The notes beneath the pieces are model-generated. The model was not told the DNA's origin. It saw only the letters and a program-made list of their open reading frames with translations, and ran no database searches. From the sequence record NC_048186.1: a DNA stretch of 64,000 bases; one strand, written 5' to 3'. This stretch comes from Escherichia phage vB_EcoM_KWBSE43-6. The first letter of the stretch is position 1. Each line of letters starts with the position of its first letter. Below, one piece after another: positions 1-64,000 of the stretch. The position numbers and the translations under genes are program-made.

Positions 1-2328
1 ATGACAGATATCCTTGAAAAATTTGGCAACCTGTTAAAAGAAGCTGCGACGCCGGAAGATATCCCGGTTCCATTTGATGTGCGCGGTGATGTTACCCACA
101 AACTCACCTTCCGTAAGGGGCGGGCGAAGAACTTCCGTTCTATTGGTAATGAATTCATGGAAATTGATTACCAACGAAACCCAGCAACGCTCGTCACATC
201 TGATGATAATGGTGCCGGGAAATCCACCATGTTGGTCTGGCTGTTATTCTTTGTCCTGTACAACGATACTTACAGCAAGAAAGAGAAGAAGGCCGGGCTG
301 GTAAACTCTCAGAACAAAAAAGACTGTGTGGGAGAAGTGGAATTTGCCTGCCGGGGTAGTGAATGGAAGGTCCGCCGTGGGATCAAACCCGACTTCGTTG
401 AAGTTCATCAGCTGGTTGATGGGGAATGGAAACAGGTTGTAAACGAAGCGGCTAAAGCCGACATGAACAAGTATATCGTCAACCTGATCGGCATCGACCA
501 GAAAATGTTTGAAAACTCCCTGGTTCTGGGTAAAGAGAAATTCATCCCGTTCACGGAAATGTATACGGCTGACCGCCGTACCATGGTGGAAGCGATATGG
601 GATCTCGGCTTCTTCAGCCTGATGAACGAAGACGTCAAGGCAAAGATCAAGGTGCTCAACAAAACGTTGGAAGACATTTCCAATGATTTTGGTATGAAAA
701 TGATTGATCATACCAACAAAAAGACGCAGCTGGCACAGATCATTGAATCCAATAACCGCATCCAACAACAGTCTGCCGAAATCCTGGAGCAGGAACGGAT
801 CCGGCTTTCCAGTCTGGATGCGGATATTTCTTCGTACCAAGATGAAATGGCCCGGCTACAGGAAGTCGAAGTCAACACCAAAAAGGAAATTGGTGAAGTA
901 GAAAGTCGTCTCAATCAAGAATCTACTGAAGAGATAGAAAATCTAAAGGCACAATATGCCGAGAAGATGAAAGCAGTAGATGATATTGCATCAGATAAAG
1001 CTGAGGACTATGAGCGTATAGAATTGTCTTCGGCTGAGCAGGCGCTTAACAATATCCGAGACCAAGCCCGTAAGGTCACTGAACGCAAGAACGAAGTACT
1101 CAACCAGCGCAATGAGAATCTGAATGTTCTCAACGAAGCGATGGAAAGGATGCGTTATGGCGAAGGTTTCAGGATCAAATTCCAAACCGAAAAAGAAGGG
1201 TATCAGGAATCCATTCAGAAGTTCCATGATATGGGTACTTGCCCAACTTGCCAACAAGAAGTATCTGAAGAAGCTAAATCCCAGGTCCAATACGAAGGCA
1301 ACATCAAAATTAAAGATGTAGATTCCCGTATTGAACGACTGGAAACTATGCTGGAAGAAATCAATACCACCATAGCAGAGCACAAAGCGAAGGATGATGA
1401 ATTTGTTCGCCAGATCGCCGAAATCGATTCTGAGTTAAGTTCTCTGCGAGACCAAGCGGCAGAAGCGCATAATGGTATTGAAACGATTAAACGGGATATT
1501 CAGGAGTTCTACAAAACTGCTGAAATTGAGAAGGCTTCTCTTGACCGTGAACTCAAATCTCAAATCCTGTCTAACCGCCAGGCACTGAACACCAGGTTCG
1601 ATGACATTACGGCATCATTACAACAAACGTTAGAGACAGCCTCTCAGGGGCGCGCAACTGTCAAGGATAAGATCGGCGAGCTGAAAGCCCGTCGTGCCCC
1701 TCTCGTTGCTTCGATTGCCGATTTAGAGCGTAAACTATCCGTACAGCCGACTCCAACTGCCGACCTGGAAGCAGTCATTGCGGGTATTGAACAATCTCTG
1801 AAAGATCTGGAAGAACGACGCCAAACGACAGATGAAGAACTTCAGGATCATAATCATCTTCTCCACTTCTTGAAGGATGACCAGACCAAGGCCCGCATTA
1901 TCTCCTTGTACCTGCCATTCTTGAATAAGAAGATCAATGAATATCTGGAAGGGATGAATATGTTCTTGGACATTTCTGTGGACGATACGTTTGATATCAC
2001 CATGGGAACCGCCGGGCGTAAAGGGCAAAGTCTCTTCAGCTTATCTTCCGGCCAGCGCGTCCGTGTTAACATTGCCATCACCATGGCTCTGCGTGACGTC
2101 GCTAATCTGAAAGCATCTGTCCAATGTAACATACTGGTGTTTGACGAAGTGCTGGAGAATCTTTCTGAGCGCGGTGTACAAGAATGCATTGAGATGCTGA
2201 AATACAAATTCAGCAATAATAATCTCTTCGTCATCAGTCAACGTGAGCAGGAATTCCAAGAATACTTTTCTCATAACATTCGTTATGGTCTGCGGAACGG
2301 TATGACCCAGGTGATCAGCAAAGAGTGA
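1..2328 (+). CDS. Recombination endonuclease ATPase subunit, SbcC/Rad50 family (T4 gp46-like)
   Basis: 775 aa; Walker A NGAGKST near N-terminus; long coiled-coil middle with CPTC zinc-hook-like motif (T4 gp46 has CPTC at the equivalent place); ABC signature/Walker B region near C-terminus (LSSGQ, ILVFDEV). Confidence 0.8.
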   Translation: MTDILEKFGNLLKEAATPEDIPVPFDVRGDVTHKLTFRKGRAKNFRSIGNEFMEIDYQRNPATLVTSDDNGAGKSTMLVWLLFFVLYNDTYSKKEKKAGLVNSQNKKDCVGEVEFACRGSEWKVRRGIKPDFVEVHQLVDGEWKQVVNEAAKADMNKYIVNLIGIDQKMFENSLVLGKEKFIPFTEMYTADRRTMVEAIWDLGFFSLMNEDVKAKIKVLNKTLEDISNDFGMKMIDHTNKKTQLAQIIESNNRIQQQSAEILEQERIRLSSLDADISSYQDEMARLQEVEVNTKKEIGEVESRLNQESTEEIENLKAQYAEKMKAVDDIASDKAEDYERIELSSAEQALNNIRDQARKVTERKNEVLNQRNENLNVLNEAMERMRYGEGFRIKFQTEKEGYQESIQKFHDMGTCPTCQQEVSEEAKSQVQYEGNIKIKDVDSRIERLETMLEEINTTIAEHKAKDDEFVRQIAEIDSELSSLRDQAAEAHNGIETIKRDIQEFYKTAEIEKASLDRELKSQILSNRQALNTRFDDITASLQQTLETASQGRATVKDKIGELKARRAPLVASIADLERKLSVQPTPTADLEAVIAGIEQSLKDLEERRQTTDEELQDHNHLLHFLKDDQTKARIISLYLPFLNKKINEYLEGMNMFLDISVDDTFDITMGTAGRKGQSLFSLSSGQRVRVNIAITMALRDVANLKASVQCNILVFDEVLENLSERGVQECIEMLKYKFSNNNLFVISQREQEFQEYFSHNIRYGLRNGMTQVISKE

Positions 2329-2666
2329 TCATGAAAGTCGTCCATTTCAAGAAGGAACCATATGACATCTACATCGGGAGACCCGGAAAATGGGGGAACC
2401 CGTTTGAGGTCAAATATCATGGGCGCGGTAATTGCATCGAATTATTTGAAGATGATCTTTACCGACGTTTGATAAATGGAGATATCACGGAAGATGAACT
2501 CCTTGAATTGGACGGAAAGGTCTTAGGGTGTTGGTGTAAGCCGCGCCCTTGCCACGGCGATGTTTATGTCAAAGTGATCAACCGTATTAAACTATTCCGA
2601 TTGATGGGTAAATCCTTTGTAGAGCACTTGAGACAAACTTATGAAAAAGGTTCTTGTAAAACTTGA
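2325..2666 (+). CDS. Small conserved protein, DUF4326-like (GCWCKPxPCHGDV motif)
   Basis: 113 aa; CWC-x3-PCHGD motif typical of DUF4326 family; start overlaps gp46 stop (ATGA). Confidence 0.4.
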   Translation: MIMKVVHFKKEPYDIYIGRPGKWGNPFEVKYHGRGNCIELFEDDLYRRLINGDITEDELLELDGKVLGCWCKPRPCHGDVYVKVINRIKLFRLMGKSFVEHLRQTYEKGSCKT

Positions 2667-3006
2667 TTGCCAACCATATTTTCCTGATGTTTGGTTTACC
2701 AATAGCCGTGTTCTCTTTTCACAACAAGTATCCAAAATAAGAGAAGAGGGTATTCCCCAAGATTTTGGTGATACCATTGGGATGGTTAGCTCTAATGAGA
2801 GCAGGAGCAAAATGGTCATCGGTCTATTCATTTCCGATTCTGGGGTACTTGTACATGAATTAAGCCATGCTGTGATCAATATATTTGAAGCTATCAACAT
2901 GGTGGCAAATACTCATACGACGGAGGCATTTGCATATCTGTTGGAAAGTTTATACAACCAATGCAATAATCATTTGAACTCCTGGAGTATTTCAGATGGG
3001 AAATAA
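2641..3006 (+). CDS. Hypothetical protein with HExxH motif (possible minimal zinc metallopeptidase-like)
   Basis: 121 aa ORF; VHELSHAV motif; AT-rich; start uncertain. Confidence 0.3.
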   Translation: MKKVLVKLDCQPYFPDVWFTNSRVLFSQQVSKIREEGIPQDFGDTIGMVSSNESRSKMVIGLFISDSGVLVHELSHAVINIFEAINMVANTHTTEAFAYLLESLYNQCNNHLNSWSISDGK

Positions 3007-3277
3007 CATAGACGAAATATTCGAGGCATCAAAGATTGCATGTGACACCTGGAATAGCAATAACCCGAAGTTTCCTGTGGCCATCGGTGTTATTTCATAC
3101 CATCTTGAAGGATACGTGATATTTGTTGACGGGAAAATCAACTTTTACCGTGATGGGCATGAATTCAACGGATTATTCAAGATCGGGAATTACAAAACTT
3201 CATTTGAAGACCCTATGGAACTGGTCTATGCCTGGTTAGAATGCATCGAAGAATGCTATAACGCCAAATTTGAATAA
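2996..3277 (+). CDS. Hypothetical protein
   Basis: 93 aa ORF followed by hairpin terminator. Confidence 0.3.
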   Translation: MGNNIDEIFEASKIACDTWNSNNPKFPVAIGVISYHLEGYVIFVDGKINFYRDGHEFNGLFKIGNYKTSFEDPMELVYAWLECIEECYNAKFE

Positions 3278-3281
3278 TGAT

Positions 3282-3316
3282 AAAGGGCGCTAATTATCTG
3301 GTGCCCTTTATCTTTT
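3282..3316 (+). terminator. Intrinsic terminator hairpin (AAAGGGCGC...GTGCCCTTT + T-run)
   Basis: GC stem followed by TTTATCTTTT. Confidence 0.5.
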
Positions 3317-3374
3317 AACCCTGTCAGGAGGCTCAATCGAGCTGCAAGTCGACAAACAAATAAGGAACGCCATC

Positions 3375-3992
3375 ATGACGATGACAACGTTGAAGGCCAT
3401 GGCTGCTTTCGTGACCTTTACCATTGCCAGCGGGAGTGTGCACGCTTCCCAAAGTACATCACAATGTGACTATGATTTTTCTGAGCAACAACTATCCACC
3501 ATGGCGACTGCATACCACGTAGGCAAGTCCCAATCTCTTGGTTACACCCTGGCAGCTATATCCTGGAGAGAGTCCCGTGCGGGCGAAGACGTCGTGTCTA
3601 TGCGATCTGGTATCAAAGCCGCCAATATGGGAGCATTTCAAAACAAAGTTCAAAGTGTTGGGGATCGGGAAGGATGCAAGAACAGAAAGTGCTATGCCAA
3701 TGTAGCTGTGAAACTTTTGATTGATCAGGAGTATGCTGCCAACGCCGCGCTGGATGAGATGAATTTCTGGATGAACCAACATAATCAGAATGTACGCAAG
3801 TCTCTTTCATCGTATAATGCCGGGCACGCACGCAACAGCAAATCGAATTCGTATTCTGCCGATGTAGTGAAGAAGGCTAAATATCTGCAAAGATGTGTGT
3901 CTTTCAAAGGCATTCCCGCGAGTTCGAAAGTTGATCCTCAGGTGATAGCCATGAACAAGCGCACGATAGAGAAACTCAAGAGGACGCGATAA
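3375..3992 (+). CDS. Secreted lytic transglycosylase-like protein (SLT domain) with N-terminal signal peptide
   Basis: 205 aa; hydrophobic N-terminus ending ASGSVHA; SLT-like motifs ISWRESRAG (catalytic E-S), GAFQ, SYNAG. Confidence 0.5.
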   Translation: MTMTTLKAMAAFVTFTIASGSVHASQSTSQCDYDFSEQQLSTMATAYHVGKSQSLGYTLAAISWRESRAGEDVVSMRSGIKAANMGAFQNKVQSVGDREGCKNRKCYANVAVKLLIDQEYAANAALDEMNFWMNQHNQNVRKSLSSYNAGHARNSKSNSYSADVVKKAKYLQRCVSFKGIPASSKVDPQVIAMNKRTIEKLKRTR

Positions 3993-4630
3993 TGAATATC
4001 ACCCCATCTCAAACAGGTTATGAGCACTTGATGGTATTCCTGGCTATTCAGGGAGCGAAAGAGGGCATCATAACTTCAGAATACAGCGGGACCGTCCGCT
4101 TGATCGACTACACGGCCAGCGAAGCATTTATCAAGAAATGTATCACAGCATGGACCAAATATGCTGTTGGGACTTACCCGGCCCCTCCTGCGGGAGAACT
4201 GTTATTTGTCGTGCCTACCCTGGCGACAACCGATACTGACGAGATCTTTGCCGATATGCTGTCCAAAGGATATCTGGCTTATGACACACAGCATGATATC
4301 TATGACTTCTCGGCCTTGAATCGGGTGTTCGGTTATACGATCACTTCTGAAGCGAATATCCCAGATTGGGGGATCCTGGCTTGGGGTAAAGATGGCCTTG
4401 GGGCGACATATGCTTCATCTGATGTTGGACCAGTCCTTATTGATCCGGGCGTTACCATGGAGCAGTACCTTGCTCAATTCCCTCAGCATGGCGTAACAGG
4501 TAGCGACATCATTATCGTATACCCTGGTTCTAACGCCCTTGAGCGTCTTGTGTCCGGATGGGATCCACATCTGAAAGCGGTCGTAGAAGGTATCCGGTTC
4601 TACATTCCGGTGGTGAACCCCACGCCTTAA
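3992..4630 (+). CDS. Hypothetical protein
   Basis: 212 aa ORF, start overlaps upstream stop (ATAATG); followed by terminator. Confidence 0.45.
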   Translation: MNITPSQTGYEHLMVFLAIQGAKEGIITSEYSGTVRLIDYTASEAFIKKCITAWTKYAVGTYPAPPAGELLFVVPTLATTDTDEIFADMLSKGYLAYDTQHDIYDFSALNRVFGYTITSEANIPDWGILAWGKDGLGATYASSDVGPVLIDPGVTMEQYLAQFPQHGVTGSDIIIVYPGSNALERLVSGWDPHLKAVVEGIRFYIPVVNPTP

Positions 4631-4643
4631 AATAATTCAATAA

Positions 4644-4670
4644 AAAGGGGCTTCGGCCCCTTTACTTATT
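4644..4670 (+). terminator. Intrinsic terminator (AAAGGGGC TTCG GCCCCTTT)
   Basis: Perfect GC stem with TTCG tetraloop and T-tract. Confidence 0.6.
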
Positions 4671-4739
4671 CAATAACTACCCCTATAATTCAATACATAA
4701 GCAGTACGATGAAACAAATTGAAACGAAGGAACTATATT

Positions 4740-5015
4740 ATGAAAATTATCCTCGACGCATATATCCACTACGGCAAGAAATATCTGATGGCGAAAGTGT
4801 ACGACGGTGAAACCCTGGTACATACCCAGACCCATGAAGATTCTAAACTCCGCGAAATTTTGGCGCGTGACTTCCCAGGTGTTGAAGTTATTGAGCCGAC
4901 TAACCAGGCTGAAGTTGACAAAGAGTGGGAACGCGAGTGGAGTCCGGCTGCGTTAGCCACCGCCGAAAAGAACTGGAATAACCGTGAAAACGCCAACCGC
5001 CCGTTTCGTCGTTGA
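4740..5015 (+). CDS. Hypothetical protein
   Basis: ORF with AAGGA RBS upstream of ATG at 4740. Confidence 0.4.
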   Translation: MKIILDAYIHYGKKYLMAKVYDGETLVHTQTHEDSKLREILARDFPGVEVIEPTNQAEVDKEWEREWSPAALATAEKNWNNRENANRPFRR

Positions 5016-5025
5016 GGATAAAGAT

Positions 5026-5373
5026 ATGATCACATTAAAAGATTTTACCAAAGACGATTATTTTTGTTTCATGGGTGCCGAGAAATTTGAGAATGGGGAC
5101 TTACCACGAATTTACTATTTCTCTGACACGGAAGTGGAAGAATTTTTCGATCTGATGGGCATTAGCAACGATCAGGACGGCGGTAATTGGGCATATCTTC
5201 TGCACCACAATGAAGGATTTGTCCTTGGTTGGTTCTATGGAGATGAGTTTCCTGAAGTCTGCTGGAAAGCAGGTGACAGCTCCGAAAGGGTTGAATATCT
5301 CTTGGAAAAACTTGACAGCGAAACCCTCCCTCTTTGGGCAGCGTCGGTTGCCTCTGCTGAACAACGTTTTTGA
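5026..5373 (+). CDS. Hypothetical protein
   Basis: ORF, GAGGA RBS before ATG at 5026. Confidence 0.4.
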   Translation: MITLKDFTKDDYFCFMGAEKFENGDLPRIYYFSDTEVEEFFDLMGISNDQDGGNWAYLLHHNEGFVLGWFYGDEFPEVCWKAGDSSERVEYLLEKLDSETLPLWAASVASAEQRF

Positions 5374-5449
5374 AGTACAAGGGGCTATAATGCCCCTTTC
5401 CTTTCGCTAATTAAGGAAAACCGACTGCTTTCTTATCAGGAGAACCACC

Positions 5450-7417
5450 ATGTCTATACCAAAATTTTTAGATTTCATAAAAGAGCGAGACCAGTTGGAT
5501 GAAGCGTTCAACTCCGCTCCTTATGAACTCACGATGGGCAAGAAAAATGCCGGGGACGTTTTCTTCACCTTCATCGACGAAGATGATAAAGAATACCGTA
5601 TCCAGTTCTATACCCCACAAGGTCTGGGTAAAAACGTCCGCCAGGTCTTCATCGGCCAGAAACGTGGTTCAGTTTATCCTGATGCCATCGCACGTTTCAA
5701 GAACCCGATGCGCGTTATCGCCAGCATGATCGAAGCCACCAAGCAATTCATGGCGACACCTCTGGGCAAGACTATCGATGGCTATGCCGTCAACTTCTCT
5801 AAGAAAGCGCTGGATCGTGGTATGACCCTGATCCCGAAAATCATTCGTCAATCCGGCCTCAAACAGAAACTGAACGTCATGGATCTGACCTACGCGCCTG
5901 TCCCTGACCGTGGTTACGTTTGGCTTGTCAAGAAAGGTAAAGACCCGGCCCAGGTATTTGACGGTCCGAAGATGCAGGGTATCACCTGGGACGATCCAGA
6001 CAAAGTCGGTGACGTTCCTCCTGAGCAGCCTGAACAGAATGTGTCGTCCCCGGCATCAATAAAGAACGGTGTCGCTCAGCATATGACGTCTCAAGACATG
6101 GATAATCATCCATTCCGCCGGAAAGTTCTGTCTATGATCGACGCGGCTGTTCAGAAAGAAGGCATCGCGACGCCGGGGGGTTCCAAAGGTTTCTACAAAT
6201 TCACGAATGGCGGCACTTTCCGTGTATACTTCGACAGAGTCCAGAACGATACATTTTTTGGTTCATTGGCCACGGATGCGGGTTTAGTGGAAATCAAATC
6301 CCCGTTCAATGCTGATTATGTGGCTGGTGATTTCTTATCAGCTATCCGGAAAGCTGCTGCCGCACGTCGAGATAAAAGTTGGGACGTGATGGTTGACGAA
6401 TACAAAAATATTCTGAAAGCCCCTGTTACCAAAACCGATACCACCGCGGTCGGTAATGCAATATTTATCGATGGGTTCAAAATTATTTCGGCTCTGGCCC
6501 GCAAATCGGATTTCATCGTTTTAAATCTTGACGTATATGATCCCAACGGGAATCAGGTCAATCTTCCGATAACGGTTAGATCAATTGACGTTGATGAAAA
6601 TAAACCGAAGGATTTGAAATCTTTATTCAACACATCAGTGAAAAATGCGTTGGAAGTTGCTAAACGTAGCAGTGATTTCTCAAACCCAAATCCGAATTCA
6701 AATTCCAACGGGCCTGATCTCACTACAGACCGTTGGCGGGCTTTATCGAATGCTTTCTTTAAAGTCAAAGATATCCATGGGGTCGCCAGCCGCACATCGA
6801 CTTATGGGGGCATTGTATTCGGCGGGAAGGGTGCTGTGGTTGTCACGATGAACCGGGGCGTCCGTGTTCAAGATGATCCCGTGTTTGTTACGGTCAAAGC
6901 TGTATCTGAACTCGGCCCTAAAGGGCAAGATATTGGCAAGCCAATCGTTATCCGTAATATCGACATAACGAAGCCGTCCAAATTAACTCCCCAAATCCAA
7001 GCAGCAGTTGACCAATTAGCGCCACTGGTAAAACCCAACGGTAGAAAAACTGCGGAAGAGCTGGCGGCATATGGTGAAAGCATAAGGGAATCAGCACCTT
7101 CAACCCGTGATATCGATTGGGAAGTTTATGCAAGCCGTGATGGTGAAACCATGGCTGTCGGTTGGACTCTGACTTTCCGTCGTAATACTTCTGAGGGTGC
7201 ATATCTGGAATACAAAGGTCAGATCGACCGTGCGAACCAGTATCTCAAATCTGTTTATGATGATGCCAAATCGAAAGGCTATATCCCGTCAGAGCCTCGG
7301 TATGCCACTCTGGAAATGGCCAAACAAGCTGACGAAATTACCTTCCGAAACGAGGGGAGCGCTTACAGCGAATACGAGCAGTCCCTCGGTGGCCGAATGG
7401 AAATCAGTATCAGTTAA
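5450..7417 (+). CDS. Large hypothetical protein (655 aa)
   Basis: Long uninterrupted ORF with AGGAG RBS; no motif confidently recognised; ends at terminator. Confidence 0.55.
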   Translation: MSIPKFLDFIKERDQLDEAFNSAPYELTMGKKNAGDVFFTFIDEDDKEYRIQFYTPQGLGKNVRQVFIGQKRGSVYPDAIARFKNPMRVIASMIEATKQFMATPLGKTIDGYAVNFSKKALDRGMTLIPKIIRQSGLKQKLNVMDLTYAPVPDRGYVWLVKKGKDPAQVFDGPKMQGITWDDPDKVGDVPPEQPEQNVSSPASIKNGVAQHMTSQDMDNHPFRRKVLSMIDAAVQKEGIATPGGSKGFYKFTNGGTFRVYFDRVQNDTFFGSLATDAGLVEIKSPFNADYVAGDFLSAIRKAAAARRDKSWDVMVDEYKNILKAPVTKTDTTAVGNAIFIDGFKIISALARKSDFIVLNLDVYDPNGNQVNLPITVRSIDVDENKPKDLKSLFNTSVKNALEVAKRSSDFSNPNPNSNSNGPDLTTDRWRALSNAFFKVKDIHGVASRTSTYGGIVFGGKGAVVVTMNRGVRVQDDPVFVTVKAVSELGPKGQDIGKPIVIRNIDITKPSKLTPQIQAAVDQLAPLVKPNGRKTAEELAAYGESIRESAPSTRDIDWEVYASRDGETMAVGWTLTFRRNTSEGAYLEYKGQIDRANQYLKSVYDDAKSKGYIPSEPRYATLEMAKQADEITFRNEGSAYSEYEQSLGGRMEISIS

Positions 7418-7422
7418 CCAAT

Positions 7423-7440
7423 AAGCCCCTTCGGGGGCTT
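7423..7440 (+). terminator. Intrinsic terminator (AAGCCCC TTCG GGGGCTT)
   Basis: GC stem, TTCG loop; immediately abuts late-promoter motif. Confidence 0.55.
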
Positions 7441-7447
7441 ATAAATA
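7440..7447 (+). promoter_or_regulatory. T4-type late promoter motif TATAAATA
   Basis: Exact TATAAATA 25 nt upstream of ATG 7472, GAGGAG RBS between. Confidence 0.45.
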
Positions 7448-7471
7448 AATGAAATTCTTGAGGAGATCACC

Positions 7472-8038
7472 ATGAAATCTTTTATCCAATATTTTAACGA
7501 ACAAGCCCAGCAACCGATGACCCATGCCGGGGTACAGGGCAAAAGCGTTACCATCAAAAAGCAAGCTGACGGCACTCAGTGGTGCTCCGGTACTGTTACC
7601 CAGATCACTCCAGACAACGCCGCCGACACCTATAATCTGGAACTGACTGACGGCAACACTGTGAAAACGGTTTTGACCCCTGATCAGGTTCACGCTGTTT
7701 CTCAAGGTCGGGAAGTTGTTTCTGTACACGGTGGGTTTGAATTCTTCTTTGGTAAATCGCCGGACGTTGGCCAGGTTACTGAAGCATATGCTCAGGAACT
7801 CGCCAATATGGACAAAATGATCGGTAAGGCGCTGGGCGTCGGTACATCTCGCAAGAGCGGGCGTACCGAGTTTGAATATTCGGGCATCCCCGGTATCGGC
7901 AAATCTGTTTCTATCGACTTCGGTGGCGAAGACGACCCGTATGTGATCGTTACTATGGGCGGGAAGCAACAGGACATCAGCAAAGGTAAAACGTTGGCTG
8001 TTGATATTGCCAAGTACCTGGGTGTCAAGCCTGTCTAA
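7472..8038 (+). CDS. Hypothetical late protein (188 aa)
   Basis: ORF preceded by late promoter motif and strong RBS. Confidence 0.55.
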   Translation: MKSFIQYFNEQAQQPMTHAGVQGKSVTIKKQADGTQWCSGTVTQITPDNAADTYNLELTDGNTVKTVLTPDQVHAVSQGREVVSVHGGFEFFFGKSPDVGQVTEAYAQELANMDKMIGKALGVGTSRKSGRTEFEYSGIPGIGKSVSIDFGGEDDPYVIVTMGGKQQDISKGKTLAVDIAKYLGVKPV

Positions 8039-8049
8039 GGGGGGTTGTA

Positions 8050-8477
8050 TGAGAGGGTTCCAGGACTTCTTGACAGAAGCCAAGCAAGTTGGTTGGCGTT
8101 TGGCCAAGACGGAATACACGTGCTCCCTTGTGTACGATAGCAAAGGTCCGAGCTATTCAATCTATCAAGGTAAGACGCCCGGTGTGTTCTATGGCCACAA
8201 ATCCCCTAGTGGTTCGGCCATCAAAGGCGACCCACAGGAGTTGGCCAAGAAGTTGAATCTTCCCCCTATCCCAGAAGATCTGCTTAGATCATTCCTGGAA
8301 GGGGTTAAGAAGCTGAAAACTGAAGCAAGCATTGACTATCAAGAAATTGGCGACCGTAAATTCAGACGAAAAGATGGTTCTTGGATAGAACTGATTCCGG
8401 CTGATGAGCACGGTGAATTACCACCAGCCACGATAAAGATCAGCCCAGAAATGGCTAAAGACCTGGGCCTTGGTTAA
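8050..8477 (+). CDS. Hypothetical protein
   Basis: ORF starting MRGFQDF; start chosen at ATG 8050. Confidence 0.4.
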
Positions 8478-8480
8478 CCA

Positions 8481-8515
8481 AAATCCCCCTAAATACAGGG
8501 GGATTTCTTTTTCTG
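8481..8515 (+). terminator. Intrinsic terminator (AAATCCCCC...GGGGGATTT + T-run)
   Basis: 9-bp GC-rich stem followed by CTTTTTCT. Confidence 0.6.
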
Positions 8516-8526
8516 AGGACACTAAA

Positions 8527-8880
8527 ATGGTCAATGCAAGTGCATTTATCAACCGTGGTCTGCTGGCGATAGCACACACCCATGCTCTCCACTTCGTCAC
8601 ACATTCATATTCGAAACATAAGGCGCTCGGGGAGTTCTATGGGGACCTCGAGGACTTGCTCGATACCTTCACCGAAGCATACATCGGCGCGGGTGGTGTA
8701 TACGCGCCAGGATTTGAGAACACCAAGTTGTTTAATCCAGACCCGATCCAATATATCCAGAGCATCGTTATCGACGTCGACGCCATTTATCGGCAGTGCG
8801 ATTCTCATCTGCAAAATACATTGGATGAAATCAAAACCCTGTGTTTTCAGACTCTTTATAAACTGAAGCAACTGGCGTAG
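8527..8880 (+). CDS. Hypothetical protein (helical; weak resemblance to ferritin/Dps-like four-helix proteins)
   Basis: ORF with GAGGA RBS; His-rich helix HTHALHFVTHSYSKH; assignment weak. Confidence 0.35.
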   Translation: MVNASAFINRGLLAIAHTHALHFVTHSYSKHKALGEFYGDLEDLLDTFTEAYIGAGGVYAPGFENTKLFNPDPIQYIQSIVIDVDAIYRQCDSHLQNTLDEIKTLCFQTLYKLKQLA

Positions 8881-8936
8881 TCTATAAATCATAGCGTGAG
8901 TATCATACGGGAATATTTCCAACAAGGACTCACGCT

Positions 8937-9431
8937 ATGACATGCATATCTGTTCCTCATTATATCATTGCCTTCAATGAACAGGATATCGGAAAGACTC
9001 CATTGGTTTTTATGGAGTCACAACTCCATATTAATAAGTTCGTTAAGTTTTTACTCGGTGGTTGTCATATTTACAAGAAAACCAAGCATTTTGCCTCTAT
9101 GAATATCATTTCCGTATCTGATCCATATGTGATAAATGAGTTCAATAGCCTCCCGATAAGATGTCTGACTCTTCCTGACGTTAAAAAATGCGAAGATTTC
9201 GTGAATGCACACAAGAATGAGAATGTACGGGATGCGATTCCGGATTATGAAAAGCTAATCCAACAGGCTTATCCTGATTTGGATTCCCACATGGATGAAA
9301 GAAAGGGGTTATTGTGTATCCGTATTTGGGCTATTGATATTGAAAGTGTGGATTACAGTTCACAGAAATTATTGTTTACAAAAGAAGCGGACGCCTTGAG
9401 TGCCGTTGAATTATTCCGGAGCGCAATGTAA
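8937..9431 (+). CDS. Hypothetical protein (AT-rich island)
   Basis: 164 aa ORF, visibly lower GC than flanks. Confidence 0.4.
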   Translation: MTCISVPHYIIAFNEQDIGKTPLVFMESQLHINKFVKFLLGGCHIYKKTKHFASMNIISVSDPYVINEFNSLPIRCLTLPDVKKCEDFVNAHKNENVRDAIPDYEKLIQQAYPDLDSHMDERKGLLCIRIWAIDIESVDYSSQKLLFTKEADALSAVELFRSAM

Positions 9432-10039
9432 TGGGCAAGATCTTCGTTCCAACTCATTTAGAAGGCTGTCAGATTTCAGCCAAATATCTTCACAAGCAGA
9501 TGAATTGCGGTGCCGTATTTGTCGAACCGAATCCTCATACCAATTCTGAATCCCCTGATGCAATCGGTTTCCGCCCCGATGGGTGCAGTATTTTGATCGA
9601 GGTCAAAGTCAGCCGGGATGATTTCCGAGCAGATGCTAAGAAGCCTCATCGTATCAATCCTGAGCAGGGGATGGGCAGCTATCGTTTTTATGCATGCCCT
9701 GAGGGAGTCATCCGGATCGAAGATCTACCACCAAAGTGGGGGTTGTTCTATTTCACGCCTCGAAAATCATTGAAGGCTATCCATGTCCCGGACATGCAGA
9801 TATCTTCCCTGTATTCTCCCCAGCACTATCTGAATATGATAGCCCGCCGAAGCCCGAATGGCAAGATGCCTCCTTATCTCCTCCATTATCAAAAGATGGT
9901 GGAAGACTTCGGCCATGTCGTAAAGAACACCGTCGCTGAACACAATATCCTCTATGGGGCTTGGCGCCAGCTCTGTATTGCTCAAACCCGTGGTGTGGCG
10001 TATACTGTCAATGAGGTATTCCAGAGGCCCGCGATTTAA
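9431..10039 (+). CDS. Putative PD-(D/E)xK-fold nuclease
   Basis: 202 aa; motif ESPDAIGF ... ILIEVKVS (D ... E-x-K); overlaps upstream stop. Confidence 0.4.
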   Translation: MGKIFVPTHLEGCQISAKYLHKQMNCGAVFVEPNPHTNSESPDAIGFRPDGCSILIEVKVSRDDFRADAKKPHRINPEQGMGSYRFYACPEGVIRIEDLPPKWGLFYFTPRKSLKAIHVPDMQISSLYSPQHYLNMIARRSPNGKMPPYLLHYQKMVEDFGHVVKNTVAEHNILYGAWRQLCIAQTRGVAYTVNEVFQRPAI

Positions 10040-10049
10040 GAGGTGTACT

Positions 10050-10325
10050 ATGTCATTAGCAGCATACAACAAAGAATTTTCAGAAATAAATTATGACTTC
10101 TTGTTTGCGAGTGAGCGCCGATTTGTACAGGCGAAAGAATATTTGGAAACCCATGGTATGGAATCCAGATATGAAAACACATTGAACATGAAAGCGGCCA
10201 TGGCTGTGACTGAACTTGGGGCTGACAGTTATGAAGCCAAAGCATATTCTCGTCTTACGCATTATGATCAGAACATGGTAGAAGAATATAAATCTATCCT
10301 TTTCCGGACCGGGTGGGGTAAATGA
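10050..10325 (+). CDS. Hypothetical protein
   Basis: ORF starting MSLAAYNKEF. Confidence 0.4.
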   Translation: MSLAAYNKEFSEINYDFLFASERRFVQAKEYLETHGMESRYENTLNMKAAMAVTELGADSYEAKAYSRLTHYDQNMVEEYKSILFRTGWGK

Positions 10326-11386
10326 AATTTCTTGACGAGCAATTCATAAATTACCTGGCACCGCGCCTGGAACGTTTCAGCTGGGAACGTGTTGGCGCGG
10401 TTGCAAAGTTCCGTTGCCCTCTCTGTGGTGACTCCAAAAAGAGCACGTCTAAGCGCCGTGGGCATTTCTTCTATGACCATGATGACGATGTCTATCGGTT
10501 CAAGTGCCACAACTGTAATGAGATGAGCGGTTGGGCCTTTGAGTTCTGGTTGAAGAAATTTGATGACCGTCTGTACAGTGAGTACAGCATGGAGAAGTTT
10601 AAGGTCATGGGGGATACCCGCGCCCGCCCGGTACAGAAACTGGCACCCTTGAAGAAACTGACACAGACGGCGCGTATCGGTCAACAAGTGGCGAAGCGGG
10701 ATGAGGACCACCTCGGCAATATGATCCGACTAGATCTTCTTGACCCAACACATTTTGCTCGCCAATATGTGGAAGGCAGGGGAATGCCGGAGAGCGCTCT
10801 CTCTTTGTTATATTTCAGTGAGAACTTCCGGAAAGATCTTCTCAATTTCGAGACTGATCCAGAGAAGCAGAAGAAGATCCCTGATGACCCCAGATTGGTT
10901 ATCCCCTTCTGGACTCAGGATGGTCGAATGAAGATTGTCCAAGGGCGCGCATTTGGTGATGACCTCCCAGAAGGGGTGTTGCGGTATGCAACTGTCAAAC
11001 CGCGCAATGAAGACACGAAGGTCTATGGCGAAGAACGCATTTTGATGAACCGGGTGAAGTTAGTAGTTGAAGGGCCGCTGGATAGTCTCTTCTTACCAAA
11101 TTGCCTGGCGACGGCAGATGCTGATCTATTGAGCGCCAAAGGCGACATCTATGTTCCCGACAACCAATATCGAAACGCCCAGGTGTGTGACGGTATCCAG
11201 AAAATGATTGACAAGGGCGTCAAGGTCATTTTGTTCCCGCCAGAGATACGTTGGAAGGATATCAACGATATGGTGAATCCGAACAAAGGAAACATCCCGA
11301 TACGTGACCTTCTGAAGATTATGGCCGACAATGTCTACCAGGGGCTTGCGGCTTCCTTACGATTTGCCGATTTGAGGAAAGTGTGA
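10322..11386 (+). CDS. DNA primase (T4 gp61-like): zinc-ribbon + TOPRIM
   Basis: 354 aa; RCPLCGDSKKS...FKCHNCN zinc ribbon; PRLVIPFW and VEGPLDSLF match T4 gp61 blocks. Confidence 0.8.
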   Translation: MKFLDEQFINYLAPRLERFSWERVGAVAKFRCPLCGDSKKSTSKRRGHFFYDHDDDVYRFKCHNCNEMSGWAFEFWLKKFDDRLYSEYSMEKFKVMGDTRARPVQKLAPLKKLTQTARIGQQVAKRDEDHLGNMIRLDLLDPTHFARQYVEGRGMPESALSLLYFSENFRKDLLNFETDPEKQKKIPDDPRLVIPFWTQDGRMKIVQGRAFGDDLPEGVLRYATVKPRNEDTKVYGEERILMNRVKLVVEGPLDSLFLPNCLATADADLLSAKGDIYVPDNQYRNAQVCDGIQKMIDKGVKVILFPPEIRWKDINDMVNPNKGNIPIRDLLKIMADNVYQGLAASLRFADLRKV

Positions 11387-11598
11387 TGGATATGAAAGAA
11401 CTTGATAAACTGGATGACCAGGAGATCCTCCGGGGATACCAGCAAGGCCGAGCCGGGTATGTTCTCAGTGGTTATGAATCACCGAGTTTCGTACATGGAT
11501 GGCGCAATGGGGTAGTTGATTCTGGGGTGTGTCAGCCTGATGCTGATCAGATGGATACGGCAAGAAACTATCTGAAGCAACTACGAGAACAAAAATAA
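11383..11598 (+). CDS. Hypothetical protein
   Basis: 71 aa ORF overlapping primase stop. Confidence 0.4.
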   Translation: MMDMKELDKLDDQEILRGYQQGRAGYVLSGYESPSFVHGWRNGVVDSGVCQPDADQMDTARNYLKQLREQK

Positions 11599-11778
11599 TT
11601 CTTCCCTCCAGGCCTCTATCTACGAGGCCTCGTAAAATAATTCAAAAATATTTTAAATTTTTATTGAAAAAGACTTTACTCTTCAATAAAGCTGGCCTAT
11701 TATAGTTCACATAGGGCGGTAAACAACACCCCGCCGAATGAAAAGTGAAAAGCACCAACTACATAATGAGGATTTAAC

Positions 11779-12267
11779 ATGAAAACTATCAAAACCATTA
11801 TCACCAACGGCTCTGTATCTTTCGAACTGAACACCGAAGTTTCCAAAGCAGAAATGTTCCGCATTGCACAGGAAGCCGGTTTCCAGGGCGGTAAGACCTC
11901 CTTCATGAACCTGCTGAGCGGCAAAACTGAAACTGCTTGCGGCTTCACCATGAAAGACCAGATTGTGGTTGACCAGGCGGTAGTGTCTAAATCCTCTGAC
12001 AAAGTCAGCATGCTGAAAATGTTCGGCCTGAACATCCACATCGTGGAAGCGAAGACCGAAACCTACGGCACCCTGAACGTCGGCAAAGGCCGGGTGCAGC
12101 TGAACCCGCTGAACAACGGAACCTACTCGGTGATGGTATTCCCGAAAAAAGGTTATGACAACACAGATATCCTGAACGCGGTCGGCGGTGATTCTAAATC
12201 TCAGTATGTCAAAATGGGCAAACTGACTCTGATCGAAGTACAGAACATGATCGAGCGCCTGGCATAA
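11779..12267 (+). CDS. Hypothetical protein (162 aa, strong RBS)
   Basis: GAGGA RBS; preceded by 180-nt AT-rich leader; followed by hairpin. Confidence 0.55.
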   Translation: MKTIKTIITNGSVSFELNTEVSKAEMFRIAQEAGFQGGKTSFMNLLSGKTETACGFTMKDQIVVDQAVVSKSSDKVSMLKMFGLNIHIVEAKTETYGTLNVGKGRVQLNPLNNGTYSVMVFPKKGYDNTDILNAVGGDSKSQYVKMGKLTLIEVQNMIERLA

Positions 12268-12275
12268 GTCGCCAA

Positions 12276-12300
12276 GGGGGAGGAAACTCCCCCATTATAG
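12276..12300 (+). terminator. Hairpin terminator (GGGGGAG GAAA CTCCCCC)
   Basis: 7-bp G/C stem; weak U-tract. Confidence 0.45.
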
Positions 12301-12312
12301 AAGGATATCAAA

Positions 12313-12429
12313 ATGGAAGAATTATATTGCCCGCATTGTGGTAGTCAGATTGAATTCGAAGAAGGCGAATGCCCTTACTGCGGAGAACACATCGACTCTT
12401 GGAAAGATGAGGAAGAAACCGATGAGTAA
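12313..12429 (+). CDS. Small zinc-ribbon protein (38 aa; CPHCG...CPYCG)
   Basis: Short ORF below the track cutoff; two CxxCG pairs; AGAAGGA RBS. Confidence 0.4.
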   Translation: MEELYCPHCGSQIEFEEGECPYCGEHIDSWKDEEETDE

Positions 12430-12598
12430 TGAAGTCCAGCTGTCCGAAGGCGCCAAATGGCTCGTGAAGCGGATCCCGAATAAGAACTTTGAGGCGTTCC
12501 AGGCTGAATTGGTCGCCGTGTTTGAGAAGTATGGCTATGACGAGCAATTGCGTCTGGCGTACAACGAAGACAAGCCTCTGATCGTCCGGCGCTGATAA
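12422..12598 (+). CDS. Hypothetical small protein
   Basis: ORF starting MSNEVQL, overlapping previous stop. Confidence 0.35.
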
Positions 12599-12628
12599 AG
12601 CCCAACCCTCATTCACTTTCACTTTAAA

Positions 12629-12660
12629 TACCTCTGCAAACATTGCGGAGGTATTTTCTT
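12629..12660 (+). promoter_or_regulatory. Hairpin whose 3' arm contains the endolysin Shine-Dalgarno (TACCTCTGC...GCGGAGGTA + TTTTCTT)
   Basis: 9-bp stem; GGAGGT lies in the descending arm; ATG at 12661 follows the T-tract. Confidence 0.4.
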
Positions 12661-13455
12661 ATGGCCATTTTAAAGATTGGCAGCAAAGGTCTGGAAGTTA
12701 AGAATCTTCAGACCAGTCTCAACAAAATCGGGTTCAATCTGGTTGCCGATGGCATATTTGGTAAAGCGACTGACAACGCCGTCAGGGCAGTTCAGGCAGG
12801 TGCCGGACTGGTCGTTGATGGTATCGCAGGACCAAAGACTATGTATGCTATACGCAACGCAGGGGAATCTCATCAGGATCATCTGACTGAGGCTGACTTG
12901 ATTGACGCTGCTCGTGAATTGTCTGTTGACCTTGCTAGCATCAAGGCAGTCAACCAAGTAGAATCGCGCGGTACGGGCTTCACCAAGTCTGGTAAAATCA
13001 AGACATTGTTTGAACGCCACATCATGTACAAAAAGCTGAATGCCAAGTTCGGTCAGGCAAAAGCTAATGCTCTGTCCCAGCTTTACCCGACGTTGGTTAA
13101 CGCCAAAGCCGGGGGATATACAGGTGGAGACGCGGAGTTGGAACGACTCCATGGTGCAATAGCGATCGATAAAGATTGCGCCTACGAGAGCGCTTCCTAC
13201 GGGTTATTCCAGATCATGGGGTTCAACTGTGTTATCTGCGGGTACGCAAATGCTGAGCAGATGTTCAACGACTTTCTCACTGGTGAACGTGCTCAGCTCA
13301 TGGCATTTGTCAAGTTCATCAAGGCTGACGCCAATCTGTGGAAAGCATTGAAGGACAAGAATTGGGCTGAGTTTGCCCGGCGCTACAATGGCCCGGCGTA
13401 TGCACAGAACCAGTACGACACCAAGCTGGCTGCAGCATACAAATCATTCAGTTAG
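12661..13455 (+). CDS. Endolysin: N-terminal peptidoglycan-binding domain + C-terminal N-acetylmuramidase (DUF3380-like)
   Basis: PG_binding_1-like repeat (GIFGKATDNAVRAVQ...DGIAGPKTM); C-terminal GLFQIMGFN block typical of DUF3380 muramidases; ATG 12661 preferred over TTG 12643. Confidence 0.75.
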   Translation: MAILKIGSKGLEVKNLQTSLNKIGFNLVADGIFGKATDNAVRAVQAGAGLVVDGIAGPKTMYAIRNAGESHQDHLTEADLIDAARELSVDLASIKAVNQVESRGTGFTKSGKIKTLFERHIMYKKLNAKFGQAKANALSQLYPTLVNAKAGGYTGGDAELERLHGAIAIDKDCAYESASYGLFQIMGFNCVICGYANAEQMFNDFLTGERAQLMAFVKFIKADANLWKALKDKNWAEFARRYNGPAYAQNQYDTKLAAAYKSFS

Positions 13456-13458
13456 TCG

Positions 13459-13484
13459 AAGGCCGGAAACGGCCTTTTTCTTTA
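13459..13484 (+). terminator. Intrinsic terminator (AAGGCCG GAAA CGGCCTT + TTTTCTTT)
   Basis: GC stem + T-tract. Confidence 0.6.
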
Positions 13485-13561
13485 TCTATGGTAGAGTTAT
13501 GCTGGGCGCGTCGCTTAATTAAAGGTGATGAGATAACCCCTGTAGAAATAGGAAGGTTCAC

Positions 13562-14404
13562 ATGCAATCTGCGAGCAAAGTAGTATCCATGAAGCCAGCT
13601 GGTAAGACCAAATCAGCGCGCAAGAAAGAAGTAACCCAGCGCGAAGACGAATGGATGAAGTTCTCTAAAGGTGATTTCAAAATCGCTCCATTCCATGGCC
13701 TCTCTGACAACCAGAATCTCGCCTACCAATCTGCCCTTGAAAACAATCTGACCATCACAATCGGACCTGCTGGTACGGGCAAATCTTATTGCGGTGCTGC
13801 CGCTGCTATCAAACATCTTATTGATCGCCGTGTCAGTAAAATCATCATCTCTCGTTCGCCGTTGCCAACCGGACAGACTGCGGGGTTCCGCCCAGGCGAC
13901 ACTTATGAAAAACTCGTCCCGTATCTGCGCCCGCTGATCGAAACCTTCAAGAAGGTGCTGAAGACTGATACCGGCAGCGATGGCTTCTTCAACTATCTGT
14001 GGGAGAAGCACATCATCGAAATTCAGGATCTGGAGACTATCAAGGGTATGACCTTTGATGATGCCTTCCTGATTATCGAAGAGGCTCAAGAATGCGACAT
14101 GGAGCAGCTGAAGAACCTTCTCACCCGATCTTCAGACTCGACTTACGTTTTCGTCAATGGCGACATCAAGCAATCTAACAAACGTCTGCGTGACAGCGCC
14201 CTTGACACGTATGTCAAAGCATTCCGTGATTTCAACCAGAAACTGGAAGCTGGTACTCTGGCTGTTCACGGTGTAGAACCGGGTGATGCATATCCTGAAT
14301 GGGTTCAACCTTTCAGCATCATCGAGTTCAACAAAGATGATCGAAATGGTCGCGGCAATTTCACTCGTCTGATGCTCGAGGTCAATGACCTGTACGACAT
14401 TTAA
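13562..14404 (+). CDS. phoH: PhoH-like ATPase
   Basis: 280 aa; Walker A GPAGTGKS; overall PhoH-family architecture. Confidence 0.8.
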   Translation: MQSASKVVSMKPAGKTKSARKKEVTQREDEWMKFSKGDFKIAPFHGLSDNQNLAYQSALENNLTITIGPAGTGKSYCGAAAAIKHLIDRRVSKIIISRSPLPTGQTAGFRPGDTYEKLVPYLRPLIETFKKVLKTDTGSDGFFNYLWEKHIIEIQDLETIKGMTFDDAFLIIEEAQECDMEQLKNLLTRSSDSTYVFVNGDIKQSNKRLRDSALDTYVKAFRDFNQKLEAGTLAVHGVEPGDAYPEWVQPFSIIEFNKDDRNGRGNFTRLMLEVNDLYDI

Positions 14405-14490
14405 ATACCTCATCACCATTCCCCGCCGCCTTCAATCTGCGAGGGCGGCGTATAATAACAACCTGCATATAACACAAACCGAGGATCGCT

Positions 14491-16770
14491 ATGATTAACG
14501 TCATAAAGCGGGACGGATCTTCTGTCCCTTTTGATATTGAAAAACTTCACACCGTCGTTGACCGGGCTTGTGATGGGCTGGACGGGGTTTCAATGTCAGA
14601 GGTGATTGCAGCATCAAAGATCCAATTCACCGATAATATGAGAACCGACCGCATCCAGGATATTCTTATCCAGGCGGCTGCGTCTCTCATCTCTGTAGAA
14701 AAGCCGAACTATCAGTATGTCGCAGCGCGTCTGAAGTCATACGATCTCCGCAAAATCGCCTATGGCCAGTACAAGCCGCCCCACCTGCTGGATATCTTCG
14801 TCAAGAACATCAAACTCGGTAAATACGACCGGGAATTCCTGGATCTGTACACCACTGAAGAGTTTGATGAACTTCAGGCCACCATCAACCACAAACGCGA
14901 TAAGAACTTCACCTGGGCGGCCATGGGCCAGCTGACTGAGAAGTACCTGTTGCGTGACCGTTCTCAAAAAGACAAGAAAGTCTATTGTGAAACTCCTCAG
15001 GTCATGTATATGGCGATCGCTATGGCGCTGTTCTCTAATTGGGACAAGGCCAGCCGCCTGGATATGATCAAAAAGTTCTATAATTATGCCAGCACAGGCA
15101 AATTCAGTCTTCCGACTCCCATCATGGCGGGCGTCCGTACTCCTACCCGTCAGTTCAGTTCATGCGTTCTGATCAAAACTGGTGACACGCTGGATTCCAT
15201 CAACGCGACAGCCAAATCTATCGTAGACTATGTGAGCAAGCGTGCTGGCATCGGATTTGACGTTGGTGCAATTCGCGGTATCGGCAGTCCTATCCGGGGT
15301 GGAGAGATGGTCCACACTGGTCTGGTGCCATTCATCAAATATCTGACCGGGGCGCTGAAGTCTTGCTCTCAGGGCGGTATTCGCGGTGGTGCTGCTACAG
15401 CTTATATCCCGCTGTGGCACTACCAGTTTGATGACATCGTTGTTTTGAAGAACAACCGTGGTACGGAAGAAAACCGCGAACGCCGGATTGACTATGGTAT
15501 TCAGATCAACCGCGTCATGTTTGAACGTCTGGTCAACAAACAACCTCTGTATTTGTTCGATCCGAAAGACAACATGGATATGTACGAGGCATATTTCAGC
15601 GACGTGGATCAATTCCGTACTCTGTACGACAACATGATCAAAGCAGCAGACGCCGGGTTATGTCGTGCCAAGACTCTCCAGGCTGAAGAAGTATTCCAGA
15701 TGTTGCTGGATCAGCGTTCCGATACCGGGCGCATTTACATCGCATTCGTTGATCACATGAACATGTATAGCCCGTTCAACCTCGACACGATTTACAGCTC
15801 GAATTTATGTCTGGAAATCGCGTTACCAACTCGTGAATTCCAACAATACGATGATGAAAGTGGTCGTATCGCTCTGTGTACTCTGGCATCATTCAACCTG
15901 ACGGCGTTCGATGAGCCGAAGGAAATGGAAGATGTGGCATTCGTATTAGTGTCCGCGCTGGACATGCTCCTCGAATACCAAGATTACCCGGCCCGCCAAG
16001 CCCGCCTGGCTGTTCAGGAATATCGTCCCCTGGGTATCGGGGTTGTCAACGTCGCCCACTTCCTGGCGCGGAACTTCACCGGATATGGTTCGCCCGCCGG
16101 GTTACAGCTGGTCGATGAATGGATGGCACATCTTCACTATTATCTGGTCAAGGCATCCAACAAGCTGGCGGAAATGTTTGGCCCGTGTGGTAAAGAAACA
16201 ATCCATTCAAGCGGTATGGTAACAGCTGACCTGGCCCCTCTGCCACTGGACCTCCTTCCTAATGGCAAAAAGCCTGTTGGGGACGCATACGGTCTGGATT
16301 GGGATGGGTTAAAAAATAGGCTCGCCAAATTTGGTATCCGCAATGCCACCCTGTTGGCGATAGCCCCTACTGAAAGCTCTTCGCAGGTGCTGAATGCTAC
16401 CAATGGGATTGAGCCACCGAAAGGCTTGGTGAGCATTAAGGCAAGCAAGGACGGCATCTACAAGCAAATCGTACCGGATGTCGAAACCCTTGGGCCTATC
16501 TATGATCTCAAGTGGAACATGGAATGTATCGACTATCTGAAGACGGCGGCGGTGTTCCAGCGCTGGGTTGACCAATCTATCAGCACCAATACCTTCTATG
16601 ATCCCGAGAAGTTCCCAGGAGGCAAGATCCCCCGCGCCAAGATGATGCAGGATATCTTATCCTTCTATATGTGGGGTGGCAAGACTCTGTATTACAACAC
16701 GAATAAAGACTCCAAGGAAGATGAGGAGTTGAAAGCAGCTGAAGAAGTTTGTGATACCTGTGTAGTATGA
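14491..16770 (+). CDS. nrdA: Ribonucleoside-diphosphate reductase large subunit (class I, NrdA)
   Basis: 759 aa; N-terminal ATP-cone (VIKRDGSSVPFDIEKL); active-site NLCLEIALPT block; C-terminal CxxC tail. Confidence 0.9.
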   Translation: MINVIKRDGSSVPFDIEKLHTVVDRACDGLDGVSMSEVIAASKIQFTDNMRTDRIQDILIQAAASLISVEKPNYQYVAARLKSYDLRKIAYGQYKPPHLLDIFVKNIKLGKYDREFLDLYTTEEFDELQATINHKRDKNFTWAAMGQLTEKYLLRDRSQKDKKVYCETPQVMYMAIAMALFSNWDKASRLDMIKKFYNYASTGKFSLPTPIMAGVRTPTRQFSSCVLIKTGDTLDSINATAKSIVDYVSKRAGIGFDVGAIRGIGSPIRGGEMVHTGLVPFIKYLTGALKSCSQGGIRGGAATAYIPLWHYQFDDIVVLKNNRGTEENRERRIDYGIQINRVMFERLVNKQPLYLFDPKDNMDMYEAYFSDVDQFRTLYDNMIKAADAGLCRAKTLQAEEVFQMLLDQRSDTGRIYIAFVDHMNMYSPFNLDTIYSSNLCLEIALPTREFQQYDDESGRIALCTLASFNLTAFDEPKEMEDVAFVLVSALDMLLEYQDYPARQARLAVQEYRPLGIGVVNVAHFLARNFTGYGSPAGLQLVDEWMAHLHYYLVKASNKLAEMFGPCGKETIHSSGMVTADLAPLPLDLLPNGKKPVGDAYGLDWDGLKNRLAKFGIRNATLLAIAPTESSSQVLNATNGIEPPKGLVSIKASKDGIYKQIVPDVETLGPIYDLKWNMECIDYLKTAAVFQRWVDQSISTNTFYDPEKFPGGKIPRAKMMQDILSFYMWGGKTLYYNTNKDSKEDEELKAAEEVCDTCVV

Positions 16771-16802
16771 GTTAGGTCTATAGTCTACCATCGTATATCA
16801 TC

Positions 16803-16832
16803 AGGGGTGGATCAATTCACCCCTCTTTATTA
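16803..16832 (+). terminator. Intrinsic terminator (AGGGGTG...CACCCCT + CTTTATT)
   Basis: GC stem with 8-nt loop. Confidence 0.5.
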
Positions 16833-16842
16833 GGAGTTCATT

Positions 16843-17136
16843 ATGTATCAGACATTATTGTTAGTACCTGGACAACCAGGCATTTTGCTTGAACACGACA
16901 GCATAGTGGAAGCGGGAAATGTTCTGCGCAACGTAAAGTTGGCTGCTGCCTGGCACAACGGCGGCGAAGTCACGGCTATCCCTTTGAACTACACGGATCA
17001 CATGGATACCACGAACCGCACCCACATTCTTCTGGATCTCAACAAATTGCCTGAAGACAAGCGCCAGGATTTTGTTGCTAGCATCAAGAATTACATCACC
17101 ACCGAACAGATTAAACTTCATGAAGGCAAGGCATAA
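16843..17136 (+). CDS. Hypothetical protein between nrdA and nrdB
   Basis: 97 aa ORF with GGAG RBS. Confidence 0.4.
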   Translation: MYQTLLLVPGQPGILLEHDSIVEAGNVLRNVKLAAAWHNGGEVTAIPLNYTDHMDTTNRTHILLDLNKLPEDKRQDFVASIKNYITTEQIKLHEGKA

Positions 17137-17137
17137 C

Positions 17138-18244
17138 ATGAGTGAGATGCAAAAGCAATTTTCCGTATTCGACCCGACATCGAATAACCAGGGACTCCCG
17201 TTCTTTGGTGATCCGGTATCAATCCAGCGTTATGATGTAGTTGCTTGGCCGTTTGTACAGAAGTGGTATGAAAAAGGCCTCAGCCAATTTTGGCGCCCGG
17301 AAGAAGTAGACATCACCAAAGACAAGGCGGATTTTGCCACTCTAAGCGATGGTGAAAAGCATATCTATTTCTCCAACCTGAAACGGCAGACCATGCTGGA
17401 CTCTATCCAGGGCGCGGCCCCGTTTGAAGCATTCGGTGCCTGGGCTTCTACCCCGGAGGCGCAGTTCGCTATCCTGGAATGGACCCGCCAAGAGGCAATT
17501 CACTCTCTGTCCTACACCCATATCCTACGCAACACGGTCAATGATCCCGGCATCGTGTTTGACCATGTGCTGGACGTAGCTGAAATTGTTGATTGTGCAC
17601 ACCAAATCAGCACCTGCTACGATGAATCTGTGCGCTGGGCGGGTATGCGTATGGCGGGCCGGATCTTCACCCGTGAAGACATCATGAATGCCAAGCGGTC
17701 ATTCTGGCGATCCCTGTTTGCTGCCAACACACTGGAAGGCATTCGCTTCTACGTGTCCTTTGCATGCTCGTGGGCATTCGTCCAATTTCTTCAAAAGATG
17801 GAAGGTAATGCGAAGATCATTCGCCAGATCGCCCGTGACGAGCAGGACCACCTGATCCTCACTCAGACATTCCTGAATCGTCTTCCGTTGATGGACCCAG
17901 ACTTCGCCGTCATTCGTGAAGAACTTCGTCCCGAAATGACGCAGATGTTCATGGATGTCGTGAACCAGGAAAAACAGTGGGCTGACTATCTGTTCAAAGA
18001 AGGTTCTATCCTGGGCCTGAACGCCAAGATCCTTCACCAGATGGTCGACTGGCTGGCGACACATCGTATGGGTGCTATCGGTCACCCATACCCTGGTGAA
18101 CCACGTAAGGACAACCCGGTGCCGTGGATTAACGACTGGCTAGATAATACTACAATGCAATACGCATTGCAGGAAGCAGAAGCTCCTGATTATCTGATGG
18201 GCATACTGACTGGTTCAGTATCTGACGGTCTTAAATTTGCATAA
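17138..18244 (+). CDS. nrdB: Ribonucleoside-diphosphate reductase small subunit (NrdB)
   Basis: Di-iron ferritin-like protein adjacent to nrdA; start taken at ATG 17138 (MSEMQKQF) after upstream stop. Confidence 0.85.
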   Translation: MSEMQKQFSVFDPTSNNQGLPFFGDPVSIQRYDVVAWPFVQKWYEKGLSQFWRPEEVDITKDKADFATLSDGEKHIYFSNLKRQTMLDSIQGAAPFEAFGAWASTPEAQFAILEWTRQEAIHSLSYTHILRNTVNDPGIVFDHVLDVAEIVDCAHQISTCYDESVRWAGMRMAGRIFTREDIMNAKRSFWRSLFAANTLEGIRFYVSFACSWAFVQFLQKMEGNAKIIRQIARDEQDHLILTQTFLNRLPLMDPDFAVIREELRPEMTQMFMDVVNQEKQWADYLFKEGSILGLNAKILHQMVDWLATHRMGAIGHPYPGEPRKDNPVPWINDWLDNTTMQYALQEAEAPDYLMGILTGSVSDGLKFA

Positions 18245-18253
18245 AGGTGAGAA

Positions 18254-18478
18254 ATGATTACGATCTATTCCAAACAAGGTTGTGCACAGTGTGTTACAGC
18301 TGAGAACATCTGTCGCATTCGCGGTATTGAGCATCGTATCCTCAAACTTGAAAAGGACTACAAGTTGGAAGAACTACAAGCTCTGACGGGCAAACAACGC
18401 ATGTCAATGCCTGTTATCGTTCTCGCTGACCAGACTGTGACCGACGTTGCTGGTCTCGCCGCAAGCGTTAAACGCTGA
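18254..18478 (+). CDS. Glutaredoxin/thioredoxin-like protein (NrdC/NrdH-like), CxxC active site
   Basis: 74 aa; YSKQGCAQC motif; immediately downstream of nrdB. Confidence 0.7.
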   Translation: MITIYSKQGCAQCVTAENICRIRGIEHRILKLEKDYKLEELQALTGKQRMSMPVIVLADQTVTDVAGLAASVKR

Positions 18479-18485
18479 TCATATC

Positions 18486-18512
18486 AAGCCCCCGGAAGGG
18501 GGCTTTAATTTA
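18486..18512 (+). terminator. Intrinsic terminator (AAGCCCCC GGAA GGGGGCTT)
   Basis: GC stem + TTAATTT. Confidence 0.6.
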
Positions 18513-18525
18513 TGGTGAATATATC

Positions 18526-18729
18526 ATGTCAAAACAATTATTGCCTCATCAAGAACGGGTTGTCCAAGAAAAGGAAGAACTGGAAAAGAAATACAATGCG
18601 TTGGGCGCATTTCGTGAAGGTGATACATTCAAATCCCTTTCGATCAATGAACAATTTTGGTTGAATTCCCAACATTATGTGATGGGTTTGTATTTGCATG
18701 TTTTAAACGAACGCATCAACCGTTTCTAA
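18526..18729 (+). CDS. Hypothetical protein
   Basis: 67 aa ORF bounded by two terminators. Confidence 0.4.
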   Translation: MSKQLLPHQERVVQEKEELEKKYNALGAFREGDTFKSLSINEQFWLNSQHYVMGLYLHVLNERINRF

Positions 18730-18737
18730 TTTGAATG

Positions 18738-18766
18738 AAGCCCCCATTCTGGGGGCTTTACTTTTG
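18738..18766 (+). terminator. Intrinsic terminator (GAAGCCCCC ATTCT GGGGGCTTT)
   Basis: GC stem + ACTTTT. Confidence 0.6.
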
Positions 18767-18824
18767 AAAAAGCCAGACCTATACTTCCTGTACATACCAA
18801 ATATTGAATAGCAGGAACTACATC

Positions 18825-19280
18825 ATGTCGAACATCATCTTACGCAATCCCGGTCATCATTTTGGATACATCCAACTCCCGTTGGTCATCGACACTTTAT
18901 ACCCTGAAGACAAAGAACAGATTTGTTGGTCTCCAGCGGCCCTCATTGAACGAGAGATATTCAAATCAGAAGTGGATGTCATGTACCGGTTTGGGGAAAC
19001 GGGCAAATTGCAATATATGGGCAAGGCCACCGAGTTGCGAACCACCAGAGAACAAAGATTTCTTCGTATTGATACGACAAATTGCGAATTCTTTGTTCTT
19101 CTGAAGGAATATGTGACACGGAATCGCCCGGTTTCCCAGCACCGCCCGTTCTTGTCAAGTTTGCATATTGACAACTTTATCTCTGACGTTCACCTTGTGG
19201 CTTCTACTCTTCACGATGAAGAAACTGGTGTACCAAAGGACACAGTCTTAAATATGGTTGTGATCACATTAGTGGAGTAG
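18825..19280 (+). CDS. Hypothetical protein
   Basis: ORF starting MSNIILRNPGHHF. Confidence 0.4.
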   Translation: MSNIILRNPGHHFGYIQLPLVIDTLYPEDKEQICWSPAALIEREIFKSEVDVMYRFGETGKLQYMGKATELRTTREQRFLRIDTTNCEFFVLLKEYVTRNRPVSQHRPFLSSLHIDNFISDVHLVASTLHDEETGVPKDTVLNMVVITLVE

Positions 19281-19286
19281 GCCGCT

Positions 19287-19646
19287 ATGAGCGATTTAAT
19301 CCTGAATACCCAATTCCGGCTTCCAACGACTTCTCTTCCTTTATTTCAGATAATGAAACAAATGCTAGAAGAAGGATTAGAAATCCCGTTGAAACACAAC
19401 AAAGAAAAGATCGGGCGTTGCCTGAGTTGCTCATTCCAGGATGAAGCATATTGGGCGATGGATTATTCGTTGCAGGCACCAGTGGAAGCCAACACACTGA
19501 TGAAAATAGGTTTCATATTCAATAAGGAACCGCCTGTAAAATTATACGACATCAAGCCTGTGGTGATACAAATCCCTATGGGGAAAGCGACCCGCATGTA
19601 CCTGATATCGTATTTTTCATTCTATGATGTCGTCCCCGGGATTTAG
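19287..19646 (+). CDS. Hypothetical protein
   Basis: 119 aa ORF; converges on gp25 stop. Confidence 0.4.
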   Translation: MSDLILNTQFRLPTTSLPLFQIMKQMLEEGLEIPLKHNKEKIGRCLSCSFQDEAYWAMDYSLQAPVEANTLMKIGFIFNKEPPVKLYDIKPVVIQIPMGKATRMYLISYFSFYDVVPGI

Positions 19647-20023
19647 TTCGTCCTCTGGAGCCACACAGTATCTGTGATAGGCTCTGGATCATTCACGACG
19701 TTAAACGTAATGGTGACTGCCAGGGAATGGTAGTCATCAGACAAAGACACTTCAACGGACTGTAGTTCTGCCCTTGGCTCATAAAGAGCAATCGCATCTT
19801 CAACTTTGTTCTTCACATCTACCTGAATAGTCGGCGTCGTGTTTTCCCCGAGCATCCCATAAAGGCCAGCACCCATGTCTGGTAGAGTTCGCCATTCTCC
19901 TGCCGACGACATAACAATATTCCGGACAGACTGTAACACAGCCCATTTCCCAGATTTCATCGTGACGTCTTTGGTAACAGGATGCATCCCAAATTTTAGG
20001 TCCACATCTTTATAATCTTTCAT
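19643..20023 (-). CDS. Baseplate wedge protein, gp25/GPW family
   Basis: 126 aa; size and pattern match T4 gp25 / P2 gpW lysozyme-like fold; GAGGGAG RBS. Confidence 0.6.
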   Translation of the reverse strand: MKDYKDVDLKFGMHPVTKDVTMKSGKWAVLQSVRNIVMSSAGEWRTLPDMGAGLYGMLGENTTPTIQVDVKNKVEDAIALYEPRAELQSVEVSLSDDYHSLAVTITFNVVNDPEPITDTVWLQRTN

Positions 20024-20086
20024 GTTGAGGCTCCCTCAGCAGCATGGAGAGGCGGATACTGCCTCTCCTGGTGTAATCGTATGGGG

Positions 20087-21697
20087 TTATTGGCTGGAAC
20101 CAAAATTACCGCCATTGTCTTCCAGTTCTGGTTTGATATCGATAGTGCCCGGCCCTGTCGGCGACGCTGGGGTTGCACCACTAAGAGAACTGGCCCGGCC
20201 CGCGCCTTCGGCATATTTGATATTACCGTCGATGGTCTGGGCTACCGTCAATTTGTCAGCGATGATCTCGGACACGAGGATCTTAGGAACCTTCAACGTA
20301 CCTGACACTTCTAACATCTGACAAACGATACGGAAAATATTCTGCGCCTGGATTTCGGCAAGCTGAGAATATTTCATCAAAGATGTCCCGGCAACCACGT
20401 GTGAATGATTGCTGGAATGCAGATGATAAACTTCGCCTGTCTTGCGCTGAACTTCCGTCCCACCAACGGTCAGGTTATGGTCACGACCGACATAATATCT
20501 TTTGTCGAACATCGCAATATCATAGTGGTCTTTTACTGATTTATTGACCACGTCACCATTCGGTAACATTTGTTTATAGGAACCCGATTGGTGCATCCAG
20601 TGGAGACGCTCACCACCAGGCGTATCGTCTACTTCCATAATGTGACCAGAACGGGAAGCCATAACATTGTTGTATGGATACACCGAACCGCCAGCAGATG
20701 GAACTATGGTTTCGCCTGTGTTATCAATATCCTGTACTCGACCAGATGGTGGCGGGGTCTCTTGTACTTTTGGGGTGCGATCAGGAATAGGTTCAGACCA
20801 TTTGCTGTTTTGCTGTGCTGGAGCAGCTGCTGTCGTGTTCGCTGGGCCGGGCCAACGATAACCCAAAACCGAAGAACGACTGAAACGGCTGACTTTCACG
20901 CTGTCAGATTGGTTGCCCCCAAGGCACCATACATAATTCGCATCAAACTTCTGAACAAATGCGACATGACCAAAAGTCGGGTTGTTCCCCCGGCGGAATA
21001 CGACCACTGCTCCATATCTTGGTTCAGACAAAGGAGAACCCCATTGAAGATATGAACGGGCCAAAGCAGATCGTGTAGACGTGAACCCAGCCTGGAGGAG
21101 AACCCAACCAACGAATGCAGCACACCAACTCACTTCGTCTTCAGATGCTCCAAGAGAAGTGGTTTTGTGATATTCTACAATCCTTGGGTTGTTGTTGAAT
21201 TTACCAGCATATTCCTTCACCCCCAATTCGCCTCGGGCGACAGTCATCCATTTTTCAGGATCATACCCATCTTTGGGCGGCTCTGGGTCAGGTTGAGGTT
21301 CGTCTTCTATTTTTACAGGAACATCTGTAACAGCATTATATTTTTGACGTTCAATAGATTGCACAACCTGACCGAGTGCCAATGGGTTAGTGTCAGAACC
21401 ATTAACCTGGTTGGCTGCTGGCCACACCCACGCTATTCTCAAATTCTGGTATGCTTCGTCAAGGGCGAACCCCATGACTTCACTGTTGACGGTAATGCCA
21501 GTCGGAGACCAGCCTAAACCTGCCGAGGACGCATTTGTTGCAGGCATCATGAGCACAGCCCATGGTAACAGCTCAGTAGGCAGTAGAGTAGTGTCTTGGG
21601 TGTGTACGCCGTATACACGGACGGCAACGCGCCCGTTTTCTTCGGGATCATTCACGTCTTCAACGCGCCCATAAAACCAACGCATATTTTCTAACAT
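20087..21697 (-). CDS. Baseplate central spike (T4 gp5-like) with embedded CHAP/NlpC-P60-like peptidoglycan hydrolase domain
   Basis: N-terminal WFYGRVEDVNDPEENGRVAVRVYGVHT resembles gp5 OB-fold; central WCAAFVGW ... GHVAFV Cys/His hydrolase block; start taken at ATG 21697 (track ORF begins at TTG 21709). Confidence 0.7.
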   Translation of the reverse strand: MLENMRWFYGRVEDVNDPEENGRVAVRVYGVHTQDTTLLPTELLPWAVLMMPATNASSAGLGWSPTGITVNSEVMGFALDEAYQNLRIAWVWPAANQVNGSDTNPLALGQVVQSIERQKYNAVTDVPVKIEDEPQPDPEPPKDGYDPEKWMTVARGELGVKEYAGKFNNNPRIVEYHKTTSLGASEDEVSWCAAFVGWVLLQAGFTSTRSALARSYLQWGSPLSEPRYGAVVVFRRGNNPTFGHVAFVQKFDANYVWCLGGNQSDSVKVSRFSRSSVLGYRWPGPANTTAAAPAQQNSKWSEPIPDRTPKVQETPPPSGRVQDIDNTGETIVPSAGGSVYPYNNVMASRSGHIMEVDDTPGGERLHWMHQSGSYKQMLPNGDVVNKSVKDHYDIAMFDKRYYVGRDHNLTVGGTEVQRKTGEVYHLHSSNHSHVVAGTSLMKYSQLAEIQAQNIFRIVCQMLEVSGTLKVPKILVSEIIADKLTVAQTIDGNIKYAEGAGRASSLSGATPASPTGPGTIDIKPELEDNGGNFGSSQ

Positions 21698-21730
21698 AGT
21701 GATGTCCAAATGTGTAGAGGATGTTGAAGA

Positions 21731-21738
21731 TATTTATG
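21731..21738 (-). promoter_or_regulatory. Possible late promoter variant (CATAAATA) upstream of gp5-like gene
   Basis: One mismatch from TATAAATA, 34 nt upstream of ATG 21697. Confidence 0.3.
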
Positions 21739-22026
21739 CTCTGTCGAATATAATATTATAGGATGCGTCAGCATCCGTTGTATTTGATTTATTTCAACTC
21801 GCGTTGCTCGTGAAAGACCGTCTTACGCAGACAGCGCCCTTCCAATGCCAGGGAGGCATAAGGCGAGGAAACAACCATACAGCACAGAATGTCCGTAGAA
21901 AAACGATTTTTTATTCCATCCTGAACATTCAATAGCTTAGAAGCCAGGAGTTTGTTCAGGAACAACGACATTATAAGAAATTGCGTTCAAGAAACAACTA
22001 ATAGACCTGTAAAACAAATAAGCAAT

Positions 22027-22060
22027 AAAAACCCCGCTCATGCGGGGTTTTGGTTCTTTT
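22027..22060. terminator. Bidirectional terminator hairpin (AAAACCCCGC TCAT GCGGGGTTTT)
   Basis: GC stem flanked by A-run and T-run, so works on either strand. Confidence 0.5.
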
Positions 22061-22198
22061 TAGCAAGACGAGCTTTCAATGTCTCTGTAAGCATATCAAG
22101 ATGCCAGGGCATTGATTCGCTTATTTCAAATATGCTATAGCCTTGTGACTTCAATTCGTCACACATCACGAAGTAGGATAATAAATCAATTTCAAAAA

Positions 22199-23002
22199 TT
22201 AAATGAAAATCTCTTCAAGACTATTAAATTCGATCTTATGCTCTTTACCGCAACCAGGACACTTAATCTTGGTTTCAAAATGGATGCGCGGTATTTTGGC
22301 AAAGAAATCGTCTTTAATTTTCTGGATAATATCCGTTTCCAGGTTATCGCCAACCCATTGTACAAACTCATCACGAGTTTTCTTACGAGCAACTGCTACC
22401 TGAGGATCAATACCCGGTTCATTAGGATCATCAAACCGCCAAACCTGACCGTCATCGTCATACAAACAATCGATGAATGTAGCAATGCTCTCTTCGATAG
22501 AAACCACTTTCTGAAGCACTCCAGCATCAGAGAAGGATGGTTGACGCATCTTGATGTGATAGCCCCCAGGAAGGTCGAAACACTCTGTGAAACCTTCCAC
22601 GCCCCGCGCTGCCACCTTGTCCAGGGGGATAGGCACAACGAGTTCTTGACCGCATGCTTCTAAATTGTCCCCAGGATAATCAGGATCAACCGAAGGAACT
22701 TTGATCTGATTGTTGCATTTGTATCGGATTTTCATAACTTCGCCGATTGATATACAACGCATCCGAAGGAAAACTTCTTCTACAACACCGATTGGGAGTT
22801 TGGCAAATGGAACCCCAGCGTCTACACAAGACGAAAATAATGATTCCATCGTTGCGATACGTTCATCATCAGGAGTGTTTGGGTCAGCCACCTGAAGTAA
22901 AGAAGTTTGTTGCCCCGCAGTAAACGCGCGATACTTGATGACAGTAGGCCAAAATTGGCTTTTGAGCGTTCTTTCTGTACGAGGCAATGATGGTAAATTC
23001 AT
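22199..23002 (-). CDS. Late protein with C-terminal zinc ribbon (possible baseplate hub-associated protein)
   Basis: 267 aa; C-terminal CPGCGKEH; preceded on - strand by exact TATAAATA; functional assignment tentative. Confidence 0.5.
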   Translation of the reverse strand: MNLPSLPRTERTLKSQFWPTVIKYRAFTAGQQTSLLQVADPNTPDDERIATMESLFSSCVDAGVPFAKLPIGVVEEVFLRMRCISIGEVMKIRYKCNNQIKVPSVDPDYPGDNLEACGQELVVPIPLDKVAARGVEGFTECFDLPGGYHIKMRQPSFSDAGVLQKVVSIEESIATFIDCLYDDDGQVWRFDDPNEPGIDPQVAVARKKTRDEFVQWVGDNLETDIIQKIKDDFFAKIPRIHFETKIKCPGCGKEHKIEFNSLEEIFI

Positions 23003-23031
23003 AATGTATCTCCACGGTATATTGTACAGAT

Positions 23032-23039
23032 ATTTATAG
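23032..23039 (-). promoter_or_regulatory. T4-type late promoter motif TATAAATA
   Basis: Exact motif on - strand 30 nt upstream of ATG 23002. Confidence 0.45.
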
Positions 23040-23051
23040 TGAGGAACGAAA

Positions 23052-23582
23052 ATGCATGGTTTCTGTTTTAGCCAGATCGGGGAGCAATTGACAATACTTC
23101 ATCCTGATGCTGGTACTGATTTCTATTTATTCCTGTCGGATTATGCGAGACATTTGGGTGTAGATACTATAGCAATGTCTAAAGATGATATGAAATTTGG
23201 TAAACTGGGGACAAAAGATTTATTGAGATATGGATTCAATGTCATTGTCGTGGATCCTGTCTATAGTCCTATTCAGGATGAAGATGTTATACCCGTGGGT
23301 GTACACAGGAATATTGAAACATTACACAAATACTATCCCGATTGCATTGTGATCGGGGAGATCATTCCGTATTTTCATAAAAGAAGACGCCTTCAAACGA
23401 TTAAAAGTTATTTTCAAGAAGGCCAAGCGTCCGTTATTATGGATGTCCTCACAAGTGGTTGGGTTGTTAAAAGTACGACTGGTAATAGTCAACAAATCAA
23501 TTCCCGTGTATATGAATATGTGAAAGAACGAGACTACGAACTGGAGAATAGTAATGCAAAACGAAAAACGCGCCGATCTTGA
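23052..23582 (+). CDS. Hypothetical protein (AT-rich)
   Basis: 176 aa ORF. Confidence 0.4.
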   Translation: MHGFCFSQIGEQLTILHPDAGTDFYLFLSDYARHLGVDTIAMSKDDMKFGKLGTKDLLRYGFNVIVVDPVYSPIQDEDVIPVGVHRNIETLHKYYPDCIVIGEIIPYFHKRRRLQTIKSYFQEGQASVIMDVLTSGWVVKSTTGNSQQINSRVYEYVKERDYELENSNAKRKTRRS

Positions 23583-24042
23583 GCAGTTGAAAACAGTTAT
23601 CATCAATCGCCTAAAGGCCGTCGTAACCAACGAGAAAGGTGAAGTTGCGCCAGGGTTTGAAGGTATTTTCGATGAATTCCAAAACGACGACATGGGTAAT
23701 CCGGTCATCCAAACCGTCGCTGGGATGATCATGATCGATAAAGAAATCCTGGAAAGCGGTTCTGTTCGTTATTCACCGAACATGGGTGTTGAAGCCGAAT
23801 CCCTCTGTTCCGAAGTGATGGACATTAACGAAGCTATCAGTGAAATCGGGTACAAACTGCTTATCTGTACCGGCCATTATGTGGATCCTCAGGGGCAGAT
23901 CGCTTATGGTGACGAAGCACGTAAAGTGAAACGCCACGTTGAAACTAGCGTTTTGCTGAACACCATCCGTGAGATGCAGAAAGAGCAGGAAAGCATCAAG
24001 CCGCGTCTGATCCTGCCGGATAGCAAAATCGTCACCCGATAA
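23554..24042 (+). CDS. Hypothetical protein
   Basis: 162 aa ORF overlapping upstream end. Confidence 0.4.
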   Translation: MQNEKRADLEQLKTVIINRLKAVVTNEKGEVAPGFEGIFDEFQNDDMGNPVIQTVAGMIMIDKEILESGSVRYSPNMGVEAESLCSEVMDINEAISEIGYKLLICTGHYVDPQGQIAYGDEARKVKRHVETSVLLNTIREMQKEQESIKPRLILPDSKIVTR

Positions 24043-24093
24043 ATCGGTCTAAATACCCATAACACCAATGAAACTATGTTATGGGTATTTTTA

Positions 24094-24692
24094 TGAAATA
24101 TTGCGGAATTGACTACTCTTATGGTTGCCCAGCGATTTGTGTCTGGGACGACAAAGATCCTTTGGAATTTAATTCCCTTCGCTTCTATGCGTATTACACT
24201 GTAGACAAATATTGTCGCCCTATTCGACCGAACATCAGCATTATGAAGCAACCTGCATATTCCTCCCCTGAAGAAAGATTCTATAACATTTCCAAATGGG
24301 CAGAAGCTGTTCTTCTTACAGAGAAACCTGATTTCATTACCCTCGAGGGTTATGCGATGGGCAACTCTAAGAACTCCAACAACATATGCCAAACCGCTGA
24401 GAACACTTCTCTTTTGAAGCAAGCAATGCGCCGTAATAATATGGAATTCCAGATAATCACTCCTTCTTATACCAAAAAGAATTTCACGGGTGAGGGCACT
24501 GCTGACAAACTTACTATGATAGCCCACTTCGAGAAGCTGTTCAACGTTAACATGCGCGGTATAATGGATATGTTGGAAGTTAAAGATCCGAAGCCAATCG
24601 ATGATCTTGTCGATGGGTTTGCCAATATGGTAGGCGGTTCTGCTTTCAAAGAGAATCATCCCGAATTTAATTCTGAGGTGCACAATGGTTGA
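24094..24692 (+). CDS. RuvC-family Holliday junction resolvase-like protein
   Basis: GIDYSYG (catalytic Asp block), ITLEGYAMG (Glu block), TKKNFTGEGTADK resembling RuvC QVKQAVVGNGRADK, C-terminal DDLVDGFA acidic block. Confidence 0.55.
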
Positions 24693-24981
24693 TTATTGGT
24701 TATTGGCGAATATTATCACGTTCGCATTATTAATGGCGACGGCGTTCGTTTGGTTAAAGGCGATGCTGACATTCTTGTCTTCGTTGGCGATGCAAATATC
24801 GTATTATTCCGTGACACCGCATGAAGACCAGAATATTCGGGCTGCACAACAGAGCGAATATCTGTCCAAATATGTTCATTTACGCGAACGCTCGGTCACA
24901 ATCGTTCTGTTTTCCACAATGCTGTTTGCGGTTATCTTATTTGTACGATATGTAATGGAGGCCATCCATGCCGTTCTATGA
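24685..24981 (+). CDS. Small membrane protein (2-3 TM helices)
   Basis: Hydrophobic segments LLANIITFALLMATAFVWL and FSTMLFAVILFV. Confidence 0.4.
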   Translation: MVDYWLLANIITFALLMATAFVWLKAMLTFLSSLAMQISYYSVTPHEDQNIRAAQQSEYLSKYVHLRERSVTIVLFSTMLFAVILFVRYVMEAIHAVL

Positions 24982-25213
24982 TTATGCGTGCAAAGGCTGT
25001 GGTCATTCTTTCAGCCAGCGCAAGACCTGTGCTGAGCGCCATACTCCTGAACTTGATCCCTGCAGCGAATGTGGTGGTCAGATTTCTATGGTAATTGGCG
25101 CTCCCAAAATCGTTTCCGGTGTCCGTGGTCCTCAATCTGCTCCGGACGGGTTCAAAGATGTTCTTCGGCAGATCAAGAAGACATCGGGTAAGGGGAACAC
25201 AATCGATGTCTGA
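24968..25213 (+). CDS. FmdB-family zinc-ribbon protein
   Basis: MPFYDYACKGCGHSF ... CSECGG, the classic FmdB N-terminal signature. Confidence 0.5.
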   Translation: MPFYDYACKGCGHSFSQRKTCAERHTPELDPCSECGGQISMVIGAPKIVSGVRGPQSAPDGFKDVLRQIKKTSGKGNTIDV

Positions 25214-25448
25214 CGGACAAATCGCTCAGGTGTTGACGCCTGATTCATTTTCAGAGATGGTATTGATGCGCGCGCAGACCACCAGGGAAAGCCTCCTGGA
25301 AACAATGGCCAGCGTGTGCGAAGAGTATGATATCGAGGAATCTAAGATTCGCAAGATGATTACACCGCCTCTGTTATCCCGTTTAACAGCTGAGTGCGCT
25401 GATGCTCGTTTGTTGAAAGGTGAACTGAAATCCAAGAAAATTTTATAG
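25208..25448 (+). CDS. Hypothetical protein
   Basis: ORF starting MSDGQIAQ. Confidence 0.35.
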
Positions 25449-25457
25449 GTTGTTAAA

Positions 25458-25697
25458 ATGACTAAAGAACAAGTCTACAAATTGATTAAGGCCCAAGGCT
25501 TCTTGCCTGGTGTTACCCGCTGGCGTGTGGGTAGTCTTAACGAGCACGAAGACCAAACTGACCGGATCAAATTCACGACTCCGGAAGGCGGTGTGTATGT
25601 CGTGGAATACCACACTCACACCGATGCCAAACGCACTTTGTCTGACGTGTTCGATATTATTGAGATTAACCCGAAAGAACAATTACTTCGCGGTTAA
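25458..25697 (+). CDS. Hypothetical protein
   Basis: 79 aa ORF. Confidence 0.4.
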   Translation: MTKEQVYKLIKAQGFLPGVTRWRVGSLNEHEDQTDRIKFTTPEGGVYVVEYHTHTDAKRTLSDVFDIIEINPKEQLLRG

Positions 25698-25794
25698 ATC
25701 AATCAAATATGCGGGGGTATAATTACTCCCGCTGTGAAAGAAATTATTGTGTACAGAATAGCCCCCTGGGGCGATACTATCGAGGAAAGAAAGA

Positions 25795-26841
25795 ATGTCT
25801 AGCTTATTTGATCGTCTGAAGCAATCCCGTGGTCAGCAATCTGATGCTCTGCAAAAACGTCTGGAACAACAGGGCCAGCGTTCGGCTGCAGCAAAGGATC
25901 CGCGTATCTGGAAATGGACCTGGAACAAGGAAGGTATTTCCGAAAACATCATCCGTTTTCTCCCTATCCCGCTGGTAGATCTGAAAGCACAGGAAGAAGG
26001 CAAGATCGATGCTGAGCAGATTCTTACTCCGGTTGCGATGATCATGCGTCATTCCTTCCAAGGTAAGGGCGGCTGGTACATCGAAAACTCTCCTCAGACC
26101 TTCGGCCACGAAGATCCGGTGCGTGATCATGATCGCCCGCTGTGGGCACAACAAAAAGAGACCAAAGACGAAAAACTGAAAGAGGTTCTCAAAGATCGTC
26201 TCCCGAACACCAAGTATTATGCCAACGTTCTGGTGATCAAGGATGTTAATTCCCCAGAAAACAACGGCAAAGTATTCTTGCTGGAATTCGGCCCGGCGAT
26301 TAAGAAATTTTTAGACGCGGCCCAGAACCCGAAATTCGCTACTGATCCGAAGTTTGATCCGTTTGATATGTGGGGCGGCGCCAACCTGATTCTTAACCTG
26401 GTTGGTGAGAAACGTAAATTCGGCAATTGGGAAGGTCTGGTGCCGGTCATGGATAACGTGAAATGGGATGCGGTTTCTTCCCTGGGCGGCGAAGGTGAAG
26501 AAGGCGACAAGTACAAAGAAGACATCTGGGAAAAAGAACACAGCCTGTTTGAGTTCTTCAACCCGGCCAACTTCAAATCGTACGAAGAACTGGAAAAGCG
26601 TCTGCGTAAAGCCCTGGCTATCCCGGACAGCCAGCCACTGGTAGAAAGTGGCGCAGCAACTGTCGCTACGGCTCCGGTGCATCAGGAACCGCAACGCCCG
26701 ACGGCCCAGGATAGCCTGAACCAGCAGCAGTCTCAGCCGTCGCAAGCGCAGCAGAGCGTTCAGACTCCTTCTTCTACTGGCGCTGATGCTAAGCATACGT
26801 CGTCTCTGGACGAGTTCGAGCAATTCCTGAAACGTGAATAA
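25795..26841 (+). CDS. Single-stranded DNA-binding protein (T4 gp32-like)
   Basis: 348 aa; blocks IIRFLP, YYANVLVIKDVNSPENNGKVF and MWGGANLILNL parallel T4 gp32 (IRFLP, [31 protein letters not shown]); Q/S-rich C-terminal tail. Confidence 0.85.
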   Translation: MSSLFDRLKQSRGQQSDALQKRLEQQGQRSAAAKDPRIWKWTWNKEGISENIIRFLPIPLVDLKAQEEGKIDAEQILTPVAMIMRHSFQGKGGWYIENSPQTFGHEDPVRDHDRPLWAQQKETKDEKLKEVLKDRLPNTKYYANVLVIKDVNSPENNGKVFLLEFGPAIKKFLDAAQNPKFATDPKFDPFDMWGGANLILNLVGEKRKFGNWEGLVPVMDNVKWDAVSSLGGEGEEGDKYKEDIWEKEHSLFEFFNPANFKSYEELEKRLRKALAIPDSQPLVESGAATVATAPVHQEPQRPTAQDSLNQQQSQPSQAQQSVQTPSSTGADAKHTSSLDEFEQFLKRE

Positions 26842-26847
26842 CAACAC

Positions 26848-26872
26848 AAAGCCCCTTCGGGGGCTTTATTGA
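26848..26872 (+). terminator. Intrinsic terminator (AAGCCCC TTCG GGGGCTT)
   Basis: GC stem + TATTGAG. Confidence 0.6.
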
Positions 26873-26883
26873 GATCCTATATC

Positions 26884-27288
26884 ATGAAACCTTTATTTTC
26901 TAAAATTTTCCCAACGTTGTTGTTTATACTGACCTTTGTATCCCTGGTTTCCGGTTATGTCGATATCGGAATCCCACCATTTGATGGTCTTGGGGTTGCG
27001 ATAATTTACGTCAACATCGCGGTATTGGTTCTGGCATCTGCATTTTTGTTGTTTACATTGGCAGAAGGTGGCAAAAGCATTTTGGGACAAGAAAAAATAT
27101 TGGGTGGGAAGGCATCATATGCCTGGCGTAATGCAAAGTCAGCGATCATATTCATTACAGCAGCGCTGTCTGGGCATGTTCTCGCTGCTGTGTTGTTTGC
27201 CATCGCAATTGTTATCTATCGGGGATTTGAATATACCGCCCGCCTAGAATACAAAAAGTTGACTACCGTAAGTGGTAACGACAAATAA
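26884..27288 (+). CDS. Membrane protein (multiple TM helices)
   Basis: Several hydrophobic segments. Confidence 0.45.
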   Translation: MKPLFSKIFPTLLFILTFVSLVSGYVDIGIPPFDGLGVAIIYVNIAVLVLASAFLLFTLAEGGKSILGQEKILGGKASYAWRNAKSAIIFITAALSGHVLAAVLFAIAIVIYRGFEYTARLEYKKLTTVSGNDK

Positions 27289-27289
27289 G

Positions 27290-27318
27290 AAAAGCCCCTT
27301 TCGGGGGCTTTTTAATTA
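27290..27318. terminator. Bidirectional terminator (AAAAGCCCC TTTC GGGGGCTTTT) between convergent genes
   Basis: GC stem flanked by A/T runs on both sides. Confidence 0.6.
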
Positions 27319-28259
27319 CTGCCGACTCTCTCCAACATCCCCAACAGACTACTCTTTTCAGATGCCGTCAGGTTGTCATTGCCGAGAATATCCCTCCGGA
27401 TGCCGATAGAGATGCGCTCGAAGTCGGCCAGGCTTATTCCCGCCATATTGTTTACCAATTGATCGAGTTGCTTGTAGGCAAGAAGGGCTTCACCCGTGAA
27501 GTTACCTTGCTCGAGCTTCTTATAAAGCTGCCCGGCTTTTGACGCAGCGGTTTCCCAATCTCCGGAAGCAAGAGCATCAGCAATACCCAGAGGAAGAAAG
27601 TCGCTGGCGAGGCTGCGTGTTTCATATTCTGTCTCCGATAGGACTTTGTTGTATGAGAATGAAATATTGTATTGGTTAAATTGATCTGTGGCACCTTTGT
27701 CAAGTTCAATAGACGAGAAGTTTACAGGATGCGCTTCAACAATATAAACCCGATGGACAACCTGATCTTCTGTGTCCAATTGTTCAATGCAAATATCGGT
27801 TACAAAATCTTCGTAATATCCCATCTTTGTGGTAAGAGGATCGAAGATTAAATTCTTCCATTTGTCCATAACAGACTTTTCATAATAGTCATTGGCCAAA
27901 AGGAATGAGAGTTCCAAATCAACATTTGATTTGTTATTCGGCATTTTGATATGGTTGCCGTTATTATTCATAGGTGTCGTGTCGATACCGACGCCAGGTA
28001 ATGAAGCGACCATACACATCATTTGGAGAGAACGGGAGGTTTGGTTTGTCCCTCCAAAGAATGCGTTTACGATACGCGCTGTGGAACGGAACAAGTCACC
28101 AAATGATGTTGTATCTGAGGTGTACGCTTGACCATCATTGGCTAATGTAGCATTAGAGTCAAAGATGCCTGCAGGCAATGGGATAGTCACCTGGAATCTG
28201 TTCTTCCTCGACAGACCGCGCTGCAACATCTGTGTAATAAAATTGCGATAGTCTTCCAC
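27312..28259 (-). CDS. Baseplate/tail-tube junction protein, gp19 tube family (T4 gp54/gp48-like)
   Basis: NRFQVTIPLPAG resembles the gp19-family N-terminal block (NLFQV...LPAG); about 315 aa as for gp54; start taken at GTG 28259 (GGAG RBS, downstream of late promoter); track ORF extends to TTG 28319. Confidence 0.5.
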   Translation of the reverse strand: MEDYRNFITQMLQRGLSRKNRFQVTIPLPAGIFDSNATLANDGQAYTSDTTSFGDLFRSTARIVNAFFGGTNQTSRSLQMMCMVASLPGVGIDTTPMNNNGNHIKMPNNKSNVDLELSFLLANDYYEKSVMDKWKNLIFDPLTTKMGYYEDFVTDICIEQLDTEDQVVHRVYIVEAHPVNFSSIELDKGATDQFNQYNISFSYNKVLSETEYETRSLASDFLPLGIADALASGDWETAASKAGQLYKKLEQGNFTGEALLAYKQLDQLVNNMAGISLADFERISIGIRRDILGNDNLTASEKSSLLGMLERVGSN

Positions 28260-28294
28260 GATGAGGACTCCACTTAAATAATAGATCTGAAGGT

Positions 28295-28302
28295 ATTTAT
28301 AG
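28295..28302 (-). promoter_or_regulatory. T4-type late promoter motif TATAAATA
   Basis: Exact motif on - strand about 35 nt upstream of proposed GTG start. Confidence 0.45.
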
Positions 28303-28312
28303 GAGTTGACAA

Positions 28313-29020
28313 ATGGCAAAGAATGCGATGGGTGAAGAAGATCCGCTGCTGTTTCCAGCCGAAATGGATGCTCCCGAATTGGTGAAGCGCTACATCCGGA
28401 AGTACCGCCAACACTTCGGGGCCGAAGCCAAGCGTAATATTCGCCGCTCCCACGTGTGGTTCATGGAACGTGTGTCTAAGGATGCCAACCTGACCCCACA
28501 GCATATGATGAAAGCATTTGCTGAAAACAAGCGCCCGGTACAGGGTGTCCGCTATATGGTCGGGCGTATGTTCTATTTCAAATATGATGCCCTGACAAAA
28601 GAAGAGTTACCATACTGGGACATGTATCCCTTGGTATTTTTCTTCAATTTTGCCAAGGGGGATGGGATTAATTTTGGTGAGCGTGGCGTGACTTATCTGT
28701 GGGGGCTTAACCTTCATTATCTTCCGCCAAAACTCCGACTTTTGGTATTTGAAGACCTGATTAAACTGAGGAATGAAAGGGCATATCGTTCCAAAACCCG
28801 TTTGCGACTAACGTGGGACGCATTGAAACGGTTCGCTAACCATCCTCTGTATGAGCATTGTGTCAAACTTTACAGGGCTGATCGGTTCAGAACACAGCTT
28901 TATGAAATCGAACCACAATATTGGGAAGTTGTCCTCTTTATGCGTACTGCACGCTTCCAGAAACAAAGCCAGGCCAGCGTCTGGAAGGATGCCCGCATGC
29001 GCCATAAACCCAAAAAGTGA
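28313..29020 (+). CDS. Hypothetical protein, possibly T4 gp2-like DNA end-protector
   Basis: 235 aa basic protein; ELPYWDMYPLVFFF block recalled as gp2-like; memory-based and unverified. Confidence 0.35.
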   Translation: MAKNAMGEEDPLLFPAEMDAPELVKRYIRKYRQHFGAEAKRNIRRSHVWFMERVSKDANLTPQHMMKAFAENKRPVQGVRYMVGRMFYFKYDALTKEELPYWDMYPLVFFFNFAKGDGINFGERGVTYLWGLNLHYLPPKLRLLVFEDLIKLRNERAYRSKTRLRLTWDALKRFANHPLYEHCVKLYRADRFRTQLYEIEPQYWEVVLFMRTARFQKQSQASVWKDARMRHKPKK

Positions 29021-29086
29021 TTAGTTCTATAACCCGTTTGCAGCGATAATTCGCGAACGGGTTCCCTTCAACAATGAGGCTTTACA

Positions 29087-29821
29087 ATGTCTACTATTTA
29101 TCGTATTCTCGGTATTGAATTTACACCAGCTCGTCTTGACGCAACACATCCATTATCTAAAGGAAAGACCGGTTTTGAAATCGGCCGGGATTCTTTCTAC
29201 AAAAACGGTAAAGTGCCCCCAACGTTTGCTTCCATGATTCGTGCTATGGGGATCAGCGAAGATTCAGAAGCTGAATATGATATGAAAGACCTGCTGCGTA
29301 TAGGCGATAGTGAAACAATCGACTTCGTGCAGGATTTTATCACAGGATGGTCGCACTCCAGTGATTTGAAGAATAAGGCTAACAAAACGTTGGGTTGTTT
29401 TTCTTATGCGGTTGAATATCTCTGTTCAAGAAGCCAAACAATTGAATTCTTCAGGGACGATCTGTTATCAGCTCTTGGTGAATCCGATTTGAGGTTAGTG
29501 GATTCTGAAAACCGTGATTCTAACCTGCGTGACGCGATTGAATCCAATGAAGTTCATATCGTCAAGGAACGCAATATCTTTTTCGGTGGCACCCAGGGGT
29601 TCAAGATCCACCCTGACCTGGTTTACACTGACGAAGTTTGTCGTACTCTCACGAAGTTCTTTGGCAAAATTAATGATTCGTTATATGTCGCTATCGCTTT
29701 GATTATGCAAGAAGAGCATTTCGAATCCAAAGTTCGCCAAATTCGTGAACACGTGATCGCAGGAAGTGATTTCAGATTGACTGAACCAAGCGAAATGCCC
29801 AATTTCTTTGATAAAAAATAA
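29087..29821 (+). CDS. Hypothetical protein (AT-rich)
   Basis: 244 aa ORF. Confidence 0.45.
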   Translation: MSTIYRILGIEFTPARLDATHPLSKGKTGFEIGRDSFYKNGKVPPTFASMIRAMGISEDSEAEYDMKDLLRIGDSETIDFVQDFITGWSHSSDLKNKANKTLGCFSYAVEYLCSRSQTIEFFRDDLLSALGESDLRLVDSENRDSNLRDAIESNEVHIVKERNIFFGGTQGFKIHPDLVYTDEVCRTLTKFFGKINDSLYVAIALIMQEEHFESKVRQIREHVIAGSDFRLTEPSEMPNFFDKK

Positions 29822-29845
29822 TCTGCCGCGCACCTGGAGATGTCT

Positions 29846-30157
29846 ATGAGAAGGTATTTGAGGCTTAATACAGTTCTAGAATCATTGATAGAATTTTATA
29901 TCTTACAACATCTCCGTTCAGGAAACGAGCACATTGACGACTTCCTCTTGTATGATCACCAGATAACGATCCATTCAGTTGAAGTCGTTGATGACGATCT
30001 GCTCCTGGCCAACATAGAGCACAGTCTGTATGACAACCAGGCGGGTAAATATTGTGCTCCGGCATTTTCTCAGGTAGAGATAACACCATGCTGGCCTGCC
30101 GAAAAAGTTTTCAATATAGACGATGTGGTTTATGATGAAGCGAACTCTTTCAGATAG
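29846..30157 (+). CDS. Hypothetical protein
   Basis: ORF; second in-frame ATG chosen because of GGAG spacing. Confidence 0.35.
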   Translation: MRRYLRLNTVLESLIEFYILQHLRSGNEHIDDFLLYDHQITIHSVEVVDDDLLLANIEHSLYDNQAGKYCAPAFSQVEITPCWPAEKVFNIDDVVYDEANSFR

Positions 30158-30207
30158 AGGGTTGTGAAGAAAGTTTGTTATCTGAACATTCTTTTTATAG
30201 AAAGTGG

Positions 30208-30235
30208 TTTACAATCTTCAAAACTACAGTATAGT
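30208..30235 (+). promoter_or_regulatory. Possible sigma70-type early promoter (TTTACA -16 nt- TATAGT)
   Basis: -35/-10-like hexamers with 16-nt spacer, 60 nt upstream of ATG 30295. Confidence 0.25.
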
Positions 30236-30294
30236 TGAAAACAAGCGAAACGGCTGTGTCAGCCGACCGATTTACAACATATAGGATCTACACT

Positions 30295-31206
30295 ATGTCT
30301 TACATTCTCCATATTGAGTCCGGCCTGAAATTTGATATTGAAGGTAAAACTGCGTCTGACGTCCAGTCCGAAATCAAAGACGCTGGTCTGCTGATCGGTA
30401 ACGTAACCATCCGCCGTATGCTCGACGGCGTCCTGCAAAGTGCCAACGGGTTTGAGCTGATCGATTCCCTGTCTCAAGAAGAGCAGGAAGAAACCCTGGA
30501 GGCTCTCGACCGTGCGAAGGCCGAAGAAGTCCAGCCGACTGACGGCGCTGGCGTGAAAGAAGGCGCTGGCGATACCACTCCGGTCATTGACGCCGAAGAA
30601 ACTGTTAACCAGCCGGAAGCGGAACAAACTGCGAACTCCGAAGAATCTACGGAAACTGCTGAACAGGCTGACCCGCAGGAAGTAGAAGCTGTGGCAAACG
30701 CAGATGAAGTCCGCCGCCGTATCCTGGGTACTAACGTGGCAGAAGCGCTGGCCGAAGGTGGCAATGCCGCCGAAGACGCTTCCCTGGCCGCGAAATCTAA
30801 GCTGACCAACCTGACCCCGGCAGTTGCGCCGGAAGATCGCAAACGTCGCCATAACAAACGCGAAGAAATGGTTGAAGCCGCGCGTTCTTCCAATTTCGGC
30901 GCGATCCTGGCAGCAGTAGAAGCAGGCGTCATTCCGGGTGTTTACCTGAGCTATGTCAATCCGGATATGCGCTGGTTCCAGTTCCCGGTCACCGAGCTGG
31001 CTGATAAAGAAAACCCGCATGCGCGGACTAACACCTACGTCGATCTGGCGCCGATCACTTCCGGCGGCTGGGGTTTCAGTCTGTACGTGAAAGGTAAATC
31101 TTTCACCAAACGCCAGAAAATCAAAGAGACCGATGCGGAATCTCTGGTTAAAGCGATCAATGAATGGTTGCCGGGTGTTCTGGAAGAAGCCAAAAACGCA
31201 GGCTGA
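30295..31206 (+). CDS. Acidic Ala/Glu-rich protein (low-complexity central region)
   Basis: About 303 aa; central EEQEETLEA...AEQTANSEESTETAEQADPQE; start at ATG 30295 (MSYILHIESG). Confidence 0.45.
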   Translation: MSYILHIESGLKFDIEGKTASDVQSEIKDAGLLIGNVTIRRMLDGVLQSANGFELIDSLSQEEQEETLEALDRAKAEEVQPTDGAGVKEGAGDTTPVIDAEETVNQPEAEQTANSEESTETAEQADPQEVEAVANADEVRRRILGTNVAEALAEGGNAAEDASLAAKSKLTNLTPAVAPEDRKRRHNKREEMVEAARSSNFGAILAAVEAGVIPGVYLSYVNPDMRWFQFPVTELADKENPHARTNTYVDLAPITSGGWGFSLYVKGKSFTKRQKIKETDAESLVKAINEWLPGVLEEAKNAG

Positions 31207-31280
31207 TTTTAAATCAGATTCCGTTCAATAGACGAAGGGGCTGCTATAATAGCAGCCTCTTTTGTTTATTGGGGCTTTGT

Positions 31281-31943
31281 ATGTCTTATACGATCAAAGG
31301 TCTGTTGAAAAGACCTGTCCATTTGTTCCATAAACCACCTGCCGTTGTCGGGAATTATCCGGCAAGAGGAGAGCTTTATTATGTCAAAGGCTCCAACGGT
31401 AGTGGCAAGTCTACCGTTCCGTCCTGGATGGCGGAGAATGATCCTCAGGCGTATGTCGTGACCCATAATGGCAAAGTGATGCTGACAGTTTGCCCATCAT
31501 TTAATATCATCTGTGTTGGTAAGTACGACAAATCGAAATCCAAAGGGGTTGACTCTTTGAAAGACACAGAGCAGATGCTATTCGCCGTCTCAATCACGGA
31601 GCAGCCAGAATACATCGGGTATGATGTGATCTTTGAAGGTATTATCCCTGCTACCTTGCTCAATACGTGGATTGAACGTCTAAACCGCCCGACCCGCCGC
31701 CTTGTGGTTCTGTTCTTGGATACCCCCAAGGAAATATGCCTGGCGCGTGTGAGTTCTCGCAATGGGGGTGAAGACTTCAAACACGAACTCGTCCTGGAGA
31801 AATGGAAGCGTGTCAACTCTCACCGAGAGCGGCATAAAGAGTTGTTCCCTAACATTACTGCGGGTATGATGAAGTCTAATGGTCTGACCGTTGATCAGGC
31901 CGTATCTGCGTTTCTCAATCGTGATTTTGGGAGTATTGATTGA
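31281..31943 (+). CDS. P-loop kinase (nucleotide or DNA kinase family)
   Basis: Walker A GSNGSGKST; about 220 aa; immediately upstream of TS-family gene. Confidence 0.5.
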   Translation: MSYTIKGLLKRPVHLFHKPPAVVGNYPARGELYYVKGSNGSGKSTVPSWMAENDPQAYVVTHNGKVMLTVCPSFNIICVGKYDKSKSKGVDSLKDTEQMLFAVSITEQPEYIGYDVIFEGIIPATLLNTWIERLNRPTRRLVVLFLDTPKEICLARVSSRNGGEDFKHELVLEKWKRVNSHRERHKELFPNITAGMMKSNGLTVDQAVSAFLNRDFGSID

Positions 31944-32998
31944 TGGAAATTTTTGCTTTAAACAACAACGACATGCTGAAGAAAGCTGTCCTGGCTATCC
32001 GTGAACATGGGATTGAATCTGATCCCGGTAATGCGGAGATTAATACTGATGGCACCCGGTTTCTTGATGGCGTGACTATAACCGTCTCTGATATCCGTGA
32101 CCGCTGGCTTTCCGTTGAAGGTCGCAATTCTTCTGCGCTGGCTGCTATTGGCGAGACCTTCTGGGTTCTGTCAGGCCGCAATGACATCCGTTTCCTTTCC
32201 CGAGTACTCCCCCGCGCGGCCAACTTCTCTGACGATGGTGTAACCTGGCGCGGCGCGTATGGTACACGCCTGTACAATCACGGGCAGCTGGATAGCGTTA
32301 TCAGCCGTCTGCGCAAGAATCCAAATACCCGCCAGGCTTATCTGACAATCTACGACCCGGCGCTGGACTCTGATGAAGGTTTGGCCGCTCATAATGAAAC
32401 AGGCGAAGCCAAGACCAAGGACATGATTTGTAATTTGGCCCTTTTGTTCTCTATTACAAACGGCTGTCTGAACATGACTGTCATCAACCGTAGCCAGGAT
32501 GTTCTTTGGGGAATGTCTTCGATTAACTTCATTGAATTCTCTATTCTTCAAGAAGTGATCGCTAATGTTTTGGGCGTGAACGTCGGCCAGTACAAGTTGT
32601 TCTCCAACAATCTTCATTATTACAACAATGAAGTAAGCCAAAAACAGCTGAGTAAGATCACGGCGGATACCGTCGTGGTGGAAGAAGGAATGTTCAAAGA
32701 CAAGATTATTTTCAATAATGAAATTGTTGAAGAGCAGAACGGAATCCTGTATATGTTCCGTGACGTGTTGGAAGCGTGTGAAAGTGGATTATCCTGGTCT
32801 TCTGTAGTGGGGATGTTGGAACGCTATGGCGCGGACAGAGGGTTGTTGATGCAAATGGCGTATTGTTTGTGGTGCCGTTTGAACGGTGTTCTTATCAATC
32901 ATATGTATATTGCTGATGATGGGTTACTGAATGCTCTCCGCCATTCTCCTGTTGATCGCAAATATATGAATCCTCGTTCTTTGGGTGGTGACAAATGA
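31940..32998 (+). CDS. Thymidylate synthase-superfamily enzyme (pyrimidine dNMP hydroxymethylase/methylase-like) with about 100-aa C-terminal extension
   Basis: NPNTRQAYLTIYDP resembles the TS phosphate-binding Arg block; CNLALLF...NRSQDVLWG parallels TS PCH...QRSCDVFLG active-site region; too divergent for canonical ThyA. Confidence 0.65.
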   Translation: MMEIFALNNNDMLKKAVLAIREHGIESDPGNAEINTDGTRFLDGVTITVSDIRDRWLSVEGRNSSALAAIGETFWVLSGRNDIRFLSRVLPRAANFSDDGVTWRGAYGTRLYNHGQLDSVISRLRKNPNTRQAYLTIYDPALDSDEGLAAHNETGEAKTKDMICNLALLFSITNGCLNMTVINRSQDVLWGMSSINFIEFSILQEVIANVLGVNVGQYKLFSNNLHYYNNEVSQKQLSKITADTVVVEEGMFKDKIIFNNEIVEEQNGILYMFRDVLEACESGLSWSSVVGMLERYGADRGLLMQMAYCLWCRLNGVLINHMYIADDGLLNALRHSPVDRKYMNPRSLGGDK

Positions 32999-33564
32999 TG
33001 TATCCTAATCTGGAATTCTTCACGGGGCGCAAGCGCTCCGGTAAAGACTTCTGCCTTGAATCTCTGATCAGTTTCTATGAAATTCAGGGTTACAAAGAAA
33101 TCCGTCGTCTTTCATTCTCAGACGAACTGCGCCGGGTGGCCAATTATATCTACCCATGGTTGCCAGTGGACGTAGACGACGCTATCAAGGACGTTCCGTT
33201 CGTTCACCCAGATAACCATCAGGGGTTAACCCCAAGGCAGATCTGGCTCCATCTCGGGAGCGCCTCTGGGCTGCGTTATGTTCAGCCAGACCTATTCCTG
33301 GCGTTTTTTAAACGTTATCAACTTCCTCTCGTTGAGGCTAATCCTCATATCCATTATATCGTCAGTGATTTGCGTACTCCCCAGGAATATGAATGGGCGC
33401 TGAGCACTAAATGTCCTATCACGCGCATTTCAAAGGCAGACCGTGCCGGTATCATAGAAGACGATATAGAGGCGTTCATTGATGAGATGAAGGTCAATTA
33501 TGAATTTGTCAATCCGTTCCAGGGGTGGGCACCATTCGTCAAATTCTATGAGGAAAGGAAATGA
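32995..33564 (+). CDS. Deoxynucleoside monophosphate kinase (T4 gp1-like)
   Basis: FTGRKRSGKDF matches T4 gp1 LSGVKRSGKDT P-loop; 189 aa. Confidence 0.6.
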   Translation: MMYPNLEFFTGRKRSGKDFCLESLISFYEIQGYKEIRRLSFSDELRRVANYIYPWLPVDVDDAIKDVPFVHPDNHQGLTPRQIWLHLGSASGLRYVQPDLFLAFFKRYQLPLVEANPHIHYIVSDLRTPQEYEWALSTKCPITRISKADRAGIIEDDIEAFIDEMKVNYEFVNPFQGWAPFVKFYEERK

Positions 33565-34112
33565 TAACAGCAGATCATATTAAAAGACTGCTCCAACTCC
33601 AAGAGGCCACTAATGTGGCCTACTTTGGGGAAGAGTGGGAAAAGTATTGGACTCACGTTGCCGTAACGAACTCAATTTATCGTGAATGGGCAGAATTCCT
33701 TGATGAAACCACCAAGGATTGGAAGATTTATGGGAATGGTATCCATTTCAATAGAACGGATGCCGTCTATGAATTGGTTGATGTGGTCCATTTTATGCTG
33801 TCTTCCATATTGTCCGGGTATGGTTCTGCGTTCCCGATCGAAATGCAATTTGATCTTTTCTTCAAAGAAGGTCAGGTAATAGATAAATCTGCTAATCTGG
33901 TACATGTCACCGAACGGTTTACAACGTTTATGGGACAACCCGATATCATCCGGTTTGTACGGTTCTTGGTATGCGCCTGTGGTTATCTGGGACTGGACGC
34001 CGAGACATACATGCTGGCACACAAACGCAAAAATGATCGTAATCGGCTGCGCGCTGCAGGCGGCTCTGACTACGACAAATCCAAAGAAATCCCTCTGACC
34101 CTGGAGTTCTAA
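33561..34112 (+). CDS. All-alpha NTP pyrophosphatase (dimeric dUTPase / T4 gp56 dCTPase-like)
   Basis: 183 aa; acidic helical motifs EEWEKYW, EFLDETTKDW, YELVDVVHF characteristic of MazG/dimeric-dUTPase superfamily. Confidence 0.5.
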   Translation: MITADHIKRLLQLQEATNVAYFGEEWEKYWTHVAVTNSIYREWAEFLDETTKDWKIYGNGIHFNRTDAVYELVDVVHFMLSSILSGYGSAFPIEMQFDLFFKEGQVIDKSANLVHVTERFTTFMGQPDIIRFVRFLVCACGYLGLDAETYMLAHKRKNDRNRLRAAGGSDYDKSKEIPLTLEF

Positions 34113-34630
34113 TGTTTACGATTAACATCTCCATTTCGGCCGATAACCTTGAGTCATCGGTTGGCAATTTCATTGAGCACATGAAGCCCTTGGGACATGT
34201 GATACTCAATTGCACGTTAGACGTTGAAGGCGGGGTTGCGGAGATGTTATTCACGACACCCTCTCCAACAGACGCATTCGTCTTGATTGAGCGCTGGGCA
34301 TCGGAGGACATTCCTGTTCCAGCGCCGTTACAGGATATCTATTTCAGCGAGACGATCTACTCACTCCATAGTATGCCCAAGGACGTAAGCCAGGCAGATA
34401 TTGTTCGTCTGATTAATCATAACATGAACTTTGGGTGTATCGTTCGGCGTGATAACTACCGTTTACGCAATCATTTCCTGTATGATAACCAGAACAAAGT
34501 GGATGAAGATCCATTATTATCCATCAAAACCATGCAGGAAGCGATTAATATTTTGTCTAAGAAGGTTCTGGGTGCAGAATTATTAACCACAATTAACAAA
34601 CAAGAGGAAGTAAAATGGCCAGTTCATTAA
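34112..34630 (+). CDS. Hypothetical protein (172 aa) between nucleotide-metabolism cluster and uvsX
   Basis: ORF; occupies the position of beta-glucosyltransferase in T4 but is half the size and shows no recognised GT motif. Confidence 0.4.
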   Translation: MFTINISISADNLESSVGNFIEHMKPLGHVILNCTLDVEGGVAEMLFTTPSPTDAFVLIERWASEDIPVPAPLQDIYFSETIYSLHSMPKDVSQADIVRLINHNMNFGCIVRRDNYRLRNHFLYDNQNKVDEDPLLSIKTMQEAINILSKKVLGAELLTTINKQEEVKWPVH

Positions 34631-35700
34631 TGGATCGCATGTTGAAAGTTGCTAAGAAACATGACGATCAGGCTTCGGTATTGTCTCAGTCAGACGCGCT
34701 CGACCCGAAAATTATCTGCTCGACTGGTATTCCCCTTATTGATATCGCCTGGTCTGGGCGTGTTGATGGCGGTCTGATCTCTGGCATCAAAATGATGGTC
34801 GGTGATTCTCGTACATTCAAAACGATGTTCGGCCTGGTGGACGTCAAAGCGTACATGGATAAATTCCCCGACGCGATCTGTGTATTCGCCGATTCCGAAA
34901 AAGGTGCCAACGCCGATTATTGGACATCCATGGGTATTGACATGGATCGTGTTCTGTATGTCCCGATCGATAACGTTGAACAAACCAAGATCCGTCTGCT
35001 ACAGATTCTTCAGGAAGTGAAGAAAGGCGATAAAGTAATCGTGTTCATCGACTCTATCAGCCAGTTACCTTCCACCAAAGAGGTCGAAGACGCCATCGCT
35101 GGCAAAGATACCCAGGACATGACCCGCGCCCGCGCCCTGAACAGCTTCTGGCGCGTCATTACACCCGAGATTAACAGCAAAGAGCTGGTGTTGGTCTGGA
35201 TCAACTCGTATTATGATGAAATCGGGAACCAATATGCTGAGCCTAACATCAAAGGCGGTAAGCAGGGATTCCTATCATCTAACCTGATTTGGTTCATCAC
35301 CCGTTCACAGGTAAAAGAAGACAAAGACCTGCTGGGGTGGAACTTCAACATCGGCATCATGAAAGGTCGCCATGTTAAAGAGAAAGCCAAACTCCCTGTC
35401 ACGGTTCTGTATGATGGTGGTATTGACCGTTGGAGCGGCATGCTGGAAATTTCTCGGGCGCTTGGCTATGTCGATATGCCGACTTCTGGCTGGTATGTCC
35501 GGACAGCCAAAGGTGGATTTGATCCAGAAAAAGAGAAGAAATACCAGAAGCGTCAAATGGATGATGACTTTTGGTATCCGCTTCTGGAAAACCCGGACTT
35601 CGCCGATGACGTTAAAAAGATGTTCGGCGTTTCCAACGGTACGGTAATGCCTGCGAACATGCTGGAGCAGATGGACCATGTTATCAACACCAGTGAATAA
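34615..35700 (+). CDS. uvsX: UvsX recombinase (RecA-like)
   Basis: 361 aa; blocks IPLIDIAWSGRVDGGL, FKTMFGL, DAICVFADSE, KVIVFIDSI, DMTRARALNS, VKEKAKLPV...YDGGID parallel T4 UvsX. Confidence 0.85.
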   Translation: MASSLMDRMLKVAKKHDDQASVLSQSDALDPKIICSTGIPLIDIAWSGRVDGGLISGIKMMVGDSRTFKTMFGLVDVKAYMDKFPDAICVFADSEKGANADYWTSMGIDMDRVLYVPIDNVEQTKIRLLQILQEVKKGDKVIVFIDSISQLPSTKEVEDAIAGKDTQDMTRARALNSFWRVITPEINSKELVLVWINSYYDEIGNQYAEPNIKGGKQGFLSSNLIWFITRSQVKEDKDLLGWNFNIGIMKGRHVKEKAKLPVTVLYDGGIDRWSGMLEISRALGYVDMPTSGWYVRTAKGGFDPEKEKKYQKRQMDDDFWYPLLENPDFADDVKKMFGVSNGTVMPANMLEQMDHVINTSE

Positions 35701-36007
35701 CAATGGAGGGGGAGTCACCTCCCCCGTTAATTACGAACTCATCGACCCCGGTGAAGGCCAAATATCCATCGTCCATATTTTGGAGGGCCAATTCCGTGGT
35801 GTCAAATTCCGTATTGGGAAAGTATCCTGGGAATGGTCTGATGACGCACCCCGGCTTATTTTTACCACGGATATTTTGAAGAAACCTTGGCGTATTTTCT
35901 TTAAAGATTTGAAAAATAACGACTTGTTCACTGAAGTGTCAGGCCGTATCTTATTAGACTTAATGCAGAAGAACGCTCAGGAATACAACAAAATTTTGGT
36001 GGGGTAG
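35678..36007 (+). CDS. Hypothetical protein (position of T4 gene 40)
   Basis: 109 aa ORF overlapping uvsX 3' end by 23 nt; start uncertain. Confidence 0.35.
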   Translation: MLSTPVNNNGGGVTSPVNYELIDPGEGQISIVHILEGQFRGVKFRIGKVSWEWSDDAPRLIFTTDILKKPWRIFFKDLKNNDLFTEVSGRILLDLMQKNAQEYNKILVG

Positions 36008-37441
36008 TTGCCAATGTTACTCGAATCTGTCGTGCTTTCCCAATTGATTTACAATGAAGAATACCAAAGAAAAATATTGCCTTACCTGAAAGCCGATTAT
36101 TTCGAAAATGAAGGTGAGAAGATTATATTCGGATTAATTGACGATTATTCGTCAGAATATAATGCTCGCCCTTCGGTTGATGCTCTGTCTATTATGCTGG
36201 AGAAGACTCCGCTCAACGAGCATGTGTTTGAACAATCAATCGCCGCTCTTTCTAATATCAATGACAATACATTCAATCAGGAATGGTTGGTAAAAGAAAC
36301 TGAGCAATGGGCGCGCAATAAGGCTGTGCACAACGCGATAAAAACAGCTGTTAACATCTATGGTGACAACAAGCGGCAGGAGGAGATGAATAATATCCCC
36401 ACCATCCTGCAAGAAGCGTTGTCTATCAGTTTTGATTCATATCTTGGTCATATCTATTGGGAAATGGCTGCAGAGCAATATGACCATATGAATTCAGCTG
36501 AGGCCAAAATCCCATTCGCTGTTGAAATATTCAACAAGGCTACGCGCGGCGGTGTAGGCAAAAAGACCCTGAACATTGTTACGGGTGCCATCAACGCAGG
36601 TAAGACCACAACCCTGATAGACCTGGCGGCGGGTTATTCAGAGCAGGGGCTGAATGTTTTCGTCTTTACCCTGGAAGTTGCTGAGAACATTTGGCGTCAC
36701 CGTCTTGACGCCCGTATTATGCGACGTGATTTTGAAGTCGTTGAGAAGATGACCCGTGAAGAGTACATCGGGACAATCCAAAAATTAAGGACAAGGGACA
36801 ACGGCTCTCTGAAAGGCGATATCGTCATCAAGGAATACCCATCTGGGGCAGGGCATACTGGATTGTATCGTCGAGATATTCTGGAATATATCTCGTCAAC
36901 AGGCATCTCTCCTGACGTTATCATTATCGACTATCTGGGTGAATCGGCGTCTTCGCGTCTTCCGGCTCATCTTATGAACAACACCAACGTGTACTATACA
37001 TCTGTTGCTCGTGAATTCCGTGCTCTTGGGTTCGAATTTGATTGCCCGGTGTGGACTGGTATGCAGTTCAATCGTGAGAAGCAATCAGCCACAGACGGGG
37101 ATATCAGTGACCTGGCAGATGCTATCGGTATCCCGAAGGTCGCCGACTTCATCATGGCATTCTATGCGCCGGACGAATTGGCTGCAGTCAAGAAGGCCCG
37201 CGCCAGTATCCTCAAAAACCGTTATGCCAACAAACAGAAATTGAAATCGTTCTTGTTTGGTATGGATCAGGATAAGCAGATTTTGTTTGATCTTGACTGG
37301 AATGAGGTTAAGCGAGATCTCACAGAAGAAGAAGCCAAATATGTTGAGAATGTTCATATTAAACATGATATGAACAAAACAGGGAACGTTGTGACCGACG
37401 CGAAGAAAGCGGAAACGGTCAATAACTGGAACTTTGGCTGA
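36008..37441 (+). CDS. Replicative DNA helicase (T4 gp41-like, DnaB family)
   Basis: 477 aa; N-terminus LLESVVLSQLIYNEEY, QEWLVKETEQWARNKA, ALSISFDSYLGH, Walker A GAINAGKTT, IIIDYLG; closely parallel to T4 gp41. Confidence 0.85.
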   Translation: MPMLLESVVLSQLIYNEEYQRKILPYLKADYFENEGEKIIFGLIDDYSSEYNARPSVDALSIMLEKTPLNEHVFEQSIAALSNINDNTFNQEWLVKETEQWARNKAVHNAIKTAVNIYGDNKRQEEMNNIPTILQEALSISFDSYLGHIYWEMAAEQYDHMNSAEAKIPFAVEIFNKATRGGVGKKTLNIVTGAINAGKTTTLIDLAAGYSEQGLNVFVFTLEVAENIWRHRLDARIMRRDFEVVEKMTREEYIGTIQKLRTRDNGSLKGDIVIKEYPSGAGHTGLYRRDILEYISSTGISPDVIIIDYLGESASSRLPAHLMNNTNVYYTSVAREFRALGFEFDCPVWTGMQFNREKQSATDGDISDLADAIGIPKVADFIMAFYAPDELAAVKKARASILKNRYANKQKLKSFLFGMDQDKQILFDLDWNEVKRDLTEEEAKYVENVHIKHDMNKTGNVVTDAKKAETVNNWNFG

Positions 37442-37503
37442 TTTCAATAAACGGATCATGAGGTATAATCTTCATGATCTGAATATAAACCCAGGAGCAC
37501 ATC

Positions 37504-37839
37504 ATGTTGCACAATAATTTCATGGCGGATCTGCTACGCGCCGTTGAGCAGGTGTGCCACACCAAGAAGGATACGATCAATCTAGACTTCGCTCAGACTA
37601 TCGAATTCTTTAAAGCACGCCATGCTTGGAAAGACCACAATGTGAAAGTAATGGCGCAAGAAGGGGAATTGGTTGAACTCGATTTGCCATCATTCCCTTT
37701 ACCGGTACGGACCGAAACTCAGGAACAATACGAAATTGAAGGCGTTCGCATTATTCCTAAGTTTGGTTATCATAGTATCGTTTACTTCTTCCTGAGCCGG
37801 ATTGGGAGAAATATCATCCCGACCGGAATGCGTATCTAA
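37504..37839 (+). CDS. Hypothetical protein
   Basis: 111 aa ORF. Confidence 0.4.
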   Translation: MLHNNFMADLLRAVEQVCHTKKDTINLDFAQTIEFFKARHAWKDHNVKVMAQEGELVELDLPSFPLPVRTETQEQYEIEGVRIIPKFGYHSIVYFFLSRIGRNIIPTGMRI

Positions 37840-37852
37840 TAGAGGGCTTAAC

Positions 37853-38167
37853 ATGTCTGTAGAACAAATTGGTTTTTATGAAATCCCGAACGACCCGGCG
37901 CTGCGCAAGAAACTGTTTGACACCATCGAAAACTGCCGCGCCGCCCAAGTCCGTATCAAATCAGAACAGACGTACATCACTGACGCACTGTCTGAAATCG
38001 GTAAAGCAACGGGCATCAAAGCAGCTGATCTGCGTAAAGTCGTGTCAGACCGCGCCGCTGGTACTTACACCAAGACAATCGAAACCAGCGCCAAATACCA
38101 GGATCTCTACGAATCCCTGTTCCCGAACGCCGCGCCGGATCGTGATCCGAATACTTCCGGCGAATGA
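37853..38167 (+). CDS. Hypothetical protein
   Basis: ORF starting MSVEQIGFYE with GAGGG RBS. Confidence 0.4.
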   Translation: MSVEQIGFYEIPNDPALRKKLFDTIENCRAAQVRIKSEQTYITDALSEIGKATGIKAADLRKVVSDRAAGTYTKTIETSAKYQDLYESLFPNAAPDRDPNTSGE

Positions 38168-38285
38168 CAGACCCCAAAGGCCCAACATTCGTTGGGCTTT
38201 CTTACTTTCAAAACCTTTACTTCAATAAACAACCGCGCTATATTTCATTTTATTGAATTGTTGTTTCTAAATCATGAGGTGAAAG

Positions 38286-39479
38286 ATGGACGCCAAAATC
38301 TACCAGATCCCGCTGGACAATGTCGTCATTGCGCAGGAACGCCTGCAAAAATTAGAGCGCACGGCAAATCGACTGGGGCTGGTATTCCCGACGGTGACCA
38401 TCAGTGAACCATACAGAACCCAACACAAAGATTCTACGTCTGGTGAAATTTTCTATCGTTGGTGGCGGGACATTTCTCTTGAAGGTGAAGGCATTGACCG
38501 CCCGGTTTCATACGGCGGCTGGTCTATCATCGGACAGTTCAATCATCAATATCCAAAGGTCATTCTCAACAAACTGACTGACGACATCGTCCCGCATTTC
38601 ATTCAACGATTCGAGGCAGAGAACGTATCGTGGTGTGAGCATTGCAATAAATCAGTTCGCCGCAATAACACATATGTGGTTCGTAATGAAACCAGCGGAG
38701 CGCAAATGCTCGTCGGTAGCAGCTGCATGCACCATTACGTGCCTCACCAGAAGTCCCTGGATGCCGTAATGGGTTATTACCTGTCCATTCACGAGCTGTT
38801 TAATAACCAGGACGAGGACGGCATCTATGGCGGCGGTACTCCGACGACTGTCGACACCCGGAATTATTTGCGTTTGGTATTCCAGATTTTGTTGACAGGG
38901 GTAGACATCAAATCAGATGTGTATTCAATCGTCATGTCATGCTTCAATGAAGGACAGCCGCCGAAAGACAGATCATCTTTGGCTTGGGATATCTACCACA
39001 AAGCGAAAGAATTTTATTTCGATGCCCTGAGCGAAATGGATCATATGATGGGATTTATTGCATCACTTCCACAGAATAACGATTTCAATGTCAGATTGAC
39101 TCGTATGTGTGAGGCCGGGTATCACCTTATCAAGGATTCCACGACCGTCCGCTGGGGTGCCGTCAAATATTATGAATTTTTACACAAGGGCAACGCACGG
39201 CTGAACAAAATTCAAACCAATTGGGTCGGGGAAATCGGGGAGATGATTGAGAAGACCGTCACCTGCGTTGACCGCAAGTTCCTCTACAGCGGGGATTGGG
39301 GTGATTCCTATCTGTATATCTTCAAAACCGAAGATGGTAGTACGATTACATGGAAGACATCCTATATTGATGCGGATCTGGAAGGACAGATGGTTATCCG
39401 GGGCCGGGTGAAAGAACTGACTGAGTATGAAGATGTCAAACAGACTCAGATTACCAGAGCAAAGTTGAGGACGTTATGA
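38286..39479 (+). CDS. Hypothetical protein (397 aa) with Cys/His cluster
   Basis: GAGGTGAAAG RBS; WCEHCNKS ... SSCMHHY cluster; no family recognised. Confidence 0.5.
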   Translation: MDAKIYQIPLDNVVIAQERLQKLERTANRLGLVFPTVTISEPYRTQHKDSTSGEIFYRWWRDISLEGEGIDRPVSYGGWSIIGQFNHQYPKVILNKLTDDIVPHFIQRFEAENVSWCEHCNKSVRRNNTYVVRNETSGAQMLVGSSCMHHYVPHQKSLDAVMGYYLSIHELFNNQDEDGIYGGGTPTTVDTRNYLRLVFQILLTGVDIKSDVYSIVMSCFNEGQPPKDRSSLAWDIYHKAKEFYFDALSEMDHMMGFIASLPQNNDFNVRLTRMCEAGYHLIKDSTTVRWGAVKYYEFLHKGNARLNKIQTNWVGEIGEMIEKTVTCVDRKFLYSGDWGDSYLYIFKTEDGSTITWKTSYIDADLEGQMVIRGRVKELTEYEDVKQTQITRAKLRTL

Positions 39480-39617
39480 CATTATTAGAAATGAATGCTG
39501 CGGTGTTAACCAAATTCATCGCAGGTGAACTCAAGATCGGACTCGCCATATTTGGTATCACTACCGTTGCCTTGGCCATATGGGTTCTGATCTATCTGAT
39601 AAAGAGGAAAGGTTGAT
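39477..39617 (+). CDS. Small single-TM membrane protein (46 aa)
   Basis: Short ORF below track cutoff; hydrophobic core GLAIFGITTVALAIWVLIYLI followed by KRKG. Confidence 0.3.
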
Positions 39618-39828
39618 GGAATGTTCATGTGGAGGGCAGGGGACGAGTTCTTACACCCGTTACCCCACTGTGAAGGAAGCCGAAGCTGCTGGATTCCGCG
39701 TAGAAAAGGCTCCCTGTGTAATCGCCTTGAAAGACTGTCCGGTCTGTAAGAGGCACTCTCAGGACGTCTGGTATGAGCCAGGCGCTCAACCAAAGACAGT
39801 CAATTTGCTGTCCATGATGGGGAAATAA
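39616..39828 (+). CDS. Small Cys-rich protein (CSCGG ... CPVC)
   Basis: About 70 aa; start at ATG 39616 (MECSCGG). Confidence 0.35.
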   Translation: MECSCGGQGTSSYTRYPTVKEAEAAGFRVEKAPCVIALKDCPVCKRHSQDVWYEPGAQPKTVNLLSMMGK

Positions 39829-39829
39829 A

Positions 39830-40018
39830 ATGAAAGACGTTACTGATGACCAATTGAAGGAGATGTGGCGGCAAACTCAAATTATCGCTCACAAGAAAAT
39901 GAAAACTATCCGAGCGCTCGAAAATGAACTCGGGGAACTTACCAAGGACTCTACTAATTTAGAGGTCGAATTAATCAAGCGCGGTTATGTTGTCAAGCGC
40001 CGTTTTTGGGAATACTGA
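39830..40018 (+). CDS. Hypothetical small protein
   Basis: 62 aa ORF. Confidence 0.3.
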   Translation: MKDVTDDQLKEMWRQTQIIAHKKMKTIRALENELGELTKDSTNLEVELIKRGYVVKRRFWEY

Positions 40019-40020
40019 TA

Positions 40021-40361
40021 TGGCAACTCTCGTAGAAACATTATTTCCTGGCTGCATCATTGGCCGTGGGTGTTCTGAGGCCAGCGGCTTGGAAGCAGAC
40101 GTAGAACCGAAGAACTGTATCATCATTGATAAGTTCCATGACAATCATTATCCTCTGAATCATCGCCGTGATCATTACCTGGTTTCGGTCAATGGTTGCC
40201 TTGTATCCTTGCGTATTTGCCAGGCAATGGATAGTTCCGGGTATGGTGCATTTGCCTATATCCATGATGTGTCTAACGGCGTGTTTGGTCAGGAAACCCT
40301 GATCGAAAAATTCAAAGGATGGAAAGAATCGTTCACTTCTTGTGAACCACCGAAAGAATAA
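40021..40361 (+). CDS. Hypothetical protein
   Basis: ORF starting MATLVETLFPGC. Confidence 0.35.
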
Positions 40362-40416
40362 TCTATTTCAGTCTTTGGGGTTATAATTGGATTACAAATA
40401 ACCCCGGAGACTCAAG

Positions 40417-41838
40417 ATGATTCCTCTGTTAGAAGCAATTCACACTCTTCGTGAGACCAAAGGCACCAATGCCAAGAAAGAAGTCCTGACACAAATTTTG
40501 AAAGAAAATCCGGACATGGTCGATTTTCTTCAGTATGTGTATGACCCACTTCTTTCTTATTATCGTACAAAGTTTTTACCGAATGCGTTCCCTCGTATGC
40601 TGTCGCGCGGCGTCGTCGGTAGCTGGGATCAGGTGTACGATGTTCTCGACCAGATGAGCGAACGTACCCTCAGCGGGCAGAAAGCCGATCATGAATTATC
40701 GAAAGCGGCGACCAATATTCACCCGGATTACCACGAACTCATCCAGATGATCCTGGACAGGGACATTAAAGCCGGTATTGCTGAAAAGGGAATCAATGCG
40801 GCATTCAACGCAGCGGGCGGGACCGGGCGGCTGATCAACGTACTTCCCTATCATCGTTATGACAACATGACGATTGACCTGCTGAAGAAGATGGACTTCC
40901 GGCGCGGGGTTTACAGTCAGCTGAAATCAGACGGCATGTTTGCCAACATCATCTGCCGACACGGAAAAGAACCCGAAATTCGTTCCCGCTCCGGTTCTCT
41001 TATTGCTGGCGGCTCAGTGGACAACCTATCCCTGGTGTTTAAGGATATCATCTATGATGCTGGAGTTGGCGAGAGCGTGTTCCACGGGGAACTCTTGGTA
41101 GTAGACCTCAAACAAAATACCATCCTGCCTCGTGCTGTCGGCAACGGTAAACTCAACAGCGTGATCCAGACGGGGGAACCTTTACCGGAACAATTCCAGG
41201 TTATCTACCGGGTATGGGATATCGTTCCGTATGAAAAATGGTTCAATGCCGAGCGTGTTGATATCCCATATGAAGCCCGTTACAACATCATCTCCCAAAT
41301 GTTTGACGATGATGGCCTGGTGCAAGTCCAGGAAACCCGTGTTGTTCATTCGTTTGCAGAAGCGGTCGAGCATTTCAAAGACGCGCTATCCCGTAAAGAA
41401 GAAGGCACGATCTGTAAGGCAGCAGATATGCCTTGGGAAGATGGCACAAGTAGCCAAGGTCTCAAACTCAAAATGGAAATTGAGTGTGATCTGGAGATTA
41501 TCGGATTTAATCCCGCTGACGCCAAAGGTAAGCATTCCAAGACGTTTGGGTCGCTACTTTGTAAGACCTCCGATAGTTTACTCATCGTTGGCGTCTCGGG
41601 GATCTCAGATGACCTCAGGAAGTATATGTGGGAACACCAAGACGAGTTCCTGGGTAAGATCGCCGCCGTCCTCTCCAATGGCGTACAGGACAAAACGGAT
41701 GATTCTTTGAAATCATTGTTCCTACCCCGGCTGGTTGAAGTTCGTATTGACAAGAAAGTTGCTAATACGCTCGATGAAGTCTATGAGATTCAAAAAGCGT
41801 ATGTTGAAAACATTCTGGTTCTATTAGAGGCCGCATAA
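40417..41838 (+). CDS. ATP-dependent DNA ligase (T4 gp30-like)
   Basis: 473 aa; N-terminus parallels T4 ligase (MILKILNEIASIGSTKQKQAIL); adenylation motif I QLKSDGMF (KxDG). Confidence 0.8.
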   Translation: MIPLLEAIHTLRETKGTNAKKEVLTQILKENPDMVDFLQYVYDPLLSYYRTKFLPNAFPRMLSRGVVGSWDQVYDVLDQMSERTLSGQKADHELSKAATNIHPDYHELIQMILDRDIKAGIAEKGINAAFNAAGGTGRLINVLPYHRYDNMTIDLLKKMDFRRGVYSQLKSDGMFANIICRHGKEPEIRSRSGSLIAGGSVDNLSLVFKDIIYDAGVGESVFHGELLVVDLKQNTILPRAVGNGKLNSVIQTGEPLPEQFQVIYRVWDIVPYEKWFNAERVDIPYEARYNIISQMFDDDGLVQVQETRVVHSFAEAVEHFKDALSRKEEGTICKAADMPWEDGTSSQGLKLKMEIECDLEIIGFNPADAKGKHSKTFGSLLCKTSDSLLIVGVSGISDDLRKYMWEHQDEFLGKIAAVLSNGVQDKTDDSLKSLFLPRLVEVRIDKKVANTLDEVYEIQKAYVENILVLLEAA

Positions 41839-41839
41839 A

Positions 41840-42097
41840 ATGGATACGCTATTCACCCTGATGTGTACAATGACTTTCGCGCTGTCCCTGGTTATCAGCT
41901 CGTTGTGTGCCCTGCTGGTGTGGATAGCGTTCCCTGACATCGCACGTTACAAATTTCTCATGTTCGTAGCGATCGTTATCATGAGTTTTATTTTAACAAT
42001 TCACTATGCCAAACAGGATTATAATCCTGACAAACGTTATGCGTCATTGGCGGAGAGATATCATGGCTTCGAATTTAAAGACATTATCAGAAAATGA
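41840..42097 (+). CDS. Small membrane protein
   Basis: Two hydrophobic helices. Confidence 0.4.
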   Translation: MDTLFTLMCTMTFALSLVISSLCALLVWIAFPDIARYKFLMFVAIVIMSFILTIHYAKQDYNPDKRYASLAERYHGFEFKDIIRK

Positions 42098-42323
42098 TTC
42101 TGAATATTTGCGTCGAGTTGTCTTGGAACTGGGCGTGAACTATAGCGGAATGGCCAGATTATTAGATTGTTCGAACGCAGTCGGATTCTGGAAGAAAGGT
42201 TATCGTCGGATACCCAAAGCATTCCGCCGGGCGATCTTGATGCTGAAATTTATCAATCAAAAAGGACTCATGTCTGAGTTCTTGAGATATGTGGGTGAAC
42301 AGGAGAAACAAAATGGTAACTGA
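42063..42323 (+). CDS. Hypothetical protein
   Basis: ORF starting MASNLKTLSE. Confidence 0.3.
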   Translation: MASNLKTLSENDSEYLRRVVLELGVNYSGMARLLDCSNAVGFWKKGYRRIPKAFRRAILMLKFINQKGLMSEFLRYVGEQEKQNGN

Positions 42324-42975
42324 ATGGGAAAAGATGGAATATGAACGGGCGTTTAACGTTTATTGTATCTTTATGGCCATCAAACTCCATTTCACGACCA
42401 AGGATTATGATTACGGCCTCTATGGCCCGATGAGCAATTACAAATTCGAAACATTCTTTGCCAAAGAAGGTATGCGGAAACAGTTTGCTCGATTGGCCCG
42501 GCGGTTTGAGACTTCTCAAGGCGAAGTTGTTGAGAATTATATCATTGCAAATTTCATAAAGTCCCCCAAGACCTGGGTGACCACATTGTTGACTCGGCAG
42601 GCACAAGAGAATTATAACGAATACCGGAAGCTGTATGACAACTTCACATACCACTTCCTTGACTTTTTTGAAAAGAATATGATTCCGGAAATTACCGGAC
42701 GCGGTCTCACGTTCTTGGATTATCTTAAAGGCGCCGGACAGAATCATCCGGCGCTATTGACCGATATCATTATGAAAAAATATCCGATTTGGTTTCTGGT
42801 CGGACTAAACAAAATAACCGGGTTCATCGCATTTTACGATAAATTGTTGGAAGAAGACATTTATTGGAATTCAGAAGCGTTCTTGCTGAAGAAGACTGAT
42901 GCGGTTGTCCCTAACGAGAATACCGATTACGCCAAAAATAAATTCCGTGAGATGATCCTTTCCCACGGAATTTGA
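42314..42975 (+). CDS. Hypothetical protein
   Basis: About 220 aa, aromatic-rich; no confident family. Confidence 0.4.
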
Positions 42976-42977
42976 TA

Positions 42978-44921
42978 TTACCAATCCCAAAGAATACGGG
43001 ATTTATCAGTTTGGTTCGACGGTTCCAAATTCGTGCTGTTGAAATTGTTCGTCGTGTTGACCTTTTTGGAGTTATCGACATTCTGCTGAATAGGGGCTAT
43101 TACAGAAGTCGGCGGCTGGCTATACACCGATTGTATTTTACCGATGTTATCAGCCGCCCGGCCTTGCGTCGGTAATGCCCCTCCCAAAGTCCCACCACCG
43201 ATTGAGCCATAAGCATCTTTCAGCTGAGCATTACGGTCAGTTACATTAGCCGCATCAGACGTTACACCCTGAGGGATAGGCGTAAGTGTCTGAGCGTCTT
43301 GGTTCAGACCTTCAGTCGCAGGCTGCTGGTCGGATTGTGGAGCAGGAGAATTAGTTGGTTCTTCCGTTCCAATCATCATAGACTGACGGGCTTCTGCCAT
43401 TTTCTGTCTTGCTGTTTCGCCGCCCAATGCGTCAGGGATAATGCTGACAAATTTATCAACGATATCAAACATGGCATTGACGATGGCATTAATCATGTTG
43501 AAAAACGGCTTTTTGACATTCTCAGAGAATCCTTTCTTGATGCTGTCCAGCGTTTTACTCGCGGCTGCAATCCCGTCATCAATAAACGAACTGATACCAC
43601 CAGTGACCCAATCCACCAGTTTCATAAGTTCGCTCTGAAGATTGTCCGCCAGCTTACCGGGGATCTCAGTCAATGATGTGTTCCTGGTTATCCCACCAAA
43701 CAGATCATTAGATATCCAATCCATGATAGAGTTCAGCCATTGGGCAGGTTTCTCAGATATCCAGAGAGTAAACTGTCGGAACTTTTTACCCATGTCTGTG
43801 TCAAATCCGAATATTTTGGACACCCAATCGAATAGATCGCCAAAACTACCGACTAATTCTGTTATCCCAGCCCGCACCCGGTCTACAATGGTCACGGATG
43901 CTTTCCCTAAAATCTCTTTGGCGTTGATGAATCCTTTACCGAATTCAAATACAGAAGAGATTAATGCCAGCGGGCCGACCTTTAAGAATTTCAAAACTTT
44001 ACCGAACGGACCCAGGAGCTTAACGATCCCCTCTCCCATCTTAGAGAACATACCGATGAATGCACCCACAGCCCAACCGATTGCCTTGAAAGGTTTAAGG
44101 AGAAACCCTTTGAGGGCATTGAGGCCTAACATCGCTGCTATGGCAGCACCTATTCCGGATGAGTTCTCGTCTTTCTGGTCATCATCTTTAGGAATGATGG
44201 AAGTCGCCTGAGGAGTATGTTTCCCTTCTTTCCCTTCCTCGCCCCGGCGCATCTCTTCCTTTTCACGCCATTTCTCGTTGCTGTCGAAAATACGGACAAG
44301 AGCATTAACGATATGGCCACCAGTCTTGCCTATTTTCTTCTCAATGGAAGATAACCGGACCAGTTGTTCTGAAGAGTTCTTGTCGATACCTTCTGTATTC
44401 CATCTGACTTCGTCCAGAGTGTCACCAATACGATTTAAATCCGAACTGATGCCGACAAGAGTTCCTTCCTGATTGTCCAACCGCTTGAGGCTGTCATCAT
44501 TGGCTGCTTTCAACTGATCTGATATCAGGTTCAAATATTCAGTATTGGTATCATCAGCGGGCTGGCGGATAAGGTCCCCAAGACGGTCAACCTTCTCGCC
44601 GATTTTCATCAACTCTTCGTTACCATCAACAGCAACATCAACGGTATCTTTCATCCAAATACCATAATCTCGAGTGAATATTGGACTCACTCGAGCGAAG
44701 CCATTGACGAAGTCGTTGACCGAAGGAATTTTGAACTGAAATTCTGGAACATCTTTCTGCTTTTCGGCAGTCTGTAGTTTTTCCAGATTTTTGTTCATCT
44801 TCACCAGCTGCTTGTTGGTCTCATTTTGAGCGCGGAGTTGTTTCCTCTCCATGATCTCTTTCTTGATCTTGTCAAGAACTTGAGCAACTTCAGTCTGTGA
44901 TGTTTGTGCTGGCTCAGCCAT
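42978..44921 (-). CDS. Tail tape-measure-like / baseplate hub protein (T4 gp29-like)
   Basis: 647 aa; N-terminal coiled coil; central Gly/Ala-rich hydrophobic segment GIGAAIAAMLGLNALKGF typical of tape-measure proteins. Confidence 0.45.
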   Translation of the reverse strand: MAEPAQTSQTEVAQVLDKIKKEIMERKQLRAQNETNKQLVKMNKNLEKLQTAEKQKDVPEFQFKIPSVNDFVNGFARVSPIFTRDYGIWMKDTVDVAVDGNEELMKIGEKVDRLGDLIRQPADDTNTEYLNLISDQLKAANDDSLKRLDNQEGTLVGISSDLNRIGDTLDEVRWNTEGIDKNSSEQLVRLSSIEKKIGKTGGHIVNALVRIFDSNEKWREKEEMRRGEEGKEGKHTPQATSIIPKDDDQKDENSSGIGAAIAAMLGLNALKGFLLKPFKAIGWAVGAFIGMFSKMGEGIVKLLGPFGKVLKFLKVGPLALISSVFEFGKGFINAKEILGKASVTIVDRVRAGITELVGSFGDLFDWVSKIFGFDTDMGKKFRQFTLWISEKPAQWLNSIMDWISNDLFGGITRNTSLTEIPGKLADNLQSELMKLVDWVTGGISSFIDDGIAAASKTLDSIKKGFSENVKKPFFNMINAIVNAMFDIVDKFVSIIPDALGGETARQKMAEARQSMMIGTEEPTNSPAPQSDQQPATEGLNQDAQTLTPIPQGVTSDAANVTDRNAQLKDAYGSIGGGTLGGALPTQGRAADNIGKIQSVYSQPPTSVIAPIQQNVDNSKKVNTTNNFNSTNLEPSNQTDKSRILWDW

Positions 44922-44931
44922 GGCTCACCTC

Positions 44932-46320
44932 TTACACCTTCTGTGATTGTCCTTTGTCAACAGGGACTGGCGTCGGTTGAGATGCAACAGCCTGATTTGT
45001 CTGAGGAGGCAGAACCTTCTCAATCATGCTGTCTTTAGCGATCTCAGCAACACATTGATAATCGTTAGTCAGGCGTGAAATTTTATGACGAATTTTCGTT
45101 ATGATATAATGGCCTGATGATAACTTACTTAACTCGGCCAGGTTTTCATTTTGTTTCGGTCTGTTTGACAGATCTTCGATATAATACACCTGACCAACAT
45201 TCAGACGATTGTCACCAACCAAAAGCAAACGCATGACCGTAGATGCCAGACTGAATTTGATGACACGTTTTGCATAATCCACCTGCTCAGCACCATCTGG
45301 TTGCGCTTCAAGATAACGAACGTTCTCACGATTAAATTCGTCAGAGAATAACGGGTATGGATCCAGATGCGCTGTGTCAGCAAACCATTCGGTGTACACA
45401 CGAGAAGTAGGCGTAACCGTTTTGGTTCTGAAATCATACACCCTTTCGTCTACAGCCAGGACATCATGATAATTCGCCATGAATTGGTCACGGGCCAATT
45501 TCTTTTCCGCTTTGATTATCGTCCTCATGAAACGCTCAGAGTTGAAGTTGTTGTTTTGCAGCAACGGGGCGTCCTGTGGATCACGGAAGAATTTCTTTTC
45601 AAGAGCGGCTTCTTGTTTTTCTTCAGCCGTCATAGTCTGATCACCTTGGTTGAACAAAGTAGTCAGACTTTTGAAATGATATCCTGTGAAATCTTCGTAG
45701 AAAACAAAGGGCATGAATATTTCATCATAAGACCGCCGGGCCATGTAATCAATGCTCTTGAGTACAGGCCAAAGCGGTGTCGCGAATCGTTCTTGGATAC
45801 CATAAGTTGGATCTATGTCTTCAAATTTAGTGCGCGATTCGAGCATTTCAAATATCTTTGCCGCCATATCGGAATATGACCCTTGGAGACCAACCGATTT
45901 ACGCAGCATGCTATCTTTATATGCATCAGTAGTGACCAGGTGCAGCCAGAACGCTTTCTTGGCTGAAGAATTTGACTCATCAGCAACACGCCCAACCCGG
46001 CTGACCCGGAACGATAATGCGGTGTAATCTGTAGCCGCCGGGGATTTAAATGAAATCACGACTTCTTCTCCACCAAGGATAGGCATCGTGTCCAGAATAT
46101 CCCAGCCTTCTTTGATCAACACATTGGCTGTCAATGATGGTGAAACATTCTCTTCCAAACCCAAATCTTGATATATATTGAATTCTTGGAATAATGAAGT
46201 CAGATCATATGGCGTTGGGGTTCCTCCTTCCGGTGTATGAGGAAGGATGGCCATATATTTCAAATCAAACGTCGTGGACGGGGTTAAAATACCGTCTTGT
46301 GACTCTTTGTTCTCAATCAT
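44932..46320 (-). CDS. Putative baseplate hub structural protein
   Basis: 462 aa ORF in structural operon between gp19-family gene and tape-measure-like gene; no motif-level assignment. Confidence 0.4.
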   Translation of the reverse strand: MIENKESQDGILTPSTTFDLKYMAILPHTPEGGTPTPYDLTSLFQEFNIYQDLGLEENVSPSLTANVLIKEGWDILDTMPILGGEEVVISFKSPAATDYTALSFRVSRVGRVADESNSSAKKAFWLHLVTTDAYKDSMLRKSVGLQGSYSDMAAKIFEMLESRTKFEDIDPTYGIQERFATPLWPVLKSIDYMARRSYDEIFMPFVFYEDFTGYHFKSLTTLFNQGDQTMTAEEKQEAALEKKFFRDPQDAPLLQNNNFNSERFMRTIIKAEKKLARDQFMANYHDVLAVDERVYDFRTKTVTPTSRVYTEWFADTAHLDPYPLFSDEFNRENVRYLEAQPDGAEQVDYAKRVIKFSLASTVMRLLLVGDNRLNVGQVYYIEDLSNRPKQNENLAELSKLSSGHYIITKIRHKISRLTNDYQCVAEIAKDSMIEKVLPPQTNQAVASQPTPVPVDKGQSQKV

Positions 46321-46874
46321 TTACTCAGCTCCTGTTCCAGCTGGCTGACAAACATGGAAACATAATCAGGATCAAGGACTTGAATTGCACGTTTCGCCTG
46401 GTTTTTGTTGATGGCATCATCGTGGTATGATATCCCGGTCAAACCATAATTTGCAATGATTTGGGAATCATCCATACCGTCCAGACCGTAAGCCATACGG
46501 ATAGCTCTGGCATCTGTTTCATGCCCAAACTGATCTACATAGTATTTGATATCCCACATACCATCCAAACCGTATTGAGCGATCAATTCTTCAACGATCC
46601 GTTGTTCTGGTTTTGGCCAGTCGTTATTGATATCCATTATGCTGTTGATCATACATGGTATCCAAAACAGCTCGAAGGAGCCATAGACACGCTCTGCAAA
46701 GGACCTTGGGGTTTCCCCATCATAAATGTTATACGGCAGGAGAAGCCCTTCGATGTCCTTAATCTTCTGTATAATCATCACACGGTGCGATAGGTTCTGC
46801 AATAGAACCTGATCATCCTGCTGACAATCAATTAGCTGATGCCAGACGAGGGGGAATTTCTCAAAGAATTTCAT
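46317..46874 (-). CDS. Hypothetical structural-operon protein
   Basis: 185 aa ORF coupled to flanking genes by overlapping stop/start. Confidence 0.4.
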   Translation of the reverse strand: MKFFEKFPLVWHQLIDCQQDDQVLLQNLSHRVMIIQKIKDIEGLLLPYNIYDGETPRSFAERVYGSFELFWIPCMINSIMDINNDWPKPEQRIVEELIAQYGLDGMWDIKYYVDQFGHETDARAIRMAYGLDGMDDSQIIANYGLTGISYHDDAINKNQAKRAIQVLDPDYVSMFVSQLEQELSK

Positions 46875-46888
46875 AATCGTCTCCTGGA

Positions 46889-47857
46889 TTAGAAGCTGTC
46901 GCCTTCGGTATCAAAGCGGCCTTTGTGCAGAGGTTCCAGTTCGATAAATGTCATGTCAATTTGGGTAGACACAATGCTATCATCTTTGTGGACTGCATAC
47001 GACGAATCCGGGGTTTCGTTGACGAACATGTTTGACAGAACGCATGTCGAAATCCGGTGCAACCATTTGTTGCGTTCACCTTGCACCATGAATGTAATAT
47101 CAAATGTCGACGGGTGCAGGTAAAACGCGCTGGAGTTCTTGTTGTATTTGTATTCAGGATACATATGCATCTTGAACAGACGAATGATCTCCCTGACCAT
47201 TTTGGCTTCTTTCTGGGAGCGCGGCGTGAATTTGAAAGTGAATGGGATTTCACGGTTTCGCACTCCCTGGAAGATCATTTCCACGTATGGATTCGTCATA
47301 GTGCCGGTGAACAACTCCAGAGTGTCATGAGCGTTAATCGTCGGCAGGAACGGGATAGACTCTGAAGCCGATTGGATAGCCTTCGTCGCCGCAAACCGAC
47401 CCATTTCCTTACCAACATTGAGAGCATCACCAAGTTTGAACTGGCTCATATCCTGGGCAGCGCGGGAAAGGAATTGGGCACCCATACCAGCGAGACCCAA
47501 CTCAGAGCCGTTCCAGCCAACACCATAGTTGGTAGTGATGGATTCGGGCATACACAGGACAATGGACTCGTTAGAACGCACGTGACGCGCCCAGGCATAT
47601 TTGCTGATGGACCCTGATTTGGTACCATACACAACAGGGGTATTACCCAGCGGGTTCTGGATAGGGTTCTGAACCGTCTGTGTTGCGGTGCTTCCATAAG
47701 AAGAACCAGAGATCCTGTTGATGTTGAACAGAACATAATGGCCAAGGGTTTTACCCCCGGTGATATCCAGCGGATAGACCAATTGTTTCTGGGCCTGTGT
47801 CAAGCCTTTGGTGTTCAGAACTTTGATCTTATCCAGGGTAGACTTGAAATTCGCCAT
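46889..47857 (-). CDS. Baseplate/tail-tube junction protein, gp19 tube family (gp48/gp54-like paralogue)
   Basis: 322 aa; HYVLFNINRI and IPFTFKFTP ... IDMTFIELEP blocks resemble the tail-tube fold; second paralogue of 27312..28259. Confidence 0.45.
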   Translation of the reverse strand: MANFKSTLDKIKVLNTKGLTQAQKQLVYPLDITGGKTLGHYVLFNINRISGSSYGSTATQTVQNPIQNPLGNTPVVYGTKSGSISKYAWARHVRSNESIVLCMPESITTNYGVGWNGSELGLAGMGAQFLSRAAQDMSQFKLGDALNVGKEMGRFAATKAIQSASESIPFLPTINAHDTLELFTGTMTNPYVEMIFQGVRNREIPFTFKFTPRSQKEAKMVREIIRLFKMHMYPEYKYNKNSSAFYLHPSTFDITFMVQGERNKWLHRISTCVLSNMFVNETPDSSYAVHKDDSIVSTQIDMTFIELEPLHKGRFDTEGDSF

Positions 47858-47910
47858 GGTCTTCAGCCCTTAATTAGAAATAGAATGTTGACACTATTTA
47901 GGACTCAATT

Positions 47911-48528
47911 ATGGCTATGTATCTTCAGGGGAAATATGCCCCCGTAAATCCCAAGAAATACAAAGGTGACATTCATAAAATTGTTTTCCGGTCTTCTCTA
48001 GAACTGGTGGCATTCAAATTTTGTGATACAAACCCGGCTATTGTCTATTGGTCATCCGAAGAAACTGTCATCCCTTATATTTCACCAGTTGATGGTCGAC
48101 CGCATCGCTATTTCATGGATTTGAAAGTATGGACCAGATCAGCCAATAGTGAAGAACTCAAGATCACGTTGATCGAAATTAAACCTAAAGATCAGATTAA
48201 AGAACCGAAGAAAACGAAGACAATGAAGGAATCAACCTTCAATAATTCTATGCGGACTTATCTGGTCAATCAGGCTAAATGGACAGCAACCCGAGAGCAT
48301 TGTGCAAAGATGGGATGGTCATTTATTATCTGGACAGAAGAGCACCTCGTTCCTGGGGAAGATCCTGATGTCAAGAAGCAATTTGCTCTCAGATCTAAAA
48401 TGAAAAGAGAAAAGGACATGCAAGACAAACGCAGGGAAGAAAATATCAGAGCATTGAAAGAACAAATGAAAAAGACCATCAAAGCGAATGAACCAAAAGA
48501 ACGCGATGATGGCCTTTTGCTACCTTAA
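47911..48528 (+). CDS. PD-(D/E)xK-fold protein (possible head-completion-type nuclease)
   Basis: 205 aa; YFMDLKVW ... LIEIKPK (D ... E-x-K); basic Lys-rich C-terminus. Confidence 0.4.
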   Translation: MAMYLQGKYAPVNPKKYKGDIHKIVFRSSLELVAFKFCDTNPAIVYWSSEETVIPYISPVDGRPHRYFMDLKVWTRSANSEELKITLIEIKPKDQIKEPKKTKTMKESTFNNSMRTYLVNQAKWTATREHCAKMGWSFIIWTEEHLVPGEDPDVKKQFALRSKMKREKDMQDKRREENIRALKEQMKKTIKANEPKERDDGLLLP

Positions 48529-48731
48529 CGTTTCCAAATCTCTACGATATCGCCGGGAGCAAGCACAGCAGACTTACGGATCTCTTCCACTTGGTACGAT
48601 GCGTGCTCTCGGCTGATAGCATAGATGTAAAAAGACATAGTGCGACCATCTGCATCAATATAGTTCACGTCAAACAATCGCCACTCACGACCTTCAACCT
48701 GAACTGTTAATGGCATATTAATCCCACTCAT
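48525..48731 (-). CDS. Hypothetical small protein
   Basis: 68 aa ORF. Confidence 0.35.
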   Translation of the reverse strand: MSGINMPLTVQVEGREWRLFDVNYIDADGRTMSFYIYAISREHASYQVEEIRKSAVLAPGDIVEIWKR

Positions 48732-48734
48732 ACG

Positions 48735-48935
48735 TTAGCTCCTGTCATGGCCGGGGGCAATGCATTTTTGTTTGTCTCGACTGATATACCAACCATCCTT
48801 CCGGGCTTCTTTAGCACATTCAGCATATGTCTCGCCAGCGTATGTCCAAGGCTTGTTGGTCCCAAATACTGGAGTTGCGTTCTCACACGCATAACAGTCG
48901 CAATACAATTCTAAGGAATATCCGGAAACAACCAT
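48735..48935 (-). CDS. Small Cys-rich protein (CDCYACE ... C ... C)
   Basis: 66 aa ORF. Confidence 0.35.
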   Translation of the reverse strand: MVVSGYSLELYCDCYACENATPVFGTNKPWTYAGETYAECAKEARKDGWYISRDKQKCIAPGHDRS

Positions 48936-48937
48936 AA

Positions 48938-49345
48938 TCAGTTGTCCAGATGGTCGTAGATCACGCGACGGAAATCATTACCCTTGGCACACCCCTTGGC
49001 AACAAGACGAGTGCCGCCAGTACCAATGACGCTAATCGTTGAAAACCGCAGGACGCGCCCGGTGATGGACTGGTCGACCTTTACGGTTTCAACTTTACCC
49101 AAACGGAGTTCATCTGCATCACGACGGATAAACCCTGTTTTGAAGATAACGCGCTTGTTGGTGACGGCAAATTCAGTCGTCAGGTTCCGAATTACCGTAG
49201 GGATCAGGAAAAACAGGCTGATACCACAAGTCGGGACGAGGAATACAGCCACCCAGAAATAGACCCAAAATCCACTCCACCAGGTCGGGCGGGTAAAGCC
49301 AATCACGTGTTCGTTCTGGCCGAGCATACGATCTACATAACGCAT
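48938..49345 (-). CDS. Membrane protein with bacterial PH-like (bPH_2/YdbT-like) domain
   Basis: Two TM helices followed by FAVTNKRVIFKTG beta-rich domain. Confidence 0.45.
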   Translation of the reverse strand: MRYVDRMLGQNEHVIGFTRPTWWSGFWVYFWVAVFLVPTCGISLFFLIPTVIRNLTTEFAVTNKRVIFKTGFIRRDADELRLGKVETVKVDQSITGRVLRFSTISVIGTGGTRLVAKGCAKGNDFRRVIYDHLDN

Positions 49346-49355
49346 TTTGTTTTCC

Positions 49356-49868
49356 TTATTTGTCTGGGTTTACGCAAAGGGGAGTTGTAGTCAGCTCGCC
49401 TTTATCATCAAAACTGTATTTCAGAACCGCATATTGGTCAACCATGCGATAGACTTCAATACCGGCATTCATCATTTCCACGATGCCCGTCGTGATCCTG
49501 TACGGTTCACAGTAGATCACTTTATCGATCTTGCCGCTGGCAATAATACGTTTGGTGCACTCAGGGCAAGGACTGTGAGTGACGAACATAACCAGACCAC
49601 ACCAATCTGCCGCATGTTGAGGTAAACGGTTCAGAGCATTTTCTTCGGCGTGAATAACACCGTCAGATACCAGCTGGCCGTCTACTTCTATTTCGCACAC
49701 ATTAGGAGCGCCGGGCGCAGTGCCATTCCAGCCAATAGCCAACGGCTGATCAACCCGAGGATCTACGATAACACAACCAACCTGGAGACGGCGGGCATAA
49801 CTGGTTTTGCCATATGCCTGGGCTGCTCTCATATGGGCAAACATCATGCGTGGCTTAATCATGGACAT
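49356..49868 (-). CDS. cd: dCMP deaminase (cytidine/deoxycytidylate deaminase family)
   Basis: Zinc-binding motifs HAEENAL and PCPEC at correct spacing; 170 aa. Confidence 0.8.
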   Translation of the reverse strand: MSMIKPRMMFAHMRAAQAYGKTSYARRLQVGCVIVDPRVDQPLAIGWNGTAPGAPNVCEIEVDGQLVSDGVIHAEENALNRLPQHAADWCGLVMFVTHSPCPECTKRIIASGKIDKVIYCEPYRITTGIVEMMNAGIEVYRMVDQYAVLKYSFDDKGELTTTPLCVNPDK

Positions 49869-50199
49869 TGACCTCTTTTGAGAACATGAAGATCAGGTCT
49901 TCACCGTCAAACTTGCATGAAACTGCCAGGGATGCGACCCAGCTATGGATGATATTGCTGATGACGGTTCGCATTTCGTCTTTCAGTGTATCATTGACTT
50001 CGCGGCCTGCGAATTTCTCAAGCGCGGTGGTTATGACATTATCGGCATGAGGATAATGATTGACATAACGCATCAGATATTTCTCACGCAGAACGATTTT
50101 GTCCGTAAGGTCAGACAACTCCGCAGCTTCTTCTGAATAAAGGCGTTCTTTGGCCTTCAATTCTAACACACGTTCATACAACTCTTTTAGCGGCATCAT
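49855..50199 (-). CDS. Hypothetical protein
   Basis: 114 aa ORF with AGGAG RBS. Confidence 0.4.
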   Translation of the reverse strand: MMPLKELYERVLELKAKERLYSEEAAELSDLTDKIVLREKYLMRYVNHYPHADNVITTALEKFAGREVNDTLKDEMRTVISNIIHSWVASLAVSCKFDGEDLIFMFSKEVNVHD

Positions 50200-50220
50200 A
50201 ATGGCATCTCCTAATAAATT

Positions 50221-50242
50221 AAGGAGAGTATATACTCTCCTT
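50221..50242. repeat. Perfect 22-nt palindrome AAGGAGAGTATATACTCTCCTT (hairpin or operator)
   Basis: Exact inverted repeat in intergenic gap between two - strand genes. Confidence 0.45.
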
Positions 50243-50261
50243 TTTCAATACGCTTTCAAAT

Positions 50262-50648
50262 TTAGTTCAGGCAGATTTCTCGCCCCAGCGCAGTCAGGCG
50301 ATAGAACTGGATCACTTCCCCACGAGCATAGCGATAATTGCCGTCAGGGGCGTCATGACCGCCATCATGGGTTACAGTAAACCAAGGCTCAATCAACCCT
50401 TTCTTGAGTAGAGACTCCCCGGTTTGGGTATCCCAAGGATCACCCAGGACGTTGGTCAGATGCCGGCTCGGGGTAAAATTCCAAACGCGGACACCTTTAG
50501 AATTTTTCCAGGATTTGGCATAACGTTTGGAATTGATAATAAGCCGGTTGCTGTCTTCAGATTTCAACATACCGAACATATAATTCAATTGATGGCCCGT
50601 ATAGCGAGGCCACTTTTGAGTTTTCACAACAGTATCTTTCGTTTTCAT
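50262..50648 (-). CDS. Hypothetical protein
   Basis: 128 aa ORF. Confidence 0.4.
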   Translation of the reverse strand: MKTKDTVVKTQKWPRYTGHQLNYMFGMLKSEDSNRLIINSKRYAKSWKNSKGVRVWNFTPSRHLTNVLGDPWDTQTGESLLKKGLIEPWFTVTHDGGHDAPDGNYRYARGEVIQFYRLTALGREICLN

Positions 50649-51016
50649 AATATTCCCGCTCTTTCAAGGATAATTTCAACTTCACCCCAATCCACAAAGG
50701 GGCGCTTAGACATTGGGTCATAACTCAGAGGACAACCAAGAGCAGCGTCGTCAATATACAATTGCGCATATGCTTTTGGTGAATCTGTCCATTCATGCTG
50801 TGTGGGATTCTTGTTGATACCATACAGCGGGATATCAAATGACTGGAACCAATCAACCGCTTCTTCAAGTTGTTTCCCGCTGCGCATGGTGAACAGAATC
50901 AGAAGATGATTTTTATCCACCAACTTCTTTAGAATCTCTACAGCACCGATATGGCGTCCGATGAGAGGGTATTCATGGGTAACGCACGTCCCATCAAAAT
51001 CGATACCGATTATCAT
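50645..51016 (-). CDS. HAD-superfamily phosphatase (small)
   Basis: N-terminal GIDFDGT (DxDGT motif I); 123 aa. Confidence 0.55.
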
Positions 51017-51585
51017 AATGATTCCCCATTGTGAAGCTGTAACAGTTCTTTAAACGTAGCCGGGCGGCGTAAATGATCCCAGCTTGAGTTCAGGTAATCC
51101 GGGTTCCCTACTTTGCGGGAATGCCAATGCCCGTGAACATTATATTCCCAACGATCCAGGAGTACGGGCACATGAGTGACAATCACTTTGGAAACGCTGC
51201 CGTCACTCCGAGCCATCTTGTATTCAAACAAAGAACCGAATTTGCTGATCCATTCACTTAGGAATAACTGCATCAGCATTGAAAAACTGTCGTGGTTCCC
51301 CTGAGTTACTTTGATGTTGAAGTTGGGCCGCCAATCATCAGGAACCTTACCATGCATCTTTGGTAGGTTACGCGCCGCGCCTTCTCGCATCAGTTCGATG
51401 AACGCATCTGGGCCACCGAAGCATGTGTCGCCCGTAATGATCAAGGAATCATCCCGGCCACACGTTTGGAATATGCTGTCGATAACTGCGATGTCGTGTT
51501 CATCAACTGTTTCAAACCCACGTGATTTGGGGATCTTTTTATGTTTCAGGTGGGGATCACCCAAAAAGAAAACTTTACCCGCCAT
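51013..51585 (-). CDS. Calcineurin-like metallophosphoesterase (lambda-PPase/ApaH-like)
   Basis: Motifs GDPH, GDT, GNHD, GHWH in canonical order; start at ATG 51585 with GAGGA RBS. Confidence 0.6.
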
Positions 51586-52036
51586 ATTCTTTTCCTCTGA
51601 GATCATTATAGAAATTGATTAACATATTGTCAGTCCATCCTGACCAGTCGAATACATCAAAATCAGCCACACCTTGGTACATATTGACGATAGCAGGCGA
51701 AAATATGACATCAACCTGATTTTTATCGTTGTCATTCACCTGAACTTTGATCCAGAACAAAGATCGGTCTTCCAGAATATGTGCCAATTTAGGATAACGA
51801 GAGGATATTTCCAATGCCCACACATCTAATATAGAACGAAAATCATCTTCCATTTTATAAATGAATGCCGTGGAAATCGGATGGCCAAGATATGGACTCC
51901 AGGATTTATATTGTGTTACTTCCTGGATGCTGGACACCAATGGTATCACCAATCCCCGCTGATATTGTGCTGACAAAGAAGGGATAGAATTAAGATATGA
52001 CAATATCTCTTCACGCTGAATCTGTGTTAATTTCAT
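51575..52036 (-). CDS. Hypothetical protein
   Basis: 153 aa ORF, overlapping stop/start with the QueC-like gene. Confidence 0.4.
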
Positions 52037-52698
52037 TTTAGTCCCACCTCATAACGATGACGAGTACAGGCCATACAATCGCAGTTCTTTTTCAGAACCG
52101 GATATTCACACCAGGTCATCATCCCGTAAAGAGGACGAAGGGCTTCATAAAACCAGGCTTTCTTCAACCCGATCATGGGGAACAACAATTCAGCCGGGCG
52201 ATTTTGTGGATCAGCCAACATAGCATACCCTTCCATGATCTTATTGAAGGAACGGATATACTGCAGGGCATCATCACCGTTCACATATGCCATGACATAC
52301 GTCTCAGGATAGATAGATGCAAGCTGAGTGCCAAGCAACCATATTGGGGCTTGGGCCAATGCTGAACGGAAAGGGCCAGCTGCTTCTACCTTTAATATAG
52401 GGATTTCATCATTGTCCCAATGTTGTGTTAATTCTGGACGATATTTTTCTGCCCATTGTCTGATCTTTTTCCTAGACCACATTTCACGCCGGGACTTGAA
52501 CGAGTTGTTCTCCAGGTCGCAGTAGATCGTCCGGACATAATATCCGTGAGAAAGCAACCAGAACAGCATGTATGTACTGTCAACACCGCCAGACCAGAAC
52601 AAAGTCACACTCTTATCATTGAAATGCATGGGTAACTTTTGTCCTTCCAACACGTCGCGTACAAATTCTCTGTCATTGAATTCTACATTGATTTCCAT
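52033..52698 (-). CDS. PP-loop ATP pyrophosphatase, QueC-like (7-cyano-7-deazaguanine synthase family)
   Basis: SGGVDST PP-loop at residues 36-42; C-terminal TWCEY-x8-CDCMAC-x2-R resembling the QueC zinc-binding Cys cluster; 221 aa. Confidence 0.55.
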   Translation of the reverse strand: MEINVEFNDREFVRDVLEGQKLPMHFNDKSVTLFWSGGVDSTYMLFWLLSHGYYVRTIYCDLENNSFKSRREMWSRKKIRQWAEKYRPELTQHWDNDEIPILKVEAAGPFRSALAQAPIWLLGTQLASIYPETYVMAYVNGDDALQYIRSFNKIMEGYAMLADPQNRPAELLFPMIGLKKAWFYEALRPLYGMMTWCEYPVLKKNCDCMACTRHRYEVGLK

Positions 52699-52700
52699 GA

Positions 52701-52943
52701 TTACGCCTTAATCATTCCGAGAGCCTGGGCAATATACCGTTCCGCCCCCTTTAAAGAATCCTTAATGATCTTATAGAATTCTTCCCTGGTCACAATATGA
52801 CTATCAGCCATATACGTGTTGGTCGTAATGCCGTGAGAATCACGGGCATAATGATGGTATAATTCTACACCACCAACATTGAATGTGACAGTTCTGGTAC
52901 GGGATATGCTCATGATTTGTCTCGGGTTAGATAGATATATCAC
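52701..52943 (-). CDS. Hypothetical small protein
   Basis: 80 aa ORF; stop overlaps QueC-like start (TAATCATG). Confidence 0.3.
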   Translation of the reverse strand: MIYLSNPRQIMSISRTRTVTFNVGGVELYHHYARDSHGITTNTYMADSHIVTREEFYKIIKDSLKGAERYIAQALGMIKA

Positions 52944-52954
52944 AATAATACGTT

Positions 52955-52988
52955 ATTTCTTATATAGAAAAGCCCCTTACGGGGCTTC
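52955..52988 (-). terminator. Hairpin terminator (AAAGCCCC TTAC GGGGCTT) on - strand
   Basis: GC stem; T-rich on - strand 3' side. Confidence 0.45.
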
Positions 52989-53327
52989 ATCTTTATCAGA
53001 TTTATAAACTTCCCATCGGCCTATTCCACGCCATTCACCAAGATCGTTCCAGGTGCGAGTCCCTACCCAGCCACCAACTTCATAATAATGACATATACAT
53101 GCCCAGAAGTCTTTGAAAGTTACTTTCCGAGTTGGTTTCACACATGCGATTTGCCAGCGGGTTAAGCTGATTGCCTGGAACAATGGATGGATATAATTGC
53201 TATAGATCAAATATATCGCGATGAGCACAATGCATCCCACAAATATCATACCGATAGCAGTGAAAATAAACATTATTCCACCTTTAATCCCATCAGATCT
53301 TCCATGGTTTTCTGGATGCGGAGCCAA
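52977..53327 (-). CDS. Small membrane protein
   Basis: One long hydrophobic helix GIMFIFTAIGMIFVGCIVLIAIYLIY. Confidence 0.4.
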   Translation of the reverse strand: MAPHPENHGRSDGIKGGIMFIFTAIGMIFVGCIVLIAIYLIYSNYIHPLFQAISLTRWQIACVKPTRKVTFKDFWACICHYYEVGGWVGTRTWNDLGEWRGIGRWEVYKSDKDEAP

Positions 53328-53902
53328 TCCAGCGCAGCATCATAACGAGGATCATGGTATACCATGCCTTCCAGTTCCCATGCCTTGATGCCGGCATAGC
53401 GATCCATCTGGCCAACGCCTTTCAGCCAGCTGACGATATCAAATGTGTGGTGATAATCCCACGGCTCATTGGAGTATTGCCCGCATGTCACTTCAATGAT
53501 ATGCTGGGCTTTACGCAGATCGAATAGATTTCGATCACACCAGTCAACCGACCTGGGATCAACCCCCAGGCGATGACACCCTTTGCGAATTTCGTCGGCC
53601 AGCTGATAGATGGAGATATCATCTTCCTTTGGATACAGGCTGACTTCACGGGCGGCATCACATGGATTATATTTCCCGTTCCCCAGCCACCAGTCTACAG
53701 TCACTTTCTCTTTGACACGACCGAGGTCGATTTGCTCTTTGACATTCAATTTAATGAATGTAGTACGTTCTTCGACTAGTTGCTGGAGAGTATAACGTTT
53801 GGTCAAATCAGCTACTGTCTGCGCCCAGGATAACATAACAGCGTCATCCCAGCGGCCCAGGGTTTCACTATCGGCGACCGCCAAAATATTTGATTTATAC
53901 AT
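53273..53902 (-). CDS. DnaQ-like 3'-5' exonuclease (T4 DexA-like)
   Basis: Exo I-like ILAVADSETLG and Exo III-like YHDPRYDA motifs; about 209 aa; start ATG 53902 with GGAGGG RBS. Confidence 0.55.
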   Translation of the reverse strand: MYKSNILAVADSETLGRWDDAVMLSWAQTVADLTKRYTLQQLVEERTTFIKLNVKEQIDLGRVKEKVTVDWWLGNGKYNPCDAAREVSLYPKEDDISIYQLADEIRKGCHRLGVDPRSVDWCDRNLFDLRKAQHIIEVTCGQYSNEPWDYHHTFDIVSWLKGVGQMDRYAGIKAWELEGMVYHDPRYDAALDWLRIQKTMEDLMGLKVE

Positions 53903-54500
53903 TGTTACCCTCCACCCGGATAATTTCTTCTTCAGAATCGACGACGTTGATGTCATCATCCAGCGCGTTCAGATTTTCCATGTCTTCCGCAAACTTGTCT
54001 ACTTCCATGATGTAGAACACGGGGACAACCCGGCGGCGAGTGTCTTCGTACAGGGTTTCAGCCAGCGCTTCTACCTGGCGGACAACGTCATAAAGATTAA
54101 GACCGCCGATACCGCAGCCGATAGCTGGCAGGCCGATATAGACCGTTTCAGAATCCTTCGCTTCCATAATCTCGTGAAGTTGTTCAAACATCACTTGTAC
54201 AGAACTGATAACGGAAGGCATACGAGCATTTGGGCCTGTATAGAATTGAGTATACAGATTGAAGCCCCAAACACCCGTGTCACGGTCAAAGGCATAAGAC
54301 ATGCCACCGAGACGCTGCTCCGGCCCGCGCTCATCGTTCTGGTCTGCGCGCCAGACGTCAGGAAACCCCAGCCGAACGAAATTGGCGATACCCGCGCCCA
54401 TCACCGACCAGCAATTGGCGCCATGGGCGAATCCGTTAATAAGATTGAAACTTTTCGCGGCTTCCAACAAATTCCCACCACGAATGATATACGTTGTCAT
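53895..54500 (-). CDS. Macro domain protein (ADP-ribose binding/hydrolase family)
   Basis: NGFAHGANCWSVMGAGIA and GLPAIGCGIGGL blocks match macro-domain signature loops; 201 aa. Confidence 0.6.
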   Translation of the reverse strand: MTTYIIRGGNLLEAAKSFNLINGFAHGANCWSVMGAGIANFVRLGFPDVWRADQNDERGPEQRLGGMSYAFDRDTGVWGFNLYTQFYTGPNARMPSVISSVQVMFEQLHEIMEAKDSETVYIGLPAIGCGIGGLNLYDVVRQVEALAETLYEDTRRRVVPVFYIMEVDKFAEDMENLNALDDDINVVDSEEEIIRVEGNNV

Positions 54501-54730
54501 ACAATTCTTCTCCAGGTAATGTTGATGTCATCAATAAATTCAAGGCAAAAAACGCCGCCATCTCCTTCACTATTGTTGATGGACATGATAGATGTTCTCT
54601 CGTCGGCGGCGATAATATTAACCCCAAACCCTTTGGACATCAAACGGAAAGCGATTTCTTTTACAATCCGATTGAGATACGCAGGGGTGGTTGCCGGGTC
54701 AAAATATATTTCGAACTCAGGCATCACCAA
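54497..54730 (-). CDS. Hypothetical small protein
   Basis: 77 aa ORF coupled to macro gene. Confidence 0.35.
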   Translation of the reverse strand: MVMPEFEIYFDPATTPAYLNRIVKEIAFRLMSKGFGVNIIAADERTSIMSINNSEGDGGVFCLEFIDDINITWRRIV

Positions 54731-54966
54731 TTCCCCTTCATCACGCTTTCCATTGCGTTTTCAGAAATATATTCGATGAAATCATTGTCGGACGCCATCT
54801 TCAACAACTCGAATAATTCGCTACCGACGGCGCAACCAAACATCCCTTCTAACATTCCCTTCACGTTTTCATCGATTTCTTCTGGGTTTAATTCATATAA
54901 TTTCAAGCGACGTGAAATAGCCCGAAATTGCGCAATATCACCGGGTTCAAATTTGGCCATGGTCAT
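54724..54966 (-). CDS. Hypothetical small protein
   Basis: 80 aa ORF. Confidence 0.35.
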   Translation of the reverse strand: MTMAKFEPGDIAQFRAISRRLKLYELNPEEIDENVKGMLEGMFGCAVGSELFELLKMASDNDFIEYISENAMESVMKGNW

Positions 54967-55009
54967 TTACCAGTTATGGGATTAGGCGGTAATAATACCG
55001 CCTTTTTAT

Positions 55010-55414
55010 TCAATAAAGGTCTTCGGAGAAAAGCTGATTGAAAGGAGTATTCTTCAGACGAACTTGGTTGATTTGCCCGGCTTCTTTAGCGACGATCGCT
55101 GCCTCTTCACGAGTTAAGAAATTGCCTTGGTTGTCGATGAAACCCTGTTCACGGCTATGGGTTGTAGTAATGACCCCAGCTTCTTTTAGAATTCTTAACT
55201 GGGAATTCATGAATCGGCTGTGGTGACGATCAGCAACCACGATCACATCACCATATTTGTTGGCTGCGGCCACGACACGGCGCTGCCATTCCCCTTCCTT
55301 GGGTAGGTCACGAGCGTACAGGGCAACCATTGTACCATCCGGGGTTCCTTTGACCTCAGAGAACAATCGTCCAGTGCCACCAGGGAGTTCACGGAAATAA
55401 CCAAGTAGTTTCAT
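55010..55414 (-). CDS. Hypothetical protein
   Basis: 134 aa ORF. Confidence 0.4.
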   Translation of the reverse strand: MKLLGYFRELPGGTGRLFSEVKGTPDGTMVALYARDLPKEGEWQRRVVAAANKYGDVIVVADRHHSRFMNSQLRILKEAGVITTTHSREQGFIDNQGNFLTREEAAIVAKEAGQINQVRLKNTPFNQLFSEDLY

Positions 55415-55417
55415 AAT

Positions 55418-55732
55418 CTATTCAATCCATATTTCAGGTTCAGGAATATCGACCATATCCACAGTCTGATTTTTCAGATCGTGAAAACAGTCGCCAAGAA
55501 ATTGTATTTTGCCATTTGTCAAGAACAAATGACAGCGTGAGCCGGGGCGATCTTTAAATACCAATAGACTTGGAGTAAAAGTGGGTGCAACAACATCATT
55601 GTTCCACGCCCAGATCGGGCCTTGTTCTGGAGAACCCTTCACGCGATATGGGTGAAGCATATTACAACCAGGACATTGAAAATATAAAGAATCACCCATA
55701 GACAATAATTTTGAACTCAGGAATCTGCTCAT
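55418..55732 (-). CDS. Small Cys/His protein (CPGC ... C-H)
   Basis: 104 aa; FQCPGCNMLH ... SRCHLF ... GDCFH. Confidence 0.4.
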   Translation of the reverse strand: MSRFLSSKLLSMGDSLYFQCPGCNMLHPYRVKGSPEQGPIWAWNNDVVAPTFTPSLLVFKDRPGSRCHLFLTNGKIQFLGDCFHDLKNQTVDMVDIPEPEIWIE

Positions 55733-56022
55733 CAGCTGTCCATCTCCTCATATGGGTTGTAAGGACGCAATTCCCCGATCAGTTTAGGCCACAAGGCGAA
55801 GCCGAACAGATTGAAGGAACGCATAGTGCCTACCATGACAACATCATCGTCTTCGTCAGTGATATCTTTTAAAGAACATATGGGGACATAGGCATCGAAG
55901 TCTTCTCCTTCCCCTTCTTCTACAAGGGCGAATGCGACTTCTTCTGATATGAAGCGAGGGATGCATATGTCAAGCACCCAGGCAAGGAATACAAGAACGG
56001 AAATGCTGCGGAAATAGAACAT
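55732..56022 (-). CDS. Small membrane protein
   Basis: N-terminal TM helix ISVLVFLAWVLDI. Confidence 0.4.
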   Translation of the reverse strand: MFYFRSISVLVFLAWVLDICIPRFISEEVAFALVEEGEGEDFDAYVPICSLKDITDEDDDVVMVGTMRSFNLFGFALWPKLIGELRPYNPYEEMDS

Positions 56023-56064
56023 ATTAAAGCCCTCGCAGGTGGCGGGGGCTTTTGGCCCCCTGTA

Positions 56065-57396
56065 TTATAGATCGAGCAGAGTTTCCAACTCGTCTAGATC
56101 TTCGTTGTAAAGATCTATGTCCTGTTTCTTATTTAACTCGTCCCGTTGAATTTCCAGATTCTTGATCTGATTCAACAGGCGCTCGCGGGCGTCCAATGTA
56201 ATCGAGGATAGAGACATCTTGAACAAATCGTCAAGATCACCATCAAAGTCCGGGTAATCTTGAATAAAGAGAGATTTAAGAACATCAATTTTCTGCCGTA
56301 GATCTATTTTTGTCGCCCATTCAATGAACAAGGCACGATTGTTCATTTTGTGGATACGGGAGTTGAGGTCAGCCAACAGATATTGGCGACGATCTTCATA
56401 CCGTTCCAGCCGATAGTTGAAGAATGCATACAGCATATCTTTCCAACCATTAAAACGTTGGATAATACCGCACTCGTTCCAAGATGTCCAGGTCGGCATT
56501 TCAGCTGAGTACAGCCGGAACATCTGTTCCACCTTGGCATCATCCAGTTTAGACAATTCACCACGTTTGAACACAACAGTGATATCCCAACCATCTTCTG
56601 TGGAATCGTTGGAATACTCTGTGAGAATCCCTGATTTATACAGCGGAAGAATAATCTTGGTTTCATAATCCTTGGCAAACCAGCCCACCGGGACTTCAGT
56701 TATGCGTAGGGTAGTGGCATTGAGACGTTCATACACACCACGACAGTACACTCGACCTTCCTCAGTGTATCCTGTCTCCCCCTTGTAACCATTCCAATAC
56801 GGTTTCAAGTCATTTGGGTCTTCGCCACGGAGAAGCGCTCTCAGGGCATCCAGGACAGACTTTATGCTATGGCATGGGGTTTTGGTAGCATAGCCACTAC
56901 CGATACCGTTCAGACCATTCACGAGGAACATTGGGATAACCGGCAGGAAAAACTTTGGTTCCAGCCTTTCCTCACCAAGATAATTGTATTCCAGAATGCC
57001 TTCATCTTCTTTCCGATAGATTTTACGAATCACGCCGGATACTGCCACAGAAATATATCGCGGTGATGACGCTTCTTTACCCATGATTGAGCCGAACTGA
57101 CCATCACGATCAAAATACGGAATATTGTTCGTCCCTGGGAAAGCCTGTGCCATATTGACGATAGTGTTGCTCATATTCTCACCACCAGATTTGTAATTGG
57201 TACGGGCGGCGGAAAACATACCCAGGCGGTCAACAATCTCTTCCTTACCGTATTCCAGAGCAGAAAACAAAATTTTTCGCTGGCTGGGCTTGAGGCTGTC
57301 AATTAACAGAGGAATTTGACGGACGCTGTTAACAACCGAAAATTCCTTATGATCGGTATTAACAAATGATGTCACAGTAATGCTTTTGGCAACCAT
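56065..57396 (-). CDS. DNA topoisomerase II medium subunit (T4 gp52-like, GyrA-type)
   Basis: LKPSQRKILF block (GyrA-like KPVQRRIL); start at ATG 57396 just after upstream stop with GAGG RBS. Confidence 0.8.
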   Translation of the reverse strand: MVAKSITVTSFVNTDHKEFSVVNSVRQIPLLIDSLKPSQRKILFSALEYGKEEIVDRLGMFSAARTNYKSGGENMSNTIVNMAQAFPGTNNIPYFDRDGQFGSIMGKEASSPRYISVAVSGVIRKIYRKEDEGILEYNYLGEERLEPKFFLPVIPMFLVNGLNGIGSGYATKTPCHSIKSVLDALRALLRGEDPNDLKPYWNGYKGETGYTEEGRVYCRGVYERLNATTLRITEVPVGWFAKDYETKIILPLYKSGILTEYSNDSTEDGWDITVVFKRGELSKLDDAKVEQMFRLYSAEMPTWTSWNECGIIQRFNGWKDMLYAFFNYRLERYEDRRQYLLADLNSRIHKMNNRALFIEWATKIDLRQKIDVLKSLFIQDYPDFDGDLDDLFKMSLSSITLDARERLLNQIKNLEIQRDELNKKQDIDLYNEDLDELETLLDL

Positions 57397-57397
57397 C

Positions 57398-59308
57398 TTA
57401 TTCATCCTCTGTTTCGAACAAGCAAACGTCACTAAACCAGGTCTTGCGGTAATCCGCCGCCTTATCACCAAACCCATCATTCAATGAATTCTTGTAGGCA
57501 TCATCCAGAACGACCGTCGTAGTATACGCATCCAGATTGTTTAGAATACGTTTGAAATCTTCGGTGCTGTTACCCCCAAGACCTTTCAGATATTTCTTCT
57601 TTGTGATCTTTTTAGATTCTGGGGTCTTCATGAACTCTTCATATTCGGCGTTGTTCATGAACTCATGCATTTCTTTACCGCACCACACACGCATGTACGG
57701 GGAGCGCAGAAGTTTAAGACGCCCCTGGCGGACATATTCTGGCCAGAACGTACAGTACATGGTAATCAACAGGCCACGGATATGAATGCCGTCATCGTCC
57801 GCGTCCGTAGCGACAACCGTGCAAGGATAACGGCTGGTGTCAATCGGTTGCCCCGGTACTGCGCCGCCGTGGATAGTACACAGGTTCTTGAATTCTTCGT
57901 TGGCCATGACCTTGGCGCGCGAAGCGTTCAAGCAGTTGATGAATTTACCACGCAGAGGAAACAGACCGATTTTCTTGGTGTCACGGGCATTGAGGATAGG
58001 GTTAGACGCGCTATCACCCTCGGTCAACACCAGTACGCAGCCTGAACGATCACCACGGGCCGTCGCGGGATAATACTTTTCAATTTCACGATAATCGCGT
58101 TTGGTGATTTCCTTTTTGGCCTTTTCAAACTCAGCGTCATCCTGGTCATTACGCAAAGCCGCCAGTTCCTTACCCAAGCCGATGGTAACATATTCCAGCG
58201 CCTTACGAATCAAGCGATCAGACGGTTTGTATGTTGTTCCAAACTGACTGACAGGTGTGGTCATGCGCTCTTTAGTCTGACTATCAAACCGGGGGTTATC
58301 GATGTCAGCAGATATGAAAAGCATCATATGGTTCTTGATCATCGCTGGCTTCAATTCTGTCTTGAATTTTTTAGACAGCGGAGTACGAATCGCAGCAACG
58401 ATCTGGTCGGCAACATAGTCGACATGCGGCCCGCCGACGTGAGTAGCGATACTGTTGACATACGACGCATGCATGAACGTGCCGTTCGAAGGCGCGATAG
58501 CAACAGACCAATCCCCTGATTCGTCTACAGATGAACCCTGGCAGAAGTAATCCACGAAATGACCAAAGCGATCAATCCGGATAGGCTTGCCATTGAGGAC
58601 GATCTTCAAACGAGGGTTACACGCCGCTACTTCAAATGCCCGGCGGTAGATCATCAGCAGATTATTGTTATCCAGACCTTTGATCCCCAGACGTTCATAA
58701 TCCGGGATCCAGGCGATGGTCGTACCCGGCGCGTTCAGGTTACTGATCGTCGGCTCTGAACGTTTGCTCATATTGTTCTCAAACGTCTGGAGATAAGACT
58801 TCTTGCCGTCGTTGGTAGATACCCGGAACCATTTTGAGAACACGTTTACGAGAGAAGCGCCTTCGCCGTTCTGGCCACCAGATTTCTTGTTGTTGTACTC
58901 TTCGTCATCATCGTTGAAGTTACTACCAGCATACAAGGAGCCGAAGAGCATCTCCGGGAGCCATTCTTTGGTCTCACCGTGTTTTACCACAGGGATGCCG
59001 CCGTTGTCAGAAACGATGATCTGGCCATTCATCGCCATTACCGTAACAGTGATCTCGTTGAGGCGTTTCCCCTCAGGAGTTTTGCTATGGTCAACGCAGT
59101 TCGTGATAATCTCATCGAACTGTTTGATCAGCGCCGGGGAATAGGTAAAGTTGTCCTTGAACACAACCTGATCTTTTACCGGGTCATAAACCCAAACCGT
59201 CCCGGATGTTGAACGGATACTGCCCAGATGACGTTCTGGGCGGAGAAGGATATGCTCTACATGGGAGAGCTTCTTGTACTTTCTTTCAATGTTAACGTTA
59301 CTGGTCAT
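57398..59308 (-). CDS. DNA topoisomerase II large subunit (GyrB-type ATPase + TOPRIM; T4 gp39+gp60 equivalent in one ORF)
   Basis: 636 aa; GHKL ATPase N-terminus (HILLRPERHLGS, NCVDHS), TOPRIM block VLVLTEGDSAS, C-terminal PLRGKFINC region contiguous. Confidence 0.85.
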   Translation of the reverse strand: MTSNVNIERKYKKLSHVEHILLRPERHLGSIRSTSGTVWVYDPVKDQVVFKDNFTYSPALIKQFDEIITNCVDHSKTPEGKRLNEITVTVMAMNGQIIVSDNGGIPVVKHGETKEWLPEMLFGSLYAGSNFNDDDEEYNNKKSGGQNGEGASLVNVFSKWFRVSTNDGKKSYLQTFENNMSKRSEPTISNLNAPGTTIAWIPDYERLGIKGLDNNNLLMIYRRAFEVAACNPRLKIVLNGKPIRIDRFGHFVDYFCQGSSVDESGDWSVAIAPSNGTFMHASYVNSIATHVGGPHVDYVADQIVAAIRTPLSKKFKTELKPAMIKNHMMLFISADIDNPRFDSQTKERMTTPVSQFGTTYKPSDRLIRKALEYVTIGLGKELAALRNDQDDAEFEKAKKEITKRDYREIEKYYPATARGDRSGCVLVLTEGDSASNPILNARDTKKIGLFPLRGKFINCLNASRAKVMANEEFKNLCTIHGGAVPGQPIDTSRYPCTVVATDADDDGIHIRGLLITMYCTFWPEYVRQGRLKLLRSPYMRVWCGKEMHEFMNNAEYEEFMKTPESKKITKKKYLKGLGGNSTEDFKRILNNLDAYTTTVVLDDAYKNSLNDGFGDKAADYRKTWFSDVCLFETEDE

Positions 59309-59356
59309 CTTCCTATCCCGTCAATGTAAACACACAAGATTATGTATGGGATTGGC

Positions 59357-59983
59357 TTATAGACCAAATTTGCCCCGCCACTTTTCGACTTTGTGCTCAA
59401 ATGCGTGCTCAACTTTTATTCTAATCGATGACGGTTCTGCACAATGATAATACGTTCTTCCTTCATCAGTCCCATATTGAGGGGCGCAACCGTATGACAA
59501 TGCCAATTGAGCTGTGTATCTGATTAAAGTGCTCACCAGGAAGTTTAAATTATCGGTAGATCTTTGTGGCTGGTTTAGCAATCTGGTGATACGCCCTTTC
59601 ATATGATGGATCATAGCTAAATTCTTTTCTGGCCCTGTGGTGGTATCACAGAAAAGGTGGTCTTCAAGGGAATATTGGCGGAAATCAGAATATCCTTGCG
59701 ACAACGCCATTTGGGTTATAATTGAATCAATAATTTCATCTTTCGTCATATTACCATGGATTTGTGCATCTTTGTAATCGCAGACATACAAAAGATCAAC
59801 TGCTGAGATAATCACGTCAGCTATTTCTCCATTGAGTGGCTCTGAAGCTGCGATGCCGTGGTAAACATCGGAAAGTTCACATACTTCTTCCACCAGTTTA
59901 CAGAAGACGAAAAATGGAGAACGATCTGGATTGACCACAGTACATTCATATGACGTATTGACAATATTACGCAGAAATTTCAT
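59357..59983 (-). CDS. MazG-like nucleotide pyrophosphohydrolase domain protein
   Basis: EEVCEL ... GEIADVIISAVDLLY resembling the MazG EExxE...E..D motif; 208 aa. Confidence 0.45.
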   Translation of the reverse strand: MKFLRNIVNTSYECTVVNPDRSPFFVFCKLVEEVCELSDVYHGIAASEPLNGEIADVIISAVDLLYVCDYKDAQIHGNMTKDEIIDSIITQMALSQGYSDFRQYSLEDHLFCDTTTGPEKNLAMIHHMKGRITRLLNQPQRSTDNLNFLVSTLIRYTAQLALSYGCAPQYGTDEGRTYYHCAEPSSIRIKVEHAFEHKVEKWRGKFGL

Positions 59984-60465
59984 TTCAAATATCCTTCTAG
60001 GCGAAAGCGGTTGATATGTTGTATGATAAAGTCCATAGAGTTTTGAAAACTATATTTTCCCTGATGTTCATATGCATGTATCAGGGGAAGGTGGCTATGG
60101 GCTAATTGGAAACGCAGCTTGGGCGGCATCGTCAGCAATTTTTGGCTTGTTGCTGCAATGATGTCGTGTTTAAATTTGGGGTCATCAGGAGACAGAACGA
60201 CAATCTGCGACTTGGCCAGAGTCTGACCGAATTGTTTGGCATCATTTCCATAAAGGCTACGCAGGTCATCGTGCCGATATTTGAGCCAATACCAGTAGCC
60301 TTCCATCGAGTTGAAAACGCCATCGACAGTATCCATGGGATGGTATGCAAAATGGGACAGGAATCTCCCCAGCTCGGTGCGGCTCCGACTGTAAATGTTG
60401 TAATGTGTCTTGCCTTCGCTATCCGGCGTCATACGATCTTTTGGAACATTGAGTAATAGGAACAT
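59980..60465 (-). CDS. Hypothetical protein
   Basis: 161 aa ORF. Confidence 0.4.
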   Translation of the reverse strand: MFLLLNVPKDRMTPDSEGKTHYNIYSRSRTELGRFLSHFAYHPMDTVDGVFNSMEGYWYWLKYRHDDLRSLYGNDAKQFGQTLAKSQIVVLSPDDPKFKHDIIAATSQKLLTMPPKLRFQLAHSHLPLIHAYEHQGKYSFQNSMDFIIQHINRFRLEGYLK

Positions 60466-60508
60466 GATATAGGATTCTCAAATCAATATATTGCTGTGTG
60501 TAGCAGAT

Positions 60509-60700
60509 TTATAATTTCCTGGATGCGATCAGGAAACTGACGACAGATACAGCACCAAACAGCCCAGATAATATAAATCTGACCAAAGGGAAGTCAGGGG
60601 CCGCAACAAGACTGACTGCGTTTTCCAGGCATATCATGAATGATATACCGCAAAGCATTCCCAGGGCGAACTGATTCGGTTTATGACGTAAACGTACCAT
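60509..60700 (-). CDS. Small membrane protein (2 TM)
   Basis: AGGAGG RBS; hydrophobic helices. Confidence 0.45.
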   Translation of the reverse strand: MVRLRHKPNQFALGMLCGISFMICLENAVSLVAAPDFPLVRFILSGLFGAVSVVSFLIASRKL

Positions 60701-60704
60701 TTCA

Positions 60705-60732
60705 CACCTCCTGGTTGATTAAAAGGGGCCAA
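60705..60732 (-). terminator. Intrinsic terminator on - strand (AGGGGC TTTG GCCCCT + TTTT)
   Basis: GC stem then T-run on - strand. Confidence 0.5.
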
Positions 60733-60744
60733 AGCCCCTATTAT

Positions 60745-61236
60745 CTAGCCGAGAAAGACAACTAGTTTCAAATTAGTAAGAGCAGAGCGACTCTCTTTTA
60801 ACATTTTATGTGCAGCATCAAGGCGTTTCGGATCGTGTAAAGTATCAGAGAATACGATAATATCAGCCTTGTCAATCTTGGTGCCCATATAATGACTAAT
60901 TGTGGTGGTACTGTCTTTCTTATCAACATGCGGGGCCGGTACGTTATAGGGAGAAGAAAAGAAAGAACCACGCTCGCTTTCACTGTGAAAGACAGCCATA
61001 ATACGGACGTTATTTTCTGTTTGGAAATTGTAAGACAGGAGTTTCTTCAGCGCTGCTGTATGACCTGTCTGCCTGATCATACGGTAATATAGAATGTTGC
61101 CCGGTTCAATAATATCTACCAAGCTCCGCGATTCGCGGTCTTTTTGGATTTCGTACGCATCCAATATAAGTTGTTGTATCATCTCAACGTGAGCATTCAA
61201 TGAGATTTCTACTCTGCGTTTTACCATAGATTGCAT
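60745..61236 (-). CDS. Hypothetical protein
   Basis: Start at ATG 61236 (GAGGA RBS) downstream of terminator at 61285-61320; track ORF extends further 5' but would span the terminator. Confidence 0.4.
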   Translation of the reverse strand: MQSMVKRRVEISLNAHVEMIQQLILDAYEIQKDRESRSLVDIIEPGNILYYRMIRQTGHTAALKKLLSYNFQTENNVRIMAVFHSESERGSFFSSPYNVPAPHVDKKDSTTTISHYMGTKIDKADIIVFSDTLHDPKRLDAAHKMLKESRSALTNLKLVVFLG

Positions 61237-61284
61237 TTGTGTATCCTCGGTTAAGTTCCGCTCATGGGGAACTGGTGGATTATA

Positions 61285-61320
61285 CCCCGAGTAACACATA
61301 AAGAAAAAGAGGCCGAAGCC
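61285..61320 (-). terminator. Intrinsic terminator on - strand (AAGAGGC TTCG GCCTCTT + T-run)
   Basis: GC stem; T-rich 3' flank on - strand. Confidence 0.5.
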
Positions 61321-61324
61321 TCTT

Positions 61325-61546
61325 TTATTCATCATACTTGCCTGTCCTGAAATTCCATTTCTTGGCTTTGCTGAAGTCAATATCCTTGAAGATATTCCCA
61401 AAGATTTTCTTGAACTCTGATTCCTCTTCAAGATCCTTCGGTTTCTTCACGGGTTCCTTGACCATACCGCCTTCGGGTTTCCCCACATCGGCGGTCGTGG
61501 TGGCAGGAGGAGAAGAATCTTCAAGGAAATCCTTGAAGGTCTTCAT
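61325..61546 (-). CDS. Hypothetical small basic/acidic protein
   Basis: 73 aa ORF. Confidence 0.4.
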   Translation of the reverse strand: MKTFKDFLEDSSPPATTTADVGKPEGGMVKEPVKKPKDLEEESEFKKIFGNIFKDIDFSKAKKWNFRTGKYDE

Positions 61547-61547
61547 A

Positions 61548-62357
61548 TTAGACTACAGCCATTTCACAACGGGTAGAAGTCACTGAATGGCCATCGGCGT
61601 CAGAAACAACACACCAATATTCGCCTTCGTCGGCAGCATCCACAGCAGTCACAACCAGGTTAGCGGTTGATGCAGTCGCGTTGGTGCCAGCGTCAATAAC
61701 CGAACCTGCGCCACCCGGCACATCAGAGAAATGCCACACATAAGTGTACGGGGTAGTGCCGCCCGCAGCGACAACGCTAAACGTCGCGTCTTGGCCGCTG
61801 GTAACGTCTTTAGTTGCCGTCAGATCGGTTGAAAGAGACAAAGCGCCCGCAACGGTGATGACGGTTGAATCGGTATGGTTGCCTTCTACGGTGACGCCAT
61901 AGACGGTCACGGAACCGGGCTGAAGCAGTTTGAATTTACCGCCGCCGATATGGACTGCTTTAGTCACGTCACCGGAATACCAGTTGACGCCTTTGTAGGT
62001 TGCATTCGCCGGAGCCACCGTCGCCAGAAGTTCAACCACTTGCCCAATTTCACCATTGGCGGTTGCCGGGGTGATAGTGAGACCAGTAGTCAGGACTGCG
62101 CTGGGATCGTGAATTTCGTAAGATACCAGGAAGCCAACGGGCTTCGAAGGATCGATTTTGGTCACGCCGTCTGCTTCCAGATTAGATTTGGTCAGCAGTG
62201 CATCAAGACCTTTACATTCGGTCAGAATTTCGTTCGGGTCTTGGTTCAGACTGGTTTTCTGCCAGCCCTTGGCAACCCCGGTAACAACATGACCACGTTC
62301 GGTCTCCGGTTTGTTGCGTACAACATACGGCGCGACTAATACATTGATTGTTGGCAT
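61548..62357 (-). CDS. Ig-like domain virion protein (Hoc-like decoration protein or adhesin)
   Basis: Tandem Ig-like/Big_2-like beta-rich repeats; C-terminal YTYVWHF ... DEGEYWCVVSD classic Ig-fold signature; GGAGG RBS before ATG 62357. Confidence 0.5.
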   Translation of the reverse strand: MPTINVLVAPYVVRNKPETERGHVVTGVAKGWQKTSLNQDPNEILTECKGLDALLTKSNLEADGVTKIDPSKPVGFLVSYEIHDPSAVLTTGLTITPATANGEIGQVVELLATVAPANATYKGVNWYSGDVTKAVHIGGGKFKLLQPGSVTVYGVTVEGNHTDSTVITVAGALSLSTDLTATKDVTSGQDATFSVVAAGGTTPYTYVWHFSDVPGGAGSVIDAGTNATASTANLVVTAVDAADEGEYWCVVSDADGHSVTSTRCEMAVV

Positions 62358-62728
62358 GGTTTCCTCCACTCATCCAAATCGTTGTTCAGAGCCATCATCA
62401 GCTCGTTATCTGGTTCATAAGAACCGGAACATAAATCATCTCTCCATACACCTAACGTCAACAACGCTGCTTTCAGACGAGGATGTTGGGACTTGTCAGT
62501 TTTCAACACTAACATTCGGCATACAGCCTCAGTCTCAAAAGTGTTGAAAAGTGTAATCAATTGATTGATAAGGACTCGGGGACTTTTCCCGGGAACAAAT
62601 CGTTTCAATGATTGATTAATTAGCGAAATTCGCTGAATGTCCACCATCAAATCATCTCTTGAGACACAAGGAGTAATATAATGCCTCAGAGCGTATTCCA
62701 TTAAATTGCTTTCATCAACAATAGGCAT
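62336..62728 (-). CDS. Hypothetical protein
   Basis: 130 aa ORF. Confidence 0.4.
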   Translation of the reverse strand: MPIVDESNLMEYALRHYITPCVSRDDLMVDIQRISLINQSLKRFVPGKSPRVLINQLITLFNTFETEAVCRMLVLKTDKSQHPRLKAALLTLGVWRDDLCSGSYEPDNELMMALNNDLDEWRKPCQQSMY

Positions 62729-62759
62729 ATAGAATAAGTTCAGCTGTTGTACACTGGAC

Positions 62760-63170
62760 TTATTTAATCTGAAGTTTTTCGATCAATTTGGCGATCAGTT
62801 TGTCCCGGTCTGTTTCTACAATACCCAGAGGCTCACCCAATACCGACAGATCATTGATATCCAGAAGATTGAGGGTTTCTACTGTAATATCAGTGCTGAT
62901 GACCGTTCCCGGTTCTATCGGTCGGCCGAATTTGTCGCGACCATAACGTTTGAGGGTGCTGGCAAGCCCGGTTAGCTCCTCCAGAAGCTCCTTATCGCCG
63001 TTTTTATGCTCGCATACCCAACCATAGTCACCAGCATATACCGTGGCGCCGTCGCCAACGTTCGGGATGTTATCCAGGACGCGCTGCAGGTATGATGGAA
63101 TTTTCTGTTCTTCTACTGCGGTGATTGGGTCAACAACAGCAGTATCTTTAACTTTCGGTGTCTTGGCCAT
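62760..63170 (-). CDS. Hypothetical protein
   Basis: Start at ATG 63170 (MAKTPKV) with AGGAG RBS. Confidence 0.4.
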   Translation of the reverse strand: MAKTPKVKDTAVVDPITAVEEQKIPSYLQRVLDNIPNVGDGATVYAGDYGWVCEHKNGDKELLEELTGLASTLKRYGRDKFGRPIEPGTVISTDITVETLNLLDINDLSVLGEPLGIVETDRDKLIAKLIEKLQIK

Positions 63171-63444
63171 GTTCAGTTCTCCTATAGACTTTGATATATT
63201 TACCACAGCAATTGCATTGGTATTCATGCATACAACGCCCGTCGTCATTAAAGTCACATGCCCCACAATGACAGAATAATTTTACAAATTGGCTCCCTTC
63301 AATATTCCTGACCGGGAAATGTTTGTATGAATATTCTCGCATTTCACCGTCAAATTGAAAAGAATCTATTAAGAACTTTTCAGTCGTTCTATAAGGCCCA
63401 AATGTCTGGCGAGCATATTTGAAATAAACATCTCTGGTTTCCAT
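63148..63444 (-). CDS. Small Cys-rich protein (CHCGAC ... CNCCG)
   Basis: 98 aa with two Cys clusters. Confidence 0.4.
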   Translation of the reverse strand: METRDVYFKYARQTFGPYRTTEKFLIDSFQFDGEMREYSYKHFPVRNIEGSQFVKLFCHCGACDFNDDGRCMHEYQCNCCGKYIKVYRRTEHGQDTES

Positions 63445-63449
63445 GAATT

Positions 63450-63480
63450 AACTCCAACAAAAAGGGGCCGAAGCCCCTTA
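63450..63480 (-). terminator. Intrinsic terminator on - strand (AAGGGGC TTCG GCCCCTT + TTTTGTT)
   Basis: GC stem and T-run on - strand. Confidence 0.5.
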
Positions 63481-63496
63481 TTTTACGCTGTCGTGA

Positions 63497-63994
63497 TTAA
63501 CGATAAAGCCCTTCAACGTCAATGGATTTGTGTTGACGGTTATATTCAGTGGTGTAGTCGTCTAACACCAGATATTCACAGCAGCGAATTTTACTGGACT
63601 TGTAGTCATCAGTGATCGACACGATGTCCTTCGGGTTCAGCTTACAACGAACAACGCGCTGACCCAAGTGGCCGAAGCATTGCTTCAGATATGCCAGCGA
63701 GCAGACGTGCAGCCCATAGGAGCACAGGTCTTTGTTGTCATCGTTGACGAAGGAACGCGCCATGCGTACGATCGTTCCCGGAGTGTTGTCGATCGTACCA
63801 GAGTGCTTGTCCATGTAATTGCCACGGACCGACTTGTACAGAATGATGTCACCGTCTTCAGCAATCTCAATATCCGAGTATGCCATGAATTCATAGATGC
63901 GGCCAGACTGTACCAGGGACGAACTCGGGTTCTGGAACATCTTATCCAGGAAGTTCGTCAGGCGCTGCATGTTGCTGTAATCACCACGCAGCAT
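63497..63994 (-). CDS. Hypothetical protein (N-terminus near window edge)
   Basis: 165 aa ORF; upstream context not visible. Confidence 0.4.
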   Translation of the reverse strand: MLRGDYSNMQRLTNFLDKMFQNPSSSLVQSGRIYEFMAYSDIEIAEDGDIILYKSVRGNYMDKHSGTIDNTPGTIVRMARSFVNDDNKDLCSYGLHVCSLAYLKQCFGHLGQRVVRCKLNPKDIVSITDDYKSSKIRCCEYLVLDDYTTEYNRQHKSIDVEGLYR

Positions 63995-64000
63995 CAGTGT

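Follow-up and report, generated by a model that had tools for sequence, protein, structure and literature searches.

An orphan QueC-like gene of Escherichia phage vB_EcoM_KWBSE43-6 belongs to a large, apparently virus-restricted branch of PP-loop ATP pyrophosphatases

The QueC-like gene and its conserved motifs

The DNA analysed here (hereafter the window, 64,000 nucleotides of NC_048186.1) comes from a phage of the genus Taipeivirus, family Ackermannviridae, and contains a gene for a 221-aa QueC-like protein belonging to the family PHROG 1550 (Table 1). The ORF has an ATG start, with a Shine-Dalgarno-like AAGG motif located 7 nt upstream, and its stop codon overlaps the start codon of the next gene (ATGA). 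The predicted protein matched the phrog_1550 profile over residues 1–219 (E=3.1e-68, 231 bits), the dN/dS values obtained with its orthologues were 0.07–0.17, and the AlphaFold2 model had a pLDDT of 85 and a pTM of 0.87. This is therefore a real coding gene, maintained by purifying selection, rather than a chance ORF. Promoter, terminator and composition scans around the gene revealed nothing distinctive, and the GC content of the region (0.39–0.54) showed no discontinuity at the gene. The protein has a pI of 6.9, which is also the median for the PHROG 1550 family, and this neutral value argues against a dedicated nucleic-acid-binding enzyme. No tRNA genes were found in the window, and a link between the gene and tRNAs was rejected on these grounds.

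Table 1. Positions of the QueC-like gene, its motifs and the associated indel in the window
Feature	Position	Strand	Remarks
QueC-like PP-loop ATP pyrophosphatase gene, PHROG 1550 member	52033..52698	-	221 aa
N-terminal extension, ~28 aa	52615..52698	-	Found in Ackermannviridae-like close homologues and a few next-nearest relatives
PP-loop S36-G-G-V-D-S-T42, preceded by conserved W35	52573..52593	-	ATP pyrophosphate-binding loop
N64-N65-x2-K68-x3-E72 motif	52483..52509	-	Position of the YxQxHxxE motif of QueC
Y138-V-N-G-D142-D143-A144 loop, ahead of helix 143-160	52267..52287	-	Site of the substrate-recognition loop
Four-Cys zinc-knuckle motif W-C197-E-x7-C206-x-C208-x2-C211	52066..52110	-	QueC-type C(x)8CxxCxxC minus one residue
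Single-gene indel, 667 bp	52041..52707	.	blastn breakpoints with Klebsiella phage phi1_146021

The initial annotation, made from the sequence alone, described an SGGxDS PP-loop and a C-terminal Cys cluster resembling the zinc site of QueC, and both features were recovered here. The PP-loop is intact (SGGVDS, aa 36–41). As in the PP-loop ATP pyrophosphatase superfamily, it follows beta strand 1 of a Rossmann-like (HUP) fold, and it aligns with SGGQDST in QueC and SGGMDS in Cap9. It shows no variation among 22 close homologues and almost none among 145 distant members of the family. At the C-terminus, the motif Cys197-x8-Cys206-x-Cys208-x2-Cys211, followed by R213, H214 and R215, aligns with the zinc motifs of QueC (3bl5) and Cap9 (9nto_B), and all four cysteines are retained in 20 close homologues and in 142–145 of the 145 distant members. 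The motif had previously been given as TWCEY-x8-CDC, a slight miscount; the eight intervening positions run from Cys197 to Cys206, and the gap between Tyr199 and Cys206 comprises only six residues. The CxC spacing, considered atypical for QueC in that annotation, is real. The canonical CxxCxxC arrangement is present in 114 of 170 representatives of PHROG 1550 and CxCxxC in 33, including the 20 full-length close homologues of the window protein. When compared with the C(x)8CxxCxxC motif of the QueC superfamily, the spacing results from a one-residue deletion particular to one subclade. The N-terminal extension is modelled with a pLDDT of 90–97, and most of the distant members of PHROG 1550 begin only 5–12 residues ahead of the PP-loop.

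Relationship to QueC, Cap9 and QatC

The closest relatives of the window protein, both by fold and by profile, are QueC and Cap9. The family profile matched QueC 3bl5 (E=2.7e-11), Cap9 (3e-9) and QueC 2pg3 (4e-8) over their full length, including the zinc motif, and hhalign yielded probabilities of 97.8% for Cap9 and 96.5% for QueC. Other families matched the PHROG 1550 profile with values of 1e-3 or worse and at the N-terminus only; for NadE, TilS, ThiI and Ncs6-type families, the match was limited to the N-terminal PP-loop region. This comparison with other PP-loop families had been proposed as a check on the QueC assignment, and since the best matches were to QueC and Cap9, no PP-loop family outside the QueC group displaced them. 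The window protein scored 22.0 bits with the Pfam QueC model (PF06508), exactly at the 22-bit gathering cutoff and over aa 32–80 only, and 74 of 76 PHROG 1550 relatives also matched this model. Together with the full-length family-profile match, this places the protein in the QueC superfamily in the broad sense. However, with TIGR00364, the model for canonical QueC, the score was 15.2 bits versus a curated cutoff of 150.3.

Canonical QueC proteins (e.g. B. subtilis 3BL5 and the E. coli enzyme; PF06508 cluster 1) have a catalytic signature consisting of YxQxHxxE, VPxRN, YPDC and Tyr189, and mutagenesis has shown Y35, R99, Y131 and Y189 to be essential (PMC13329287). The phage proteins resemble QueC in their size (~220 aa), in the SGGxDS PP-loop, in a C-terminal zinc motif of four cysteines that also opens with C-x8-C, and in retaining the final Glu of YxQxHxxE. 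In the HMM alignment with QueC, Leu62 of the window protein corresponds to the essential Tyr, Asn64 to Gln and Glu72 to Glu; across the family, Leu or Ile stands in place of Tyr35, Gln in place of Arg99, and an invariant Glu in place of Tyr189. N64, N65 and E72 are conserved throughout PHROG 1550, which has Y..[IL].NN..K...E, Q.P.W, YVx[NG]DDA and WCE at the places of the QueC signature. The YPDC string is absent, although the alignment of this loop is ambiguous, and the loop appears rebuilt as YVx[NG]DDA. The zinc motif of the window protein is also one residue shorter than that of QueC (CxC), the window protein lacks the linkage to queD and queE, and the phage family, unlike QueC, appears to be virus-restricted.

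The loop at Y138–A144 precedes a helix (residues 143–160, as taken from the AlphaFold2 model) and occupies the place of YPDC in QueC and YxDC in Cap9; Y138 and D142 are invariant or nearly so in the family. HMMER against QueC, HMMER against Cap9, and hhalign placed the loop in three different registers, so its residue-by-residue mapping is uncertain and an assignment of the base-binding Tyr and Asp residues of Cap9 and QueC to individual positions of the window protein was abandoned. Given these three registers, a deazaguanine-type pocket may have been retained, and D142 or D143 could match the Asp that reads the base edge.

Cap9, the type IV CBASS ligase (PDB 9NTO chain B), shares with the phage family a zinc motif starting with CE, an FP/PF..K motif and a compact single domain. 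However, Cap9 keeps the CDG-binding core of QueC (Y/FxQ(x)5E, RN and H(x)4YxDC, the last extending to H(x)4YxDCxxxF), which is not found in the phage family, so that only CE...CxxCxxC and FP..K are common to both. Furthermore, Cap9 is bacterial and adjoins a CD-NTase and Cap10, neither of which is present here, whereas the phage family was found only in viruses. QatC, a QueC-family enzyme of the QatABCD defence system, lacks the canonical CDG-recognition residues but keeps the PP-loop and a variant zinc motif, and this loss of residues provides a precedent for a remodelled QueC pocket; QatC did not complement a queC deletion in E. coli (PMC13329287). However, QatC is much longer (~400 aa), being extended at both termini, has a C(x)19CGxCxxRR motif and is encoded in an operon with qatA, qatB and qatD, whereas the window protein has 221 aa and no such neighbours. 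The match to QatC (9vlk) was marginal (E 0.65) and confined to the zinc motif.

Search for a 7-deazaguanine pathway

DpdA is regarded as a signature shared by all phages with 7-deazaguanine in their DNA (PMC10516641). In phage 9g, DpdA, FolE, QueD, Gat-QueC and QueE are encoded by five clustered genes; the window shares with this module a QueC-family gene, but FolE, QueD, QueE and DpdA were undetected in phmmer searches of all six-frame ORFs of the window with the 9g proteins, in agreement with the initial annotation. That annotation had suggested that the rest of the pathway might lie elsewhere or be supplied by the host. The same queries yielded no match in phage 0507-KN2-1, a 96%-identical relative with a complete genome, the annotation of which lists no FolE, QueD, QueE or TGT/DpdA. 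At 80 viral loci, 9g FolE, QueD and QueE likewise had no match up to 8 kb from the gene, and the 9g DpdA query gave nothing below E=0.02 anywhere, a single-sequence search that a very divergent DpdA could escape. With 9g Gat-QueC as the query, the window protein was not detected even at E<10.

Published LC-MS data on the DNA of three other phages, ViI, CBA120 and Vibrio phage 1.255.O, revealed, above trace levels, the four canonical nucleosides and 5-NeOmdU only (PMC5889632), and for the window phage this evidence is indirect. Of the three, ViI (Vi01_023) and 1.255.O were individually confirmed to carry an orthologue. The DNA of Ackermannviridae carries amino-acid-derived thymidine hypermodifications, but a role for the QueC-like gene in 5-NeOmdU synthesis was rejected, because five other ViI genes, none of which encodes a PP-loop enzyme, suffice for this synthesis and because the gene is absent from most Taipeiviruses. 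Hutinet et al. (2019) flagged the ECML-4 orthologue (YP_009101458) as a singleton, excluded it from the pathway and concluded that its substrate was different (PMC6884629). A different substrate, one of the options left by the initial annotation, fits the present evidence best, whereas the link to 7-deazaguanine DNA modification that it had mentioned is contradicted by the missing pathway genes, the absence of the essential residues and the published nucleoside data. We infer that the QueC-like enzyme neither makes preQ0 nor puts 7-deazaguanine into phage DNA.

Distribution and genomic context

The window protein is of the same kind as the singleton from ECML-4, with which it shares 56% identity, and as the other proteins labelled "QueC-like queuosine biosynthesis" in PHROG 1550. 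The window copy is the Taipeivirus version, carried by a minority of that genus. The protein was found in 197 phage records, 149 of them from Salmonella phages, and 1,484 clusters defined at 50% identity matched PHROG 1550 at E<=1e-3, with members in Ackermannviridae, jumbo phages and many uncultivated phages. No family member was confirmed in 185,579 cellular species genomes searched with one peptide pattern, and cellular relatives with informative operons were therefore not available; a cellular origin could have been missed by this one-pattern search, and the branch is described here as apparently virus-restricted. No recurrent extra Pfam domain was found in the longer family members. The record names of distant members provided a single name, "putative alpha hydrolase".

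The gene is dispensable within its own phage genus. The region was matched at the DNA level in 45 Klebsiella phage records, but only seven of these encode the protein, and the gene is missing from most Taipeiviruses as a clean single-gene indel. Klebsiella phage phi1_146021 has 19 bp in place of the 667-bp segment, with both flanks 98% identical, and its annotation accordingly lacks the QueC-like gene. In Ackermannviridae, the gene lies in a leftward block with genes for dCMP deaminase, phosphatases, DexA and topoisomerase II. The small ORFs flanking it remain when the QueC-like gene is absent, and a conserved partner gene in this family was rejected for this reason. The neighbouring genes are independent cassettes, which weakens the case for functional linkage in Ackermannviridae.

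In uncultivated phages, the gene is usually flanked by an SNF2 helicase gene and the DNA polymerase gene. The order SNF2 – (120-aa ORF) – QueC-like gene – PolB – Nudix was found at 40 loci, with QueC-like proteins 37–100% identical to each other, and SNF2 – QueC-like gene – PolA at three loci. Neighbours at other loci include a nucleoside 2-deoxyribosyltransferase-like gene and genes for an NT5C nucleotidase, a dNMP kinase, class II RNR, DnaB or topoisomerase II. The 120-aa ORF is located 3–7 bp upstream of the QueC-like gene at 31 of the uncultivated loci, and its best-conserved feature is its N-terminus, Met-Gly/Ala-x2-Tyr-x-Trp-x2-Asn-Pro-Phe. Many loci of the same group lack this ORF, and no homologue of it was found in the window or at any Ackermannviridae locus. 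One homologue of the QueC-like protein, with 36% identity, is flanked by a Mom-like gene on one side and a Dam-like DNA adenine-modification gene on the other. Such genomic context amounts to guilt by association. A neighbouring macro-domain gene, a PARP gene at one locus and the Nudix genes suggested an NAD-related function (NadE/LarE-like amidation), which we keep as a mere possibility because these associations are weak and the NadE and LarE folds scored lower.

Possible functions of the virus-restricted branch

For a long time, the synthesis of preQ0 was considered the sole task of QueC-family enzymes. Work from 2025–2026 has shown or proposed that the QueC scaffold is reused in two bacterial immune systems for the conjugation of a nucleobase to a protein, and PHROG 1550 represents a third, much larger and apparently virus-only branch, with conserved pocket residues of its own. 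As both the substrate residues of QueC and the partner pathway are lacking, we place the window protein in this branch and, on balance, favour the view that it is a functional PP-loop ATP pyrophosphatase of the QueC family with the following chemistry and role. The reaction is likely to consist of ATP-dependent adenylation followed by amide formation on a planar carboxylate, by analogy with QueC and Cap9. Mg-ATP would be bound in the PP-loop, as in these two enzymes; the carboxylate of a small, planar, probably nucleobase-like substrate would be adenylated, with the release of pyrophosphate; and the acyl-adenylate would then be attacked by an amine, either ammonia or an amino group, to form an amide. 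The enzyme probably has an auxiliary role in the nucleotide or DNA metabolism of the phage. In other PP-loop enzymes (GuaA, TilS, ThiI, MnmA), the group activated is a ring carbonyl and not a carboxylate, which makes even the class of substrate uncertain. Once worked out, the reaction could prove to be a phage nucleotide or protein modification of a new type, or to serve counter-defence. For the window itself the finding is modest, since its orphan status had already been published. The label "QueC-like queuosine biosynthesis" should not be counted as evidence for 7-deazaguanine DNA in therapeutic Klebsiella, Salmonella and E. coli phages.

The protein might instead be a ligase resembling Cap9 or QatC, in which a purine or deazapurine carboxylate (e.g. 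CDG from the host) would be adenylated and conjugated to the N-terminal amine of a target protein. This target would be a protein of the phage itself or one of host immunity; in the latter case, the ligase would serve as counter-defence or would mimic type IV CBASS or Qat. We consider such a ligase improbable, although it is the most likely of the alternatives. Cap9 was the single closest match by structure and profile, the CE start of its zinc motif is found in 142 of 170 family members, the FP..K motif is common to both, and the accessory status of the gene in Taipeivirus is typical of counter-defence genes. Cap9 and QatC act on N-terminal glycines (PMC13279940), and the protein encoded upstream at the 31 uncultivated loci begins with a conserved Met-Gly/Ala; however, proteins often have a small residue in second position, so this conservation carries little weight, and the ORF has no counterpart in the window or in Ackermannviridae loci and, within its own group, is absent at many loci. 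Furthermore, no CD-NTase, Cap10/TGT-like protein, QatA, QatB or QatD was found nearby, the Y/FxQ(x)5E and H(x)4YxDC motifs of Cap9 are not retained, and a fixed site beside a DNA polymerase across lineages only 37% identical would be unusual for counter-defence.

More specifically, the whole virus clade might be the phage-side counterpart of the Cap9 and QatC ligases, with the upstream Gly/Ala-N-terminal protein as the substrate in uncultivated phages and an accessory, possibly counter-defence role in Ackermannviridae. We advance this proposal only tentatively, and consider it somewhat less probable than a ligase function as such. A nucleobase-like carboxylate would be conjugated in an ATP-dependent manner to the amine of a protein N-terminus, a nucleotide or a DNA base, and the upstream protein would be part of an SNF2 helicase/DNA polymerase module in the uncultivated phages. 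If true, this would constitute a new virus-encoded nucleobase conjugation or a new modification of DNA precursors.

A base-modifying PP-loop enzyme acting on DNA, tRNA or a dNMP appears more doubtful again. A ring carbonyl or an appended carboxylate would be adenylated and then aminated or thiolated, yielding a minor or still undetected modification. The recurrence of DNA polymerase, SNF2 helicase, Nudix, dNMP kinase, nucleotidase and N-deoxyribosyltransferase-like genes as neighbours, the homologue between Mom-like and Dam-like genes, the weak N-terminal matches to ThiI, MnmA and TilS, and the thymidine hypermodifications of Ackermannviridae are all consistent with such an activity. However, these proteins are small (only ~190–220 aa), have a neutral pI and lack any domain for binding RNA or DNA; tRNA genes are absent from the window; the reconstituted synthesis of 5-NeOmdU did not require the QueC-like gene; and the gene is dispensable in most Taipeiviruses.

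Enterobacterial hosts make CDG in the queuosine pathway, and a genuine preQ0 synthase could use the CDG made by host FolE, QueD and QueE to boost tRNA queuosine or to feed a DNA transglycosylase encoded elsewhere. Despite the QueC-type fold, PP-loop and zinc site, and a Pfam score that just reaches the gathering value, we regard this as very unlikely. Canonical QueC was rejected on the basis of the TIGR00364 score of the window protein (15 versus 150 bits), the limited extent of the Pfam match, the replaced signature residues and rebuilt YPDC loop, the missing pathway genes, with no DpdA/TGT found in the window or in the complete genome of the relative, and the lack of a deazaguanine peak in ViI, CBA120 and 1.255.O DNA. 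In addition, the host has its own QueC, and the exclusion of the singleton by Hutinet et al. (PMC6884629) points in the same direction. Finally, the absence of the gene from most Taipeivirus genomes without obvious compensation might suggest a decaying or non-catalytic remnant, such as a structural or regulatory moron, but this is scarcely credible for a gene with a dN/dS of 0.07–0.17, present in 197 phage records (149 Salmonella phages) and with ATP-loop and zinc residues invariant or nearly so over ~170 representatives.

The QueC-like gene and its family

The QueC-like ORF is preceded by an AAGG Shine-Dalgarno-like motif 7 nt upstream of its start, and its stop overlaps the start of the next gene as ATGA. 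Its translation contains the PP-loop and the C-terminal cysteine cluster of the initial annotation, with SGGVDS at residues 36–41 and C197-x8-C206-x-C208-x2-C211 followed by R213, H214 and R215; only the spacer of the cysteine motif had been slightly miscounted. The protein matches the PHROG 1550 profile (E=3e-68), the PP-loop residues are invariant in its close homologues, all four cysteines are kept in 20/20 full-length close homologues, dN/dS values against orthologues are low (0.07–0.17) and the predicted structure is confident (pLDDT 85, pTM 0.87). The ORF is therefore a real gene. The CxC spacing, already noted as atypical, is genuine and corresponds to a one-residue deletion; it was found in 33 of 170 family representatives, including the 20 close homologues, the canonical CxxCxxC being present in 114.

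Coordinates of the features discussed (L numbers denote viral or phage DNA loci; L004 is part of the 0507-KN2-1 genome)
Feature	Record	Coordinates	Strand	Remark
QueC-like ORF, 221 aa	window	52033..52698	-	ATG start
153-aa ORF, immediately downstream	window	51575..52036	-	No Pfam hit
123-aa protein	window	50645..51016	-	No Pfam hit
120-aa ORF	L029	4514-4876		
120-aa ORF	L021	7675-8040		
120-aa ORF	L050	893-1255		
orf55 of 0507-KN2-1	L001	11616-12000		
ORF160 of RSF1	L086	2442-2903		
Cluster-mate in an unrelated viral contig	L082	15482-15952		
Adjacent 'ribose-phosphate pyrophosphokinase' and 'nicotinamide phosphoribosyl transferase'	0507-KN2-1 (L004)	142416-144919 (29417-31920)		Outside the window
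Deoxyribosyltransferase-like ORF	L077	8889-9392		PF15891, E=4e-18
Region with a QueC-like homologue between Mom-like and Dam-like genes	L092	2918-5465		Also in L091
ORF matching Gat-QueC	L022	1407-2228		E=3.8e-8

As a single sequence, the window protein matched Pfam QueC exactly at the gathering score (22.0 bits) and in the PP-loop region only (aa 32–80), and it fell far short of the NCBIfam QueC equivalog (15 bits vs 150). A profile of 76 family members matched QueC (E=2.7e-11), Cap9, the QueC-family ligase of type IV CBASS (3e-9), and a second QueC (4e-8) over the whole length, zinc motif included, the remaining PP-loop families reaching 1e-3 or worse at the N-terminus only. The hhalign probabilities were 97.8% for Cap9 and 96.5% for QueC, and PF06508 was matched by 74 of the 76 members. 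On the strength of these whole-length profile, hhalign and PF06508 matches, we assign the window protein to the QueC branch proper, in keeping with the QueC-like reading of the initial annotation, no other PP-loop family giving a better match.

An exhaustive HMMER search with a profile of close homologues of the window protein yielded 1,484 clusters (50% identity) at E≤1e-3 and 679 at E≤1e-10. Beyond Ackermannviridae, members were found in jumbo phages (RSF1, Noxifer, the FLC phages and HPP-Temi among them), in many uncultivated viral contigs and, by fold, in Mycobacterium phage Muddy. No cellular relative was confirmed among 185,579 species genomes in a pattern-plus-tblastn search with one peptide pattern, so, as judged from that pattern, the family looks virus-restricted.

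Genomic context

Klebsiella phage 0507-KN2-1 (Ackermannviridae, Taipeivirus) shares 96% identity with the region. The first gene in both records, a recombination endonuclease subunit, lies at 1..2328, so the window corresponds to the opening 64 kb of a Taipeivirus genome, read in the same direction; no tRNA genes were found in these 64 kb. The QueC-like gene belongs to a leftward-transcribed block with a dCMP deaminase (Pfam-confirmed), to which the annotations of related phages add a phosphoesterase, a small HAD-like phosphatase, the DexA exonuclease, a macro-domain protein and topoisomerase II. Kuttervirus phages, among them ViI (Vi01_023), ECML-4 and PhaxI, have orthologues of about 55% identity at this position, and uncultured relatives have the same gene layout.

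Within Taipeivirus the gene is accessory: DNA-level matches to the region came from 45 Klebsiella phage records, whereas the protein is encoded in only seven. In phi1_146021, window positions 52041-52707 are cleanly replaced by 19 bp, both flanks being 98% identical. The small genes alongside are independent cassettes too. The segment with the 153-aa ORF (51627-52040) is present in phi1_146021 and replaced by 14 bp in 0507-KN2-1, and orf55 of the latter is absent from the window. Small early genes near the QueC-like gene appear to be gained and lost singly.

The 123-aa protein is labelled 'phosphoheptose isomerase' in relatives, a label that looks wrong, as the protein lacks a Pfam hit and has DFDGT, a motif characteristic of HAD phosphatases. 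In Ralstonia jumbo phage RSF1, ORF160 bears the same PHROG label at a distance of 3 kb from the QueC-like gene; an unrelated viral contig holds a cluster-mate. The adjacent pair in 0507-KN2-1 recalls the NAD+ reconstitution pathway of phages.

In 40 of 67 non-Ackermann loci the genes run SNF2 helicase, (120-aa ORF), QueC-like gene, family B DNA polymerase, x, Nudix; the QueC-like proteins of these 40 are mutually only 37–100% identical and form 10 clusters at 60% identity. SNF2, the QueC-like gene and a family A polymerase succeed each other in three loci, and further neighbours are an NT5C nucleotidase, a dNMP kinase, class II ribonucleotide reductase, DnaB, topoisomerase II and a PARP-WGR protein. 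What these contexts have in common is DNA replication and nucleotide metabolism rather than queuosine. In two loci the gene adjoins a nucleoside 2-deoxyribosyltransferase-like gene; in these unrelated contigs, L077 and L033, that ORF lies directly downstream, an arrangement recalling the reported linkage of bacterial PF06508 'cluster 4' to deoxyribosyltransferase.

Possible function

The existence and orphan status of the gene are already in the literature and PHROGs, so the initial finding is not new in itself; we found no published function for the family. What is added here is its membership in a very large QueC clade, apparently virus-only and with its own conserved pocket, its fixed place beside replication genes in many uncultivated phages, and its cassette-like presence or absence in Taipeivirus.

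We consider established that the protein has the QueC/Cap9 fold with its ATP loop and zinc motif intact, that it has lost the canonical CDG-binding signature and is under purifying selection, that the 7-deazaguanine pathway is absent and that the gene is dispensable within the genus. By analogy with QueC and Cap9, the protein would bind Mg-ATP and adenylate a carboxylate on a small planar substrate, and an amine (ammonia for QueC, a protein N-terminus for Cap9) would resolve the adenylate into an amide. Such a reaction, auxiliary to phage nucleotide or DNA metabolism, is on balance the probable role.

A Cap9-like protein ligase is less likely, yet deserves attention. Cap9 is the nearest relative, with a CE motif common to both, and the 120-aa ORF, which precedes the QueC-like gene by 3–7 bp in 31 loci of the SNF2-PolB group, is best conserved at its N-terminus, M-G/A-x2-Y-x-W-x2-N-P-F-x-D. 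This strikingly conserved Met-Gly/Ala start resembles the N-terminal glycines that are the substrates of Cap9 and of QatC, the QueC-family enzyme of QatABCD, and by analogy with QatB and CdnD the 120-aa protein, which has no Pfam hit, is a possible substrate or partner. However, it has no homologue in Ackermannviridae, and CBASS or Qat partners are absent.

Modification of nucleic-acid or nucleotide bases appears rather improbable. The sole DNA-modification context seen among family loci is that of L092 and L091 (T4-like contig, 33% GC), where a homologue with 36% identity to the window protein is encoded between Mom-like (PF25680) and Dam-like N6-adenine methyltransferase (PF02086) genes, followed by glutaredoxin, SegE and NrdD. 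The neutral pI (6.9, the family median likewise) and the lack of a recurrent extra domain in longer family members make an enzyme dedicated to tRNA or DNA less probable.

Substrate residues and pathway partners

The canonical QueC signature comprises YxQxHxxE, VPxRN, YPDC and Tyr189, with Y35, R99, Y131 and Y189 essential (Libby et al. 2026, PMC13329287), whereas the phage family conserves four other motifs, Y-x2-[IL]-x-N-N-x2-K-x3-E, Q-x-P-x-W, Y-V-x-[NG]-D-D-A and W-C-E. In the HMM alignment to QueC, Tyr35 corresponds to Leu62, Arg99 to Gln116 and Tyr189 to the invariant Glu198; the canonical CDG-binding signature has been lost. The loop that bears the base-stacking Tyr and base-reading Asp in QueC and Cap9 is shorter in the window protein, and three alignments place it in three registers; D142/D143 with Y138 or Y147 are candidates for a rebuilt base-binding dyad.

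Searches by phmmer with DpdA, FolE, QueD and QueE of phage 9g, which has a 7-deazaguanine module, gave no match in the window, in agreement with the initial annotation. The complete genome of 0507-KN2-1 and the surroundings of 80 related viral loci gave none either, and the four are absent from the PHROG-style annotation of 0507-KN2-1. Cui et al. 2023 (PMC10516641) treat DpdA as the hallmark of every phage whose DNA carries 7-deazaguanine. The DNA of ViI, CBA120 and Vibrio phage 1.255.O contains the four canonical nucleosides and one extra, 5-NeOmdU, which was reconstituted with five other genes (Lee et al. 2018, PMC5889632); ViI and 1.255.O, looked up individually, carry the orthologue. Hutinet et al. 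2019 (PMC6884629) had already noted the ECML-4 orthologue as a singleton and left it out of the pathway. A true preQ0 synthase, disfavoured by the replaced signature residues, the equivalog score, the absent partners and these nucleoside data, is thus very improbable. We rate the gene as functionally distinct from the known kind of QueC, and the database label 'queuosine biosynthesis' is misleading. A dead remnant, set beside the purifying selection on the gene, is scarcely credible.

The Gat-QueC query of phage 9g did not detect the window protein by phmmer. It matched an ORF in uncultivated viral locus L022, about 6 kb from the PHROG-1550-type gene of that locus; this ORF is a candidate second gene of amidotransferase or QueC type.
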